NCBI GenBank assembly: GCA_005239895.1
Contig: SBBB01000002.1
Span: 1 to 50,298, forward strand
Length of the DNA: 50,298 nt
Reading direction: 5' to 3'
Source of the DNA: a bacterium
GTDB taxonomy: Bacteria > Patescibacteriota > Patescibacteriia > SBBB01
The position numbers were made by a program, and so were the translations under genes. Shown piece by piece: positions 1 through 50,298 of this stretch; the first letter of the stretch is position 1; every line of letters starts with the position of its first letter. The notes below the pieces were generated by a model. It worked only from the letters and a program-made list of their open reading frames with translations. It had not been told where the DNA came from and ran no database searches.

Positions 1-28
1 ATGTTTGGTGGTTCGACCGCCAAACATT
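1..28. repeat. Dispersed hairpin element ATGTTTGGTGG-TTCG-ACCGCCAAACATT (second copy at 43151-43178)
   Basis: Inverted repeat ATGTTTGG/CCAAACAT; identical 28-mer recurs at 43151-43178. Confidence 0.85.
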
Positions 29-105
29 GGTTTTTTAAAAAAATTATATAATCTAATATTAAATGCGCTAACTATTAGCTATAGCGTGAACTTAGCAAAT
101 CGTTT

Positions 106-250
106 GTCATTCTCGGGCTTGACCCGGGGATCCAGGTTTATATGAACAAGAGTTAATTATTAAATTACAATTATAGCTTACATATAATCATTAATTGGAA
201 CAGTAATTAAATTGTACACGCTCCTGGATTCCCGCCTTCGCGGGAATGAC
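106..250. repeat. Composite REP-like element: two inverted GTCATT(C/T)CCG...G(G)ATCCAGG palindromes around an AT-rich spacer
   Basis: GTCATTCTCGGGCTTGACCCGGGGATCCAGG (106-136) and CCTGGATTCCCGCCTTCGCGGGAATGAC (223-250); homologous to 4337-4445, 40577-40729, 43242-43387. Confidence 0.9.
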
Positions 251-310
251 AAGGGAAGATTTGTCAGCTTCAACTTTTTACGTTCAACTTTCGACTTTCA
301 ACTAAATTGT

Positions 311-2239
311 CTATTGCTGATTTATCACTGGTTTTAATAATTCGGTTTTATTAGATGAATCTACGGAAATATCTGCTGGCTTGACTTGGGCCGAACCAGC
401 TTGACCAACCAAACACACTGCTCTCCAGGGTTTATATTTACTCTTAAATAATTTACTAATTTTTTGACCATTTGGATACGTGACAGTATAAACAAATTCT
501 GCATCCGCCCCATCGTGAGCTTTTTCAACGCACTCTTTCTTGCCAACGGGCAAATCCGGTGTTTCAATAATTTTGGTAGGCAAAGGCTGAACAATATTGC
601 TAATTTTGGGTTTAGTTTGCGTAGCAACCCTAGAGTCTTTAGTCCCCCAAAACTCAATAATCAAGTCATTACCAATAATTTTAGTTTGAATTAAAATATT
701 ACCAGAGGTGTCATTTAAAAATTTGTAATCTGGATAAGGATCGTAAATAGTAGCATCCACTCCAGCTGGTTCGTAATAAACAACTCGATACGAATGATTT
801 CTTCTTTCAATAACTGGTAATCCAGCATTCAAAGTTGTTCTAAAAATAGTGGTTGCAATCTGACATAAACCTCCACCAAATTCTGGAACGGTTCGATCGG
901 TTTTAATAACTAACTCCGTTAAATAACCAGCCTTAGCGTCAATCTTACCCAAGGCCTTAACCAAAGAAAAAGATTCAGTTGGTTTAATTAATATACCATT
1001 TAAAGCTTTGGCGCCAATCTTAATATTATGTCGCCTATTTTTGGGGCTCCCCGCAAAACTCGTTTTACCAACACCTACTAATTCATTGATACCTAAATCG
1101 CGAATATAATCACTAGTTATTCTGGGTTGCACAACTGTAGTAGCCATTAAAATTAAATTACTTTTTTCAACTACCAAGCCCTTATTAATAATATCAAAAG
1201 TTTTATCAATATCTAATGCTATACCATTCTTTGATAAACCAAACGCTATCACCTTACCATCTACAACTTGCAACATACCATCTTGAGGATCAATTCTAAC
1301 ATCGTTACTAATGTCAGCTAAAAACTCGTCTTTGAATTTCTCACTTAATCCAAGTGACACTCCATTGTCTGTCTTCTTAAATTCTAAATACTCAATTACT
1401 AATTTAGCATCTAAACTATATTCTTTTACATCTTTACCATTATCTACTTTTAAAACCACAGGCAAACGCTTCATAATATCTTGACTGATTTGCATGGCTA
1501 AACCAGTATCTACACTCAATATCTGCGGTTGAATGTCAATATTATCAACATAAACCGTATTAATTTCTAATTTATCTAAATTATTTCTTAATTTATCTAA
1601 AGCTCCGTCAATATCAACTGTGTGCCCGGTTTGTTCGGGAATAACAGAGGTTACATAATTGTCTCCAACCGAAGAAATAACCAGCTTAGCATTTTCTGGT
1701 AACGTATCTTCTTTTTTAAACTGCGCAGCTAGTTGTCCCCGAACCTTAATATCGTCAAATTCATACACAGCCTTAGCTGTATGCCCGTAAACAAACAAGC
1801 GATAAATATTTATATTATTATTAATTAGGTCTTTAATGCTAAATATACCCTGACGACCTTCTGCATTTATATCAATACCAGAATAAACAGTGTCTATAGT
1901 TTTAAACAAATCTAACTCTACCGCAACCCCGGCAGTACTCTTGCGACTACCCTTAATAACAACTGGAAATTCAACGCTGCGACTGCCGTAAAGAAACTTT
2001 TGGGTTGTAAACGTGCCAGCCTCTAAGGCTAATCTATTACCAGCTTCAGCTTTAGTTAACCCCCCTAAAGATATATTTCCAATCTTAACACCTGGATAAA
2101 TTTTATAACGATAAAATAATCTATAAGCTAAAACCAAATCAATATCAATAAATATAATAATTAAAATGATTATAATTGCTCTAAACAACCATTTATACAA
2201 TATTTTACTAATTGACAAATCGGGTTGAAAAATAGCCAT
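311..2239 (-). CDS. VanW family protein with N-terminal membrane anchor, putative peptidoglycan-binding region and C-terminal G5-like segment
   Basis: VanW motifs GGGLCQIATTIFR and ERRNHSYRVVYY..AGVDATIY; N-terminal hydrophobic helix. Confidence 0.88.
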   Translation of the reverse strand: MAIFQPDLSISKILYKWLFRAIIIILIIIFIDIDLVLAYRLFYRYKIYPGVKIGNISLGGLTKAEAGNRLALEAGTFTTQKFLYGSRSVEFPVVIKGSRKSTAGVAVELDLFKTIDTVYSGIDINAEGRQGIFSIKDLINNNINIYRLFVYGHTAKAVYEFDDIKVRGQLAAQFKKEDTLPENAKLVISSVGDNYVTSVIPEQTGHTVDIDGALDKLRNNLDKLEINTVYVDNIDIQPQILSVDTGLAMQISQDIMKRLPVVLKVDNGKDVKEYSLDAKLVIEYLEFKKTDNGVSLGLSEKFKDEFLADISNDVRIDPQDGMLQVVDGKVIAFGLSKNGIALDIDKTFDIINKGLVVEKSNLILMATTVVQPRITSDYIRDLGINELVGVGKTSFAGSPKNRRHNIKIGAKALNGILIKPTESFSLVKALGKIDAKAGYLTELVIKTDRTVPEFGGGLCQIATTIFRTTLNAGLPVIERRNHSYRVVYYEPAGVDATIYDPYPDYKFLNDTSGNILIQTKIIGNDLIIEFWGTKDSRVATQTKPKISNIVQPLPTKIIETPDLPVGKKECVEKAHDGADAEFVYTVTYPNGQKISKLFKSKYKPWRAVCLVGQAGSAQVKPADISVDSSNKTELLKPVINQQ

Positions 2240-2245
2240 ATTATT

Positions 2246-2452
2246 TTAAGGAGATAAAATTTGTCTAAGAAGGTTTTGAACTAGTTGCTTTTTTTTAAAA
2301 GTAGATTCAGCGTCGGATATTAATTCAAGATTTACTACGTCCCCTTCTTTATAATTATCTGAAAAATCTTTTTTAGGACATATCAACTCTTGACCATCTT
2401 CACTTTTTAAAACAATTTTATTTTTTTCTATTCGATCAATTGTCATCTTCAT
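2246..2452 (-). CDS. DUF3006-like small protein
   Basis: TIDRIEKNKIVL...YKEGDVV pattern typical of DUF3006; lies between Hsp20 and VanW genes. Confidence 0.7.
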   Translation of the reverse strand: MKMTIDRIEKNKIVLKSEDGQELICPKKDFSDNYKEGDVVNLELISDAESTFKKKQLVQNLLRQILSP

Positions 2453-2876
2453 ATACCGAAATATTAAAATTACTAGACTGATTATTTTTGGGTAAAGTAA
2501 TTGTTAAAACACCTCGAGCAAGCACCGCAACCGCTTGTTCCAAATGTGTGCTGCAGGGCAAAATTATAGATCTAGAAACATTCCCCCAATAACATTCATT
2601 ATGTAAATATGCATCTTTAGCATTCTCATTATCAACTCTACGACCTTTAATAGTTAACATATCATTGCGTAATACAATATCTATATTTTCAGGCAACACT
2701 CCTGCCAACACGGTTTTAATAGTTATATTGTGGTCGGATTCATAAATATCTACAGCTAATTCTTCAACCTGCTTATTATCAATATCCAGCCAAGAACTCT
2801 GAGAATTATTTTGGCTGTTTTTCAATGAAACTGAATCAGAATTTTTTAAAGGAATAAAAATATTTTTATCTGCCAT
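2436..2876 (-). CDS. Hsp20/alpha-crystallin small heat shock protein
   Basis: VDIYESD...LAGV..ENIDI....DMLTIKG.R...ECYWG..SRSIILP...A.L..GVLTITLPK. Confidence 0.9.
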   Translation of the reverse strand: MADKNIFIPLKNSDSVSLKNSQNNSQSSWLDIDNKQVEELAVDIYESDHNITIKTVLAGVLPENIDIVLRNDMLTIKGRRVDNENAKDAYLHNECYWGNVSRSIILPCSTHLEQAVAVLARGVLTITLPKNNQSSNFNISVYEDDN

Positions 2877-2931
2877 ATAAATTATAAGTATAGAAAATTT
2901 TCGCTAATTATAAAGATGCATTATCCCAACT

Positions 2932-2973
2932 ACTAACTACTAATTACTAATTACTAATTACTAATTACTAATT
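2932..2973. repeat. Heptamer tandem array (ACTAATT)5 preceded by ACTAACT
   Basis: Read directly from sequence. Confidence 0.9.
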
Positions 2974-2990
2974 TTCGCACCAGCGAAAAT
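2971..2990. terminator. Hairpin downstream of tRNA-Lys (ATTTTCGC-ACCA-GCGAAAAT), possible terminator or processing stem
   Basis: Perfect 8-bp stem immediately 3' of the tRNA; no clear U-tract on the tRNA strand. Confidence 0.45.
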
Positions 2991-2993
2991 TTG

Positions 2994-3066
2994 TGGGTCC
3001 GGAGGGATTCGAACCCTCGACCTTGAGCTTAAAAGGCTCCTGCTCTACCGGCTGAGCTACAGACCC
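2994..3066 (-). tRNA. tRNA-Lys(UUU), CCA not encoded
   Basis: Reverse complement GGGTCTGTAGCTCAGCCGGTAGAGCAGGAGCCTTTTAAGCTCAAGGTCGAGGGTTCGAATCCCTCCGGACCCA folds as a cloverleaf with anticodon TTT. Confidence 0.96.
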
Positions 3067-3136
3067 TTATTTTTAAATATATTATTCACTAATATTTGTT
3101 TGCTAACCAACTTAATAATAATGTATTATACTATAT

Positions 3137-3529
3137 ATGTCGAGACATAGTCTGTCAAATAACAAATATCTTAAAATATTCTATACAACCTTAGGGTTAA
3201 TCATGATTATTGTCATGGCTATCTCGTTATATAAAAAAATAGAGATGAATTATAAAATTAACAAAGAAATGGAAACTTTAAAACAAGATATTTCTAATTT
3301 AGAAACTAATAAAAAAAGTTTGTCATCTTTAATTGAATACCTTAAAACTGAAGATTTTATTGAAAAAGAAGGGCGTTTAAAATTAGGTCTACAAAAAAAT
3401 GGTGAAACCATGACTGTAATTCAAAATTTAGATCAGCTCTTGGTGTCTACGTCTAGCATCGATAATACTAATAAAACTTCTAAAACCAATATTGATAAAT
3501 GGATAGATTATTTACTCTCTGAAAATTAA
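3137..3529 (+). CDS. FtsB/DivIC-like septum formation initiator
   Basis: TM helix, coiled coil, then EYLKTEDFIEKEGRLKLGLQKNGE motif typical of DivIC/FtsB. Confidence 0.8.
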   Translation: MSRHSLSNNKYLKIFYTTLGLIMIIVMAISLYKKIEMNYKINKEMETLKQDISNLETNKKSLSSLIEYLKTEDFIEKEGRLKLGLQKNGETMTVIQNLDQLLVSTSSIDNTNKTSKTNIDKWIDYLLSEN

Positions 3530-3544
3530 ATTGATAAACACTCA

Positions 3545-3618
3545 GCGGGATTCGTACATTGGTAGTACGTTTGCTTCCCAAGCAAAAAAGGCGAGTTCGA
3601 TTCTCGTATCCCGCTCCA
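3545..3618 (+). tRNA. tRNA-Gly(CCC), CCA encoded
   Basis: GCGGGAT...ATCCCGC acceptor stem, TTTGC-TTCCCAA-GCAAA anticodon arm, GTTCGATTC T-loop, U73 followed by CCA. Confidence 0.96.
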
Positions 3619-3662
3619 GAATTAGACTTTTAATTTTGTTGTGCGTTTAAAAATAAAATATT

Positions 3663-4301
3663 TTAATGTGAATGCTCTCCAGCGCCACCACAACCGTCGG
3701 AAAGATTCCATGCTTGTACAACTTGTTCTCCTGTAAATCCATGATTTTTAATAAGATATTTGCCCAATCCTCCATAAACATACCACCTCCAGCATTTACA
3801 ACAACAAGGACCCTTCTCGTGAGAATTTGCCACGGCATAGTCATAGGCTTTTTGCTCTTCTATTGTAAGCTCCAGGTCATAATAGGACATAAGCTCTTTG
3901 GCTAGCTCCACTTTAACATTATAAGGATCATCTGGAATTTTACTGATATTCTGGCTAGTCACAGATTTAAACTGTTTAAGTCCTTCTATTTGCTCTTTGT
4001 AACGATGAATATTCATGGGACTGCAACAAGATCCACGCAAGTGCTCATCGTTCGGCATGGACGGAATAGACATCCTAAACGCCGAAGAGCAAGCTGAATT
4101 ACCATTTTTAGAAAGATAATCAAACCGCGCAGCTAAAGCTTCGTTTGTAAAATGAAATGGTGTCTTAGATTTGGAATTAGAAAGATTAGATGTCTCCCTT
4201 AAAACAAAATAAAAATATACACCAGCTATAATCAGAATAATAATAATTATAATCTGTAATTTTTTGCTATCCTTATTCAAAAATTTTATTGTATCTTGCA
4301 T
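3663..4301 (-). CDS. Membrane-anchored Cys-rich hypothetical protein (8 Cys incl. GSCC and GPCCCKCW)
   Basis: 212-aa ORF with N-terminal TM helix and clustered Cys motifs. Confidence 0.8.
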   Translation of the reverse strand: MQDTIKFLNKDSKKLQIIIIIILIIAGVYFYFVLRETSNLSNSKSKTPFHFTNEALAARFDYLSKNGNSACSSAFRMSIPSMPNDEHLRGSCCSPMNIHRYKEQIEGLKQFKSVTSQNISKIPDDPYNVKVELAKELMSYYDLELTIEEQKAYDYAVANSHEKGPCCCKCWRWYVYGGLGKYLIKNHGFTGEQVVQAWNLSDGCGGAGEHSH

Positions 4302-4336
4302 AATTTTTTATTTATACCAAAACCTGAGTGCTAAAT

Positions 4337-4445
4337 GTCACTCCCGACCTGACTCGCCCCACTGAAGCTCCTGCGAAGCTGATCGAAAACCCAAGTTTAT
4401 TTTTTATTAAACACGCTCCTGGATTCCCGCCTGCGCGGGAATGAC
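4337..4445. repeat. Composite REP-like element; left unit carries an insertion in its loop
   Basis: GTCACTCCCGACCTG-[insert]-GATCG...CCCA and ACACGCTCCTGGATTCCCGCCTGCGCGGGAATGAC. Confidence 0.82.
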
Positions 4446-4455
4446 AGATGTTTTG

Positions 4456-4538
4456 TGGGCAGTGTAGGATTTGCACCTACGAAGCTATAAAGCAGCTGAT
4501 TTACAGTCAGCCCCGTTTGGCTACTTCGGTAACTGCCC
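4456..4538 (-). tRNA. tRNA-Tyr(GUA), long variable arm, atypical T-loop (TGCAAAT)
   Basis: Reverse complement GGGCAGT...GCTGA-CTGTAAA-TCAGC...GTAGG-TGCAAAT-CCTAC-ACTGCCC-A. Confidence 0.94.
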
Positions 4539-4580
4539 CTTAAATATATTATACACTTCAAAATCTTTTAATGAAGATAA

Positions 4581-5417
4581 TTACAATGAACGTAATTCTT
4601 TTTCATACTCAGAGATTTTTTCATTTTCAGGATTAACATTTTTCAACTTTCCTAAAACATCTGTAGCCAGTTCTTTATTCTGGGTCAGAATAGCAACGTC
4701 TAATAATAAAGCTAAATATCTAGGATGATTGGGTTGAACACGCAAGGCTTCTTGAAAAGCTGAAATTGACGCTGGATAATTTTCCATATCTTTATAAATT
4801 AAGGCTAAATCTAAATAATGCGCACCCAATATCAACTGAAAACTATTATTCTCAAAATCATCATTAACAAGATTCAATTTAGTTCTTAATTCGATAATGT
4901 ATAATATGGTATTGGCCGCATCCGCGTATTCTTTATAATCCCAATAAAGATGCGCTAACATTTCATACAATTCAGGATTCTTGGGATCTAACTCAATCGC
5001 TTGTAAATATTTTTGCTTAGCTTGATCAGGCTTGTTTTTTTTAATTGAATCTTTAGCAGATTCCACTAACTCTTTTACAGCTTGACCAGCTTTGGATTTT
5101 TGCATTTTTAAAGATCGATAATATAAAGACTGATAATAATGCTCTAGTTTAAAAATATATTCCTTAATATTACGCAAAACATTAGAACTATAATTAAACG
5201 CCGAATTTAACAAGGTGTTTAAAGTAATATATCTAGACTTTAATATATTTTTTAAACGCGATATAATAATTTTCTTTTTTAATCGATCTTCCAAAGATGT
5301 CTCCATCGAGTCCGTGTTAATAGCTGCTAGTTCCGACATATGTCTTAAGATAATGGCAATCACAATAACCATACTGATAATTATCAGTAAAGACGGTATG
5401 ATATTATAATAATCCAT
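4581..5417 (-). CDS. Membrane-anchored tetratricopeptide repeat protein
   Basis: N-terminal TM; TPR patterns YLQAIELDPKNPELY and FQEALRVQPNHPRYL. Confidence 0.85.
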   Translation of the reverse strand: MDYYNIIPSLLIIISMVIVIAIILRHMSELAAINTDSMETSLEDRLKKKIIISRLKNILKSRYITLNTLLNSAFNYSSNVLRNIKEYIFKLEHYYQSLYYRSLKMQKSKAGQAVKELVESAKDSIKKNKPDQAKQKYLQAIELDPKNPELYEMLAHLYWDYKEYADAANTILYIIELRTKLNLVNDDFENNSFQLILGAHYLDLALIYKDMENYPASISAFQEALRVQPNHPRYLALLLDVAILTQNKELATDVLGKLKNVNPENEKISEYEKELRSL

Positions 5418-5427
5418 ACAAACAAAA

Positions 5428-5709
5428 TTAACTTGTAAATTTTACCTTAAATAACCCATCTTGTTTTTGCGGAGCAGCATCTAAAAAAGCTTCACGACTT
5501 TCAGATTGACATAAAATATCATCCCTTTCAATATTGGTTAAACCTGTCACTTGAAATGTAGGCGTAACCTGGGAAGTATCTACTTCATTTAATTTATTAA
5601 TGTAATCTAAAATTTTAGAAAATTGTACAGTATAGACCTCTATATCTTGATCTTTTAAAGATAATCGCGATAATTTGGATATGTGCTCAACCACTTCTTT
5701 GTTAAACAT
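5428..5709 (-). CDS. gatC: Asp/Glu-tRNA amidotransferase subunit C
   Basis: VEHISKLSRL...ILDYINKLNEVDT..V.PT...R.D...FLDAAP....GLFKV. Confidence 0.92.
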   Translation of the reverse strand: MFNKEVVEHISKLSRLSLKDQDIEVYTVQFSKILDYINKLNEVDTSQVTPTFQVTGLTNIERDDILCQSESREAFLDAAPQKQDGLFKVKFTS

Positions 5710-5721
5710 AATAATACTATA

Positions 5722-7221
5722 CTACCTTGATATTTCTATTTTGTCAATTATCTTTTTACGCGCTAAATCTGGACCAATCCTGCCCTGACTTAAATGCATA
5801 ACCTTGCCTACTAAAAAATTAATAGCATTTACTTTCCCGTTTTTATAATCTAAAATCGTTTGATGGTTTGCGACTATTATTTCGTCTATATATTTATCAA
5901 TAATACTAGCATCATCTATAGCTGTTAAGTTTTCTTCTTCTAAAATAGAAGATGGATCACGACCAGAATTAAACATAATTTCTAATAGTTTTTTAGCTGA
6001 ACTGGTGTCAACTTTCGATTGATGAATCAATAAAATAAATTCCGCAAAATTTTCAGGTGTAATTTTTATGTCCCTTAAAAAAACTTGGTTCAAATTTAAT
6101 AATCTAAATAATTCACCAGTCAACCAATTGGCACAAGTTTTTATTAATTTGCCTTTTACATGATCCCAATTCTCATTATCTGCTCCCGGATGCGTAGAAT
6201 TAACCCAAGCCTGTAGTTCTGAAATTACTTGTTCTACATAATTAGATAAATCATTGTCATTGGTTAATAAATAGGCTGTATCATAAGACAATTCATACTC
6301 CATTAAAAATCTATATCTCTTGGCTAGGGGTAATTCGGTTATATACCTTCTAAGCTCCTGGCTTCTAGTTTGTAAATCCTTTAAAGGAGGTAAATCTGGC
6401 TCCGGAAAATAACGATAATCATGAGACTCTTCTTTAGATCTTTGGGAGTAAGTTACTAAACGCTCATCATCCCAACCGCGAGTTTCTAAATTAATAACTT
6501 CATTATTGTCTAAAGCGCGAGACTGTCTATTAATTTCATAATCAACTGCTTTTTCTACAACCTTAAAAGAATTTAAATTTTTAACTTCAACCTTAGTTCC
6601 TAATTTATCAGTTTTAGATACGGACACATTTACTTCACAACGCATTTGCCCTTTTTCCATGTCAGCATTGCTAATATCTAAATACCTAACTATTAATTGT
6701 AATTCTTGACAAAATGTTTTTACATCTATTGCAGAATGAAAATCTGGATAGGTAACTAATTCTATCAAGGGCGTACCCGCGCGATTAAAATCAACCAAAG
6801 CATTATCATTTCCCTCTTCGTGCAATAACTTGCCAGCATCTTCTTCTAAGTGCAATCTTTGAATACGAATACGTTTAGTAGTCTTGTCCTTATTCAACAA
6901 ATCTAAATGTCCATTTATAGCTATAGGTTGATCAAATTGAGATATTTGATAACCTTTTGGCAAATCGGGATAAAAATAATTTTTACGATCAAATTTTGAA
7001 AAATTTGGAATCTCGCAATTTAAAGCTAGTCCTAATTTTAAAATCAAATCTACGGCGCTATGATTCAATACTGGCAATGTTCCAGGATGCCCTAAACAAA
7101 CGGGGCAAACATTTACATTGGGAGTTTTATCCGCACCGCTAGCATTTTTACAGCTACAAAATAATTTGGTTTGAGTTTTTAGCTGGACATGAATTTCAAG
7201 TCCAATAGTTGGTAAGTACAT
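5722..7221 (-). CDS. gatB: Asp/Glu-tRNA amidotransferase subunit B
   Basis: IGLEIHVQL, RKNYFYPDLPKGYQISQ, HLEEDAGK, DFNRAGTPLIE, YRYFPEPDLPP. Confidence 0.98.
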   Translation of the reverse strand: MYLPTIGLEIHVQLKTQTKLFCSCKNASGADKTPNVNVCPVCLGHPGTLPVLNHSAVDLILKLGLALNCEIPNFSKFDRKNYFYPDLPKGYQISQFDQPIAINGHLDLLNKDKTTKRIRIQRLHLEEDAGKLLHEEGNDNALVDFNRAGTPLIELVTYPDFHSAIDVKTFCQELQLIVRYLDISNADMEKGQMRCEVNVSVSKTDKLGTKVEVKNLNSFKVVEKAVDYEINRQSRALDNNEVINLETRGWDDERLVTYSQRSKEESHDYRYFPEPDLPPLKDLQTRSQELRRYITELPLAKRYRFLMEYELSYDTAYLLTNDNDLSNYVEQVISELQAWVNSTHPGADNENWDHVKGKLIKTCANWLTGELFRLLNLNQVFLRDIKITPENFAEFILLIHQSKVDTSSAKKLLEIMFNSGRDPSSILEEENLTAIDDASIIDKYIDEIIVANHQTILDYKNGKVNAINFLVGKVMHLSQGRIGPDLARKKIIDKIEISR

Positions 7222-7236
7222 AAATTTTATTAAAAA

Positions 7237-7280
7237 TTAGAAGTAAATATTAAGCTTAAATTAATATTGATTACTTCTAA
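7237..7280. promoter_or_regulatory. Nested inverted repeat upstream of gatB
   Basis: TTAGAAGTAA/TTACTTCTAA (10 bp) enclosing ATATTAA/TTAATAT (7 bp). Confidence 0.4.
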
Positions 7281-7322
7281 CTAATTTACCAAATCCCAGC
7301 CTTTTAAGCAATATTTACGGAA

Positions 7323-7352
7323 CGGCACACTCTCCCAATAAAGAATGTGCCG
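7323..7352. terminator. GC-rich hairpin after the orphan gene (CGGCACA/TGTGCCG)
   Basis: 7-bp GC-rich stem 35 nt downstream of the stop at 7388; weak U-tract. Confidence 0.45.
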
Positions 7353-7387
7353 CTTAATATTTGTTTTACAAAAAATACCTTACTTTT

Positions 7388-7771
7388 TTAAGAATCAGAG
7401 GAACGAGTAAGCTCTTCAAGCGCTTCGTTCTCAAACCACTCTCCAAGCCAAGCATCAAAACTTGTTGGATCAAAGACTCTATCCGTTTTAACAACATCGT
7501 ATGGATGTATACCATATTCGAACGACTCTCGCGTCCAAACACCAAATTGCAATTCTGGTTCAGTTAAAATAATAGAAAAACAAAACCAGTTATTAGATAC
7601 ACCATGCCTAACCCCACTTACATCAAAAGAAAAATAATACATATTCCACCCTTTTTCTAGATTATTTTTCAAATTGACCTCTATAAATAAATCCAATGGT
7701 CTAGCGTGCTTCTCGATGATTTCTAAACAAAGTTCTTTCGGTGACTTTGTAGTCTGTACTGGACTTGCCAT
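7388..7771 (-). CDS. Hypothetical protein (127 aa, start revised to MASPVQ)
   Basis: AGGAGG Shine-Dalgarno just before the ATG at 7771; no family recognised. Confidence 0.72.
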   Translation of the reverse strand: MASPVQTTKSPKELCLEIIEKHARPLDLFIEVNLKNNLEKGWNMYYFSFDVSGVRHGVSNNWFCFSIILTEPELQFGVWTRESFEYGIHPYDVVKTDRVFDPTSFDAWLGEWFENEALEELTRSSDS

Positions 7772-7824
7772 TATACCCTCCTTGTTTGAATTTAACCCCT
7801 GATTAACCAAAACTATCATTTTTT

Positions 7825-7852
7825 ATGATACCACTTTTTGTCGTTTTGTCAA
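7825..7852 (-). promoter_or_regulatory. sigma70-type promoter TTGACA-N16-TATCAT for the orphan gene
   Basis: Perfect -35, TG-extended -10, correct orientation. Confidence 0.6.
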
Positions 7853-7922
7853 AACTAGACTTTTTAAAATTCTACTTTGAATTTTTGAGTTAATATGTTA
7901 TGCTACACTAAATATTACTCAA

Positions 7923-7985
7923 TAGCTTGTAGCTTGTAGCTTGTAGCTTGTAGCTTGTAGCTTGTAGCTTTTAACTTTTAACTTT
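7923..7985. repeat. Heptamer array (TAGCTTG)6-TAGCTTT-(TAACTTT)2 immediately upstream of the ATPase start
   Basis: Read directly from sequence. Confidence 0.92.
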
Positions 7986-7988
7986 TTT

Positions 7989-10664
7989 ATGAATTTTTTT
8001 AGCCAAACCTATTTAGAAGTAATTCAAGAATTGAATTCGTCTAAATCTGGACTCAACTCAAGTGAAGCCCAAAAACGACTGACTGAATACGGATCTAATA
8101 CCTTACCCGAAGGAAAACAAGATAATTTACTCACTATTTTTATCGGGCAATTCAAAAGTCCTTTAATATATATTTTATTCATCGCCAGTTTAATTGTTTT
8201 TATAGTTGAAGAAACTAAAACCGATGGTTTTATTATTTTATTTGTTTTAATATTCAATGCTGTTTTGGGAACTATCCAAGAGGGTAAAGCTCAAAACACA
8301 CTGCTCGCTCTAAAAAATATAATTGAAAGCAATGCAACGGTTTTGCGAAATAATAAAGAAGTAATAATTAAAGATACTGATCTTGTTCCGGGAGATATTT
8401 TAATCCTAAATGAAGGCGAAAGAATTGGAGCTGATGCTAGGGTTATACTTTCTAATAATTTACAAGTTGACGAAAGCTCTTTAACTGGAGAATCTCAACC
8501 TGTGCATAAAATCACAGATGCTTTAAATAATAGTAAAACCCTAACATCAGATCAAATAAATATGATTTTTAAGGGAACGCATATTGTTTCCGGACATGGC
8601 ATGGCAATTGTAACAGCTACTGGACTTAAAACTGTTATTGGAAAAATATCTAAAACCATATCTGAAATTGATAGCAAAATACCATTAAAAGCTAAAATTG
8701 CGCACCTATCGCACATGATTGTAATAGGAGTTATGGTTCTAGTGGTTGTATTATTTTTAGTTGGCATTGCTACTGGTAAATCAGTTGCAACCATGTTTAT
8801 AGTCGTAGTTTCTTTAACAGTATCAACTGTTCCTGAGGGACTACCAATTGTCATGACTTTAATTTTAGCTCAAGGCGTCTGGAGAATGAGCAAGAAAAAT
8901 GTACTCGTAAAAAAACTACAAGCCGTAGAAGCACTTGGTCAAGCTAAAATAATCGCCGTAGATAAAACTGGAACATTAACTAAAAACGAAATGTTAGTGA
9001 AGCGGGTTTATATAAATGACAAAATATATAATATTGGCGGCATTGGCTATGAACCTTCGGGTGAAGTATCAATTAACGATAATGAAATTAACTCCTCTGA
9101 TCATCCTGATATTTTATTCATGGGGAAAATTGCGACTCTCAATGCTAATGCTAAAGTAATGTTCAGTGAAGATAGAATAAAAATAATTGGAGACCCTACT
9201 GAAGCAGCCTTAACAGTCTTTGGTGAAAAAATTGGATTTTATAAAAACAAGTTAGAGCAAGAATCAGTAAAATTAGCAGAAATACCTTTTGATTATGCAA
9301 AAAAATACCACGCTACTATTCATAACATTGATAACCAACAGTTTTCTACTTTTATTGGAGCGCCCGAAGTAATTTTGGAAAAGTGTAATAAAATTTGGGG
9401 TTTAAATAATACCCATTCCGCATTATCGCCAGAAATTAACACCAACCTCCACAACACCTTAACAAAAATGTCTCATGACGGGCTACGTATGTTAGCCTGT
9501 GCTATTGCCAAACACCCATTAACATCTGCACCTGTAACCCTAAACGAGCAGAGCTTAATATTTGTTGGTTTCTTTGGTTTAACTGACAGTTTGCGTCCTG
9601 AAGTATATGAAGCTATGCACAAAGCTAAAGCTGCAGGAATCAAAGTGGTAATGATTACAGGTGATCATAAAATCACAGCCACAGCTATAGCGCGCAATAT
9701 TGGAATTTATCAAGATGGAGACGAAATATTAACTGGACAAGAAATAGACAGCCTCACTGATGTTGAGTTATCTAAAGTTATTACAAATGTGTCGGTTTTT
9801 GCCCGCGTAAGCCCTGAACATAAAATGCATATTATCAAAGCCTATCAACTTAATGGTAATATTGTGGCTATGACTGGCGACGGAGTTAATGACGCGCCGT
9901 CTCTAGTAGCCGCTGATCTAGGAGTTAGTATGGGTAAAATTGGCACTGAAGTTGCTAAGTCAGCCTCAGACTTAGTTTTATTAGATGATAATTTTGGAAG
10001 CATTATTTCAGCAGTTGAAGAAGGGAGAAATATTTATAAAACCATTAAAAAGGTTATTTTATTTTTATTTTCTACTAATCTCGGAGAAGTTATAACAATT
10101 TCTGTGGCTATTTTTCTAAATTTTCCACTCCCCCTTTTAGCAACCCATATTATTTGGTTAAATCTTGTAACCGATAGTTTTTTAGACGTGGGTTTGGCTA
10201 TGGACCCCAAAGACTCAAATTTAGTTAACGGATCTAGCCCTCAAAACCAAAAACATTTAATAGATAAACATATGTTTCAAAGAATGTTAATGATGGCTAT
10301 AACTATGAGTATAGGAACTTTGTTTATTTTTATAATGTTTAAAGATACTGATCTACTCAAGGCTCAAACCATAAGTTTAACAGTTTTAGCTATTTTTCAA
10401 TGGTTTAATGTGTGGAACTGCCGGTCAGATACGCGCTCACTATTAAAAACAAATCCTTTCAGTAACAAATTCTTAATAGGCGCAACCTTTATTGTAATTA
10501 TATTGCATTTATTCGCTATATATCATCCTTTTATGCAAAAAATGTTACATACTGTGCCCCTGACTATTACAGAATGGTTGTTCATAATACCCATGGGATT
10601 AGCTATCATTATAGTGGAAGAAATCCGCAAAAGGGTCTTTGCAAAACCAGCTCTTGACATATAG
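7989..10664 (+). CDS. P-type II cation (probably Ca2+)-transporting ATPase
   Basis: TGES, PEGL, DKTGTLT, MITGD, GDGVNDAP, STNLGE and NLVTD motifs. Confidence 0.96.
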   Translation: MNFFSQTYLEVIQELNSSKSGLNSSEAQKRLTEYGSNTLPEGKQDNLLTIFIGQFKSPLIYILFIASLIVFIVEETKTDGFIILFVLIFNAVLGTIQEGKAQNTLLALKNIIESNATVLRNNKEVIIKDTDLVPGDILILNEGERIGADARVILSNNLQVDESSLTGESQPVHKITDALNNSKTLTSDQINMIFKGTHIVSGHGMAIVTATGLKTVIGKISKTISEIDSKIPLKAKIAHLSHMIVIGVMVLVVVLFLVGIATGKSVATMFIVVVSLTVSTVPEGLPIVMTLILAQGVWRMSKKNVLVKKLQAVEALGQAKIIAVDKTGTLTKNEMLVKRVYINDKIYNIGGIGYEPSGEVSINDNEINSSDHPDILFMGKIATLNANAKVMFSEDRIKIIGDPTEAALTVFGEKIGFYKNKLEQESVKLAEIPFDYAKKYHATIHNIDNQQFSTFIGAPEVILEKCNKIWGLNNTHSALSPEINTNLHNTLTKMSHDGLRMLACAIAKHPLTSAPVTLNEQSLIFVGFFGLTDSLRPEVYEAMHKAKAAGIKVVMITGDHKITATAIARNIGIYQDGDEILTGQEIDSLTDVELSKVITNVSVFARVSPEHKMHIIKAYQLNGNIVAMTGDGVNDAPSLVAADLGVSMGKIGTEVAKSASDLVLLDDNFGSIISAVEEGRNIYKTIKKVILFLFSTNLGEVITISVAIFLNFPLPLLATHIIWLNLVTDSFLDVGLAMDPKDSNLVNGSSPQNQKHLIDKHMFQRMLMMAITMSIGTLFIFIMFKDTDLLKAQTISLTVLAIFQWFNVWNCRSDTRSLLKTNPFSNKFLIGATFIVIILHLFAIYHPFMQKMLHTVPLTITEWLFIIPMGLAIIIVEEIRKRVFAKPALDI

Positions 10665-10737
10665 CTGTTTTAAAGCTATACTTAAGTATTATATATTAAA
10701 CTTTAAACCTATTAATATAGTAAAATACCATATTTCT

Positions 10738-10932
10738 ATGACATCTAAATCTACCCTAAGCAATTATTTAAAAGCTTCCTATAATGAGCTTAAACTGGTT
10801 TCTTGGCCTAGCAAGGATCAAGCTATAGAGCACACTATATTAATTATTGGTATTAGTTTTGTTTTTGCCCTACTTTTTGGTGTGGTGGATTATTTTTTAA
10901 GCCAAGGACTGGATAAATTACTTACTTTATAA
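10738..10932 (+). CDS. secE: Preprotein translocase subunit SecE (start revised)
   Basis: ELKLVSWPS motif followed by one TM helix; directly upstream of nusG. Confidence 0.92.
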   Translation: MTSKSTLSNYLKASYNELKLVSWPSKDQAIEHTILIIGISFVFALLFGVVDYFLSQGLDKLLTL

Positions 10933-10942
10933 TTTAATATCT

Positions 10943-11491
10943 ATGCCTAAGCAAACTGTAAATGAGGGAAGACGCTGGTACGCCATTCACGTGTATTCAG
11001 GATACGAGTATCATATACTGCGCAACTTGAAACAAAAAATCAACTCCATGGGCATGCAAAACAAAATCTTTAATGTGCTGGTGCCAACAGAGAAAAAAAT
11101 TAAAATTTTGAATGGCAAAAGAAAAATTATTGAAGAAAAAATATTTCCGGGTTATATTATAGTTGACATGATAATGGACGATGACTCTTGGTATATCATC
11201 CGCAACACGCCAAATATTACGGGTTTTGTAGGCAGCGAATCCGTTCCTATATCTTTGACTGATAGCGAAATAGCCAATTTACAAAAACGTATGAATATTG
11301 AAAATCCTCAGTACACAGTGAATTTTGAAGTTGGATCATTGATTAAAATAATTGATGGACCGTTTAAGGCTCTTACGGGTAAAGTCAGTGAAGTGGATCA
11401 AAAAAGAGGAAAACTTAAAGTGGTGGTTTCGATGTTTTCCCGAGAAACAACCATTTCCCTAGATGTATTACAAGTTAAAAAAGCAAATTAA
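10943..11491 (+). CDS. nusG: Transcription termination/antitermination factor NusG
   Basis: WYAIHVYSGYE, KIFPGYI, IRNTPNITGFVG, KOW motif IIDGPF. Confidence 0.97.
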   Translation: MPKQTVNEGRRWYAIHVYSGYEYHILRNLKQKINSMGMQNKIFNVLVPTEKKIKILNGKRKIIEEKIFPGYIIVDMIMDDDSWYIIRNTPNITGFVGSESVPISLTDSEIANLQKRMNIENPQYTVNFEVGSLIKIIDGPFKALTGKVSEVDQKRGKLKVVVSMFSRETTISLDVLQVKKAN

Positions 11492-11553
11492 AAAAATATA
11501 TTTAATATTTTAATACTTTGGTATTGCAATACCGAAGTACGGATGAAGAAAAT

Positions 11554-11970
11554 ATGAAAAAAATAAAACGAATTATAAAAATGCAAATACCAGCTGGAAA
11601 AGCAACTCCCGCTCCTCCAGTTGGTTCTACTCTTGGTCAACATGGTTTAAATATTCAAGAATTTTGTGTTAAATTTAATGCTGCTACTAAAAATATGGGA
11701 GATATGATTGTACCTACTAAAATTATAGTATTTGAAGACCGTACTTATGATTTAGTTATTAAAACCGCTCTTACCAGCGAACTATTAAAAAAAGCAGCTG
11801 GTATAGCTAAAGGATCTAAAACAGCCAAAGAAAAAAGCGGTCAAATTACAGAGGCTCAATTACGAGAAATAGCCACTGCAAAACAAAAAGATTTAAATAG
11901 TAATTCTATTGAAGCTGCGATGGAAGTAATTAAAGGAACCGCAAAATCAATGGGAATTGATGTTAAGTAA
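11554..11970 (+). CDS. rplK: 50S ribosomal protein L11 (start revised to MKKIKR)
   Basis: AGKATPAPPVGSTLGQHGLNIQEFC...GTAKSMGI. Confidence 0.97.
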   Translation: MKKIKRIIKMQIPAGKATPAPPVGSTLGQHGLNIQEFCVKFNAATKNMGDMIVPTKIIVFEDRTYDLVIKTALTSELLKKAAGIAKGSKTAKEKSGQITEAQLREIATAKQKDLNSNSIEAAMEVIKGTAKSMGIDVK

Positions 11971-11982
11971 TTATTAATTAAT

Positions 11983-12723
11983 ATGACTCATAAAAAAGAT
12001 ACTAAAACTAAAAAAACTAAACAAATTAAAGTACTCCACAAACAAGCCACCAAAATAAATACAAACATTCATACGAATGCTAAAAAGTTATATAACCCTA
12101 GCGAAGCTTTTGATATTATTAAATCTAAAAAAACCTCTAAATTTGATGAAACCATTGAAGTGCATTGCAAACTAGGTATTGATCCTAGAGATGGAGAACA
12201 ACAGGTGCGCGGTAACGTAACCTTGTCTACTCCGCTTTTAAGATACAAAAAATTAACTATTTTTACCGACGAACCTATTACTATTGCCAATAAAACTGCC
12301 CTGGAAATTACGCAGGGTGGACAAGAATTAATAAACCTTATTAAGCAAACTGGAAAATGCGACTTTGACATAGCTATTGCTAAACCAGCTATGATGCCCA
12401 AACTAGCTGGGATTGCTAAAATTCTAGGTCCCAAGGGCCTTATGCCGGCTATAAAAAATGAAACCGTTACTAATAATCTTGCCGCAGCTGTAAATGAGAT
12501 TCAAAAAGGTAAAATGCAATTTAAAAATGATAATACTGCCAATGTTCATGTTCCGATTGGTAAAAAAAGTTTTACCGCTGATCAACTTTCAGAAAATCTA
12601 CAAATTTTAATTCAGGCTTTAAAAAAATCTAAGCCCAACAGCTCTAAGGGTTCTTATATAAAATCTCTTACTGTTTGCTCAACTATGGGACCAGGTATAA
12701 AAATAAATACCTCTACCCTATAA
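11983..12723 (+). CDS. rplA: 50S ribosomal protein L1
   Basis: KFDETIEV...LGIDPR..EQQVRG, ILGPKGLMP, STMGPGIK. Confidence 0.97.
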   Translation: MTHKKDTKTKKTKQIKVLHKQATKINTNIHTNAKKLYNPSEAFDIIKSKKTSKFDETIEVHCKLGIDPRDGEQQVRGNVTLSTPLLRYKKLTIFTDEPITIANKTALEITQGGQELINLIKQTGKCDFDIAIAKPAMMPKLAGIAKILGPKGLMPAIKNETVTNNLAAAVNEIQKGKMQFKNDNTANVHVPIGKKSFTADQLSENLQILIQALKKSKPNSSKGSYIKSLTVCSTMGPGIKINTSTL

Positions 12724-13509
12724 TTCAAAATTGATATTAACATAACCAATACCAAAAACAGATTCATAAGACACCAGCTTAGGCGTATAATTCATATCTT
12801 CTAAAATACCAAATCCAATCAACAGTGAATAAAAAACGCACTCGTGCGCCTTATCAATTAGGGTGTTTTTAATATTTAAAATATCTTCGACTCTTTTTTC
12901 TAAAATTAAATTTATTAAACGTTCATTGTATTTTTTACCTATAACGGAATACCCACTGGGAGAAATTTTGCTCATGCGATGCGACAAATCACCCGAAATC
13001 AACACCCCAATTCTTTTGTTGTTATTTAAAATTTCGGATTGAATCGTTTTTCCAAAATCATAATTAGTTTGATAATCTGTAAATGTTGGAACTACAGGAA
13101 CAATATAGGGTAATTTAGATTGTTGAGACAATAATATGAGTGGCACCGAAACACCATAATCAACCTCAGTGGAATGAGTTAAATTCAATTTTTCTTGACG
13201 ATTATGTAATAATTCGTCACAAAATCTAGATATTAATTCTAAATCTGAAGAAAATACTATGGGCTGACTTAAATCCCCAAACTCCCTAAGATTACTCTGA
13301 TAGGTTTCAGATAAATTAATAGAAACCTTATTAACTACCGAAGCTCCGTGGCTAGATATTATAATTAAACTGTCAAGCCTTAAATTGTGTATTTGATATA
13401 TCAAGCTATCTATACCCTGAAGTGTTTTTTGTAAAGATTTACTATAATCTTTCCCAATATTAGGAAGTAATAATGGAGAATGTGACATGACAGCCATAAA
13501 TATCAACAT
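12718..13509 (-). CDS. Memo/LigB-fold protein (AmmeMemoRadiSam protein B-like)
   Basis: SHSPLLLPNIG, IIISSHG, DYGVSVPL, ISGDLSHR, YESVFGIGY. Confidence 0.82.
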   Translation of the reverse strand: MLIFMAVMSHSPLLLPNIGKDYSKSLQKTLQGIDSLIYQIHNLRLDSLIIISSHGASVVNKVSINLSETYQSNLREFGDLSQPIVFSSDLELISRFCDELLHNRQEKLNLTHSTEVDYGVSVPLILLSQQSKLPYIVPVVPTFTDYQTNYDFGKTIQSEILNNNKRIGVLISGDLSHRMSKISPSGYSVIGKKYNERLINLILEKRVEDILNIKNTLIDKAHECVFYSLLIGFGILEDMNYTPKLVSYESVFGIGYVNINFEL

Positions 13510-13517
13510 ATATAATG

Positions 13518-16166
13518 TTATGTACTAACAGGCTGATCCATAGGTTTAAATATCAATTTACCATTTTCAATGTCGGCTAAAATATAGGCATCTTCGTTTA
13601 ATTTTTTTTCAATAACACCTTTAGCTAGTTCATTCAAAATTAAAGATTGCATTAAACGCTTGATGGGCCTAGCGCCAAATTCATGATCATAACCTCTTTT
13701 AGCAATAAATTTATATACTTTTGGATCTATAGTTAAATATATAGACTTTTGGGCTAAACGCGCCACTACTTTTGCTAATTGCAAATCAACGATAGCGCTA
13801 ATATCAGATTCAGTTAAACCTTGAAAGATTATAATTTCGTCTATACGATTCAAAAATTCTAATTTAAAATTATCTCGCAAAATAGACATAATTTTATCCC
13901 GCATAACTTCTATGTGTTTAGTATCATCTTGTTTCTCTTCTCTAAAACCTAAAGAATATTCGGTAATAACCTGATTACCAAGATTAGAAGTCATGATAAT
14001 AATTGTATTTTTAAAATTCACAATTCTCCCGTGAGAATCTGTTAAACGACCATTATCCAAAATTTGTAATAATAAATTCCACGCTTCAGGATGAGCTTTT
14101 TCAATTTCATCAAATAAAATCACACTGTAAGGCCTACGTCTCACGCTATCAGTTAATTGTCCACCCTCTTCATACCCCACATAACCCGGGGGAGATCCAA
14201 TCAATCGCGCCACACTATGCCTTTCCATGTATTCAGACATATCAATTCTTAATAGAGATTTTTCATCCACAAACATAAACTCAGCCAAGGCTTTAGCCAG
14301 TTCGGTTTTTCCTACACCTGTGGGCCCCACAAACATAAAAGATCCAATTGGACGATCTTCTTCAGACAAACCCGCTCTACTCCTTCTTAAAGCATTAGCA
14401 ACCGCTGTAATTGCCTCGGACTGACCTATAACGCGCTTGGACAAAACATCCTCAATTTTAGACAGCTTAACACTTTCTTCTTCTAAAATTTTATTAACCG
14501 GTACACCTGTCCACCGAGATACAACCAAAGCAATATCATCTTCCGTAACTTCTTCTTTTAAAAGTCTGCGACCGCCTTCTTTTTGTATATCATTAAGCTG
14601 TTGTTGATACGAATGTATTTCTTTTTCCAAACCGGGAATAGTTCCGTACCTAATTTCTGCAACTTGTTGAAATTCCACTCGACGCTCACGCTGCTCAGCC
14701 TCCTCTTTTAATTTATCTATCATGGCTTTGAGACTACGAATTTTAGTAATTAATTCTTTTTCATTTTTCCAGGAAATTTCCAGCTGGTCACCCTGTTCTT
14801 TTAAAGCCGCTAATTCACGAGACAAAATCTCTAGTCTATTTTTAGATACTTTATCTTCTTCTTTAACCAGAGCTTGTTTTTCGACTTCTAGTTGAATTAA
14901 TTTTCGCTTAATTTTATCTAAATCTTCCGGCATAGAATCAATTTCCATACGCAAAGATGAGGCTGCTTCATCAATTAAATCAATAGCTTTATCGGGTAAA
15001 AATCGGTCTGTTATATATCTATAAGATAATTTTGTGGCTGTAATCAAAGACGTATCTGTAATGCGAACACCATGGTGAATCTCGTAGCGCTCTTTTAATC
15101 CTCGTAAAATAGCAATAGTATCGTCAACCCCTGGTTCTCCAATATAAATAGTTTGAAAACGTCTAGCTAACGCAGCATCTTTTTCTATATATTTTTGATA
15201 CTCTTTAAGAGTAGTGGCGCCAATAGCGTGCAGTTCTCCGCGCGCTAAAGATGGTTTTAACATATTGGAAGCATCTATAGAGCCCTCCGCAGCCCCTGCT
15301 CCCACCAAAGTATGCAGCTCGTCAATAAATAAAACAACCTGCCCAGAAGACTGATTAACTTCTTTAATGACAGCTTTTAAACGATCCTCAAATTCACCCC
15401 TGAACTTAGCCCCGGCTAATAAAGCTCCTAAATCTAAAGATATCAATTCTTTGTCTTTTAAAGACTCAGGTACGTCATTATCAACAATCCTTTGAGCCAA
15501 ACCTTCAACAATCGCGGTCTTGCCCGTACCAGCCTCGCCTATTAATACTGGATTATTTTTAGTACGCCTAGACAACACCTGAATCACTCTTCTAATTTCA
15601 TCATCCCTACCAATAACCGGATCTAACTTTTTTTGACGAGCTAAACTAGTTAAATTACGCGCATACTTTTCTATGGCTTGAAATTTGGTTTCCGGTTCAG
15701 AATCACTTACTCTTTGCGTACCACGCAAACCAACCAACACTTGTAAAACCTTATTATAATCAACCCCCAGATTTAACAATATATCTTTAACCGTTCCCGG
15801 ACTTTCAATAAGAGCTAAAAATATATGCTCCGTAGACACATATTCATCTTTTAATTTTAAACCTTCTTTTTCAGCATTTTTAATCACCACGGCCAACTCT
15901 TGACCAATATAAAGTTGAGCAATATTAGTTCCGTGATCAAAGACTGGTATTTTTTTTAATTCCATCTCAGTTTGCTCACGTAAAACCTGAATATTGATTT
16001 CTAATTTTTTAAGAATTGGAATCACAATAGATTCCTCTTGATTTAATAAAGCTGCTATCAAATGCAAGGGCTCAACCTGACTATGACGCATTTCTAGGGC
16101 CAGATGATAAGCCTTTTGAATAGCTTCTTGAGATTTAAAAGTAAAATTACTAAATTGTTGATTCAT
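13518..16166 (-). CDS. clpB: ATP-dependent chaperone ClpB
   Basis: Two AAA+ modules ([16 protein letters not shown]), [11 protein letters not shown], coiled-coil middle domain. Confidence 0.97.
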
Positions 16167-16452
16167 ATTTTTTAAATGACTTACGCTGTTTAATAATCCA
16201 CATTAATACAACCGCAACACATTTAGCAACTCGGGCAGAGGTAAAAGATTTTATATCGGGACTAACCTTAATCTGGGTTAGATTATAAACATTAAAATTA
16301 TTTTTTGTTAAAAACTCATCTATTTTTCTTAGTAACAATTCCGATCGTTTATTGGTATTAATAAACCAATCTTGTTGATTGATTATCTTATTACCATTTT
16401 TCAATTCTAAATTAATGTAATTTAATTCACAAGCTTTAATCAATAAGGTCAT
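16150..16452 (-). CDS. Short TsaB-like (N-terminal ASKHA lobe only) protein
   Basis: [12 protein letters not shown]...LTQIKV...SFTSARVA resembles the TsaB GPGSFTGLR region; C-terminal half absent. Confidence 0.6.
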
Positions 16453-17011
16453 AAGATTTATTAATTAAGACTAATTTTGGCCGGATTAAAATATCGTGTA
16501 AAAATTTATCTGCAATAGAATATCTATACTCAAAATCCATATGACTAAATACAGTATATTCTATATTTCTATTAAACTCTTTTTCTAGCCTAGTGATAAA
16601 TTTTAAAATTTTCTTCTTGTCTAGCTTGCCTACAATTAAAAGGTCAACCGAATCACCTGCTAAATTTAAAAACTTATCAGTTAAGATTAATAAACTAATC
16701 GACTTTAAAATACCTATTTTTTTTAACAAATCTTCAATTAAAGAGGCTTGCATTTTTAACACTAAATCATGTACCTCCGAGTATAATAAAAAATTTTTAT
16801 TCAAACTATAATAATACTTTCCTCGTTTTTTGTCAAGGCTAGAGATTAAAAGACCAAAGTCTTGTAAATGTTGCAATTCGGACTTAACCGCTGCATTGGT
16901 CAATTTACTCAACTTAACAATATCTGATGCTAAAAAAGACCGATTATTACCATTAAAAAATACAACCAAAACTGCAAACCTATATTTAGAGCCAAAAAAA
17001 CCATCAAACAT
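16436..17011 (-). CDS. Winged-helix DNA-binding protein fused to a degenerate minimal-nucleotidyltransferase-like domain
   Basis: FGSKYR...ELQHLQDFGLL...KYYYSLNKNF (wHTH) then VDLLIVG...LEKEFNRNIEYTVFS (MNT-like). Confidence 0.7.
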   Translation of the reverse strand: MFDGFFGSKYRFAVLVVFFNGNNRSFLASDIVKLSKLTNAAVKSELQHLQDFGLLISSLDKKRGKYYYSLNKNFLLYSEVHDLVLKMQASLIEDLLKKIGILKSISLLILTDKFLNLAGDSVDLLIVGKLDKKKILKFITRLEKEFNRNIEYTVFSHMDFEYRYSIADKFLHDILIRPKLVLINKSYDLID

Positions 17012-17047
17012 ATATTTTTAAGATACTTATAAATTACACACTTAATA

Positions 17048-17188
17048 TCATTTTAGCGATTGTAGTCTGGAATTAACCCAGCCGTAGATTTTATACTTGA
17101 TATTGATAGTTAAACAAATAAAGAGTCGTTATCCTATCTAGGGTGTCTAAACTTACTTCTTGTAATCTACAGCTGGGCAAGCTAATGA
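17048..17188 (-). ncRNA. Candidate structured leader RNA of the wHTH-tsaB-clpB-Memo operon
   Basis: 14-bp stem CCCAGCTGTAGATT/AATCTACGGCTGGG (one G-U on the minus strand), outer TCATTAGC/GCTAAAATGA and inner GATAG/CTATC pairings. Confidence 0.4.
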
Positions 17189-17213
17189 CATTATTATAAT
17201 AATTGTTTATAAT
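17185..17213 (+). promoter_or_regulatory. sigma70-type promoter ATGACA-N17-TATAAT
   Basis: 5/6 -35, perfect -10, 17-nt spacer, 12 nt upstream of the ATG at 17226. Confidence 0.5.
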
Positions 17214-17225
17214 AATTATAGTATA

Positions 17226-19106
17226 ATGAATATGACGAATCAAATCAACTCAAAAATAGATCCTATATATATAGAAATTTTAAACCCGGTATTAGGCACT
17301 GACTTTTTTATGTTCCCGTCCGAACAAAATTATCATATATTTGCTTTTAATTTATTTAATGAAAATAACCCTGAAACCCAGAATATACTTAATAATTTTA
17401 AAGAGACTTTATTAGCCTACTATAAAAATATAGAGGGTGCAAAAAATGCTTCCACGACTTTTGAAAATCTCCTCCAAAAAGCTAACCAATATTTAATAAA
17501 TGAACTTGAACCCCAACAACCCGAATTCCTAAAACCTAATGGAATTCTAGGCATGATTCTAAATGATCAAATTTATATTAGCCGTAATGGTGATCTAACT
17601 CCCTTGATTTTAACTAAAAAAAATAATAATTATCAATGGTTTAATATACTTAAACACACCACTGGACTAAATTATATTCAAAATAATACCCGAGGCTTAT
17701 TTTCTCAGATTATATGTGGACCAATTTCAGTTACGGATTGGCTGGTTTTAACAAATTTAGATTATGAAGATCATTATCAAATGTCCCAAATTAAAAATAT
17801 AATTTTAGAACACCCTACAGAAAACATTCAATCCGCTCTAACTAAAATATTAAATACTGAAACTGATCCTAAAAACGCTTTAATTATTATTAATCAAAAT
17901 ATTCCCGTTAAATTACCGTCCGATCAAATTATACCTAATAAACAGTCTATATCTGATACTCAAAAAAACAAAATACTTCAAAATATTATGGGTATTGATA
18001 CTAAGGACGCAGTTGACACCCAAGAAGAATATGAAGAAAATACAGATGTAGACGAAACCCTTCCAGACGATCAACCCCAAACAACACCTGTAATGTCTAC
18101 TATTAAAACTAAATTGCAGGGCCTAACCAAACCTAAGGAAAAAATTAAACAATCCCTGTTTAAAACTTGTAATACCATTAAATTATCTAGTCAAAACTTA
18201 ACCCACCAAACCTACAACTTGTTATCGATATTACCTAAAAAAAGAATCCTGATTATAATAGCAATTGTAATTATGGGTACGATTGGTATTTATAGTATAA
18301 TTTTAAATGTTCAAAACCAAAAACAACTAAGTTACGAAAAACTAATAACAACTATAAACAATAAACTGATAATGGCCCAACAAAAAATAATTCTCAGAGA
18401 GAACCTAGGAGCTAAAATAATTTTAGCGGAAGCGCAAAAGCTAATTCAACAACTTCCAAAATCTAATCAACGAGAGCAACAAAATTTTGTGGAGTTACAA
18501 AATAAAAGCCTAGATTTAGTACTAAAAAATCAAAACGTTGTAGTTATTAAAGACCCAAAAATTATTACGAATAAATCCAAAATAACTTCTAAAACTATTA
18601 ATCTAAATGACTTTAAACCCAGTTTAACCCAACCAGCCACAGATATAGTGACTTATAATGACAATGTATACGTGCTACTCGCAACTGAAGGTAAAATAAT
18701 GAAATATAAAACCTTACAATCTAAATATGTGTCTCCAACTTCTTTACCCATAAATAAAACCCATTTATATAATACAAACTCTATGGCTATTGATGGGAAT
18801 ATATATATTCTTAAAAATACGGGTGAAATTTTAAAATTTTATAAAGGTAAACAAATGGCTTTTACTATTAAAAATTTAGAAGATAAATTAACAAATCCTA
18901 TTAAAATTAAAACTAATAGCGATGTAAAACATATTTATCTACTTGATGCCAAATCTAAAAGAATTGTAGTGTTAAATAAAAACGGAACATTAAAAACCCA
19001 AATTTATTCGGATAAGTTTGATAACTTAAAAGATTTGTTTATTGAAAACAATACTAAGGTTTTTGTATTAAATGATTCAACTCTGTACGAAGTAAATATT
19101 CCTTAA
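17226..19106 (+). CDS. Membrane protein: N-terminal PP2C-like fold, acidic linker, TM helix, C-terminal beta-propeller-like repeats
   Basis: TM at RILIIIAIVIMGTIGIYSII; repeats SMAIDGNIYIL, HIYLLD...KRIVVLNKNG, KDLFI..TKVFVL. Confidence 0.65.
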   Translation: MNMTNQINSKIDPIYIEILNPVLGTDFFMFPSEQNYHIFAFNLFNENNPETQNILNNFKETLLAYYKNIEGAKNASTTFENLLQKANQYLINELEPQQPEFLKPNGILGMILNDQIYISRNGDLTPLILTKKNNNYQWFNILKHTTGLNYIQNNTRGLFSQIICGPISVTDWLVLTNLDYEDHYQMSQIKNIILEHPTENIQSALTKILNTETDPKNALIIINQNIPVKLPSDQIIPNKQSISDTQKNKILQNIMGIDTKDAVDTQEEYEENTDVDETLPDDQPQTTPVMSTIKTKLQGLTKPKEKIKQSLFKTCNTIKLSSQNLTHQTYNLLSILPKKRILIIIAIVIMGTIGIYSIILNVQNQKQLSYEKLITTINNKLIMAQQKIILRENLGAKIILAEAQKLIQQLPKSNQREQQNFVELQNKSLDLVLKNQNVVVIKDPKIITNKSKITSKTINLNDFKPSLTQPATDIVTYNDNVYVLLATEGKIMKYKTLQSKYVSPTSLPINKTHLYNTNSMAIDGNIYILKNTGEILKFYKGKQMAFTIKNLEDKLTNPIKIKTNSDVKHIYLLDAKSKRIVVLNKNGTLKTQIYSDKFDNLKDLFIENNTKVFVLNDSTLYEVNIP

Positions 19107-20932
19107 ACTTTAAATATAGCCATAAAGGCTTCTTGAGGTATATCAACTGAACCAACCCCTCGGCTCATCATCTTCTTTTTACCTTTTTTCTGTTTTTCTA
19201 ATAATTTTAATTTACGTGTATAATCACCACCGTATAATTTGGCGGTAACATCTTTACGCAACGCGCTAATGGATTCGGAAGCAATAATTTTACCGCGCAC
19301 CATAGCTTGAATTTTAATTACAAACATCTGGGGTTTTAAATTATCTTTTAAAGACGCAACCCTGTTTCTAGAAATATTGTAAACATCTTTTTGGTAAACA
19401 ATAGATGACAAGGCTTCAATTATTTTACCTGAAACCATAATATCCAAACGCACAGCATCAACTAATCTATAACCTATAATTTCATAGTTCAAAGATCCGT
19501 AGCCAGAAGTGATACTTTTTAATTTATCGTAAAAATCAATCAAAATAGAAGCCAGTGGCATTTGACAATGAATTATCAAAAGTCTGTCAGTAATACCGGG
19601 AGTATTTTGATTACTAATATATTCTATATCCTGATACTCGCCTTTTTTATCTATAACCAACTGTAGTAAATTACCTAAATGTTTTTCATAGGCAATAATT
19701 TGCATATTTACAAACGGTTCTTCTAAAGATTCAATTGCCATTGTTTCGGTTAATTCCATGGGGTTTTTAATTATAAATTTTGTGTCATTATTTCTTAATT
19801 TAACCTGATAAGCAACACTGGGGTATGTAATAATAATATCCATACCATAATCCCGAGTTAATCTTTCTTGAACAATTTCTAAATGCAAAACCCCTAAAAA
19901 TCCACACCTAAAACCAAAACCCAAAGAAGCTGAGTTTTCAGATTCAATCATTAAACTGGCATCATTTAATTTTAACTTATAAATAGAATCTTTTAAACGA
20001 CTATAATCGTTTCCATCTTTAGCAAACAACCCCGCAAAAACAACTGGTTTCATAGCTTGATAACCAGGAAAAGGAACAATATTAGCATGACTACCAGAAG
20101 CTGATAATTCGGTAATAGTATCTCCAACCAAAGTTTGTTCAATTGTTTTTAAACCAGTGGCAATATAACCTATTTCTCCAGCGCTCAAAGAATCAGTCTT
20201 TTTTAAAAATGGATTAAAAACTCCAACCTCTAAAGCTGAAAATGTTAAACCTGTTGATAAAGCGCACAAACTACTCTGCTGTTTTACAATTCCATCTAAA
20301 ACTCTAACTGACAAAACAATACCTTTGTAATCATCAAAGTGAGAATCAAAAACTAAAACCTTTAAAGGTTGACTTTTGTTGTCAACCGGAGGACGCACGC
20401 GATCAATAACACTAGCTAAAATTTTATCAACCCCTACCCCAGTTTTTCCTGAAGCTAAAATTATATCTTCATCTTTACAACCTACAATACTTTTTATAGC
20501 TGCTACCGAACTATCAATGTCAGCTAATTCCGAATCAATCTTGTTTACAACCGGGATAATTGCTAAATTATATTTTTTTGCTAAATATAAATTAGTAATA
20601 GTCTGGGCTTGCACCCCTTGCGTAGCGTCTACTAGTAATATAGCGCCTTCTACGGAAGACAAAGACCTTGAAACTTCATAAACAAAATCACTATGTCCGG
20701 GCGTATCAATTAAATTCATGACATACTCTGATCCATCTGAGGTTTTATAATTCATTCTAACTGGTTGCATTTTTATGGTTATGCCTCGTTCTCGCTCTAA
20801 GGGATGCATGTCTAAAAACTGGGCTTGCATGGCATTCTTAGAAACTGTATTAGTGAATTCCAAAAATCTATCCGCTAAAGTGGACTTGCCATGATCAATA
20901 TGAGCTATAATACAAAAATTTCTAATATTCAT
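19103..20932 (-). CDS. lepA: Elongation factor 4
   Basis: IRNFCIIAHIDHGKSTLADR, ERERGITIK, LIDTPGH, GFRCGFLGVLHLEI, KLLEKQKKGKKKM. Confidence 0.98.
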   Translation of the reverse strand: MNIRNFCIIAHIDHGKSTLADRFLEFTNTVSKNAMQAQFLDMHPLERERGITIKMQPVRMNYKTSDGSEYVMNLIDTPGHSDFVYEVSRSLSSVEGAILLVDATQGVQAQTITNLYLAKKYNLAIIPVVNKIDSELADIDSSVAAIKSIVGCKDEDIILASGKTGVGVDKILASVIDRVRPPVDNKSQPLKVLVFDSHFDDYKGIVLSVRVLDGIVKQQSSLCALSTGLTFSALEVGVFNPFLKKTDSLSAGEIGYIATGLKTIEQTLVGDTITELSASGSHANIVPFPGYQAMKPVVFAGLFAKDGNDYSRLKDSIYKLKLNDASLMIESENSASLGFGFRCGFLGVLHLEIVQERLTRDYGMDIIITYPSVAYQVKLRNNDTKFIIKNPMELTETMAIESLEEPFVNMQIIAYEKHLGNLLQLVIDKKGEYQDIEYISNQNTPGITDRLLIIHCQMPLASILIDFYDKLKSITSGYGSLNYEIIGYRLVDAVRLDIMVSGKIIEALSSIVYQKDVYNISRNRVASLKDNLKPQMFVIKIQAMVRGKIIASESISALRKDVTAKLYGGDYTRKLKLLEKQKKGKKKMMSRGVGSVDIPQEAFMAIFKV

Positions 20933-20944
20933 AGTGTTTAATTT

Positions 20945-21050
20945 TAGCTTGTAGCTTGTAGCTTTTTAGCCCTTCAGGTTTAAGACCTTCAGAGTCTTCG
21001 ACTTTTTAATCCTTCGGGTCTAAAACCCTCAGGACCTTCGGCTTTCTAAC
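20945..21050. repeat. TAGCTTG heptamers plus CCTTC(A/G)G-rich dispersed element
   Basis: Shares CCTTCGG.TCTAAAA and ACCTTCGGCTTTCTA with 48338-48408; similar motifs at 45848-45900. Confidence 0.65.
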
Positions 21051-21052
21051 TT

Positions 21053-22237
21053 TTAACTTTCTACTTGTTTGCAACCCTGAAAAACTTTCAAAGTTTCACG
21101 AGCTGTTCTTTCAAATGTAAACTTGGCTGAACGTTGCAAACCAGCTGTACTCATTATTTGTCTTAACTCGGAATTAGTCAATAATTCTTGCATAGCCAGG
21201 GTTAGTTCTGAAATATTATCGGGATTAATTAATATTCCCGCAGAACCAACAATTTCCCCCAAACTAGATGAAAAACTAGATATAACTGGCACTCCATAAC
21301 TCATAGCTTCTATAACTGGCAAACCAAACCCTTCATAATAAGATGGAAAAACAAATAGCTCTGCGCCTTGATATAATCTAGCTTTGTCTTCTTCCGAAAC
21401 ATAATTTAAAATCCAAATTTTATCTACTAAACTCAACCCTGCGGCCTGAATGGCTTGCAAAATTTTTGTATAACCATAACCAGGATGACCAACTAAAATT
21501 AAGATTAGGTTTTGATTAGGATTATCTTTCATAATCTGTTGAAAAGATTTTATGATTGAAATAATATTTTTCCGCATTTCTAAAGTTCCAAGATATAAAA
21601 TATAATGCTCAGGCAAAACTTTTCCATTACAGACAACCCTAGTATTTATATCTTTGCGAACAGATTGCGCGCCATGATATATAACTGTAATTTTATTTTC
21701 TGGAATTCCTAAATAATTAATAATATCCGTTTTACTGCTTTCCGAAACTGTAATAATTTTATCAGCCTGCAGGCAAGTTTTTTTTACATTTACTAAATAG
21801 TGCTTTAATCTGTTTTTTAAATTATAAAATTCAGGATAAATTTTAAAACTTAGATCATGAATTGTAATTACACTATGTATTTTTTTATTGTGAGCGTTAC
21901 CAGAACCAGCCAGTGCTAAAAAAGAAAGATTAGGGGAAAAAACAACATCAGGCCGCAGGTTAAAACGATGATAAATTAAATCCGGCATACTTGGATAATT
22001 AAAACCCAAAATACTTAAATTTAATAATTTATTGGGAATATGATAGTCGCATACTTGCACTTTCGCGGATCCAAAATCAGGCAAAATAGGATAATTGTTT
22101 TTATAAGAATTATAAAATAAGTAATACTCGTTTTCTAAGTCCAACTTAAACAAACATTCTAGTAAATTATAAGTATACTTTGAAACCCCAGTTCCATATT
22201 TCTCTAAAAGAGGACTAACATCTACAACAATACGCAT
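21053..22237 (-). CDS. Glycosyltransferase family 4 (GT-B)
   Basis: GTGVSKY, TIHDL, LYLGTLEMRKN, FPSYYEGFGLPVIEAMSYGVPVI. Confidence 0.94.
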   Translation of the reverse strand: MRIVVDVSPLLEKYGTGVSKYTYNLLECLFKLDLENEYYLFYNSYKNNYPILPDFGSAKVQVCDYHIPNKLLNLSILGFNYPSMPDLIYHRFNLRPDVVFSPNLSFLALAGSGNAHNKKIHSVITIHDLSFKIYPEFYNLKNRLKHYLVNVKKTCLQADKIITVSESSKTDIINYLGIPENKITVIYHGAQSVRKDINTRVVCNGKVLPEHYILYLGTLEMRKNIISIIKSFQQIMKDNPNQNLILILVGHPGYGYTKILQAIQAAGLSLVDKIWILNYVSEEDKARLYQGAELFVFPSYYEGFGLPVIEAMSYGVPVISSFSSSLGEIVGSAGILINPDNISELTLAMQELLTNSELRQIMSTAGLQRSAKFTFERTARETLKVFQGCKQVES

Positions 22238-22275
22238 AAAAAAATTGACTTAATTAGCAATTCTAAAATTAACTA

Positions 22276-22464
22276 TTAACCATCGCTTATCAACACTTTC
22301 GCGATCGAGGAATTCAAGTCATAATGCACCATTCGCTACCATTCCTATTTTGTCTTTGTCATTCCCGCGAAGGCGGGAATGACAGAAAATGTGCGCATAA
22401 AGTTATTAGCATGGTGGTGCATTGAAAACTGGACTTTTTGTAGCGAAGTTGTTGACCCCGTTAA
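22276..22464 (-). ncRNA. Candidate 6S-like long-hairpin RNA with apical REP palindrome
   Basis: Nested stems TTAAC/GTTAA, TCAACA-CTTCGC/GCGAAAG-TGTTGA, AAGTC/GACTT, AATGCACCA/TGGTGCATT; 6S-like words UUCGC..AGUCC and CUUGAA..GCG. Confidence 0.45.
22357..22384. repeat. Perfect REP-derived palindrome TGTCATTCCCGC-GAAG-GCGGGAATGACA
   Basis: 12-bp perfect stem; same family as the composite REPs. Confidence 0.9.
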
Positions 22465-22566
22465 AGATTTATACTTCATATTTATAGGTAAAAATTTAGT
22501 AATCATAATTCTATCCAAAAAAATAGATAAAATAAGTTTTTATAATCTCTAACAGGGTTGACAGTT

Positions 22567-22965
22567 TTATCTTAAAATTTCTGGTATACGAGATCGCGGA
22601 ATTTTTCTAACCTTCACGGTTTTAAAACCCTGAATATATGCCTTCACTAAACGATGCAAGCCATCTAAAATTAACCAACGACCTTTATTGTCCATAATAT
22701 CAATGGGATATTGCAAGTCTGAATTTTGCACTTTTTCATAGTGCGTAGAATGTATGTCTGGTAATTTTATTACTTCATTGGGTGTCAAATTATAATCATC
22801 CGTATCCTTCATTTCCCAAAACGGAACTTCAAAATGCCAAATCAGCTCTTTGATATCCATTTCCTCCACTGGTTCATCCAGCTTCCAAATTTTGCTAGAA
22901 TCCCAATGGAAATCAAAACCTACATCGTTAATAACTTTTGGTATACTTTTCGCCATATTTTTCAT
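22567..22965 (-). CDS. Stand-alone ParB/Srx-like domain protein
   Basis: DLQYPI...WLILDGLHRLVKA motif (DGxHR) with no HTH or dimerisation region. Confidence 0.72.
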   Translation of the reverse strand: MKNMAKSIPKVINDVGFDFHWDSSKIWKLDEPVEEMDIKELIWHFEVPFWEMKDTDDYNLTPNEVIKLPDIHSTHYEKVQNSDLQYPIDIMDNKGRWLILDGLHRLVKAYIQGFKTVKVRKIPRSRIPEILR

Positions 22966-23001
22966 TACATATTAAAATTCCAATTTTCATAAATTTATTT
23001 T

Positions 23002-24105
23002 TTATTTTTGTTTAAATTGTTGTTGAAATTTTTCATCCATAAAAGATTTTATTTTGGTTTGAAAAACAGAAGTGTCAAACTGCTGAGCATGCTCACGAAT
23101 TAATACAGGATTATAATTAGCAAACTTTAATCTTATAACTGTATCAGCCAAAGACTCCCAGGTTTGTTCGTCAAAAAACACACCAGATACATTTTCTTTG
23201 ACAATTTCAGTCGCGCCGCCGCTACGATAAGCAATTACAGGTATACCAGAAGCCATGGCTTCTACCATAGTAATACCAAAATCCTCGGTTTGAGGATTAA
23301 TAAAAGCTTGCGCTGATTGATATAATTTACGCTTAACATCCTCGGATACTTCTCCCAAAAATTCAATATTACTACTAGCAATACTTTTTAAAAATGCTAA
23401 TTCCGGACCTGTGCCAAAAATTTTTAAAGGTATGCGCATTCTGTTAAAAGCTGTTACTATCAGATCAAATCTTTTATAAGGAACCAATCTACCACCAGCT
23501 AAAAAATATTTATCCGGTTTTTTTGCTAGTAAAAACTTATTTATGTCAATCGGTGGATATATAACCACACTATCTCTTTTGTAATATTTAGTAATCCTAT
23601 CTTGCACAGTTTTAGAATTGGCAATAAAATAATCAACTCGATCCGCGGCTAACTTATCCCATATTCGCAAATAACTAAGATAACTACTAATAATGGTTTT
23701 AAAAAAATGAGGATATCTTAAATCGCGCAAATAATCATAAGCATCCAACCATAAATATCTCGTAGGTGTATGACAATAACAAATATGTATAGTATTACCG
23801 GTTGTTATTATACCCTTCGCAAAAGCGCTGGAACTAGACAAAACCATATCATATTTAGATAAATCATAACTCTCAATAGCAGAGGACATAAATGGTAAAT
23901 ACCAGCGATGTTTACTTGTACTAAATGGCATTTTCTGCAAACGTGATGAGATAACCCTAGTCCACAGTTCTTTAAAGTCGGGATTAGATTTATCGTGTAA
24001 TAAAGTGTAAATCGGAGCTTGATCAAACATTCTAGATATAGCCCGAAACACAACTTCCGCTCCACCATTTTTTAATAAATAATCATGTACTAAAGCAATG
24101 CGCAT
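23002..24105 (-). CDS. Glycosyltransferase family 4 (GT-B)
   Basis: MRIALVHDYL...GGAE, GRLVPYKRFDL, EDFGITMVEAMASGIPVIAY..GGATE. Confidence 0.95.
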   Translation of the reverse strand: MRIALVHDYLLKNGGAEVVFRAISRMFDQAPIYTLLHDKSNPDFKELWTRVISSRLQKMPFSTSKHRWYLPFMSSAIESYDLSKYDMVLSSSSAFAKGIITTGNTIHICYCHTPTRYLWLDAYDYLRDLRYPHFFKTIISSYLSYLRIWDKLAADRVDYFIANSKTVQDRITKYYKRDSVVIYPPIDINKFLLAKKPDKYFLAGGRLVPYKRFDLIVTAFNRMRIPLKIFGTGPELAFLKSIASSNIEFLGEVSEDVKRKLYQSAQAFINPQTEDFGITMVEAMASGIPVIAYRSGGATEIVKENVSGVFFDEQTWESLADTVIRLKFANYNPVLIREHAQQFDTSVFQTKIKSFMDEKFQQQFKQK

Positions 24106-24113
24106 AATTAAAT

Positions 24114-25541
24114 TTAAATTGTTTTTCGCTTGCCAAAAATAACCACGAATGTTTTTAATATAATTTCAAAGTCCATCAATAAAGACCAGTTTTCAATATA
24201 GTATGTATCTAACTGAACTTCTTTTTCAAAATCTACATCCGACCTACCGTTTACTTGAGACAACCCTGTCATACCAGGCTTAATAAGTAACAATTTTTTA
24301 TGCCCTTTTTGATACTGGGCAACTTCGTTAGGCAAATGTGGACGGGGTCCAACTAAACTCATATCTCCTAAAATTATATTTATTAATTGGGGTAATTCGT
24401 CAATACTAGTGGTTCTAATAAATTTTCCCACCCTAGTCCAACGCGGATCATTAATAATTTTTGACAAAATACCATTACGAACATTAAATTCTGGATTGTT
24501 TATTAAATCTTTATAAAACTTATCAGCCAACTCACCTCCATAATTATCTCCCACGCAATATTCTGTTTTCATAGATCTAAATTTATATATTTTAAACAAA
24601 CCCTTAGGACCTACTCTCATTTGGGAATATAGAACTGGTCCTTTAGAGTCCGACTTAATCCAAATCCCTATAATTACTAAAAACGGAAAAAGTATAATCA
24701 GACCCAATACAGCCACACTAACATCTATAATTCTTTTAACAACCCTGAACCAACCTTCCAAGGGTGTTTTTTTTAATTCAATGACAGGAATATTCTCAAG
24801 AATATGAACTTCTATATTTTTATTTAATACTTCAAATAAATTAGCCGTATAACGAAACACTATATTATGCTCAAATGTAAAATCTGACAAATCAGCGCTT
24901 AATTCCGAAGACATGTTGTTTTGAGCTAAAATAATTTCGTTTATCTTGTGATTTTGGTGTAAAATTTCTAAACGAGCTAAGGTTAGGTGATCTAAATTGT
25001 TAATTCTCTCAATTACTCTATAACCCAAAACCAATCCATTATTAAATATTTTCTCTAAATTACAAGCTACAAAACTATCTCCTAAAATAACAACATTGGA
25101 TAACCCTATTTTTTTCGCTAAAAATAATTTTTGAATGTATCTAATAAATAACCTGCCAATAGATATAGTTATCAAACTAAGCACAAATCCACTCAAAACA
25201 ATAAATCTAGATTGAAATAACTCCCGACTAAAAAACATTACGATAGCCACAAACGCAAACCCAACTGAACAAGCTAAAAATACTTTATTAATTTCTTCAA
25301 TAACAGTTTGTCGTAAAGAAGTTTGATACAAATCATTCAGACTAAAAATTATAATCCAAACCAAGCCTATTAAACTTAAAACTTTTAAATAAGGAATAAA
25401 TTCTAAACTAAATAATATTGGTCTCCACCCAACTACAGTTGAAGAAAAACGCAGTTCGTAAGCTAACACCCCTGCCAATAAAAACATCAAAAAATCTACA
25501 ATTATTAATACTCCATTAGATATCAGTTCTCTCCTGTTCAT
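24114..25541 (-). CDS. Undecaprenyl-phosphate sugar phosphotransferase (WcaJ/WbaP-like priming glycosyltransferase)
   Basis: KRIIDV, FKIYKFRSM, DPRWTRVGKFIRTTSIDELPQL, GDMSLVGPRP, KPGMTGLSQVNGR, DTYYIENWS. Confidence 0.96.
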   Translation of the reverse strand: MNRRELISNGVLIIVDFLMFLLAGVLAYELRFSSTVVGWRPILFSLEFIPYLKVLSLIGLVWIIIFSLNDLYQTSLRQTVIEEINKVFLACSVGFAFVAIVMFFSRELFQSRFIVLSGFVLSLITISIGRLFIRYIQKLFLAKKIGLSNVVILGDSFVACNLEKIFNNGLVLGYRVIERINNLDHLTLARLEILHQNHKINEIILAQNNMSSELSADLSDFTFEHNIVFRYTANLFEVLNKNIEVHILENIPVIELKKTPLEGWFRVVKRIIDVSVAVLGLIILFPFLVIIGIWIKSDSKGPVLYSQMRVGPKGLFKIYKFRSMKTEYCVGDNYGGELADKFYKDLINNPEFNVRNGILSKIINDPRWTRVGKFIRTTSIDELPQLINIILGDMSLVGPRPHLPNEVAQYQKGHKKLLLIKPGMTGLSQVNGRSDVDFEKEVQLDTYYIENWSLLMDFEIILKTFVVIFGKRKTI

Positions 25542-25552
25542 AAATTTGAATA

Positions 25553-25594
25553 CTCAGTAATAACCCTTCGACTACGCTCAGGGTCTACACTCCT
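25553..25594 (-). promoter_or_regulatory. Shared upstream motif, copy A (AGGAGTGTAG-hairpin-GTTATTACTGAG)
   Basis: Matches 34608-34642 on the same strand relative to the downstream gene; ends 11 nt before the wcaJ-like ATG. Confidence 0.5.
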
Positions 25595-25632
25595 ATTTAT
25601 CTCAAGAGCAAGCTCTTGAGCTTTCTAGGAGT
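25589..25632. other. Large hairpin 3' of RNase P RNA (ACTCCTA/TAGGAGT enclosing CTCAAGAG-CAAG-CTCTTGAG)
   Basis: Read directly from sequence. Confidence 0.7.
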
Positions 25633-25644
25633 TTCGATAAAAAT

Positions 25645-26034
25645 GCATTTTAAACTTATAAGCCGAATTCTGTCTCCTTGTAAAAACAAAGAGTGTAATC
25701 ATCTATCTAGCTTTAATATTACTATTAAAGTCAAGCCCCAATTAAGGGTTGCACCAAATAGGGTTTGCCACACATTGACATCACTGCCAACGGAGCGAAG
25801 TAGCTATAAATTTATAACACCTTCCCACTTTTCACCTTTCACTATTTAAATAAATTTAAACAGCTAGTATAGTCTCTGTGGTACTAATGCCGTCGTTTTA
25901 TGTATCGTAAAACGCCACTGCGTTACAGTGTATTATTTACCATTCTTTAATATATATGATATACTAAAGGGGCGCGGTGTTCGGACTTTCCTCCCCTTTA
26001 ATTAAAAAGGGGCGATTACACAGTATTAAAATGC
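25645..26034 (-). ncRNA. rnpB: RNase P RNA
   Basis: Reverse strand contains GAGGAAAGTCCGAAC, AGTACCACAGAGAC, GGTGAAAAG, GGCAAACCC..GGTGCAA, CTAGATAGATGATT and ACAGAATTCGGCTTAT; P1 GCATTTTAA/TTAAAATGC. Confidence 0.94.
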
Positions 26035-26040
26035 AATTAT

Positions 26041-26069
26041 AGTATAATATTTAATGACCTTTTAGTCAA
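26041..26069 (-). promoter_or_regulatory. sigma70 promoter for rnpB, TTGACT-N17-TATACT
   Basis: Places +1 at about G26034, the first base of the P1 helix. Confidence 0.75.
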
Positions 26070-26163
26070 CCCAGGAAGTTGAAAGTTGTAAAGTATAAAA
26101 TTTATAAAATGATTATTTTTTATTTAGGGTTTAATATTTAGTGTTTAGTTTTTATTATTATCT

Positions 26164-26745
26164 ATGTATCAACCAAAAAATTTTGACCATTTAATAGGTT
26201 TACCTGGTTTTAGCGAACAACTTATAAAAAACCACATTACTTTGTATCAAGGCTATGTTACTAATACCAATAAACTAATTGAGATTTTAAATATACTTTC
26301 CGTCACTAAAACTTCAAGCGATATAGAGTACGCTGAAGCTAAGCGTAGATTTGGATGGGAATACAATGGCATGCGTTTGCATGAATATTATTTTGAAAAT
26401 TTAACTAAAACTGAAACACCTCTAAATCCAGATTCAAAATTAAGTAGTCTGATAATTTCCCAATTTGGGTCTTTAGAAAACTGGGAAAAAGATTTTAAAA
26501 AAACCGGCGCAACCCGTGGTATTGGATGGACAATATTGGTTCACGATAAACTTAACAACCAATTATTTAATATTTGGGTTAATGAACATGATTTGGGATA
26601 TTTAGTAGATACTCAAATTATTTTAGTTATGGATGTGTTTGAACACGCTTACATGATAGACTATGGAATCAAACGCGCTGATTATATAAACGCTTTCTTT
26701 AAAATTATAAACTGGAATTTGGCTTCGGAAAGATTTGGAAAGTAA
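26164..26745 (+). CDS. Fe/Mn superoxide dismutase (divergent N-terminal ligand region)
   Basis: NGMRLHEYYF, GIGW, DVFEHAY motifs. Confidence 0.9.
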   Translation: MYQPKNFDHLIGLPGFSEQLIKNHITLYQGYVTNTNKLIEILNILSVTKTSSDIEYAEAKRRFGWEYNGMRLHEYYFENLTKTETPLNPDSKLSSLIISQFGSLENWEKDFKKTGATRGIGWTILVHDKLNNQLFNIWVNEHDLGYLVDTQIILVMDVFEHAYMIDYGIKRADYINAFFKIINWNLASERFGK

Positions 26746-26770
26746 AATGAAATATAATACAACTTCCAAA

Positions 26771-27994
26771 CTATAACTGATGCCAAGGAAGAGATATTAT
26801 TTTGTCGGACAATTTTTCTTTTTTGCCTTCTAAAGTAATTATGTAAGCCCTTTTAGCTATAGTTTTATATTCACTTAAAAAACTATGCAAACCCTTAAGC
26901 TCTGACAGAGAGATGCTTTTTGAGCTTTTTATTTCTATGGGTATTACTTCGTACCCTAAATCAAGGACACAATCAACCTCTGCGCCACCACTTGTTCTCC
27001 AATAATAAACTTTATAATTTTTATTCAAAGCTCTTATTCTTCTGATTATTTCTAAAATTACAGCGTGTTCAAACAAAACACCCTTTTGCGTATTTACAGT
27101 ATCCTGAGTTAATGGCAAGCGAGCCACGGCATTTCTAACACCAAGATCAAAAAAATAATAACGAGACGAAGCAAGAATTCTTTTTCGAGCATTTTTTAAA
27201 AAGGGATCAATTTTTTCAACAATTAAAGTATCTATAAGAATTTGATAAAACTCTTTTATGGTAGGAGTACTAACACCTGATTCATTGGAAAGCTTGGTTA
27301 AGTTGGGGTTTGTGCCTGACTCATTAGCTGCTAGCTCTAAAAACCTAGAAAAAGAACCTATTTTCCTAGAAATAGCTTCAGCTCTTATTTCTTCTTCTAG
27401 ATAAAGCTCTGTATATGATCTTAAAAAACTTTCTTTATCTTGTGTGTTTATAATAGATGGCAAAGATCCAAAAACTAATGACTCCTTAAATGAATAACTT
27501 GTATTTTTATTAATATTGTTTACTGATAATTCTTTTATAGTAGAACCCGTAATAAATCCCATTTCAGACCAAGTTAAAGGATCTAAGCTGTATTTTGTAA
27601 CTCTTCCGGGTAGTAAATTCGCATTCTTCCTTTTTAACTTTCTGGCTGACGAGCCCGTAAGAATAAAGGTTGCCTTTTTTTTATCAATCAAAAATTGAGC
27701 AGAATCAAAAACTTCGGGAATTTTTTGGGCTTCATCTACAAAAACCAAAGGATTACCATCAATCGCCTCAATTTGTCTAATAATTACACCAGGGTCAGCC
27801 TCAATTTCTAAACGCGTGGATGGGTTTTGAAGATAATATTCAACTTTATTTTTTATGTTTCTAATAATTTCTTGTATCAGGGTTGTTTTACCAACTTGAC
27901 GTGGACCCAAAAGAAGCAAGGGTTTGTTATTTTTCAAATCTTGCCTTAATTTTTTTTCTAAAAGTCTAAATAATGGTTTATTTTTACCTTGCAT
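26771..27994 (-). CDS. AAA_14-type ATPase with DUF4143 and C-terminal PD-(D/E)xK-like segment
   Basis: GPRQVGKTT, FVDEAQ, LTGSS, YYFFDLG, WRT..GAEVDCV...PIEIKS. Confidence 0.9.
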   Translation of the reverse strand: MQGKNKPLFRLLEKKLRQDLKNNKPLLLLGPRQVGKTTLIQEIIRNIKNKVEYYLQNPSTRLEIEADPGVIIRQIEAIDGNPLVFVDEAQKIPEVFDSAQFLIDKKKATFILTGSSARKLKRKNANLLPGRVTKYSLDPLTWSEMGFITGSTIKELSVNNINKNTSYSFKESLVFGSLPSIINTQDKESFLRSYTELYLEEEIRAEAISRKIGSFSRFLELAANESGTNPNLTKLSNESGVSTPTIKEFYQILIDTLIVEKIDPFLKNARKRILASSRYYFFDLGVRNAVARLPLTQDTVNTQKGVLFEHAVILEIIRRIRALNKNYKVYYWRTSGGAEVDCVLDLGYEVIPIEIKSSKSISLSELKGLHSFLSEYKTIAKRAYIITLEGKKEKLSDKIISLPWHQL

Positions 27995-28000
27995 ATTTAA

Positions 28001-28029
28001 AGTATACTTTATGGTAAAAATTTTGTCAA
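28001..28029 (-). promoter_or_regulatory. sigma70 promoter TTGACA-N17-TATACT, probably leaderless (6 nt to ATG)
   Basis: Perfect -35 and 17-nt spacer; ATG at 27994. Confidence 0.7.
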
Positions 28030-28037
28030 CAATCTAT

Positions 28038-28072
28038 ACTTGGAAGTATACTTAGAAGTCGGACTTCCAAGT
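28038..28072. terminator. Inverted repeat after rpsB (ACTTGGAAGT/ACTTCCAAGT), terminator or decayed palindromic element
   Basis: 10-bp perfect stem with alternative internal pairings. Confidence 0.45.
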
Positions 28073-28082
28073 GATTTTAATG

Positions 28083-28769
28083 TTATTGTGACTGTGTCAA
28101 ACTATCTTTGATGGTACCAGCGACAATGCCCGTAATCATATCAATAGACTTGATAGAGTCATCATTGGCTGGGATCGCATATTGAACCATGGTATGCTTA
28201 ACATTAGTGTCGCACATAGCTATAACTGGAATTTTTAAAACATTGGCTTCGTGCAAAGCAATTTTATCTTTTTTTAAGTCAACTATAAAAATCGCGTCGG
28301 GTAATCTTGTAAGACCAACTAGCGGTTTAACTAATTTTTCTAATTTAGTTAATTCTTTTTTATAAACAAGTTGTTCTTTTTTAGAATATTTTGTAAATTC
28401 ACCTGAGGTTTCTTTTTGTTGTAAATCTTTATATTTTGCAATTAGCTTTTGAATCGTAACAAAATTTGTTAAAGTTCCCCCTAGCCAGCGTTCAGACACA
28501 TAAGGCATATTTATAGATTCAGCGTATTGAGCTATGATGGATTTGGCTTGGGTTTTAGTACCTACAAATAAAATCAAACATCCAGTTTTAGATATTTTTT
28601 TAGTAAAATCTAAAGCTTCCTGAAGTTTTATAAGCGTCTTATCTAAATCAATAATATGAATATTTTTTTGAATCGTGGAAATATAAGTTTTCATGCTAGG
28701 GTGCCACTTGGATGTTTTATGTCCAAAATGCACACCAGCTTTCAACATTTCCAATATACTAGGTAACAT
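28083..28769 (-). CDS. rpsB: 30S ribosomal protein S2
   Basis: MLKAGVHFGH...W.P.M, ILFVGTK, RWLGGTLTNF, IPANDD. Confidence 0.98.
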   Translation of the reverse strand: MLPSILEMLKAGVHFGHKTSKWHPSMKTYISTIQKNIHIIDLDKTLIKLQEALDFTKKISKTGCLILFVGTKTQAKSIIAQYAESINMPYVSERWLGGTLTNFVTIQKLIAKYKDLQQKETSGEFTKYSKKEQLVYKKELTKLEKLVKPLVGLTRLPDAIFIVDLKKDKIALHEANVLKIPVIAMCDTNVKHTMVQYAIPANDDSIKSIDMITGIVAGTIKDSLTQSQ

Positions 28770-28794
28770 AGTTAGATTAAAAAATTAATTTAAA

Positions 28795-29115
28795 TTAAAC
28801 CTCTACAGTTTCTTTAACTTCTTCTTTAACATCAGCTTGAACCTGGTCTGCTACTTTAACAGCCACAGCTTCTTTGATTTTTTTATTTCTTAGTTTGGGG
28901 GCTTTTTTGGGTTGCACTTTTTCTAAACGCTTTTGATACCTACTGATAGTTCCAGAAGTATCAACTAATTTTTGTTTATCCGTATAAAATTGATGACAAG
29001 CGCTGCATATTTCAATATGCACTTCTTGAACCGTAGATCCTGTAATCATAGAATTACCACAAGCGCACACTATTTTAGCGTTTGAATAGTAAACTGGATG
29101 TGTATCTTTTTTCAT
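28795..29115 (-). CDS. rpmE: 50S ribosomal protein L31 (Zn-binding form) with C-terminal extension
   Basis: MKKDTHP.Y...CACG...EICSACHQFYT. Confidence 0.95.
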   Translation of the reverse strand: MKKDTHPVYYSNAKIVCACGNSMITGSTVQEVHIEICSACHQFYTDKQKLVDTSGTISRYQKRLEKVQPKKAPKLRNKKIKEAVAVKVADQVQADVKEEVKETVEV

Positions 29116-29184
29116 AATAATACTTAAAATCGCTAAACTATATTAAAAAATCATGTTTATTTATATTATCATATATAGGATTAT

Positions 29185-29213
29185 TTGACAAGAGTGCCTG
29201 ATTTAATTAAAAT
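29185..29213 (+). promoter_or_regulatory. sigma70 promoter for prfA, TTGACA-N17-TAAAAT; its -35 overlaps a reverse TTGTCA-N17-TAATAT facing rpmE
   Basis: Read directly from sequence. Confidence 0.7.
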
Positions 29214-29251
29214 AATTTGATTAAAACACCAAAACTTGAAGAATAGAAAGT

Positions 29252-29299
29252 AGAAGCTAAGAAGCTAAGAAGCTAAGAAGCTAAGAAGCTAAGAAGCTA
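29252..29299. repeat. Octamer array (AGAAGCTA)6 in the prfA 5' UTR
   Basis: Read directly from sequence. Confidence 0.92.
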
Positions 29300-29308
29300 A
29301 ATTCTTAT

Positions 29309-30355
29309 ATGACTGACGAACAAAACCTGCAAAAAGAATACGATGAATTAGAGTTAATTTTACAAAAACCGCAAACTATTAGCGATAAAACCAAGCTAAA
29401 ACAATTTTCCGGTCGTTTTGCCATACTTCAAAAAGTTTTAGCTAATTATAAAGAATTGTCTAAAATAAACACTGAAATTGCAGAAACCACGGAATTAATG
29501 AAAAATAGTCCTGAACTAGCTGAAGTATGCCAAACTGAATTAGAAAAACTAGCCAATTTAAAAAATCAAATCGAACAAGACACAAACAGCTTGCTTAATC
29601 CTAAACCTTTAGACACAGAAGATAAAAAAAATATTATTATTGAAATTCGAGCTGGAGTGGGCGGAGATGAAGCTAGTTTATTCGCGGCTGAATTATTTTC
29701 AATGTACTCACAGTTTGCGCTAAAAAATAATTTTAAAACCCATATTATTAACTCATCCAAAACTTCATTAGGAGGATTTAAAGAAATTATATTTGAAATT
29801 AGTGGCGATCAAGCATACTCTAAATTTCAGTTTGAAAGTGGCGTGCATAGAATACAAAGAGTTCCGGATACTGAAAAAAGTGGAAGAATTCATACCTCAA
29901 CTGTTAGCGTGGCTGTACTACCCGTGGCTCTAGAAACAGAGCTCATAATAAACCCAAGCGATCTTAAAATAGAAGCCACTACTGCAGGTGGACATGGAGG
30001 GCAATCAGTTAACACAACTTATTCAGCTATACGCATAGTGCATATCCCCACTGGTGTAGAAGTGCAGTGTCAAGATGAAAGAAATTTTCAACAAAATAAA
30101 GAACGAGCCATGAAAGTTTTGCGAACTAGATTATTAGACCTTAAAACTGCTAAAGAAAAGGATCAACGCGACCAAGACCGTAAATCTCAGATTGGGAATG
30201 CAGATCGTTCGGAAAAAATAAGAACTTACAATGTTCCTCAAGATCGCTTGACTGACCACAGAATCAAAAAAAACTTTTACAATTTAGAAAAAATTCTCAA
30301 GGGTGATTTAGAAAATATTGTTGAAGCATTACTTAGTGGCCTTGCTACTAAGTAA
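29309..30355 (+). CDS. prfA: Peptide chain release factor 1
   Basis: EIRAGVGGDEA, FESGVHRIQRVPDT (PxT), GGQ, RSEKIRTYN. Confidence 0.96.
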   Translation: MTDEQNLQKEYDELELILQKPQTISDKTKLKQFSGRFAILQKVLANYKELSKINTEIAETTELMKNSPELAEVCQTELEKLANLKNQIEQDTNSLLNPKPLDTEDKKNIIIEIRAGVGGDEASLFAAELFSMYSQFALKNNFKTHIINSSKTSLGGFKEIIFEISGDQAYSKFQFESGVHRIQRVPDTEKSGRIHTSTVSVAVLPVALETELIINPSDLKIEATTAGGHGGQSVNTTYSAIRIVHIPTGVEVQCQDERNFQQNKERAMKVLRTRLLDLKTAKEKDQRDQDRKSQIGNADRSEKIRTYNVPQDRLTDHRIKKNFYNLEKILKGDLENIVEALLSGLATK

Positions 30356-30375
30356 TTGCTACTAAGTAAACAAAC

Positions 30376-30405
30376 AAAAAGCCGCGAATAAATCACGGCT
30401 TTTTT
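30376..30405. terminator. Bidirectional intrinsic terminator between prfA and the S-layer-like gene
   Basis: AAAAA-GCCGCGA-ATAAA-TCACGGC-TTTTTT. Confidence 0.8.
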
Positions 30406-30450
30406 GCAGTTTTAAGATCTACTGCTAAACTCAAGAGCTTTTCTTATAGT

Positions 30451-33400
30451 TTACTGATAAAGCAAAAACTTTCCAGTAACTATATAAGAATCAGAAATAG
30501 TAAGATCGCCAGAAGGAGAATTATCAGCTGTTCTCTTGTATGACCATGTAAGAGCGTTATCAGTAGCAGTAGAAACAGCTTTGGCACCTAACATACGGAC
30601 AAGGGTAGTAGCAGTTGTTCCAGTAGTAGAATTGTTCTTGATATTAGTCGTATCAGCTAACAATACATAACCATTGGTTCCATTAACAGCAATTTGTTCA
30701 TTGGTAGGTAATGTAAATTCAATAACCTGACCAGATGTAACAATAGTTGTATCGGCCAATGTACTTGTAGCACCAACAAGCATTGCTCCAGCTAATGAAG
30801 TTGATCCACCTAAAGTGTTAGAAATTCTATCACCTGTGGTAGGATTAGCTCTATCTAATCTAAACCTCTTAGGACCAAAACCACTTGCGTAAGAACCAGA
30901 AATCTCAAATCTCATTTTAACCGGAGTAATAGGTTGAGATCCAACTGTGCTAACTGTAAAGGTTCCAATAGCATTCTCAATGACTTGAGCACCAGTGCCA
31001 ACATCTTTGGATGCTAATACAGGCTTGGTTTCTTCAACATGATGAGCTTCAGATGTAAATGTAAAGTTGGTTATACGGCCACCTGCAACGAAACCAGCTT
31101 TCGTAGTTCTGTTTATACCAGTTAAGGTAATGGTATTTGTACCAACTGAAGCGACTGTAACAGCTGCTTCAGAAGCACCATCTACAGTGTCAGTGAAGAC
31201 ACCATTATTATTGTAGTCAAAAGCAACTGAATCACCTACTTCAAAGTTAGTAACATCATTAACAGTAATAGTGTCAGTAGTTGTTGGAGTTTCATCGTAA
31301 GCTGTGACAATACCACCAGAAACTCTATTTGTGCTTCCCGAAGATACTCCGGTAAACTCAAGATAGGTTACACCCATAGTTACATCTCTATCAGCAGACG
31401 CACCAACAGGAATAGTTGCTCCACTGGGTGTTGATACTTTAACTACAAGATTTTTTACTCCACCTTGAGGAATACTGTAACCTAAACCAGTAAATCTAAC
31501 TTCGCTACCAGTTAAGGAAGCTGAAGAGGTGTTTAATTGTTTACCTGAATCAGCGTCAAATAACTTGTAAGAATCAGCTAAATTATTATTACCGTTTTTA
31601 ATACCTAGATATAATTTATCTAAGGTTAGAGGTTCAGCATTTAGGGTTTCCCTTAATTGGAATTTAAAGGCTGAAACATCAGTCTCATTAGCAGCTAATA
31701 ATTTGGCAACATTAATAATTCCATCTTGTCCTAAAGATGTAACAGCTAAGTTACCGGCTGATTTTAGAGCAATGCTCTGACCAATAACAGCTGGAGATAT
31801 AGTTGTAGATTGAGAACTGCTTCCTACAGATGAGGTTACAGTTAACTCGGTTCCAATATTATCTTTACTAAAGGCTGTATTAACAACAGCGTACACATTA
31901 ACTACTTTAGTTCCATTAACTGGAATACTCAAACCTGCAACGGAGAAAGTAAATCCAGAAGCAGTACCAATTGTGTTAGCTGGAGCTAAAGACACGCCAG
32001 CTGAATCTTTTAAGGTTATATTACTGACATTTTGCAAGTCAGTAACTGCTGTGCTATCAAATTCAGCAGTAGTGTCAACAACTGATCCTGTAACAGCACC
32101 AACTCTAATTTTAATAGCATTAATAGCCTGTCCTTCAGCTGCACCAGCTCTTAGGGTGTATGATCCTATTTTTTGCAATGATCCACCCTTTACCAAATTG
32201 GTTGGGTTGAAATCAGATGCTTTGCTTACGGTTAAAGTAGAATCATCTACGGCTAAGTTATTACCACTAGCTAAATCAGTAGTAGAGCCACCAGTAGTAA
32301 CAAAGTTATTTGAAGATACTCTTCTAACTTTAAAACTGGTAATTCTAATTGTGTAATTATCAGCTCCCGTAGCATTCTGGTTAATATCACCTACAAAAGT
32401 AATAGTACCAGTTGTGCCAGATTTTATGGTGTAGAAACTGTTCAAAACATGCTGAGTTCCATTACCATCTGGAGCAGTAGAACCACTAATTGTGTTATTA
32501 GTTACTGTAAAGGAATTAGCACCATAAATATTACCATCCGTAGCAGTCTGGGAGTAAATATTACCTCCAGTTGCGGATTGTATTTTTAAGGAACCATTCA
32601 ATACAAATCTACCTACTGCCAATCCAGCCGAAGAGCTACGAACTACAAATCCTAATTCTTGCAATTCAATATCTTCGCCAAAAGCTTGAATATTGAATTT
32701 AGCTAGATTGACATTTGTGGCACCTTTCACAACTTTGCCAGACAAAGATTCAGTTGATCTAGAAATAGTAACTGTACCTTCTCTAAATTTAACAAAGTTG
32801 CTTCCAGTGTCACCATCTCCAATTGGATAAGTTTGTCCAGTATCTTCAGCAGGGGTTACACCAACTCCAGTTTCAAGACCAACAGCGCGGATTTTGTAGT
32901 CGTTCTGAATAGTAAAGTTTAAGGTTCTATTGGCGCTATTAGTATTGCTGGCTAAGTCAACTTTGACTGTAAAGTCTCTTAATTGACCATTCAAAATTTT
33001 ATAACCACCAGTAGGACCAGCCATTGTACCTGTTAATCCAGAAATATTGAATTTGGCTTCATTGTTTATCAAAGTAGGAACTGAAGCAATGACAGCATTG
33101 CTTTGGTCAACTAATCTGATATTCATAACATCACCACCTGAAGCGCTACCATTGTTTTGAATGGTGATATTTGTTAACTCAAGGTCTTCATTGCCAGTAA
33201 TTTCTTGTAATCTAAATTTAGCAACATCAACATCTTTTAGACCTTGATCTAATTCAATAGGAGCGGCTGATGTACCACCAATAATGGTTCGGGTGGAAAC
33301 ATTTAATTTACCAATGGCTCCAGTTCCAGAAACCGTAGTCATAGTAGAACCTTTAATTGGGAAACTACCTTCTACCTTAATAGCTGTTCCGCTAGAATCT

Positions 33401-34527
33401 GTAACTGTAACATCGCTAGCCGCAGCAATAGTTGCGGAAATTGTTCCAGAATTTGTAATTGTTTTTAGATTAACATTTACATTTACATCAACGGTTTGAC
33501 CGGACGCAATTTTAATTGGTTCGTTTTCAAATCCGCTATTTGCAATAGACTGACCAAATGTAACTAATGATCCGTGCAATTTGCCCATTTTATCTGTAAT
33601 TAAAATACCAGCTATATCAGCGTCAGACGCAATACCCTCTCTTCTAATAACTAAACCTTTGACTAACGCATCTCCGCTGGTTGTATTTTTAACAGATAGA
33701 GTAAGTAAGGGCGCGTAAAAAGATCCGCCTGGAATTGCACCGGCACCTTTGGTGCTAGGTGACAAAGCCACGGTAACACCTCCGGTCATTACAACTGGTG
33801 AAGATGAACTACTAGCTGAACCACCTAAATCTGTAAGTTTGGATTCTTTGCCAGTAATATCAGTTCCAGCTGTTGCAGTCCAAGAAGAGGGTGCGGTTAC
33901 AACATACATAGAATTAAAACCATTATCAGCTAAAGATGTTCCTGTAAATTTGCGAATATTCTTGCCATCTACTAAGTAAACATCTGAACTGCCTGTCATT
34001 TTAACTAAGGTACCAGATGGATAACCACTGGCTGCTGATACTGCTGTGGAATCTATTTTATAATTAGTAAAGAAAGAATCAGCAACATCAACTACCATTG
34101 AAGCCCATCCAGCTCCATATAATGTTTTGGCTGTAGCTTCGCTATCAATGTGTCTTAATACTCCGCCTGGTTCAACAGCGTAAACTTTAGGATCAGTTGT
34201 AATTTTAACTAACATCGTACCTGGTCTAATGGTAACATTTCCTCCCAATCCGTAAGACTGTAATTCAGTAGCTGAAACAGTTTTTACGCCTGAGAAATCT
34301 TTGTACCAAGAGTTATAAGTACTGGAATTAGGAAAAACCCAGCGCTTGCCATCAGCTCCTAAGTAGTAAACAGTGCTCAAGCCTGGCATTTTGATCAAAT
34401 CTCCAGCCATGGCTGCTTTCGTAGCCAAAGGAAGAAAGATCGCTGTACCCATGGTTGATAGAACTGTGGTAATACTTACAACTGTTGCAATCGCGCGCTT
34501 TCCTGTATTCATTAATTTGTGCGACAT
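30451..34527 (-). CDS. Giant secreted S-layer-like surface protein (1358 aa)
   Basis: Signal peptide; N-terminal LIK..STVYY..ADGKRWVFPN / LVKITTDPKVYAV repeat domain; long Thr/Ser/Gly/Val-rich beta-sandwich-like repeats; strongly biased codons. Confidence 0.85.
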   Translation of the reverse strand: MSHKLMNTGKRAIATVVSITTVLSTMGTAIFLPLATKAAMAGDLIKMPGLSTVYYLGADGKRWVFPNSSTYNSWYKDFSGVKTVSATELQSYGLGGNVTIRPGTMLVKITTDPKVYAVEPGGVLRHIDSEATAKTLYGAGWASMVVDVADSFFTNYKIDSTAVSAASGYPSGTLVKMTGSSDVYLVDGKNIRKFTGTSLADNGFNSMYVVTAPSSWTATAGTDITGKESKLTDLGGSASSSSSPVVMTGGVTVALSPSTKGAGAIPGGSFYAPLLTLSVKNTTSGDALVKGLVIRREGIASDADIAGILITDKMGKLHGSLVTFGQSIANSGFENEPIKIASGQTVDVNVNVNLKTITNSGTISATIAAASDVTVTDSSGTAIKVEGSFPIKGSTMTTVSGTGAIGKLNVSTRTIIGGTSAAPIELDQGLKDVDVAKFRLQEITGNEDLELTNITIQNNGSASGGDVMNIRLVDQSNAVIASVPTLINNEAKFNISGLTGTMAGPTGGYKILNGQLRDFTVKVDLASNTNSANRTLNFTIQNDYKIRAVGLETGVGVTPAEDTGQTYPIGDGDTGSNFVKFREGTVTISRSTESLSGKVVKGATNVNLAKFNIQAFGEDIELQELGFVVRSSSAGLAVGRFVLNGSLKIQSATGGNIYSQTATDGNIYGANSFTVTNNTISGSTAPDGNGTQHVLNSFYTIKSGTTGTITFVGDINQNATGADNYTIRITSFKVRRVSSNNFVTTGGSTTDLASGNNLAVDDSTLTVSKASDFNPTNLVKGGSLQKIGSYTLRAGAAEGQAINAIKIRVGAVTGSVVDTTAEFDSTAVTDLQNVSNITLKDSAGVSLAPANTIGTASGFTFSVAGLSIPVNGTKVVNVYAVVNTAFSKDNIGTELTVTSSVGSSSQSTTISPAVIGQSIALKSAGNLAVTSLGQDGIINVAKLLAANETDVSAFKFQLRETLNAEPLTLDKLYLGIKNGNNNLADSYKLFDADSGKQLNTSSASLTGSEVRFTGLGYSIPQGGVKNLVVKVSTPSGATIPVGASADRDVTMGVTYLEFTGVSSGSTNRVSGGIVTAYDETPTTTDTITVNDVTNFEVGDSVAFDYNNNGVFTDTVDGASEAAVTVASVGTNTITLTGINRTTKAGFVAGGRITNFTFTSEAHHVEETKPVLASKDVGTGAQVIENAIGTFTVSTVGSQPITPVKMRFEISGSYASGFGPKRFRLDRANPTTGDRISNTLGGSTSLAGAMLVGATSTLADTTIVTSGQVIEFTLPTNEQIAVNGTNGYVLLADTTNIKNNSTTGTTATTLVRMLGAKAVSTATDNALTWSYKRTADNSPSGDLTISDSYIVTGKFLLYQ

Positions 34528-34607
34528 AATTTTATATTAAATATTAAAAAAATTAAAACTAAAAAACTCACCGTAGAAACCTGTTATAATATAAAAGTTT
34601 TTAAGCT

Positions 34608-34642
34608 CTCATAAATAACTCGACCTTCGGTCCTACACTCCT
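34608..34642 (-). promoter_or_regulatory. Shared upstream motif, copy B (AGGAGTGTAG-hairpin-GTTATTTATGAG)
   Basis: Matches 25553-25594; preceded on the sense strand by a 13-bp hairpin (34645-34685). Confidence 0.5.
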
Positions 34643-34726
34643 CTTGTTAGTTTCCAATCCACAAAACCCATTTTAGAAACTAACATAAAAAGCTAGTAAC
34701 TTAAAATCACCTCGGACTTATTAAAC

Positions 34727-35950
34727 TTATAAATTATTATCATTATTAGTTGTGGTGCCCGTGCTCGTACTACTAGTAACATCCGGAGTTGGTGTCAAAA
34801 CGTCAATTCCACTGTTTTCAACCTTGGCTTCCATAATATCAACAATATCTTGACTAGCACCCAAACTATCTATAGCAGCCACATAATCTTTGTCTTGCAA
34901 ATATTTTTTCGCTTTAGTTAGATTTTCTGTAGCTTCTTTAGAAGTATCTTTAACTCCCTGAAGTTCAGTTTTATCAATAACAGTTGTTGATACACTAAGT
35001 AAACCAGATGACGTAGTTGCAGCAACCTCTAAACCAGCAGTTGCAATCTTATCTAATTTTTTAATTTTGTTTTCTGTAGATTGAATTTTATCAGTCACTA
35101 AAACCGTCAAATCTTCTTCTAAAGCGCTACTTACTTTACTACCAACCTCTTTATTAGAATCAATATCAGATGCCATGACTTTCAAGGCCACACTATTCAC
35201 TTTCACGGCTGTTTTTATAACTTTATTAACAGCTAAAGCAGCTGGTTTTTCTTTGTTGATTAAAGCTCGTTTGGTGTGATTTAAACTAACTGTGTAACCA
35301 TGAACTTTCTTTTCAATAATTTTAGCCACCTCGGTTCTCCTAGGACCATCACTAATAGAATTCAAAGTATTAATAGCTTGAGTTGTTTTTAATAACTCGT
35401 CTTCTAGTCGCATGGCAGCCTGAGCAATATTATTATCATTTTCATTTCTATTATTTTGAATCGATAACATTTTAATTTCATTAAACCTAGTGTCAGCTAT
35501 GGCTAATTGTTTAATAATCTTAACCTGCTTATCAGAAGTTGCGATTAAATCTATTTTTTCTAACGCTAATTTTAAACCATGCAATTTATCGCCCGGTAAA
35601 CTTGCTCGACTCGCGTCCGCGATTAAAAAACCTGATCCACCTAGCATTACTAACATTAACGCAACACTCACCAAAGAATAATCCATTAATATACGCTGAT
35701 ATCTTAAGAAAGCTAATTTACCTATTTTAAAAATATAATCCACATTTTCTAAAGTGTCGTTGCGAATAAAAAACCATTTACTATTTTCGAGATTAATTTT
35801 ATTAATTTTGCAAACCGGAATACCAACTTGAGCTTGAATTTGACAAATGAGAATATCACGATTGCTCTTCTTCCATTCAACTGATGGTTGAAGATTATTT
35901 CTAAGGGATTCTAATTGTTTAATAATATTTCTTTTGGTTACATTTTGCAT
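34727..35950 (-). CDS. DUF5667-like membrane protein, putative anti-sigma factor
   Basis: N-terminal LxxLRxxxQPSxEW segment, TM helix, ASLPGDKLHGLKLALEKI...QLAIADTRFNE motif; directly downstream of an ECF sigma. Confidence 0.75.
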   Translation of the reverse strand: MQNVTKRNIIKQLESLRNNLQPSVEWKKSNRDILICQIQAQVGIPVCKINKINLENSKWFFIRNDTLENVDYIFKIGKLAFLRYQRILMDYSLVSVALMLVMLGGSGFLIADASRASLPGDKLHGLKLALEKIDLIATSDKQVKIIKQLAIADTRFNEIKMLSIQNNRNENDNNIAQAAMRLEDELLKTTQAINTLNSISDGPRRTEVAKIIEKKVHGYTVSLNHTKRALINKEKPAALAVNKVIKTAVKVNSVALKVMASDIDSNKEVGSKVSSALEEDLTVLVTDKIQSTENKIKKLDKIATAGLEVAATTSSGLLSVSTTVIDKTELQGVKDTSKEATENLTKAKKYLQDKDYVAAIDSLGASQDIVDIMEAKVENSGIDVLTPTPDVTSSTSTGTTTNNDNNL

Positions 35951-35963
35951 AACCTCTATGAGA

Positions 35964-36005
35964 ATTTAAGATTTAAGATTTAAGATTTAAGATTTATGAT
36001 TTAAG
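35964..36005. repeat. Heptamer array ATTTA(A/T)G x6 in the 5' UTR of the DUF5667 gene
   Basis: Read directly from sequence. Confidence 0.88.
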
Positions 36006-36034
36006 TTCATCAAGCTAGCTTTTAGCTGTCAAAA

Positions 36035-36063
36035 ACAATAGTAGACTTTAACTTAATTGTCAA
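36035..36063 (-). promoter_or_regulatory. sigma70 promoter for the DUF5667 gene, TTGACA-N17-TATTGT
   Basis: Perfect -35, 17-nt spacer. Confidence 0.6.
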
Positions 36064-36074
36064 GGGTATTATTG

Positions 36075-36671
36075 TTAAATATTTTTTTGAGAAGAATTTA
36101 TAATTCGGCGCAAAGCATTAATAGCTCTATGTATGGTTACTCTCACACCAACCTTACTTTTATTTAGAATTCTTGCCATGTCAGCAATAGAGATATTATC
36201 AATATAACGCAAAACAATTACTTCACGGTATTCGTCTTTCAATATTTTTAAGCTATCTTGTATAGCTTGAAGTGATTCAAAAGATGACGACTTAAATAAA
36301 TCTCCGGCTGGTTGGTAGGATTGCGAAAATGGTAAATTATCAATCTCATCAATATTTTCATCAAACTTTATTTCTCCACTTTTTTTATATTGATTGCGAT
36401 AAAAATCCATCACAACATTCTTCGAAACTGTGTAAGCAAAAGCTTTGATATTTCTAATTGGTTGACCTTGTTTATTGTTCAGAATATACTCCCATATCTT
36501 AAGAAAAACTATAGAAGTTAAATCTTGGCTAGTCGTAGCATCAAATACCTTAAAGTAAATAAACTGGTAAATCTTCTCAACATACTGATCATAGAAAAGA
36601 CCAAAAGCTTGCGGGTCTTTGTTCTGAAGTCCAAGTATAATTTTATCGTCTTGAAAAATACTTACTGACAT
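36075..36671 (-). CDS. ECF-type RNA polymerase sigma factor
   Basis: AFGLFYDQY..KIYQFIY...SQDLTS.VFLKIW (region 2); LKDEYREVIVLRYI...IARIL.KS...VRV.IHRA (region 4). Confidence 0.93.
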   Translation of the reverse strand: MSVSIFQDDKIILGLQNKDPQAFGLFYDQYVEKIYQFIYFKVFDATTSQDLTSIVFLKIWEYILNNKQGQPIRNIKAFAYTVSKNVVMDFYRNQYKKSGEIKFDENIDEIDNLPFSQSYQPAGDLFKSSSFESLQAIQDSLKILKDEYREVIVLRYIDNISIADMARILNKSKVGVRVTIHRAINALRRIINSSQKNI

Positions 36672-36676
36672 AAATA

Positions 36677-36704
36677 TAGACGCTAATAATGGTCAAATGT
36701 TACA
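36677..36704 (-). promoter_or_regulatory. ECF-type promoter TGTAAC-N16-CGTCTA upstream of the ECF sigma gene (leaderless)
   Basis: Matches the tGtAAC-N16-CGwC ECF consensus; ATG follows 5 nt after CGTCTA. Confidence 0.7.
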
Positions 36705-36766
36705 GATAATAATAGTTAAATATACGCTTATAATACCAATATGTCCAGGTAACAAGATGCTATAAG

Positions 36767-36794
36767 ATTTATGATTTATGATTTATGATTTATG
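36767..36794. repeat. Heptamer array (ATTTATG)4 upstream of the ECF sigma gene
   Basis: Read directly from sequence. Confidence 0.88.
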
Positions 36795-36926
36795 ATTTAA
36801 TTAAAGATATATAAATAGTGCCTTTGTTTATACAGTATTTGCAATATAGTACCTAACCGAAAAAGTTACAGTTAAATTATTATTTTATAAAAACTGTAAC
36901 ACTAGTATTAAATATTAAATTAAAGA

Positions 36927-37928
36927 TTAATATTTAATATTCTTGAGAATTGTGTCTAATTTAGCGTCAATTGTTCTTTTTAGTTGAGCTGGGTTAAGTA
37001 AGTTATAAATCTGCTGCAACTCTTGTTTAATAGACTGAGAAGCAGTGTTCAGTTCTATTATTCGACTATAAGGAGTCTTGGATATAACATCACCTTTTTT
37101 ATTAATTCGTAACAAGGCTTGAAAAAAATTATGATACAACCTGAGCTCGTTTTTACATAAACTTAATAGCATTTCTAATTCTGAATCACCCAGGCTTTGA
37201 ACACTATATTTTGGCGTCGAAACCAGAGGTACAAAATCATTAAATTTAATTGATATTAAAACTGGAAACCTTTTATAAATTTTTTCCAAACCTGATTGCC
37301 AAGCTTCTTTAGATTGTCCTTTTATCATTTCTATTTCCCACCAACCTGTCACTGTATCAATGCATGAAATAGCGTTCATGCTCTGACCAGTTATTAATCC
37401 GGATTGATCGCTATGCCCAGCTAAATAGATTTCAATATTTCCAATTTTAAATCTTTCTTGTTTGTAATTAATTCTAAATAATGATTTTAAAACCCTCCAC
37501 ATTTTGCGATGCTGAGTTGGTTTTTGAGCTTGACTTAACACCGAGTCAATTGTTCTTACTCCGACTTGTTTTAATTTTTCAATAACCGTACGATTATATT
37601 TTAACTCCCCAATCCTTTCCAATCTGCCGGTTTCAGATATTAATAAGGGTTGCAATCTTAGACCGCAAGGATAATTAAAAATACTCCAACATTCAAGTAG
37701 CGCTTTTTGAAATACAGCGTCGTAATAAACGGGCTTAATTCTTTTTTGAACCTCCATATTTTCGACACCCAATTCGGATAAATGCTTAAGCTTAGAAATT
37801 AAATATTTCCTATTAAGTTTTAAATCTTTACAAAGTTTATCTAAAAATTTACCCTTATCTTTTTTAGATTTATAATCATATTTAGCATCTTCAAGTGTTT
37901 GCAATAAATGCTCGTTACTTATGGACAT
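36927..37928 (-). CDS. DDE integrase/transposase-derived protein with degenerate catalytic core
   Basis: KGKFLDKLC..L.LNRKYLI, WSIFNYPCGLRL, TIDSVL, CIDTVTGWWE, YHNFFQ..KTPYSR match rve-type transposases; the DSDNGSEF and E-motif segment is missing. Confidence 0.7.
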   Translation of the reverse strand: MSISNEHLLQTLEDAKYDYKSKKDKGKFLDKLCKDLKLNRKYLISKLKHLSELGVENMEVQKRIKPVYYDAVFQKALLECWSIFNYPCGLRLQPLLISETGRLERIGELKYNRTVIEKLKQVGVRTIDSVLSQAQKPTQHRKMWRVLKSLFRINYKQERFKIGNIEIYLAGHSDQSGLITGQSMNAISCIDTVTGWWEIEMIKGQSKEAWQSGLEKIYKRFPVLISIKFNDFVPLVSTPKYSVQSLGDSELEMLLSLCKNELRLYHNFFQALLRINKKGDVISKTPYSRIIELNTASQSIKQELQQIYNLLNPAQLKRTIDAKLDTILKNIKY

Positions 37929-37945
37929 AAATTTATTTTAGGAAT

Positions 37946-37985
37946 TAGCTTTTTAGCTTTTTAGCTTTTTAGCTTTTTAGTTTTT
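37946..37985. repeat. Octamer array (TAGCTTTT)4 plus one variant upstream of the transposase-derived gene
   Basis: Read directly from sequence. Confidence 0.88.
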
Positions 37986-38103
37986 TAAACTAGAAAGTAT
38001 TTTATTTAACATTTTCCTTACTTCAACCAACAATGCATCGAAATGATATTATTTTCTAACATACTTCTCCTAAGAAGCTACAAGCTAAGAAGCTAACAGC
38101 TAT

Positions 38104-38874
38104 CTACACCCACCTACTAGTTAACAATATTAATAATAAACCTAAAACACCAAAAAATAAACGAACTATAAAAGCGCGATTAGTTAATAAAGATCTGTGC
38201 TCTAAAATTAATAAATCTAAAATAAAGTAATATACTAAACTAAGAATAAAACTCTTTATATAAAAAATTATAGGTAAAAAATTTAAAGCTAAAAATAACT
38301 CTAAAATACCAAATATAACCACGAGGGTTAATAATCTGTTTTTCCAAGCTGAGACACCTAATATGGATAATAAAATATAAGTTGACAATATTCCAATTCC
38401 CACTAATAACAAGCTAGCTAGAGTCAAACTAGTATCTATAAAAAACATAAACCCATATAAAGCTGAAACCCATAAATAAAATCCAAAACTATTCAGGTTG
38501 TGCATAAAATCGATAATCCTGTCTCTATGCAAATAAGCCTCAAAAAAAGTGTGCCTGAAAATAACTTCTAGCCATATTCCAAGCACGATAACTAATATCA
38601 ATAAAAATAAATGTCTAGACAATAATCCATCTAATAATACGCTAAAAAATATTCCACTCAATAATAGTAAAAAAGATATCCAGGTAAAATAAAATAAGTC
38701 CGCATTAAACTGTTTACCCAAGATAAACCAAATTGCAGTCCCTAGTACCAATAAACTAATTATTAAAAATACTCCTACTAAATATGTGTTTAAGTAATAC
38801 AATAAAGCTAGTTCCAGTAATGTAAATATACTTAAAGGTATAACAAAGGTTAAAGCGCGAGTTAAAAAAAACAT
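38104..38874 (-). CDS. Polytopic membrane protein of unknown function
   Basis: About eight hydrophobic segments; co-oriented with tgt. Confidence 0.75.
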   Translation of the reverse strand: MFFLTRALTFVIPLSIFTLLELALLYYLNTYLVGVFLIISLLVLGTAIWFILGKQFNADLFYFTWISFLLLLSGIFFSVLLDGLLSRHLFLLILVIVLGIWLEVIFRHTFFEAYLHRDRIIDFMHNLNSFGFYLWVSALYGFMFFIDTSLTLASLLLVGIGILSTYILLSILGVSAWKNRLLTLVVIFGILELFLALNFLPIIFYIKSFILSLVYYFILDLLILEHRSLLTNRAFIVRLFFGVLGLLLILLTSRWV

Positions 38875-38897
38875 AGGGTATAAAATTATTTCCTTTA

Positions 38898-39362
38898 TTA
38901 TTTTAAATATTCTTTTAAAATTGGAGTCATTATTTTAATATATTTACTAGGTTCGTTATTCTCAAGACTAACCAAGGCTAAAACTATATTTAAATGATCA
39001 TCCTTAACTTCTCCTGGTATAGTTAAATCTAAAACCGCGTATTTAACCTTTGAAATTTTAGATATCTCAACTTTACTAAGACCAACTTTCCATTGAGGAC
39101 TGGTTTGGTCTAATAAAACTGGGTACTGACCTAAAATCCCTAGCACAGCTTTAATATACGCTGCTCGATTTAATATTATATTCGATTGACCGTACTTTTT
39201 ATCATTAACTTGATTAACCTTTGAACTCTTCTGGGTTGAAGACTTAATGAGCTTTGTACTTTCAGTCTTAGGCCTCCAACTAAACCAGGTTATAACACCA
39301 ATAACCACAATTAACAAGATCACCTTTGTATATAATAATTTTTTGGATTTAAAATTAGACAT
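38898..39362 (-). CDS. Membrane-anchored hypothetical protein
   Basis: Single N-terminal TM helix; 2-nt gap to tgt. Confidence 0.7.
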   Translation of the reverse strand: MSNFKSKKLLYTKVILLIVVIGVITWFSWRPKTESTKLIKSSTQKSSKVNQVNDKKYGQSNIILNRAAYIKAVLGILGQYPVLLDQTSPQWKVGLSKVEISKISKVKYAVLDLTIPGEVKDDHLNIVLALVSLENNEPSKYIKIMTPILKEYLK

Positions 39363-39364
39363 TT

Positions 39365-40513
39365 TTAAATCTTTTTTTCTAAAATTAACTCCCGTAAGGT
39401 TTTTAACAGGGTGTAATAAAAATTAAGATTATGTATACTTAATAATCTATAAGCTAGTCCTTCGTGTAAATTATTATACAAATAACGCAAATAAGTAATA
39501 CTGGACAAGCAACATTCTTGTTGACAATAGGTGTCGTCCATAGGACCTAAATTATATATAAACTTTCTACGACGAATATCATACATATCATAAAACATTT
39601 TACCGGAAGCAATTAATTTTTTATAATTCTGGCGAAAGACATAATAACCACCATGCCTGCCATTGCGAGATGGAATAACGCAATCAAACATATCTACACC
39701 TAATTTTACGGCTTTCACAATTTGCTCGGGTTTACCAGCTCCCATTAAATAACGCGCTCTGGTCGTGGGAGTTAAACTTAAGGTGTATTCTAACACAGGC
39801 CAAACCTTTTCTTCCGGCTCACCCACAAAAAAGCCTCCAAAAGCATACCCATCAAAATCCATAGATATCAAATCTTCTAAACTTATGCGTCTAAAATGAG
39901 TAGATAGTCCTCCTTGTACTATTCCAAACAACAAAGGAAGTTGTTTGGGAGTTACTTTATCTTTTAAAGCCAAACCTGGAGCTAATTTATCAAAAGTTTG
40001 TTTGGCCATACTAGCCCACAAACTAGTACGCCTAAAAGCAGCTGCAATTTCATATACCGAAGATTTAAAACTCGGACACTCGTCCAAGACCATTAAAATA
40101 TCGGTGTGTAACATTAATTGAAACTTGATCACTTCTTGAGGCGTAAGTTCTATTTTCCTGCCATCAATTTCTGAAGAAAAAATAGCGCCGGTGTCAGTAA
40201 TTTTTCTAAATTTAGCCAATGAAAACACTTGATACCCACCGCTATCAGTTAAAATAGAATCTGGCCATTGCATAAAATCATGCAAGTTTATTTTTTTAAA
40301 TAAAGGCGCGCCAGGTTTTTGATAAAGATGATAAACATTCGCTAAAATCAAATTATAACCTATGCGCTTTATATCTGACATACTAACGTGTTTTACTACT
40401 CCGTGCGTAGCCACGGGCATAAAACACGGCGTTAACACGTCGTTATGTCTAGTACGTAATATTCCAGCTCTAGCTTGAGTTTTTTTAGATTGACCAATCA
40501 ATTTAAACCCCAT
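39365..40513 (-). CDS. tgt: tRNA-guanine transglycosylase
   Basis: TPCFMPVAT, ILTDSGGYQVFSL, MVLDEC, GIVQGG, RYLMGAG.P, GVDMFDCVIP.RNGRHG, HNL. Confidence 0.95.
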   Translation of the reverse strand: MGFKLIGQSKKTQARAGILRTRHNDVLTPCFMPVATHGVVKHVSMSDIKRIGYNLILANVYHLYQKPGAPLFKKINLHDFMQWPDSILTDSGGYQVFSLAKFRKITDTGAIFSSEIDGRKIELTPQEVIKFQLMLHTDILMVLDECPSFKSSVYEIAAAFRRTSLWASMAKQTFDKLAPGLALKDKVTPKQLPLLFGIVQGGLSTHFRRISLEDLISMDFDGYAFGGFFVGEPEEKVWPVLEYTLSLTPTTRARYLMGAGKPEQIVKAVKLGVDMFDCVIPSRNGRHGGYYVFRQNYKKLIASGKMFYDMYDIRRRKFIYNLGPMDDTYCQQECCLSSITYLRYLYNNLHEGLAYRLLSIHNLNFYYTLLKTLRELILEKKI

Positions 40514-40520
40514 AATAAAC

Positions 40521-40552
40521 TATTGTACTTTACTCTATTTAATAGTACAATA
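40521..40552. promoter_or_regulatory. Palindromic overlapping divergent promoters (TTGTAC-N17-TACAAT on both strands) for tgt and recA
   Basis: TATTGTACT-N14-AGTACAATA inverted repeat gives the same -35/-10 pair with 17-nt spacing in each direction. Confidence 0.6.
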
Positions 40553-40576
40553 TTAGCGTTGATTAACTCATTTACT

Positions 40577-40729
40577 GTCATTCCCGCGCTCAGCCTTCGT
40601 AGCCGTAGTTACTACGGTCGCTTACGCTCCATAGCTTCAGCGACGGAGCGCGAAGTAGGCCAGGCAGGAATCCAGGAGCGTGTACGTTTAACAATAAACC
40701 TGGATCCCCGGGTCAAGCCCGAGGATGAC
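40577..40729. repeat. Composite REP-like element with a nested multi-hairpin insertion, upstream of recA
   Basis: GTCATTCCCGC-[insert]-GCAGGAATCCAGGAGCGTGTAC...CCTGGATCCCCGGGTCAAGCCCGAGGATGAC; tail CGAGGATGACA duplicated at 40741. Confidence 0.88.
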
Positions 40730-40785
40730 ACAAAAACCATCGAGGATGACAGAAAAAATTAAAAATCTAAATAAAAACATTAATT

Positions 40786-41820
40786 ATGTCTGATCAATTA
40801 CAAAAACCTGACAAAGATAAGGCTATTAACACTGCTATAAGCACCATTCAAGAAAAATTTGGAGAAGGGTCAATTATGAAATTAGGAGCATCCCGAACAT
40901 TACAAGTTGCAGTCATACCAACTGGATGCTTGTCTCTAGATATTGCTTTGGGGATTGGTGGAATCCCAAGGGGAAGAATTGTAGAAATTTACGGACAAGA
41001 ATCTTCGGGTAAAACCACGCTTGCGCAACATATTGTGGCTGAAACTCAAAAACTCGGAGGAGTCGCGGCTTTTATTGATGCTGAACATGCCTTAGATCCA
41101 GAATATGCAAAAAAAATCGGAGTTAATATTCAAGAACTTTTAATATCTCAGCCTGATACGGGCGAACAAGCTTTAGATATTGTGGAAACCTTAGTGCGCT
41201 CTAATGCTATTGATGTAATTATTATTGATTCCGTGGCTGCCTTAGTTCCCAAAGCTGAAATTGAAGGTGATATGGGTGATCAGCATATGGGGTTGCAAGC
41301 CCGTTTAATGAGTCAGGCTTTAAGAAAATTAACCGGTATTATTAGTAAATCTAAAACCGCTGTAATATTTATTAATCAAATTCGCTTAAAAATTGGTGTT
41401 TTTTTTGGAAACCCTGAAACAACCACCGGCGGCACTGCTCTTAAGTTTTATTCTTCTATGCGTATAGAAGTTAGAAAGTCAGCTCAAATCAAACAGGGCG
41501 AAGCCATTATTGGTAATCGTATCAAAATTAAGATTGTTAAAAATAAAATGGCTCCCCCATTTAGAGCCACAGAAGTTGATATTATGTACAACGAAGGCAT
41601 ATCTATACCCGGAGATATCCTAGATACAGGATTGCTTTATAAAGTACTAACTAAAAGCGGCAATTCTTATTCTTGTAAAAATATAAAATTGGGTGTGGGT
41701 AAAGAAAACGCTAAAAAATTTTTAAAAGAAAACCCTAAACTTATAAAAGACCTACGACAGGAAATTATAGCTATCAGCAAAAAAGGAGATATTTTGATTC
41801 AAAATAACGCCGCAGAATAA
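40786..41820 (+). CDS. recA: Recombinase A
   Basis: [61 protein letters not shown]. Confidence 0.99.
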
Positions 41821-41840
41821 CAAATACAGACTTCTTGCAT

Positions 41841-42344
41841 ATGGCAAAGAAAGATAATAATTTTGCATTCATAGATGGGCAAAATCTTAACCTTGGCATT
41901 AAAAGCTTGGGTTGGAAATTAAACTTTTATCGCTTCAGAAAATACCTCGCAGAAAAATATTCTATAAATACTGCGTATTATTTTATTGGTTATATATCTG
42001 GGAATCAGCCACTTTACTCAGAACTTCAAAAAGCTGGATACGTACTTATCTTTAAGCCAACTATTCCAGATAGTGATGGCAATATAAAAGGAAATATAGA
42101 TGCTGATTTTGTTTTACAAGCCATGCTTGATTTTTCTACTTATAATAAGGCGCTTATAGTTTCAAGCGATGGAGATTTTTACTCCTTGGTAAAACATCTT
42201 TATCAAAGTAAAAAGCTTTTATTCGTTATGAGTCCACACATCAATACCTGTTCTTCTTTGCTTAAAAAAGAAGCAAAAGAAAAAATAGTTTTTATGAACA
42301 ATTTGCAAAACAAGCTTTCATGTAAACAAAAAAGCACCGCCTAG
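41841..42344 (+). CDS. NYN (LabA/DUF88, PIN-like) domain protein (start revised to the ATG)
   Basis: FIDGQNL, KGNIDADFV, VSSDGDFY acidic active-site motifs. Confidence 0.88.
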   Translation: MAKKDNNFAFIDGQNLNLGIKSLGWKLNFYRFRKYLAEKYSINTAYYFIGYISGNQPLYSELQKAGYVLIFKPTIPDSDGNIKGNIDADFVLQAMLDFSTYNKALIVSSDGDFYSLVKHLYQSKKLLFVMSPHINTCSSLLKKEAKEKIVFMNNLQNKLSCKQKSTA

Positions 42345-42371
42345 GGACAAACCCCTACAGAGGTACTTTTT
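42329..42371. terminator. Long hairpin overlapping the NYN stop codon, between convergent NYN and efp
   Basis: AAAAAG-C-ACC...TAGGG-ACAAA-CCCTA...GGT-A-CTTTTT. Confidence 0.55.
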
Positions 42372-42445
42372 CCTGTGAATACTAATATTATAATAAAAAT
42401 CTATTTAAAAGTCAATAATTGAATTTTTATGAAAACTACAAGCTT

Positions 42446-43012
42446 TTACTGAACAACACGGTCAGTATATTCTCCGGTTTCAGTATTAACTCGAACCATA
42501 TCTCCGTCTTTAATAAACAAAGGAACATTAATTACTAAGCCGGTTTCTAAAGTAGCTTCTTTTCTCACGCTACCCTGAGCTGTATTGCCACGCGTGCCAG
42601 AGCTTGTAAAAGCAATTTTTAAATCCAAAGCTTTGGGTAATTCAATCGCAGCTGGTCTTTGATCAAAAATTAAAACTTGCACAGTCTGCCCTTCCATTAA
42701 ATATAAAATTTCATCTTTAATAAGATCTAAAGGCATACTAATTTCTTCATAAGTCTCTTGATGCATAAAATAACCATTAGTCTGATCTTTGTATAAATAT
42801 TGGGCATTAACTTTAACAATATCAGCTTCTTCGGCTGTGTCTGCGCCTCTAAAAGTATGCTCCATGGTTGCACCGTCAATTAAATTCTTTAATTTAACCC
42901 TTAAAATATTACCACCTCTACCCATGTGAGAATGGTCTCGGGCTGTAATTATAAATGGTTTATTATTAATTTTTAAAACTACACCTTTTTTAAGTTCGGA
43001 TATTGAAAGCAT
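42446..43012 (-). CDS. efp: Elongation factor P
   Basis: MGRGG loop, VKLKNLIDG, QYLYKD...FM..ETYEEI, RGNTA, ATLETG...VPLFIK.GD..RVNTETGEY. Confidence 0.97.
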   Translation of the reverse strand: MLSISELKKGVVLKINNKPFIITARDHSHMGRGGNILRVKLKNLIDGATMEHTFRGADTAEEADIVKVNAQYLYKDQTNGYFMHQETYEEISMPLDLIKDEILYLMEGQTVQVLIFDQRPAAIELPKALDLKIAFTSSGTRGNTAQGSVRKEATLETGLVINVPLFIKDGDMVRVNTETGEYTDRVVQ

Positions 43013-43128
43013 ATTAAAATTTTAAATAATTTTTATTACTAGATACAACATAATCCATAATTCAACCTTATGTCAATAGTTCAAGTATCACGCCAAGACC
43101 TAAAAACCCCAGAATACATAGAAGTAAA

Positions 43129-43178
43129 TATAATGTTTGGTGGTTCTATAATGTTTGGTGGTTCGACCGCCAAACATT
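43129..43178. repeat. 18-bp tandem duplication TATAATGTTTGGTGGTTC x2 ending in the hairpin also found at 1-28
   Basis: Read directly from sequence. Confidence 0.88.
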
Positions 43179-43182
43179 GATT

Positions 43183-43211
43183 TTGCTTTCCAAAAGTATT
43201 TATTCTATAAT
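43183..43211 (+). promoter_or_regulatory. sigma70 promoter for proS-ychF, TTGCTT-N17-TATAAT
   Basis: Perfect -10, 17-nt spacer. Confidence 0.6.
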
Positions 43212-43241
43212 TTGTTTATTAAATCTATCGCTTCTGTCATT

Positions 43242-43387
43242 GTCATTCCCGACTTGGTCGGGAATCCAGAAGCGTGTACAATTATAACTACTGTCATAAT
43301 TAATATTAATATTAAACTCCAACTATAATCCAATAATTAAATCTTATTAATAATAACCTGGATCCCCGGGTCAAGCCCGAGGATGAC
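43242..43387. repeat. Composite REP-like element in the proS leader
   Basis: GTCATTCCCGACTTGGTCGGGAATCCAGAAGCGTGTAC...CCTGGATCCCCGGGTCAAGCCCGAGGATGAC; inverted homolog of 106-250. Confidence 0.9.
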
Positions 43388-43401
43388 AGAAAAAAACACT
43401 T

Positions 43402-44736
43402 ATGAAATATAATGATATTATTTTAAGAACTCAAAGAAATGACACTGATTCAGCTATTTCCCCTGGAACTCGTTTATTAATTCGTGGAGGCTTTATGGAA
43501 CAAATTGCGAGTGGAATTTGGATTACAACCCCTGTAGGATTAATGGTTAGACGCAATGTAGAAAACTTGGTACGGAAAGGAATGCAAACAACTGGAGCTA
43601 TTGAGCTTGAATTACCTATTCTGCAACCCAAAACCTTATGGGACGAAACTGATCGCTGGCAAAAATATTTAAAAGAAAATATTGCTTTTCATTTAACCGA
43701 TAGAAAAGACAATGAGTTTATGCTCGCACCCACAGCCGAAGAAGTTATTACTCGTTTCGCTGCTAATAACCTACCGACTTATCGCGATTTACCTAAAATA
43801 TTCTGGCAAATGACACCTAAATTCCGTGACGAACTACGACCCAGACAAGGAATTATTCGTGGTAGAGAATTTATTATGAAAGATGCTTATTCATTTAATA
43901 TAGATGAAAGCAGTATGGCGCACTCTTTTGATCTTATGGAAAAAGCGTATCAACAAATTTTTACGCAATGCGGTTTTGATTTCGTACAAGTAACAGCTGA
44001 TTCCGGAACAATTGGCGGAAGTGGCAGCGCTGAATTTATGGCTATCTCTGATACGGGCGAAGATGTTTTATGGTGTTGTCAAAATTGTGATTACAAAGGC
44101 AATCAAGAAACTTTTCATAATTTAGTGGAAAATGCAACCCCGGAATGTCCTAAATGTAAAAATACTAATTTAGAGGAAAAACGAGGCATTGAATTAGGTC
44201 ATATTTTTCAACTCCAACAAACCTATTCTAAACTAATGAATGCTGGTTTCATGAATTCCGATGGAATAAAATCTTTTTACTGGATGGGATGTTATGGTAT
44301 TGGTATATCTAGAATCGCCCAAGCCATAGTTGAACAGTCTAATGATGAACAGGGAATTATTTGGCCGTTAAGTCTAGCGCCATTCACAGGGGTTGTTATT
44401 CCGGTAAATACTGACAAACACTTAGATACTGCTATCAATATATATACTCAACTGCAGCAAGCTGGAATAAACGTTCTATTAGATGATCGACCCAAACATA
44501 TCGGAGAAAAATTAACTGATGCAGAATTATTAGGTTGGCCATTTCAAATCTTAATTGGTAAAAATTGGGATCAAGATAAAAAATTGGAAGTCCGCCAGCG
44601 CTGGAAAAAAAATTATGACCGCGAAATGTTTACTCAAAAAGATGAAAACTCCACCCCGCTAGCAACCTTGACTTTGACAGAACTGCAGAACTATCTTGTA
44701 AAATGTATTAATAACCCTAACAACCAACTATGCTAA
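43402..44736 (+). CDS. proS: Prolyl-tRNA synthetase, bacterial type without the INS editing domain
   Basis: LAPTAEE, KFRDELRP..GIIRGREF.MKDAYSF, GIELGHIFQL, MGCYGIGISR, GIIWP...AP. Confidence 0.96.
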   Translation: MKYNDIILRTQRNDTDSAISPGTRLLIRGGFMEQIASGIWITTPVGLMVRRNVENLVRKGMQTTGAIELELPILQPKTLWDETDRWQKYLKENIAFHLTDRKDNEFMLAPTAEEVITRFAANNLPTYRDLPKIFWQMTPKFRDELRPRQGIIRGREFIMKDAYSFNIDESSMAHSFDLMEKAYQQIFTQCGFDFVQVTADSGTIGGSGSAEFMAISDTGEDVLWCCQNCDYKGNQETFHNLVENATPECPKCKNTNLEEKRGIELGHIFQLQQTYSKLMNAGFMNSDGIKSFYWMGCYGIGISRIAQAIVEQSNDEQGIIWPLSLAPFTGVVIPVNTDKHLDTAINIYTQLQQAGINVLLDDRPKHIGEKLTDAELLGWPFQILIGKNWDQDKKLEVRQRWKKNYDREMFTQKDENSTPLATLTLTELQNYLVKCINNPNNQLC

Positions 44737-45767
44737 CTATAGGTATTGTGGGTTTGCCAAATGTGGGAAAATCGACTCTGTTTCAGGTTTTAACTAAAAA
44801 ACAAGTTTTAATTGCTAATTACCCTTTTGCAACTATTGAACCAAATATTGGAGTGGTTAATGTTCCTGATGAACGCTTAGAAATATTAGGTAAAATCTCT
44901 AAATCTGGGAAAATTGTTCCCACTACTGTTTCTTTTGTAGATATAGCTGGTTTAGTAAAGGGTGCTAACTCCGGTGAAGGTCTGGGCAATAAGTTTTTAT
45001 CCCACATACGTGAAGTTGATGCTATCTGTGAAGTTGTTCGTTCTTTCAAAGATGATAATGTAATGCATGTATCGGGAAGCATTGACCCTAAAACTGATAT
45101 AGAGGTTATTAGTATAGAATTAGCTTTGGCTGATTTAAATGTTGTTAACCAAAACCTAGAACCATCTAAAACAAATAAAAAAAATGCCGATCCTAAGCGA
45201 ACTGAGGTTTTAGAAAAACTGAAAAAACATCTTGAAACGGGATCTACGACCAATATAATGTCTGAATTATCTGAAGATGAAAGAGTTTTAATAAAACCTT
45301 TTAATTTATTAACCTTAAAGCCTAAAATGTATGTTACGAATATTGATGAATCGGATTTAAAAATAGCTAACAACTCAAACGATCCAGGTCATATTCAAGT
45401 TTGCGCTAAATTAGAACTAGAATTAGCTGAACTTCCTGAAGATATGCAATTAGATTATTTACAAAACTATGGAATGACTGAGAGTGGAATAAATAAAATT
45501 ATTCACGCTGGTTATAAAATGCTAAACTTACTTACATTTATAACAACCGGAGAAATGGAAACTAAAGCTTGGACAATTACAGCTGGATCTACAGCTATTG
45601 AAGCTGCGGGCAAAATACACACTGATTTTATTAAAAAGTTTATACGCGCTGAAATCACTACTTATGAAGACTTTATTAAAACCAATGGTAAATGCCATCC
45701 ACGTTTAGAAGGAAAAAATTATATTATGCAAGAAGGAGATATAGTTTATTTTAGAATAAATAACTAA
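44730..45767 (+). CDS. ychF: Redox-regulated ATPase YchF (Obg family)
   Basis: GIVGLPNVGKSTLF, ANYPFATIEPN, DIAGLV.GA..GEGLGNKFL, AGKIHTDF, EGKNYIMQEGD. Confidence 0.97.
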   Translation: MLTIGIVGLPNVGKSTLFQVLTKKQVLIANYPFATIEPNIGVVNVPDERLEILGKISKSGKIVPTTVSFVDIAGLVKGANSGEGLGNKFLSHIREVDAICEVVRSFKDDNVMHVSGSIDPKTDIEVISIELALADLNVVNQNLEPSKTNKKNADPKRTEVLEKLKKHLETGSTTNIMSELSEDERVLIKPFNLLTLKPKMYVTNIDESDLKIANNSNDPGHIQVCAKLELELAELPEDMQLDYLQNYGMTESGINKIIHAGYKMLNLLTFITTGEMETKAWTITAGSTAIEAAGKIHTDFIKKFIRAEITTYEDFIKTNGKCHPRLEGKNYIMQEGDIVYFRINN

Positions 45768-45910
45768 TTGGGAACTAGGAATTAACTTGTAGCTTATTAG
45801 CTTTTTAGTTTGTTACTGACTACTTGTTACTTTTTGGCGCTAAAGCACCTTCAGTTCTATAATTTTAAATTACGGACTTTCGGTCATAAAGGACCTTCAG
45901 TTTTTTATTT

Positions 45911-46942
45911 TTAAATTATTGACTTTCTCCGTTTCTGAATAGCATCTAATAACTTTGGAACTATATTTTCCGTAGAAATTCCATAGGTTTTATAATCTCC
46001 TAAACTAGCAGCCTGATTTAAACTTTTATTAGATGGCTGAACCCCTCCTGTAACTTTATTCCATAATCGCATTACACTCTTTTTAAAAGAAGCTCCGACA
46101 GTTAATTCTTGAAAATAATTTTTATGAAAATCTGAACCAGCTGTACGCAACAAATCATATTTAATAGCCAAACCCTGCATAAACCATACATCAGCCTTAG
46201 TATGACAAGGCACAAAAACCTCTACTCCGTCTAAGCCTTCCTCAATCAACTTTGCAAGAAAAATTTCTAACTCATTATACTTACCATTATAATGCACAGC
46301 AGGGTGAGACCAAATCGCCACACCACCCGTAGAGTGAATTAACCTAATAGCCTGACTAGCTGTTATACGATAACTATTATCAGCGTTTTTTTGATCGGTT
46401 TTTTCTTCAGGCGTAACATCTTTATCAACTTCTTTAATCATACCCGGCATATAAGTATCAATAAATTCAGGCACAGTCGTAATGTTTTTAAGAACTTCAT
46501 TATTTTCTGGTTTAGCTAAAACCGCAGCAGCAATATGAGGCTTGCCAATACTAGGACCCGTAGCGCTCTTTACGACATCACTTAACTCAACTTTAAAACC
46601 ATGTTGATGTAAGCGCTCAATCCATTTTTGTATATTAAGCATTCTGCCTTCTTTAGCCTGAGCGCACCTTTGTAATAATTCTGGATTGGTATGATCGATA
46701 CCCAAACCCAAAATGTGAAAATTGTTTTCTAAAACTGTAATTTCAATACCCGGAATTATAGTAACTCCGGTTTTGATCCCCTCTTCTAATGCGACTGAAA
46801 TTCCATCTACAGTATCATGATCAGTTAGAGCGATTACTTGTAAACCTTGTTTTTGAGCTAGACCAACCAATTCAATAGGGGTATAAGCGCCATCGGACAT
46901 AACAGAATGAACTTGTAAATCTATAATATTTTTCATAATCAT
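45911..46942 (-). CDS. PHP-domain phosphoesterase (YciV/TrpH-like)
   Basis: DLQVHSVMSDG, ALTDHDT, GIEI, HILG, SHP, GVEV, AGSDFH. Confidence 0.88.
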   Translation of the reverse strand: MIMKNIIDLQVHSVMSDGAYTPIELVGLAQKQGLQVIALTDHDTVDGISVALEEGIKTGVTIIPGIEITVLENNFHILGLGIDHTNPELLQRCAQAKEGRMLNIQKWIERLHQHGFKVELSDVVKSATGPSIGKPHIAAAVLAKPENNEVLKNITTVPEFIDTYMPGMIKEVDKDVTPEEKTDQKNADNSYRITASQAIRLIHSTGGVAIWSHPAVHYNGKYNELEIFLAKLIEEGLDGVEVFVPCHTKADVWFMQGLAIKYDLLRTAGSDFHKNYFQELTVGASFKKSVMRLWNKVTGGVQPSNKSLNQAASLGDYKTYGISTENIVPKLLDAIQKRRKSII

Positions 46943-48180
46943 TATAAGGGTTGTCTTTTAGCTGTTCTCAAAAATAAAAATACTATTAAGGCTACAAAAC
47001 ATAATACCGCTCCATACTTAAAAGACAAGGCTGATCCACCCCTGTCCCATAATATGCCAAAAATTAAACTAGCTGGCAAAATAGCTATACCCGTACAAGC
47101 GCTATACATACCGTAAGCGCTGGCTCTGCTAGTTACAGGCACTAATCCAGCTACAATTGCCCTGCCAACTCCATCGGTTAAAGCATTGCAAATTCCATAC
47201 ACTATAAACAGTAACCATAATAAGGGTAAAGAACTGGTTTTGGCAAACCATAAATAAGTTAGGGAAAATAATAACATACCAAGCATAAAAGTGCTACGAT
47301 GACCTATTTTATCAGCTAACAATCCCGCGGGCATTGAAAACAGAGCATACACAATATTATAAACAAAATAAATAATAGGCAAAAACATTAATTGTAAACC
47401 TAACTCTTGACTACGTAATATTAAAAAAGCATCGGACGCCTTACCCAAAGCAAAAATAGTAGAAGCAATTAAAAACACCGTGAATGAAACACCTAAAAAT
47501 TCAAACTTAAATTTGTGATCTGAAAAATCAGACGCTAAAACATAATTTGGACCAATTTTAAGAGAAGGAGAAACCCGCTCTTTAATATCCGTAGATGGTT
47601 TATCTAGCTTTGTATCAGTCACAAAATAACATAAAATTAAAACCGCTAAAAAACTAGCACCAAAAGATAATAAAAACAAAAACCTTAAATCATTATCAAT
47701 GAACGGTAAAATAGCAACTGCGATTAAAGGTCCTAATGCAGCTCCTAAAGTGTCAGCTCCACGATGAAATCCAAAAACCTTTCCTAAAGATTTAGGCAAA
47801 CAAGATAAACTAAGTAATGCATCCCGCGGCGGTTCACGCAAACCCTTACCAACCCGATCAAAAAAACGAACTATCAACACATGCCAAGTATTTAAAGAAA
47901 AAGCTAAGAGTGGTTTACTAATAGTAGATAAACTATATCCAAAAACAATTAAAGGTTTGCGGATCTTAAATTTGTCAGATATTTTTCCAGATATAATTCT
48001 CATAAAACTAGCAGCGGAATCAGCCACGCCCTCAATTAAACCTAGAGATGTAGCGCTAGCTCCCAGGGTAGTAGTAAGAAAAATAGGTATAAAGGGAAAG
48101 ATCATATCCGAAGATACATCGTTTAAAAAACTAACTACCCCCATGGCAATAACATTTTTTGATAAACCAAACATCATCAT
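46942..48180 (-). CDS. Major facilitator superfamily transporter
   Basis: About 12 TM helices; G.ISDK...RK and RFFDRVGKGLR.PPRDAL motifs. Confidence 0.92.
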   Translation of the reverse strand: MMMFGLSKNVIAMGVVSFLNDVSSDMIFPFIPIFLTTTLGASATSLGLIEGVADSAASFMRIISGKISDKFKIRKPLIVFGYSLSTISKPLLAFSLNTWHVLIVRFFDRVGKGLREPPRDALLSLSCLPKSLGKVFGFHRGADTLGAALGPLIAVAILPFIDNDLRFLFLLSFGASFLAVLILCYFVTDTKLDKPSTDIKERVSPSLKIGPNYVLASDFSDHKFKFEFLGVSFTVFLIASTIFALGKASDAFLILRSQELGLQLMFLPIIYFVYNIVYALFSMPAGLLADKIGHRSTFMLGMLLFSLTYLWFAKTSSLPLLWLLFIVYGICNALTDGVGRAIVAGLVPVTSRASAYGMYSACTGIAILPASLIFGILWDRGGSALSFKYGAVLCFVALIVFLFLRTAKRQPL

Positions 48181-48325
48181 AAAATAAAATTACACTTTTT
48201 GTTATTCAGTCTTTTCTTAATCACATTATTATAGCATGATTCTATTTTACCATTTTACTTTGTAAACCTGATAATCCCTTTGAATCTAAACAACTTCAAT
48301 CATAAATCTTATATCTTAAATTATT

Positions 48326-48408
48326 CTCGGCTTTCAACCCTTCGGTTCTAAAAACCACTCGGGGCTGAAGTATCTCGTAACCTTCGGCTTTCTACTTTCT
48401 ACTTTCTA
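48326..48408. repeat. CCTTCGG-rich dispersed element plus (CTTTCTA)3
   Basis: Aligns with 21010-21050. Confidence 0.62.
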
Positions 48409-48555
48409 ACTTTTTTCTCCTGTGGATAAGTAAAACACATTCCTATTCACCTATATTATAAAAAATGTTATAATATTCTTAATTATAAAAATTAATTCAT
48501 CTTGCTTTATAAACTATTTTTAATTTTAAATTAACTAAGGCAGGAAAAATAATAT

Positions 48556-50298
48556 ATGCTACATTTTAAAAACACAAAGAAGGTCGTGCTCTTCTCTTTT
48601 CCAGTTTTGATTTTTTTAATAACTGGTTTTATTTTTTATTCTCCTTTAGCTACACAACAGTGTGTCAATGCCGCAGCCATACAATGTAATCCTGCAGGTG
48701 CCATGATGACAACCTATAGTAATCCAACTGTGGGAACTCAATGGACCAATGTTTCTGGTGGTGTCTACTATAATAGTGGTAATGTTGGAATTGGTATGAG
48801 TAGCACTCCGGGACAAAAATTAAGTGTGGCTGGAACTTTGGGAATTCAAGAAGCTGGTGGTGGAACAGATTACACTATATTCCAAGGTGGTACTCAAGCA
48901 GGTAATGTTACTTACACTCTTCCAACCGCAGCTCCTTCTTCAAACGGACAAGTTCTTTCTGCAACCACAGCTGGAGTATTGTCATGGCAACCTGATGCTA
49001 CGGGTGGTGTTAGTGGCTGGTCGTACTCTAGTCCCAATGTTTCTTTAACAACTAGTGGTGACTCAGTTGGTATTGGAACATCAACGCCTGCTCATAAGCT
49101 ACATGTATATGGTGCCACTGGTAGCGCATTAATGTTAGTTAGTAACACAACCGCCAATGGATATACTTTTTTTCAAGATAATGGTGGTGGAGCAAACAAT
49201 TCCTATTACTCACATAGAATAACAACAAACATGCACCTCTTGTCTTCTAATAAAAATGGATCTGGAACTTTAAGAAAAATGGGATTTAGCGTTGGTGGTG
49301 GTGATAATGAAGCAGATGCTAAATTGGTTATTGATACGAATGGTAGTGTTGGTATTGGAACGACAACACCAGGGGCGCTATTGGATGTTTACAAAACTGG
49401 AATCAATGATCCTTTGGTACGACTTGGTAGTGCAGATACAGCAGGGGGTCCGTCTCTTGTAGTACGTAATGGATCTGGTGATATATCTTTATTTGTTTCT
49501 CCTTTTGCAGATGGTTTCATGCCAGGCACAACTGTAGGAGATGTTGGTATTAGAGTAAACGGACCAACTATAAATGATATTTTCTTTGGAAGTCCAGTAA
49601 CTACATTTATGACTATTAAGAGTTCTGGCAATGTTGGTATTGGAACGGCAACACCGGGCGCAAAACTTGAAGTCGCAGGACAAATAAAAATTACAGGCGG
49701 CACTCCAGGCGCAGGTAAGGTTTTAACTTCTGATAGCACTGGCCTTGCTACATGGGAAACTGGTGGCGGTGGTGGAGGTGGTGGTTGGACTCAAAGTGGA
49801 ACAAATGTTTACACATCTGGCAATGATGTTGGTATTGGAATAACCACTCCTAACAGACGACTAGAAATATCAAGAAACGGACTTCGTACAGAATTCTCAC
49901 TAGGAGAAAACCTGTTCTTAGATGGGCAGGGGGCTACTGTACGAATAACAAACAATGCCTATGTTGATTCTACTGGTGCTTGGGCAATTAAAGATGCAAC
50001 AGCTCGTGCTGCAACCATAGAAATACGCGATACTGGTGTAGTTGATATTTATGGCACTGTTACAGCGGGTGCAACAAACTGGAGTCAAATGCTAGGAATT
50101 GATGCTCCTAATAATAAAGTCTTATTCCCTAATGGCAATGTCGGTATTGGGACGCCGGCGCCAAATACTATACTAGACATTGCTGGCGCTTTATCTGTTC
50201 GAGGAATGGCTGCTCCGGCAGTATCACCAGCAGGACAAGGAAGAATTTATTTTGATTCAACTGCTAATGTATTCAAAGTTTCAGAAAACGGTGGAGCG
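48556..50298 (+). CDS. Secreted fibre/adhesin-like protein with GNVGIGT repeats (3'-truncated by the window; absent from the ORF track)
   Basis: Open frame from ATG 48556 to the window end (581 codons, translated by hand): MLHFKNTKKVVLFSFPVLIFL signal-like N-terminus; six (G/D)(N/S/D)VGIG(T)xxPxxxLxV repeats; two GxVLxxxxxGxxxW motifs. Confidence 0.88.
   Translation, partial: MLHFKNTKKVVLFSFPVLIFLITGFIFYSPLATQQCVNAAAIQCNPAGAMMTTYSNPTVGTQWTNVSGGVYYNSGNVGIGMSSTPGQKLSVAGTLGIQEAGGGTDYTIFQGGTQAGNVTYTLPTAAPSSNGQVLSATTAGVLSWQPDATGGVSGWSYSSPNVSLTTSGDSVGIGTSTPAHKLHVYGATGSALMLVSNTTANGYTFFQDNGGGANNSYYSHRITTNMHLLSSNKNGSGTLRKMGFSVGGGDNEADAKLVIDTNGSVGIGTTTPGALLDVYKTGINDPLVRLGSADTAGGPSLVVRNGSGDISLFVSPFADGFMPGTTVGDVGIRVNGPTINDIFFGSPVTTFMTIKSSGNVGIGTATPGAKLEVAGQIKITGGTPGAGKVLTSDSTGLATWETGGGGGGGGWTQSGTNVYTSGNDVGIGITTPNRRLEISRNGLRTEFSLGENLFLDGQGATVRITNNAYVDSTGAWAIKDATARAATIEIRDTGVVDIYGTVTAGATNWSQMLGIDAPNNKVLFPNGNVGIGTPAPNTILDIAGALSVRGMAAPAVSPAGQGRIYFDSTANVFKVSENGGA

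Follow-up and report, generated by a model that had tools for sequence, protein, structure and literature searches.

In Bacillus subtilis, the promoters of ECF sigma factors are autoregulated and of the AAC...CGT type. Surface proteins of Gram-positive bacteria combine a conserved wall-anchoring module with variable Ig-like domains, as in SLH- or CWB2-anchored S-layer proteins and in the AgI/II and Cna-type adhesins. Operons for coats and polysaccharides may carry structured 5' leaders, such as the long stabilising leaders of S-layer mRNAs and the antitermination leaders of the ops/JUMPstart and LoaP types. In Streptomyces, the chaplins and rodlins, coat proteins that the cell secretes, are under the control of sigma-BldN; in its partner RsbN, three helices are joined through a single transmembrane helix to a domain outside the cell, and the rsbN gene is itself a BldN target (PMC6101532). 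The sigma-BldN/RsbN pair is classified as ECF121 (Casas-Pastor et al. 2021, PMC7826278), and the structure of the complex has been solved (6DXO; PMC6101532).

The window analysed here, a stretch of 50,298 nucleotides from a patescibacterial genome of 0.83 Mb, contains a cassette in which an ECF sigma gene is followed by a gene for a DUF5667 membrane protein, a structured leader RNA and a giant gene for a secreted surface protein (Table 1). The preliminary description had placed four co-oriented genes here as a candidate envelope-control module, and all four ORFs are indeed found on the minus strand.

Table 1. Features of the cassette and its surroundings in the window.
Feature	Position	Strand	Remarks
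Decayed rve-type (DDE) transposase ORF	36927..37928	-	333 aa; cassette neighbour
Heptamer array x4.9	36766..36799		AAATCAT on minus strand; 62-95 nt upstream of ECF -35
Promoter TGTAAC-N16-CGTC	36679..36704	-	-35 at 36699-36704; -10 at 36679-36682
ECF sigma gene	36075..36671	-	198 aa
Sigma-70-like match TTGACA-17-TATTGT	36035..36063	-	10/12 positions; in the 124-nt sigma-DUF5667 spacer
Heptamer array x6.0	35964..36005		AAATCTT on minus strand; between sigma stop and DUF5667 start
DUF5667 gene, candidate anti-sigma	34727..35950	-	407 aa; single-pass membrane protein: ~40-aa conserved N-terminal cytoplasmic segment, TM helix ~aa 87-105, ~300-aa all-helical outside domain
Structured RNA	34570..34685	-	Spacer between DUF5667 and giant genes
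P0 hairpin	34645-34685	-	
AAGGUCG box	34621-34627	-	5' bulge G-AAGGUCG-A closed by helix P2
Hairpin P3	34570-34639	-	P2 stacks on P3
Giant secreted surface protein gene	30451..34527	-	1358 aa; signal-peptide-like N-terminus
Predicted signal peptide of giant protein	aa 1-41		Cleavage between AMA and G
N-domain of giant protein	aa 42 to ~235; 33823-34404		Highly conserved
Intrinsic-terminator-like hairpin after giant gene	30376..30404	-	12-bp stem AAAAAGCCGTGATTTATTCGCGGCTTTTT, then T-rich tail

Linkage of the sigma gene to a surface gene, set beforehand as a test that could refute the proposed module, is conserved class-wide. The order sigma-DUF5667-giant is kept in 68 of 69 loci that were selected by the N-domain of the giant protein alone, and loci anchored on the sigma gene show the cassette in all 15 cases having enough sequence, five apparent gaps being contig ends. 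Across 60 genomes, the N-domain and strong sigma orthologues co-occur. The cassette is conserved across a class of Patescibacteria, with relatives named Falkowbacteria, Uhrbacteria and Parcubacteria, and the window holds the local copy of this class-wide cassette of three genes plus a structured RNA. The sigma and DUF5667 genes overlap or lie at most 60 nt apart in 42 of 68 relatives, and the window's 124-nt spacer departs from this usual tight coupling. We read the cassette as probably being a control unit for the outer coat, in which a sigma factor gated by an anti-sigma factor has the giant gene as its output.

The fourth gene of the module as first proposed does not belong to it, since the transposase ORF stands beside the cassette in none of the ~100 related loci examined; a part for a transposase-derived protein in the module is thereby dropped, and the three other genes remain as the conserved cassette. 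That the transposase is dead was seen correctly. The ORF shows 36-41% identity to ~413-aa PF00665 proteins, lacks ~80 aa including the DSDNG...E block, with which both the Glu and the second Asp are lost, and carries Tyr where the first Asp should stand, so that no intact Asp-Asp-Glu triad is left. It has no Pfam match of its own and is single-copy in the genome.

The sigma protein matches Sigma70_r2 (24.2 bits, cut-off 24) and Sigma70_r4_2 (40.4 bits, cut-off 25.7) in Pfam and the NCBIfam model TIGR02937, sigma70-ECF (64.1 bits, cut-off 42.9). These domains, together with its length, identify it from sequence as an ECF (group 4) sigma-70 factor, as first described. Its best NCBIfam equivalog is the BldN family TIGR02952 (104.6 bits, under the cut-off of 206.45), followed by SigX and SigW, and its nearest solved structure is sigma-BldN (6DXO_A, 1.4e-17), with SigW (5WUQ) as the second PDB match. 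With a score under the cut-off and no evident pro-sigma N-terminal extension (only ~25 residues precede sigma region 2), it falls short of the BldN family (TIGR02952/ECF121), which is best regarded as its closest relative. The genome has just two Sigma70_r2 genes, so this sigma is its sole alternative sigma factor.

Only 7 nt separate the end of the ECF-type promoter from the ATG of the sigma gene (36669-36671), implying a leaderless sigma mRNA. TGTAAC-N16-CGTC occurs once in the window against 0.07 expected, and a genome-wide scan, which had been suggested as a check, returned a single match in 0.83 Mb, the site before the sigma gene. The same site also ranks first with a weight matrix derived from 14 orthologous sites, scoring 21.5 bits vs a control maximum of 18.2; a second match of the matrix, C19:10166, lies inside an opposite-strand ORF and was taken as chance. 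Among relatives, 15 of 20 sigma orthologues have the motif at equal distance from the ATG, as do 34 of another 69 loci. Exactly one perfect ECF site per cassette occurs in 66 of the 69 loci (reversed control 0), before sigma in 34 and before DUF5667 in 32, so that both DUF5667 and the giant gene always lie downstream of it. The sigma gene therefore has, as had been claimed, an ECF-type promoter of its own that is unique in the genome and conserved in relatives; it is of the autoregulatory type (AAC in the -35, CGT in the -10), and its use by sigma is predicted. A large regulon was rejected because the strict pattern over 61 genomes barely exceeds the reversed control, with the limit that divergent sites could escape weight-matrix and pattern scans. 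Three relatives have a second ECF-type site, placed at the head of an operon of ABC exporter and murB genes, which makes an envelope theme plausible.

The preliminary description also gave the anti-sigma gene a separate sigma-70 promoter and drew attention to related heptamer arrays upstream of the sigma and DUF5667 genes. The promoter is only a consensus match, one that most relatives, whose sigma and DUF5667 genes adjoin each other, do not share. The arrays are present, and their position is not conserved in relatives. A local addition has been considered on this basis, in which the sigma-70 promoter would uncouple the anti-sigma gene, and the AAATCWT arrays would serve as regulator sites or phase-variable tracts tuning the ratio of the two proteins. 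We find this very unlikely. Although TTGACA-17-TATTGT lies in an unusually long spacer, and the two related arrays that flank the sigma gene are without parallel in the genome (AAATCAT and AAATCTT units form arrays nowhere else), sigma-70-like matches occur in the region at chance frequency (45 found, 36 +/- 7 expected), and a 7-bp period is unfit for helical phasing of a repeated protein site. Short arrays are common in the spacers of this genome and in relatives; exact 6-9-bp arrays number 15 genome-wide, all intergenic and 6 of them within the window, which suggests that spacers of this genome tend to carry short arrays in general. On phase variation, the only other public contig (Logan) is uninformative: it is identical to the window and breaks inside the arrays, and its break inside the AAATCTT array means that it carries no copy-number information.

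Homologues of the DUF5667 protein were collected by iterated HMM searches on the related loci, since a word-based search gave one distant match. The window protein scores 23.5 bits against PF18915 by hmmscan (cut-off 27) and 32.8 bits in a six-frame genome search, and all 26 DUF5667 orthologues match this family (best 5.7e-18); we read the window protein as a divergent but true member. The alignment (A3) shows invariant W26, L34, P119, E131 and A152. The N-terminal segment has three short predicted helices (6-19, 24-29 and 31-41), and an AF2 model of the protein has a pLDDT of 81, with just 65-74 in this segment. The protein thus has the topology of membrane anti-sigma factors, i.e. a helical cytoplasmic N-terminus, one TM helix and an outside domain, encoded next to sigma. 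The sigma and DUF5667 genes accordingly look like an ECF sigma/anti-sigma-type pair, and what stood of the pair first proposed is this gene order and topology. The recognisable anti-sigma domain that such a pair would suggest is absent: Pfam finds no zf-HC2, RskA or other anti-sigma domain and there is no HxxxCxxC motif; the profile has no anti-sigma match and no relative in the PDB; Foldseek of the model returns generic helical repeats, none at E <=0.001; and RsbN(1-91) shows no sequence similarity. An apparent natural sigma-DUF5667 fusion in locus L111 was rejected, the join being a run of N in the record.

These features would also suit a protein that serves as a membrane-anchored helper in assembly, anchoring or secretion, the sigma factor then being an essentially unregulated activator of the coat operon. 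The missing anti-sigma domain and PDB relative agree with such a role, the outside domain, long and helical, might serve as a scaffold, the DUF5667 gene always directly precedes the giant gene (it lies between the sigma and giant genes in 68/69 loci), and DUF5667 is absent from 14 model genomes and not mentioned in the literature searched. We nevertheless hold a helper to be improbable, because conservation beyond the DUF5667 core is strongest in the short N-terminal segment on the cytoplasmic side, with its invariant Trp, which points to a cytoplasmic partner, and because gene order, frequent overlap with sigma, and the arrangement of three helices, TM helix and outside domain match RsbN, whose own sigma factor is the nearest characterised relative of this one.

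The giant protein has no Pfam or NCBIfam match, and its more than 1100 homologues are all annotated 'hypothetical'. Its N-domain, without a Pfam match even at E up to 10 and without a PDB sequence relative, shows 56-79% identity across families vs 23-33% for the remainder, and is common to 1-12 proteins per genome in 106 of 151 genomes of the class. The remainder forms a string of Ig-like beta-sandwich domains; an AF2 model of aa 1-640 has a pLDDT of 85, and the top Foldseek matches are the AgI/II C-terminal domains, the Ig-like domains of PrgB and Cna-type adhesins. The mature protein is of 135.8 kDa with a pI of 5.3, has no Cys and is 52% T/G/S/V/A. The label 'S-layer-like' under which it was first described was not borne out: the fold matches Ig-like adhesin arrays, neither a known S-layer protein nor an anchoring domain (SLH, CWB2 or others) shows homology, and there is no LPXTG motif. 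We infer that the protein forms a cell coat.

As for the supposed control of the giant gene by sigma, the region directly upstream of this gene has no ECF-type site of its own in 76 of 77 loci; what stands there is the structured leader RNA, which the preliminary description lacked. Constrained folds gave the same P2, bulge and P3 in nearly all of ~60 loci and also in the window, and the AAGGTCG box is kept upstream of the giant gene in relatives, where its bulge is invariant. A model-based alignment had 96.5% of its cells paired and compensatory changes at 13 of 15 pairs, equalled by none of 500 shuffles. Alignment of raw spacers by MAFFT and RNAalifold recovered only P1, because the length of P3 varies. 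The window RNA is a minimal version of a larger element present in relatives; it was identified by constrained folding, the RNA model R2, which is too specific to Falkowbacteria-type sequences, having found the element in 2 of 61 diverse genomes and missed the window copy. The element is single-copy in eight genomes, and Rfam gave nothing at E <=1 for the window spacer and six related loci. Together with the U-rich strand behind it, P3 looks like a terminator, the U-tract being buried in P2.

From the sigma promoter down to position 30376, the hairpin behind the giant gene is the sole terminator-like site on the minus strand, so that read-through into the giant gene is most likely and would make this gene the real output of the module. 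The opposite arrangement would have the giant gene expressed constitutively from its own housekeeping promoter before the leader RNA, with sigma and DUF5667 monitoring the coat or wall, perhaps with the outside domain of DUF5667 touching the giant protein. Sigma would then regulate itself and, in some genomes, wall-synthesis genes, and the linkage would be kept by co-evolution of partners rather than by co-transcription. We regard this as a possibility to be kept in mind rather than as a probable one. It would account for the long spacer before the giant gene (200-1300 nt across loci) and for the second ECF-type site at ABC exporter-murB, and in three Falkowbacteria-type loci examined, terminator-like hairpins and weak 9/12 sigma-70-like matches between DUF5667 and the RNA make an independent giant-gene promoter conceivable. 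A strong constitutive promoter would, moreover, better suit high expression of a coat protein. However, the window's 199-nt spacer has no minus-strand terminator and no sigma-70-like match on the right strand (9/12 or better), and sigma in this genome would target just itself and its inhibitor. The sequence CTATCA-17-TAAATT, tried as a sigma-70 promoter before hairpin P1, was rejected, its bases being one strand of the RNA helix P0. A main coat protein is expected to need very high expression, to which an anti-sigma-gated promoter fits poorly; this expectation speaks against the coat control unit that we favour.

In that control unit, the helical N-terminal tail of ~40 residues of the DUF5667 protein would keep sigma bound at the membrane, much as RsbN does with sigma-BldN, until a wall or coat signal, sensed by the long helical outside domain, released it. 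Free sigma would act at the single TGTAAC-N16-CGTC promoter, in this genome giving a leaderless sigma mRNA and thus positive feedback, and the transcript would most likely continue through DUF5667, as negative feedback, and through the leader RNA into the giant gene. Through processing, stabilisation or attenuation, the RNA with its AAGGUCG bulge probably determines what share of the giant-gene mRNA persists or reaches full length. A more far-reaching version is speculative, and we consider it unlikely: the cassette would be a self-contained homeostat of the main surface coat in much of Patescibacteria, with DUF5667 as a new anti-sigma class reporting completeness of coat or wall through its helical outside domain and the AAGGUCG leader as a new class of switching cis-regulatory RNA that gates completion of the giant-gene mRNA. 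In such a switch, the ACC ending P2 would have two possible partners, one GGU in the box and another in the P2 3' strand, and the alternative pairing would expose or hide the terminator-like P3 plus U-tract.

Ultra-small bacteria of this kind have almost no regulators, and this 0.83-Mb genome keeps one alternative sigma factor. That this factor is tied class-wide to one giant surface gene points to the outer surface, which is also the interface of the cells with hosts, as the main need for control. The episymbiont lifestyle and surface 'remodelling' put forward earlier are conjecture. The cassette joins a minimal ECF promoter with an implied leaderless mRNA, the uncharacterised DUF5667 family, an undescribed N-domain of many surface proteins, and a structured, single-copy RNA whose bulge is invariant. 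Should the coat visible by cryo-EM on such cells prove to be the giant protein, the coat gene and its control circuit would both be named.

Compared with the leaders of coat and polysaccharide operons, the RNA is alike in that it is folded, conserved and gene-specific and lies shortly before a gene of great length for a surface protein, with a terminator-like P3 and U-rich strand whose U-tract is concealed in P2; it differs in matching no Rfam family, and we know of no described counterpart of the invariant AAGGUCG bulge. The giant protein resembles Gram-positive surface proteins in its secretion signal and strongly conserved terminal module, in the variable beta-rich remainder with AgI/II, PrgB and Cna folds, and in being acidic, Cys-free and rich in Thr, Ser and Gly, whereas its N-domain belongs to no Pfam family and matches no PDB sequence, and SLH, CWB2 and LPXTG are missing. 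With the B. subtilis systems (sigma-W/RsiW, sigma-X/RsiX and sigma-M), the sigma factor shares size and two-domain build, as seen in the PDB match to SigW, and the cassette shares the promoter type, the membrane-partner gene downstream and the cell-envelope theme. In contrast to these pairs, an anti-sigma domain of the zinc-binding kind is missing (neither a zf-HC2 match nor HxxxCxxC is present), the apparent regulon comprises one to two sites per genome and not tens, and the mRNA is implied to be leaderless. The sigma-BldN/RsbN system of Streptomyces differs in several respects: the BldN cut-off is missed here (104.6 vs 206 bits) and no pro-sigma extension is evident, DUF5667 lacks sequence similarity to RsbN(1-91), a leaderless mRNA is implied here, and instead of dispersed chaplin and rodlin genes the presumed output is a single giant gene in cis, preceded by a structured RNA. 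Nevertheless, sigma-BldN is the nearest solved relative and its family the best NCBIfam model; the partner is likewise a single-pass membrane protein with a three-helix N-terminal part and a large outside domain, its gene itself lies under an ECF promoter, and the secreted cell-surface coat proteins that are the output in Streptomyces have their likeness here in a secreted surface protein.

The features listed in the preliminary description are present, and its interpretation holds in part: the sigma/DUF5667/giant-gene module is real and conserved. Its window copy is flanked by the housekeeping genes prfA, rpmE, rpsB and tgt, in a genome (G000) of 0.83 Mb with a completeness of ~98%. The 198-aa protein contains Sigma70_r2 and r4_2 domains and passes the NCBIfam cut-off for the sigma70-ECF superfamily, and its best NCBIfam equivalog is the BldN family with a score under the cut-off; judging from these domains, it is an ECF sigma factor. 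Two sigma-70-family genes were found in G000, this one (window 36390-36596) and a primary-type gene (contig C23, 38393-38602). The 333-aa and 1358-aa proteins matched no model in Pfam and NCBIfam searches.

Features of the module, its neighbours and second promoter sites in related genomes
Feature	Position	Strand	Basis or setting
ORF, 333 aa, decayed transposase	36927-37928	-	ORF call
ECF sigma gene, 198 aa	36075-36671	-	Pfam/NCBIfam
DUF5667 gene, 407 aa	34727-35950	-	Pfam
Giant gene, 1358 aa	30451-34527	-	ORF call
TGTAAC-N16-CGTC	36679-36704	-	pattern scan
Minimal RNA, P0 simple hairpin	34645-34685	-	constrained folding
Minimal RNA, P2/bulge/P3 core	34570-34639	-	constrained folding
Arrays of AGCT-containing 7-8-bp units	2931-2973, 7923-7986, 20945-21063, 29252-29300, 37945-37987, 38070-38102, 45790-45808		intergenic
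Second TGTAAC-N16-CGTA sites	L152 546-571; L153 498-523; L154 505-530 (reverse strand)		pattern scan

The linkage to a surface gene that the preliminary description proposed is clearly upheld by synteny in two sets of loci. In 20 genomes drawn from different families of one class, the 16 kb surrounding the best sigma orthologue show a DUF5667 homologue directly 3' of sigma in 18 loci and a giant-protein homologue next in 15; the other five are cut by contig ends, and in one of them the conserved N-terminal domain of the giant protein (N-domain, ~aa 42-235) is present at the contig edge. When public genomes were searched with the N-domain alone, at least 582 loci were obtained, and among the best 80 of these a sigma orthologue stands upstream on the same strand in 69. 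In 68 of these 69 loci, sigma and the giant gene flank a gene for a single-pass DUF5667 protein, the sequence of the remaining locus being interrupted by a run of N, and eight of the 11 loci without sigma have <2 kb of upstream sequence. Among 60 genomes, a strong sigma match (E <=1e-25) was detected in 27 of the 42 with the N-domain versus one of the 18 without it, and that single genome represents a contig end. Relatives retrieved by homology bear the names Candidatus Falkowbacteria, Uhrbacteria, Parcubacteria or Patescibacteria group. Additional genes occur in some loci: DUF5667 is separated from the leader or giant gene by an ORF (250-280 aa, no transmembrane helix) in L082, L096, L115, L120, L134, L143 and L144, and small membrane-protein ORFs lie between sigma and DUF5667 in L104 and L132.

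The ECF-type promoter pattern TGTAAC-N16-CGTC, for which a genome-wide scan had been suggested, has one match in the window (0.07 expected) and no other in the whole genome. When a weight matrix was derived from 14 orthologous sites, with the window's own site omitted, this site again ranked first genome-wide (21.5 bits vs 18.2 for the best in reversed sequence). The sole other above-control matrix hit in G000 falls within an opposite-strand ORF and was rejected. The motif (G/C)TGTAA(C/T)A-N15-CGTC is found at the equivalent place in 15 of the 20 sigma orthologues; the 7 bases separating it from the ATG are A/T-rich and include no Shine-Dalgarno sequence. Since transcription from ECF promoters begins a few bases past the -10 element and the motif is 7 bases from the ATG, the sigma mRNA would be leaderless or nearly leaderless.

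The promoter zones of the 69 loci, taken from 200 nt upstream of sigma to the giant-gene start, were scanned for TGTAAY-N15-17-CGT(A/C). Exactly one perfect site per zone was found in 66 loci, and no perfect site in the reversed control. The site lies before sigma with the 7-nt spacing in 34 loci, including the window (type A), and at the sigma 3' end just before DUF5667 in 32 (type B), where the sigma stop TAA is inside TGTAAC; in types A and B alike, DUF5667, the spacer and the giant gene all lie downstream of the single ECF-type promoter. An ECF promoter belonging to the giant gene itself is not borne out, ECF-like sites being absent from its own upstream region in 76 of 77 loci. On the (-) strand of the window, the stretch from 36671 down to a hairpin at 30376-30404 showed no terminator, and sigma-70-like matches are missing from the 199-nt spacer that separates DUF5667 from the giant gene. 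Rather than by a second ECF promoter, the giant gene is most likely tied to sigma by co-transcription plus a new leader RNA. In the type-B loci, a GC hairpin and CCCGTTATTTTTTGTT frequently lie ahead of the sigma gene (L077, L084, L088, L091, L092, L094, L103, L109, L121 and L123); this combination, directly before the sigma start codon, looks like a terminator or attenuator.

A conserved AAGGTCG box is located in the spacer upstream of the giant gene. When ~60 spacers were folded with the box held unpaired, a near-constant fold was obtained, in which a helix of 8-9 bp (P2) closes a 5' bulge, NNN-AAGGUCG-A, with nothing opposite, and a hairpin of variable length (P3) is stacked on P2. A covariance model from four sequences recovered 29 sites (E <0.01), all on the coding strand and before the giant gene. 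In the alignment of these sites, which was fitted to the model and is hence biased toward structure, 96.5% of cells pair, with compensatory changes in 13 of 15 pairs; independent MFE folds agree, none of 500 shuffles reaches this level of pairing, and the figure for slid controls is 35-49%. In each of eight genomes the element has one copy, and no Rfam family matches it. Falkowbacteria-type loci have a larger structure, of about 200 nt or more versus ~115 nt for the minimal version in the window, comprising a hairpin P1 (AAUCCGC...GCGGAUU), present in the RNAalifold consensus, and a putative long-range helix P0 (GUUAGUUUAUCUCC...GGAGAUAAAUUAAC), seen by eye only and absent from that consensus. 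RNAalifold also allows pairing between GGU of the box and the ACC that ends P2, and the combination of P3 and the following U-rich strand of P2 has a terminator-like score, which makes a switch or attenuator conceivable.

AGGAGTGTAG(G)ACC...TTATTAxTGAG of the window leader also recurs in the spacer at 25560-25625 (-), located before a gene at ~25530 (-) and just after the RNase P RNA (bacterial class A, 25643-26031 (-), 130 bits, Rfam RF00010). A second AAGGTCGAGTTATTTA is present at 16206 (+) of contig C26 of G000, ahead of an ORF for a 272-aa membrane protein. These two sequences may be related elements before other envelope genes. The giant-gene start codon of the window lacks a Shine-Dalgarno-like sequence at 34528-34545 (TTTAATATAAAATTATG), and AAGGA is found 12-17 nt upstream of the start in most orthologues.

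The N-terminus of the giant protein is signal-peptide-like, ending AMA|G, and G42 is invariant. The N-domain shows 56-79% identity between families, vs 23-33% for the remainder of the protein, and is carried by 106 of 151 genomes from the class, at 1-12 copies (one in G000) and in proteins of 180-1900 aa. Pfam yielded no match to it and the PDB no relative in sequence. It behaves like a shared module, whose simplest role would be anchoring to wall or surface. All of the >1100 homologues are annotated 'hypothetical protein' and lack a Pfam domain. An AF2 model of aa 1-640 (pLDDT 85) consists of the mixed alpha/beta N-domain followed by beta-sandwich domains, with the best fold matches to the C-terminal Ig-like domains of AgI/II adhesins (AspA, BspA and SpaP), PrgB, integrin legs and Cna-type adhesins. 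The mature protein (135.8 kDa, pI 5.3, no Cys, 52% T/G/S/V/A) has a composition that fits a surface coat or fibre protein. Of the S-layer-like gene described previously, the predicted secreted, surface-protein character stands; the folds matched are those of adhesin Ig-like domains and the N-domain matches no Pfam family, and an S-layer role is hypothetical. S-layer proteins in Patescibacteria are reported in a preprint.

A sigma factor must have an output, and the apparent regulon in G000, as judged by pattern scanning, is the cassette alone (sigma, DUF5667, spacer RNA and giant gene), no second site of the TGTAAC-N16-CGTA type being found in this genome; the giant gene is therefore the natural candidate output. 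In eight type-B genomes, TGTAAC-N16-CGTA gave 14 matches vs 2 in the control. The cassette site stands alone in four of them, and three, of the Falkowbacteria type, have a second perfect site with the same T-rich spacer. The second site overlaps a Mur-ligase stop codon and heads a row consisting of an ABC exporter (ABC_membrane + ABC_tran), murB and alaS, which is likely a second sigma target in these three genomes. With few extra sites, beside envelope genes, the regulon appears tiny and envelope-related.

Nothing supports counting the transposase remnant, the sigma-70 match or the heptamer arrays, which are local features, as module members. Homologues of the 333-aa ORF are ~413-aa proteins, many with PF00665 (rve), and most are held on contigs of 1.3-2.5 kb; insertion sequences are usually found on such short contigs. 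In alignment with them, the ORF has Tyr at the first catalytic Asp position, lacks ~80 aa, the DSDNG motif and Glu block among them, and has a shorter C-terminus. It has one copy in the genome, and no homologue adjoins the sigma gene in ~100 related loci examined. The ORF, previously taken as a module member, is a decayed transposase and a neighbour by chance, with nothing tying it to the module. The separate sigma-70 promoter postulated for the DUF5667 gene is likewise unsupported: TTGACA-17-TATTGT is a fair consensus match in an intergenic spacer, but promoter-like matches in the region occur at chance level, and sigma and DUF5667 overlap or lie <=60 nt apart in 42 of 68 relatives. Such tight spacing is usual for sigma/partner pairs; the 124-nt spacer of the window is atypical.

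As for the heptamers, the AAATCAT and AAATCTT arrays exist, with no other arrays of either unit in the genome; however, relatives carry their short arrays at other positions, and short arrays are a general feature of G000 spacers. Exact arrays of 6-9-bp units (>=4 copies) number 15 in the genome, all intergenic and six in the window, mostly of AGCT-containing octamers. Many window spacers are filled with AGCT arrays, whose units include TAGCTTG, AGAAGCTA, TTAGCTTT and CTAAGAAG. A public contig identical to the window begins and ends within arrays and is uninformative on copy number. Some AGCT arrays form imperfect inverted pairs, e.g., 38070-38102 and 37945-37987, and loci L024 and L031 have similar arrays on both sides of GC hairpins.

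The 407-aa protein scores 23.5 bits against DUF5667, just below the Pfam cut-off of 27, and 32.8 bits in a six-frame genome search; all 26 aligned orthologues match this family (best 5.7e-18). In the alignment, its N-terminus is conserved over ~40 residues (ELLKQLNxLKxIKPDxxWKKxNREILxxQI), with W26, L34, Q37 and I38 invariant, and is predicted to form three short helices (AF2 model, pLDDT 81). A variable linker, one transmembrane helix and the core PGDSLYxxKxxxE follow, and the outside domain is long and helical, with a conserved helical hairpin at the end (alignment and AF2 model). The closest solved relative of the sigma factor is sigma-BldN with RsbN (6DXO, 1.4e-17), SigW being second. RsbN, which resembles no other anti-sigma factor in sequence, has three sigma-binding helices, one transmembrane helix and a 272-aa outside domain; BldN acts on the rsbN promoter and also switches on the genes of the chaplin and rodlin coat proteins (PMC6101532). 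The proposed ECF/anti-sigma pairing is favoured by synteny and by this RsbN-like layout, but the DUF5667 protein matched no known anti-sigma domain, PDB sequence or PDB fold. Although membership is not demonstrable by sequence, the layout and logic of the sigma/DUF5667 pair are the same as those of BldN/RsbN, and by this analogy the unit would be an ECF sigma/anti-sigma unit made of uncharacterised parts.
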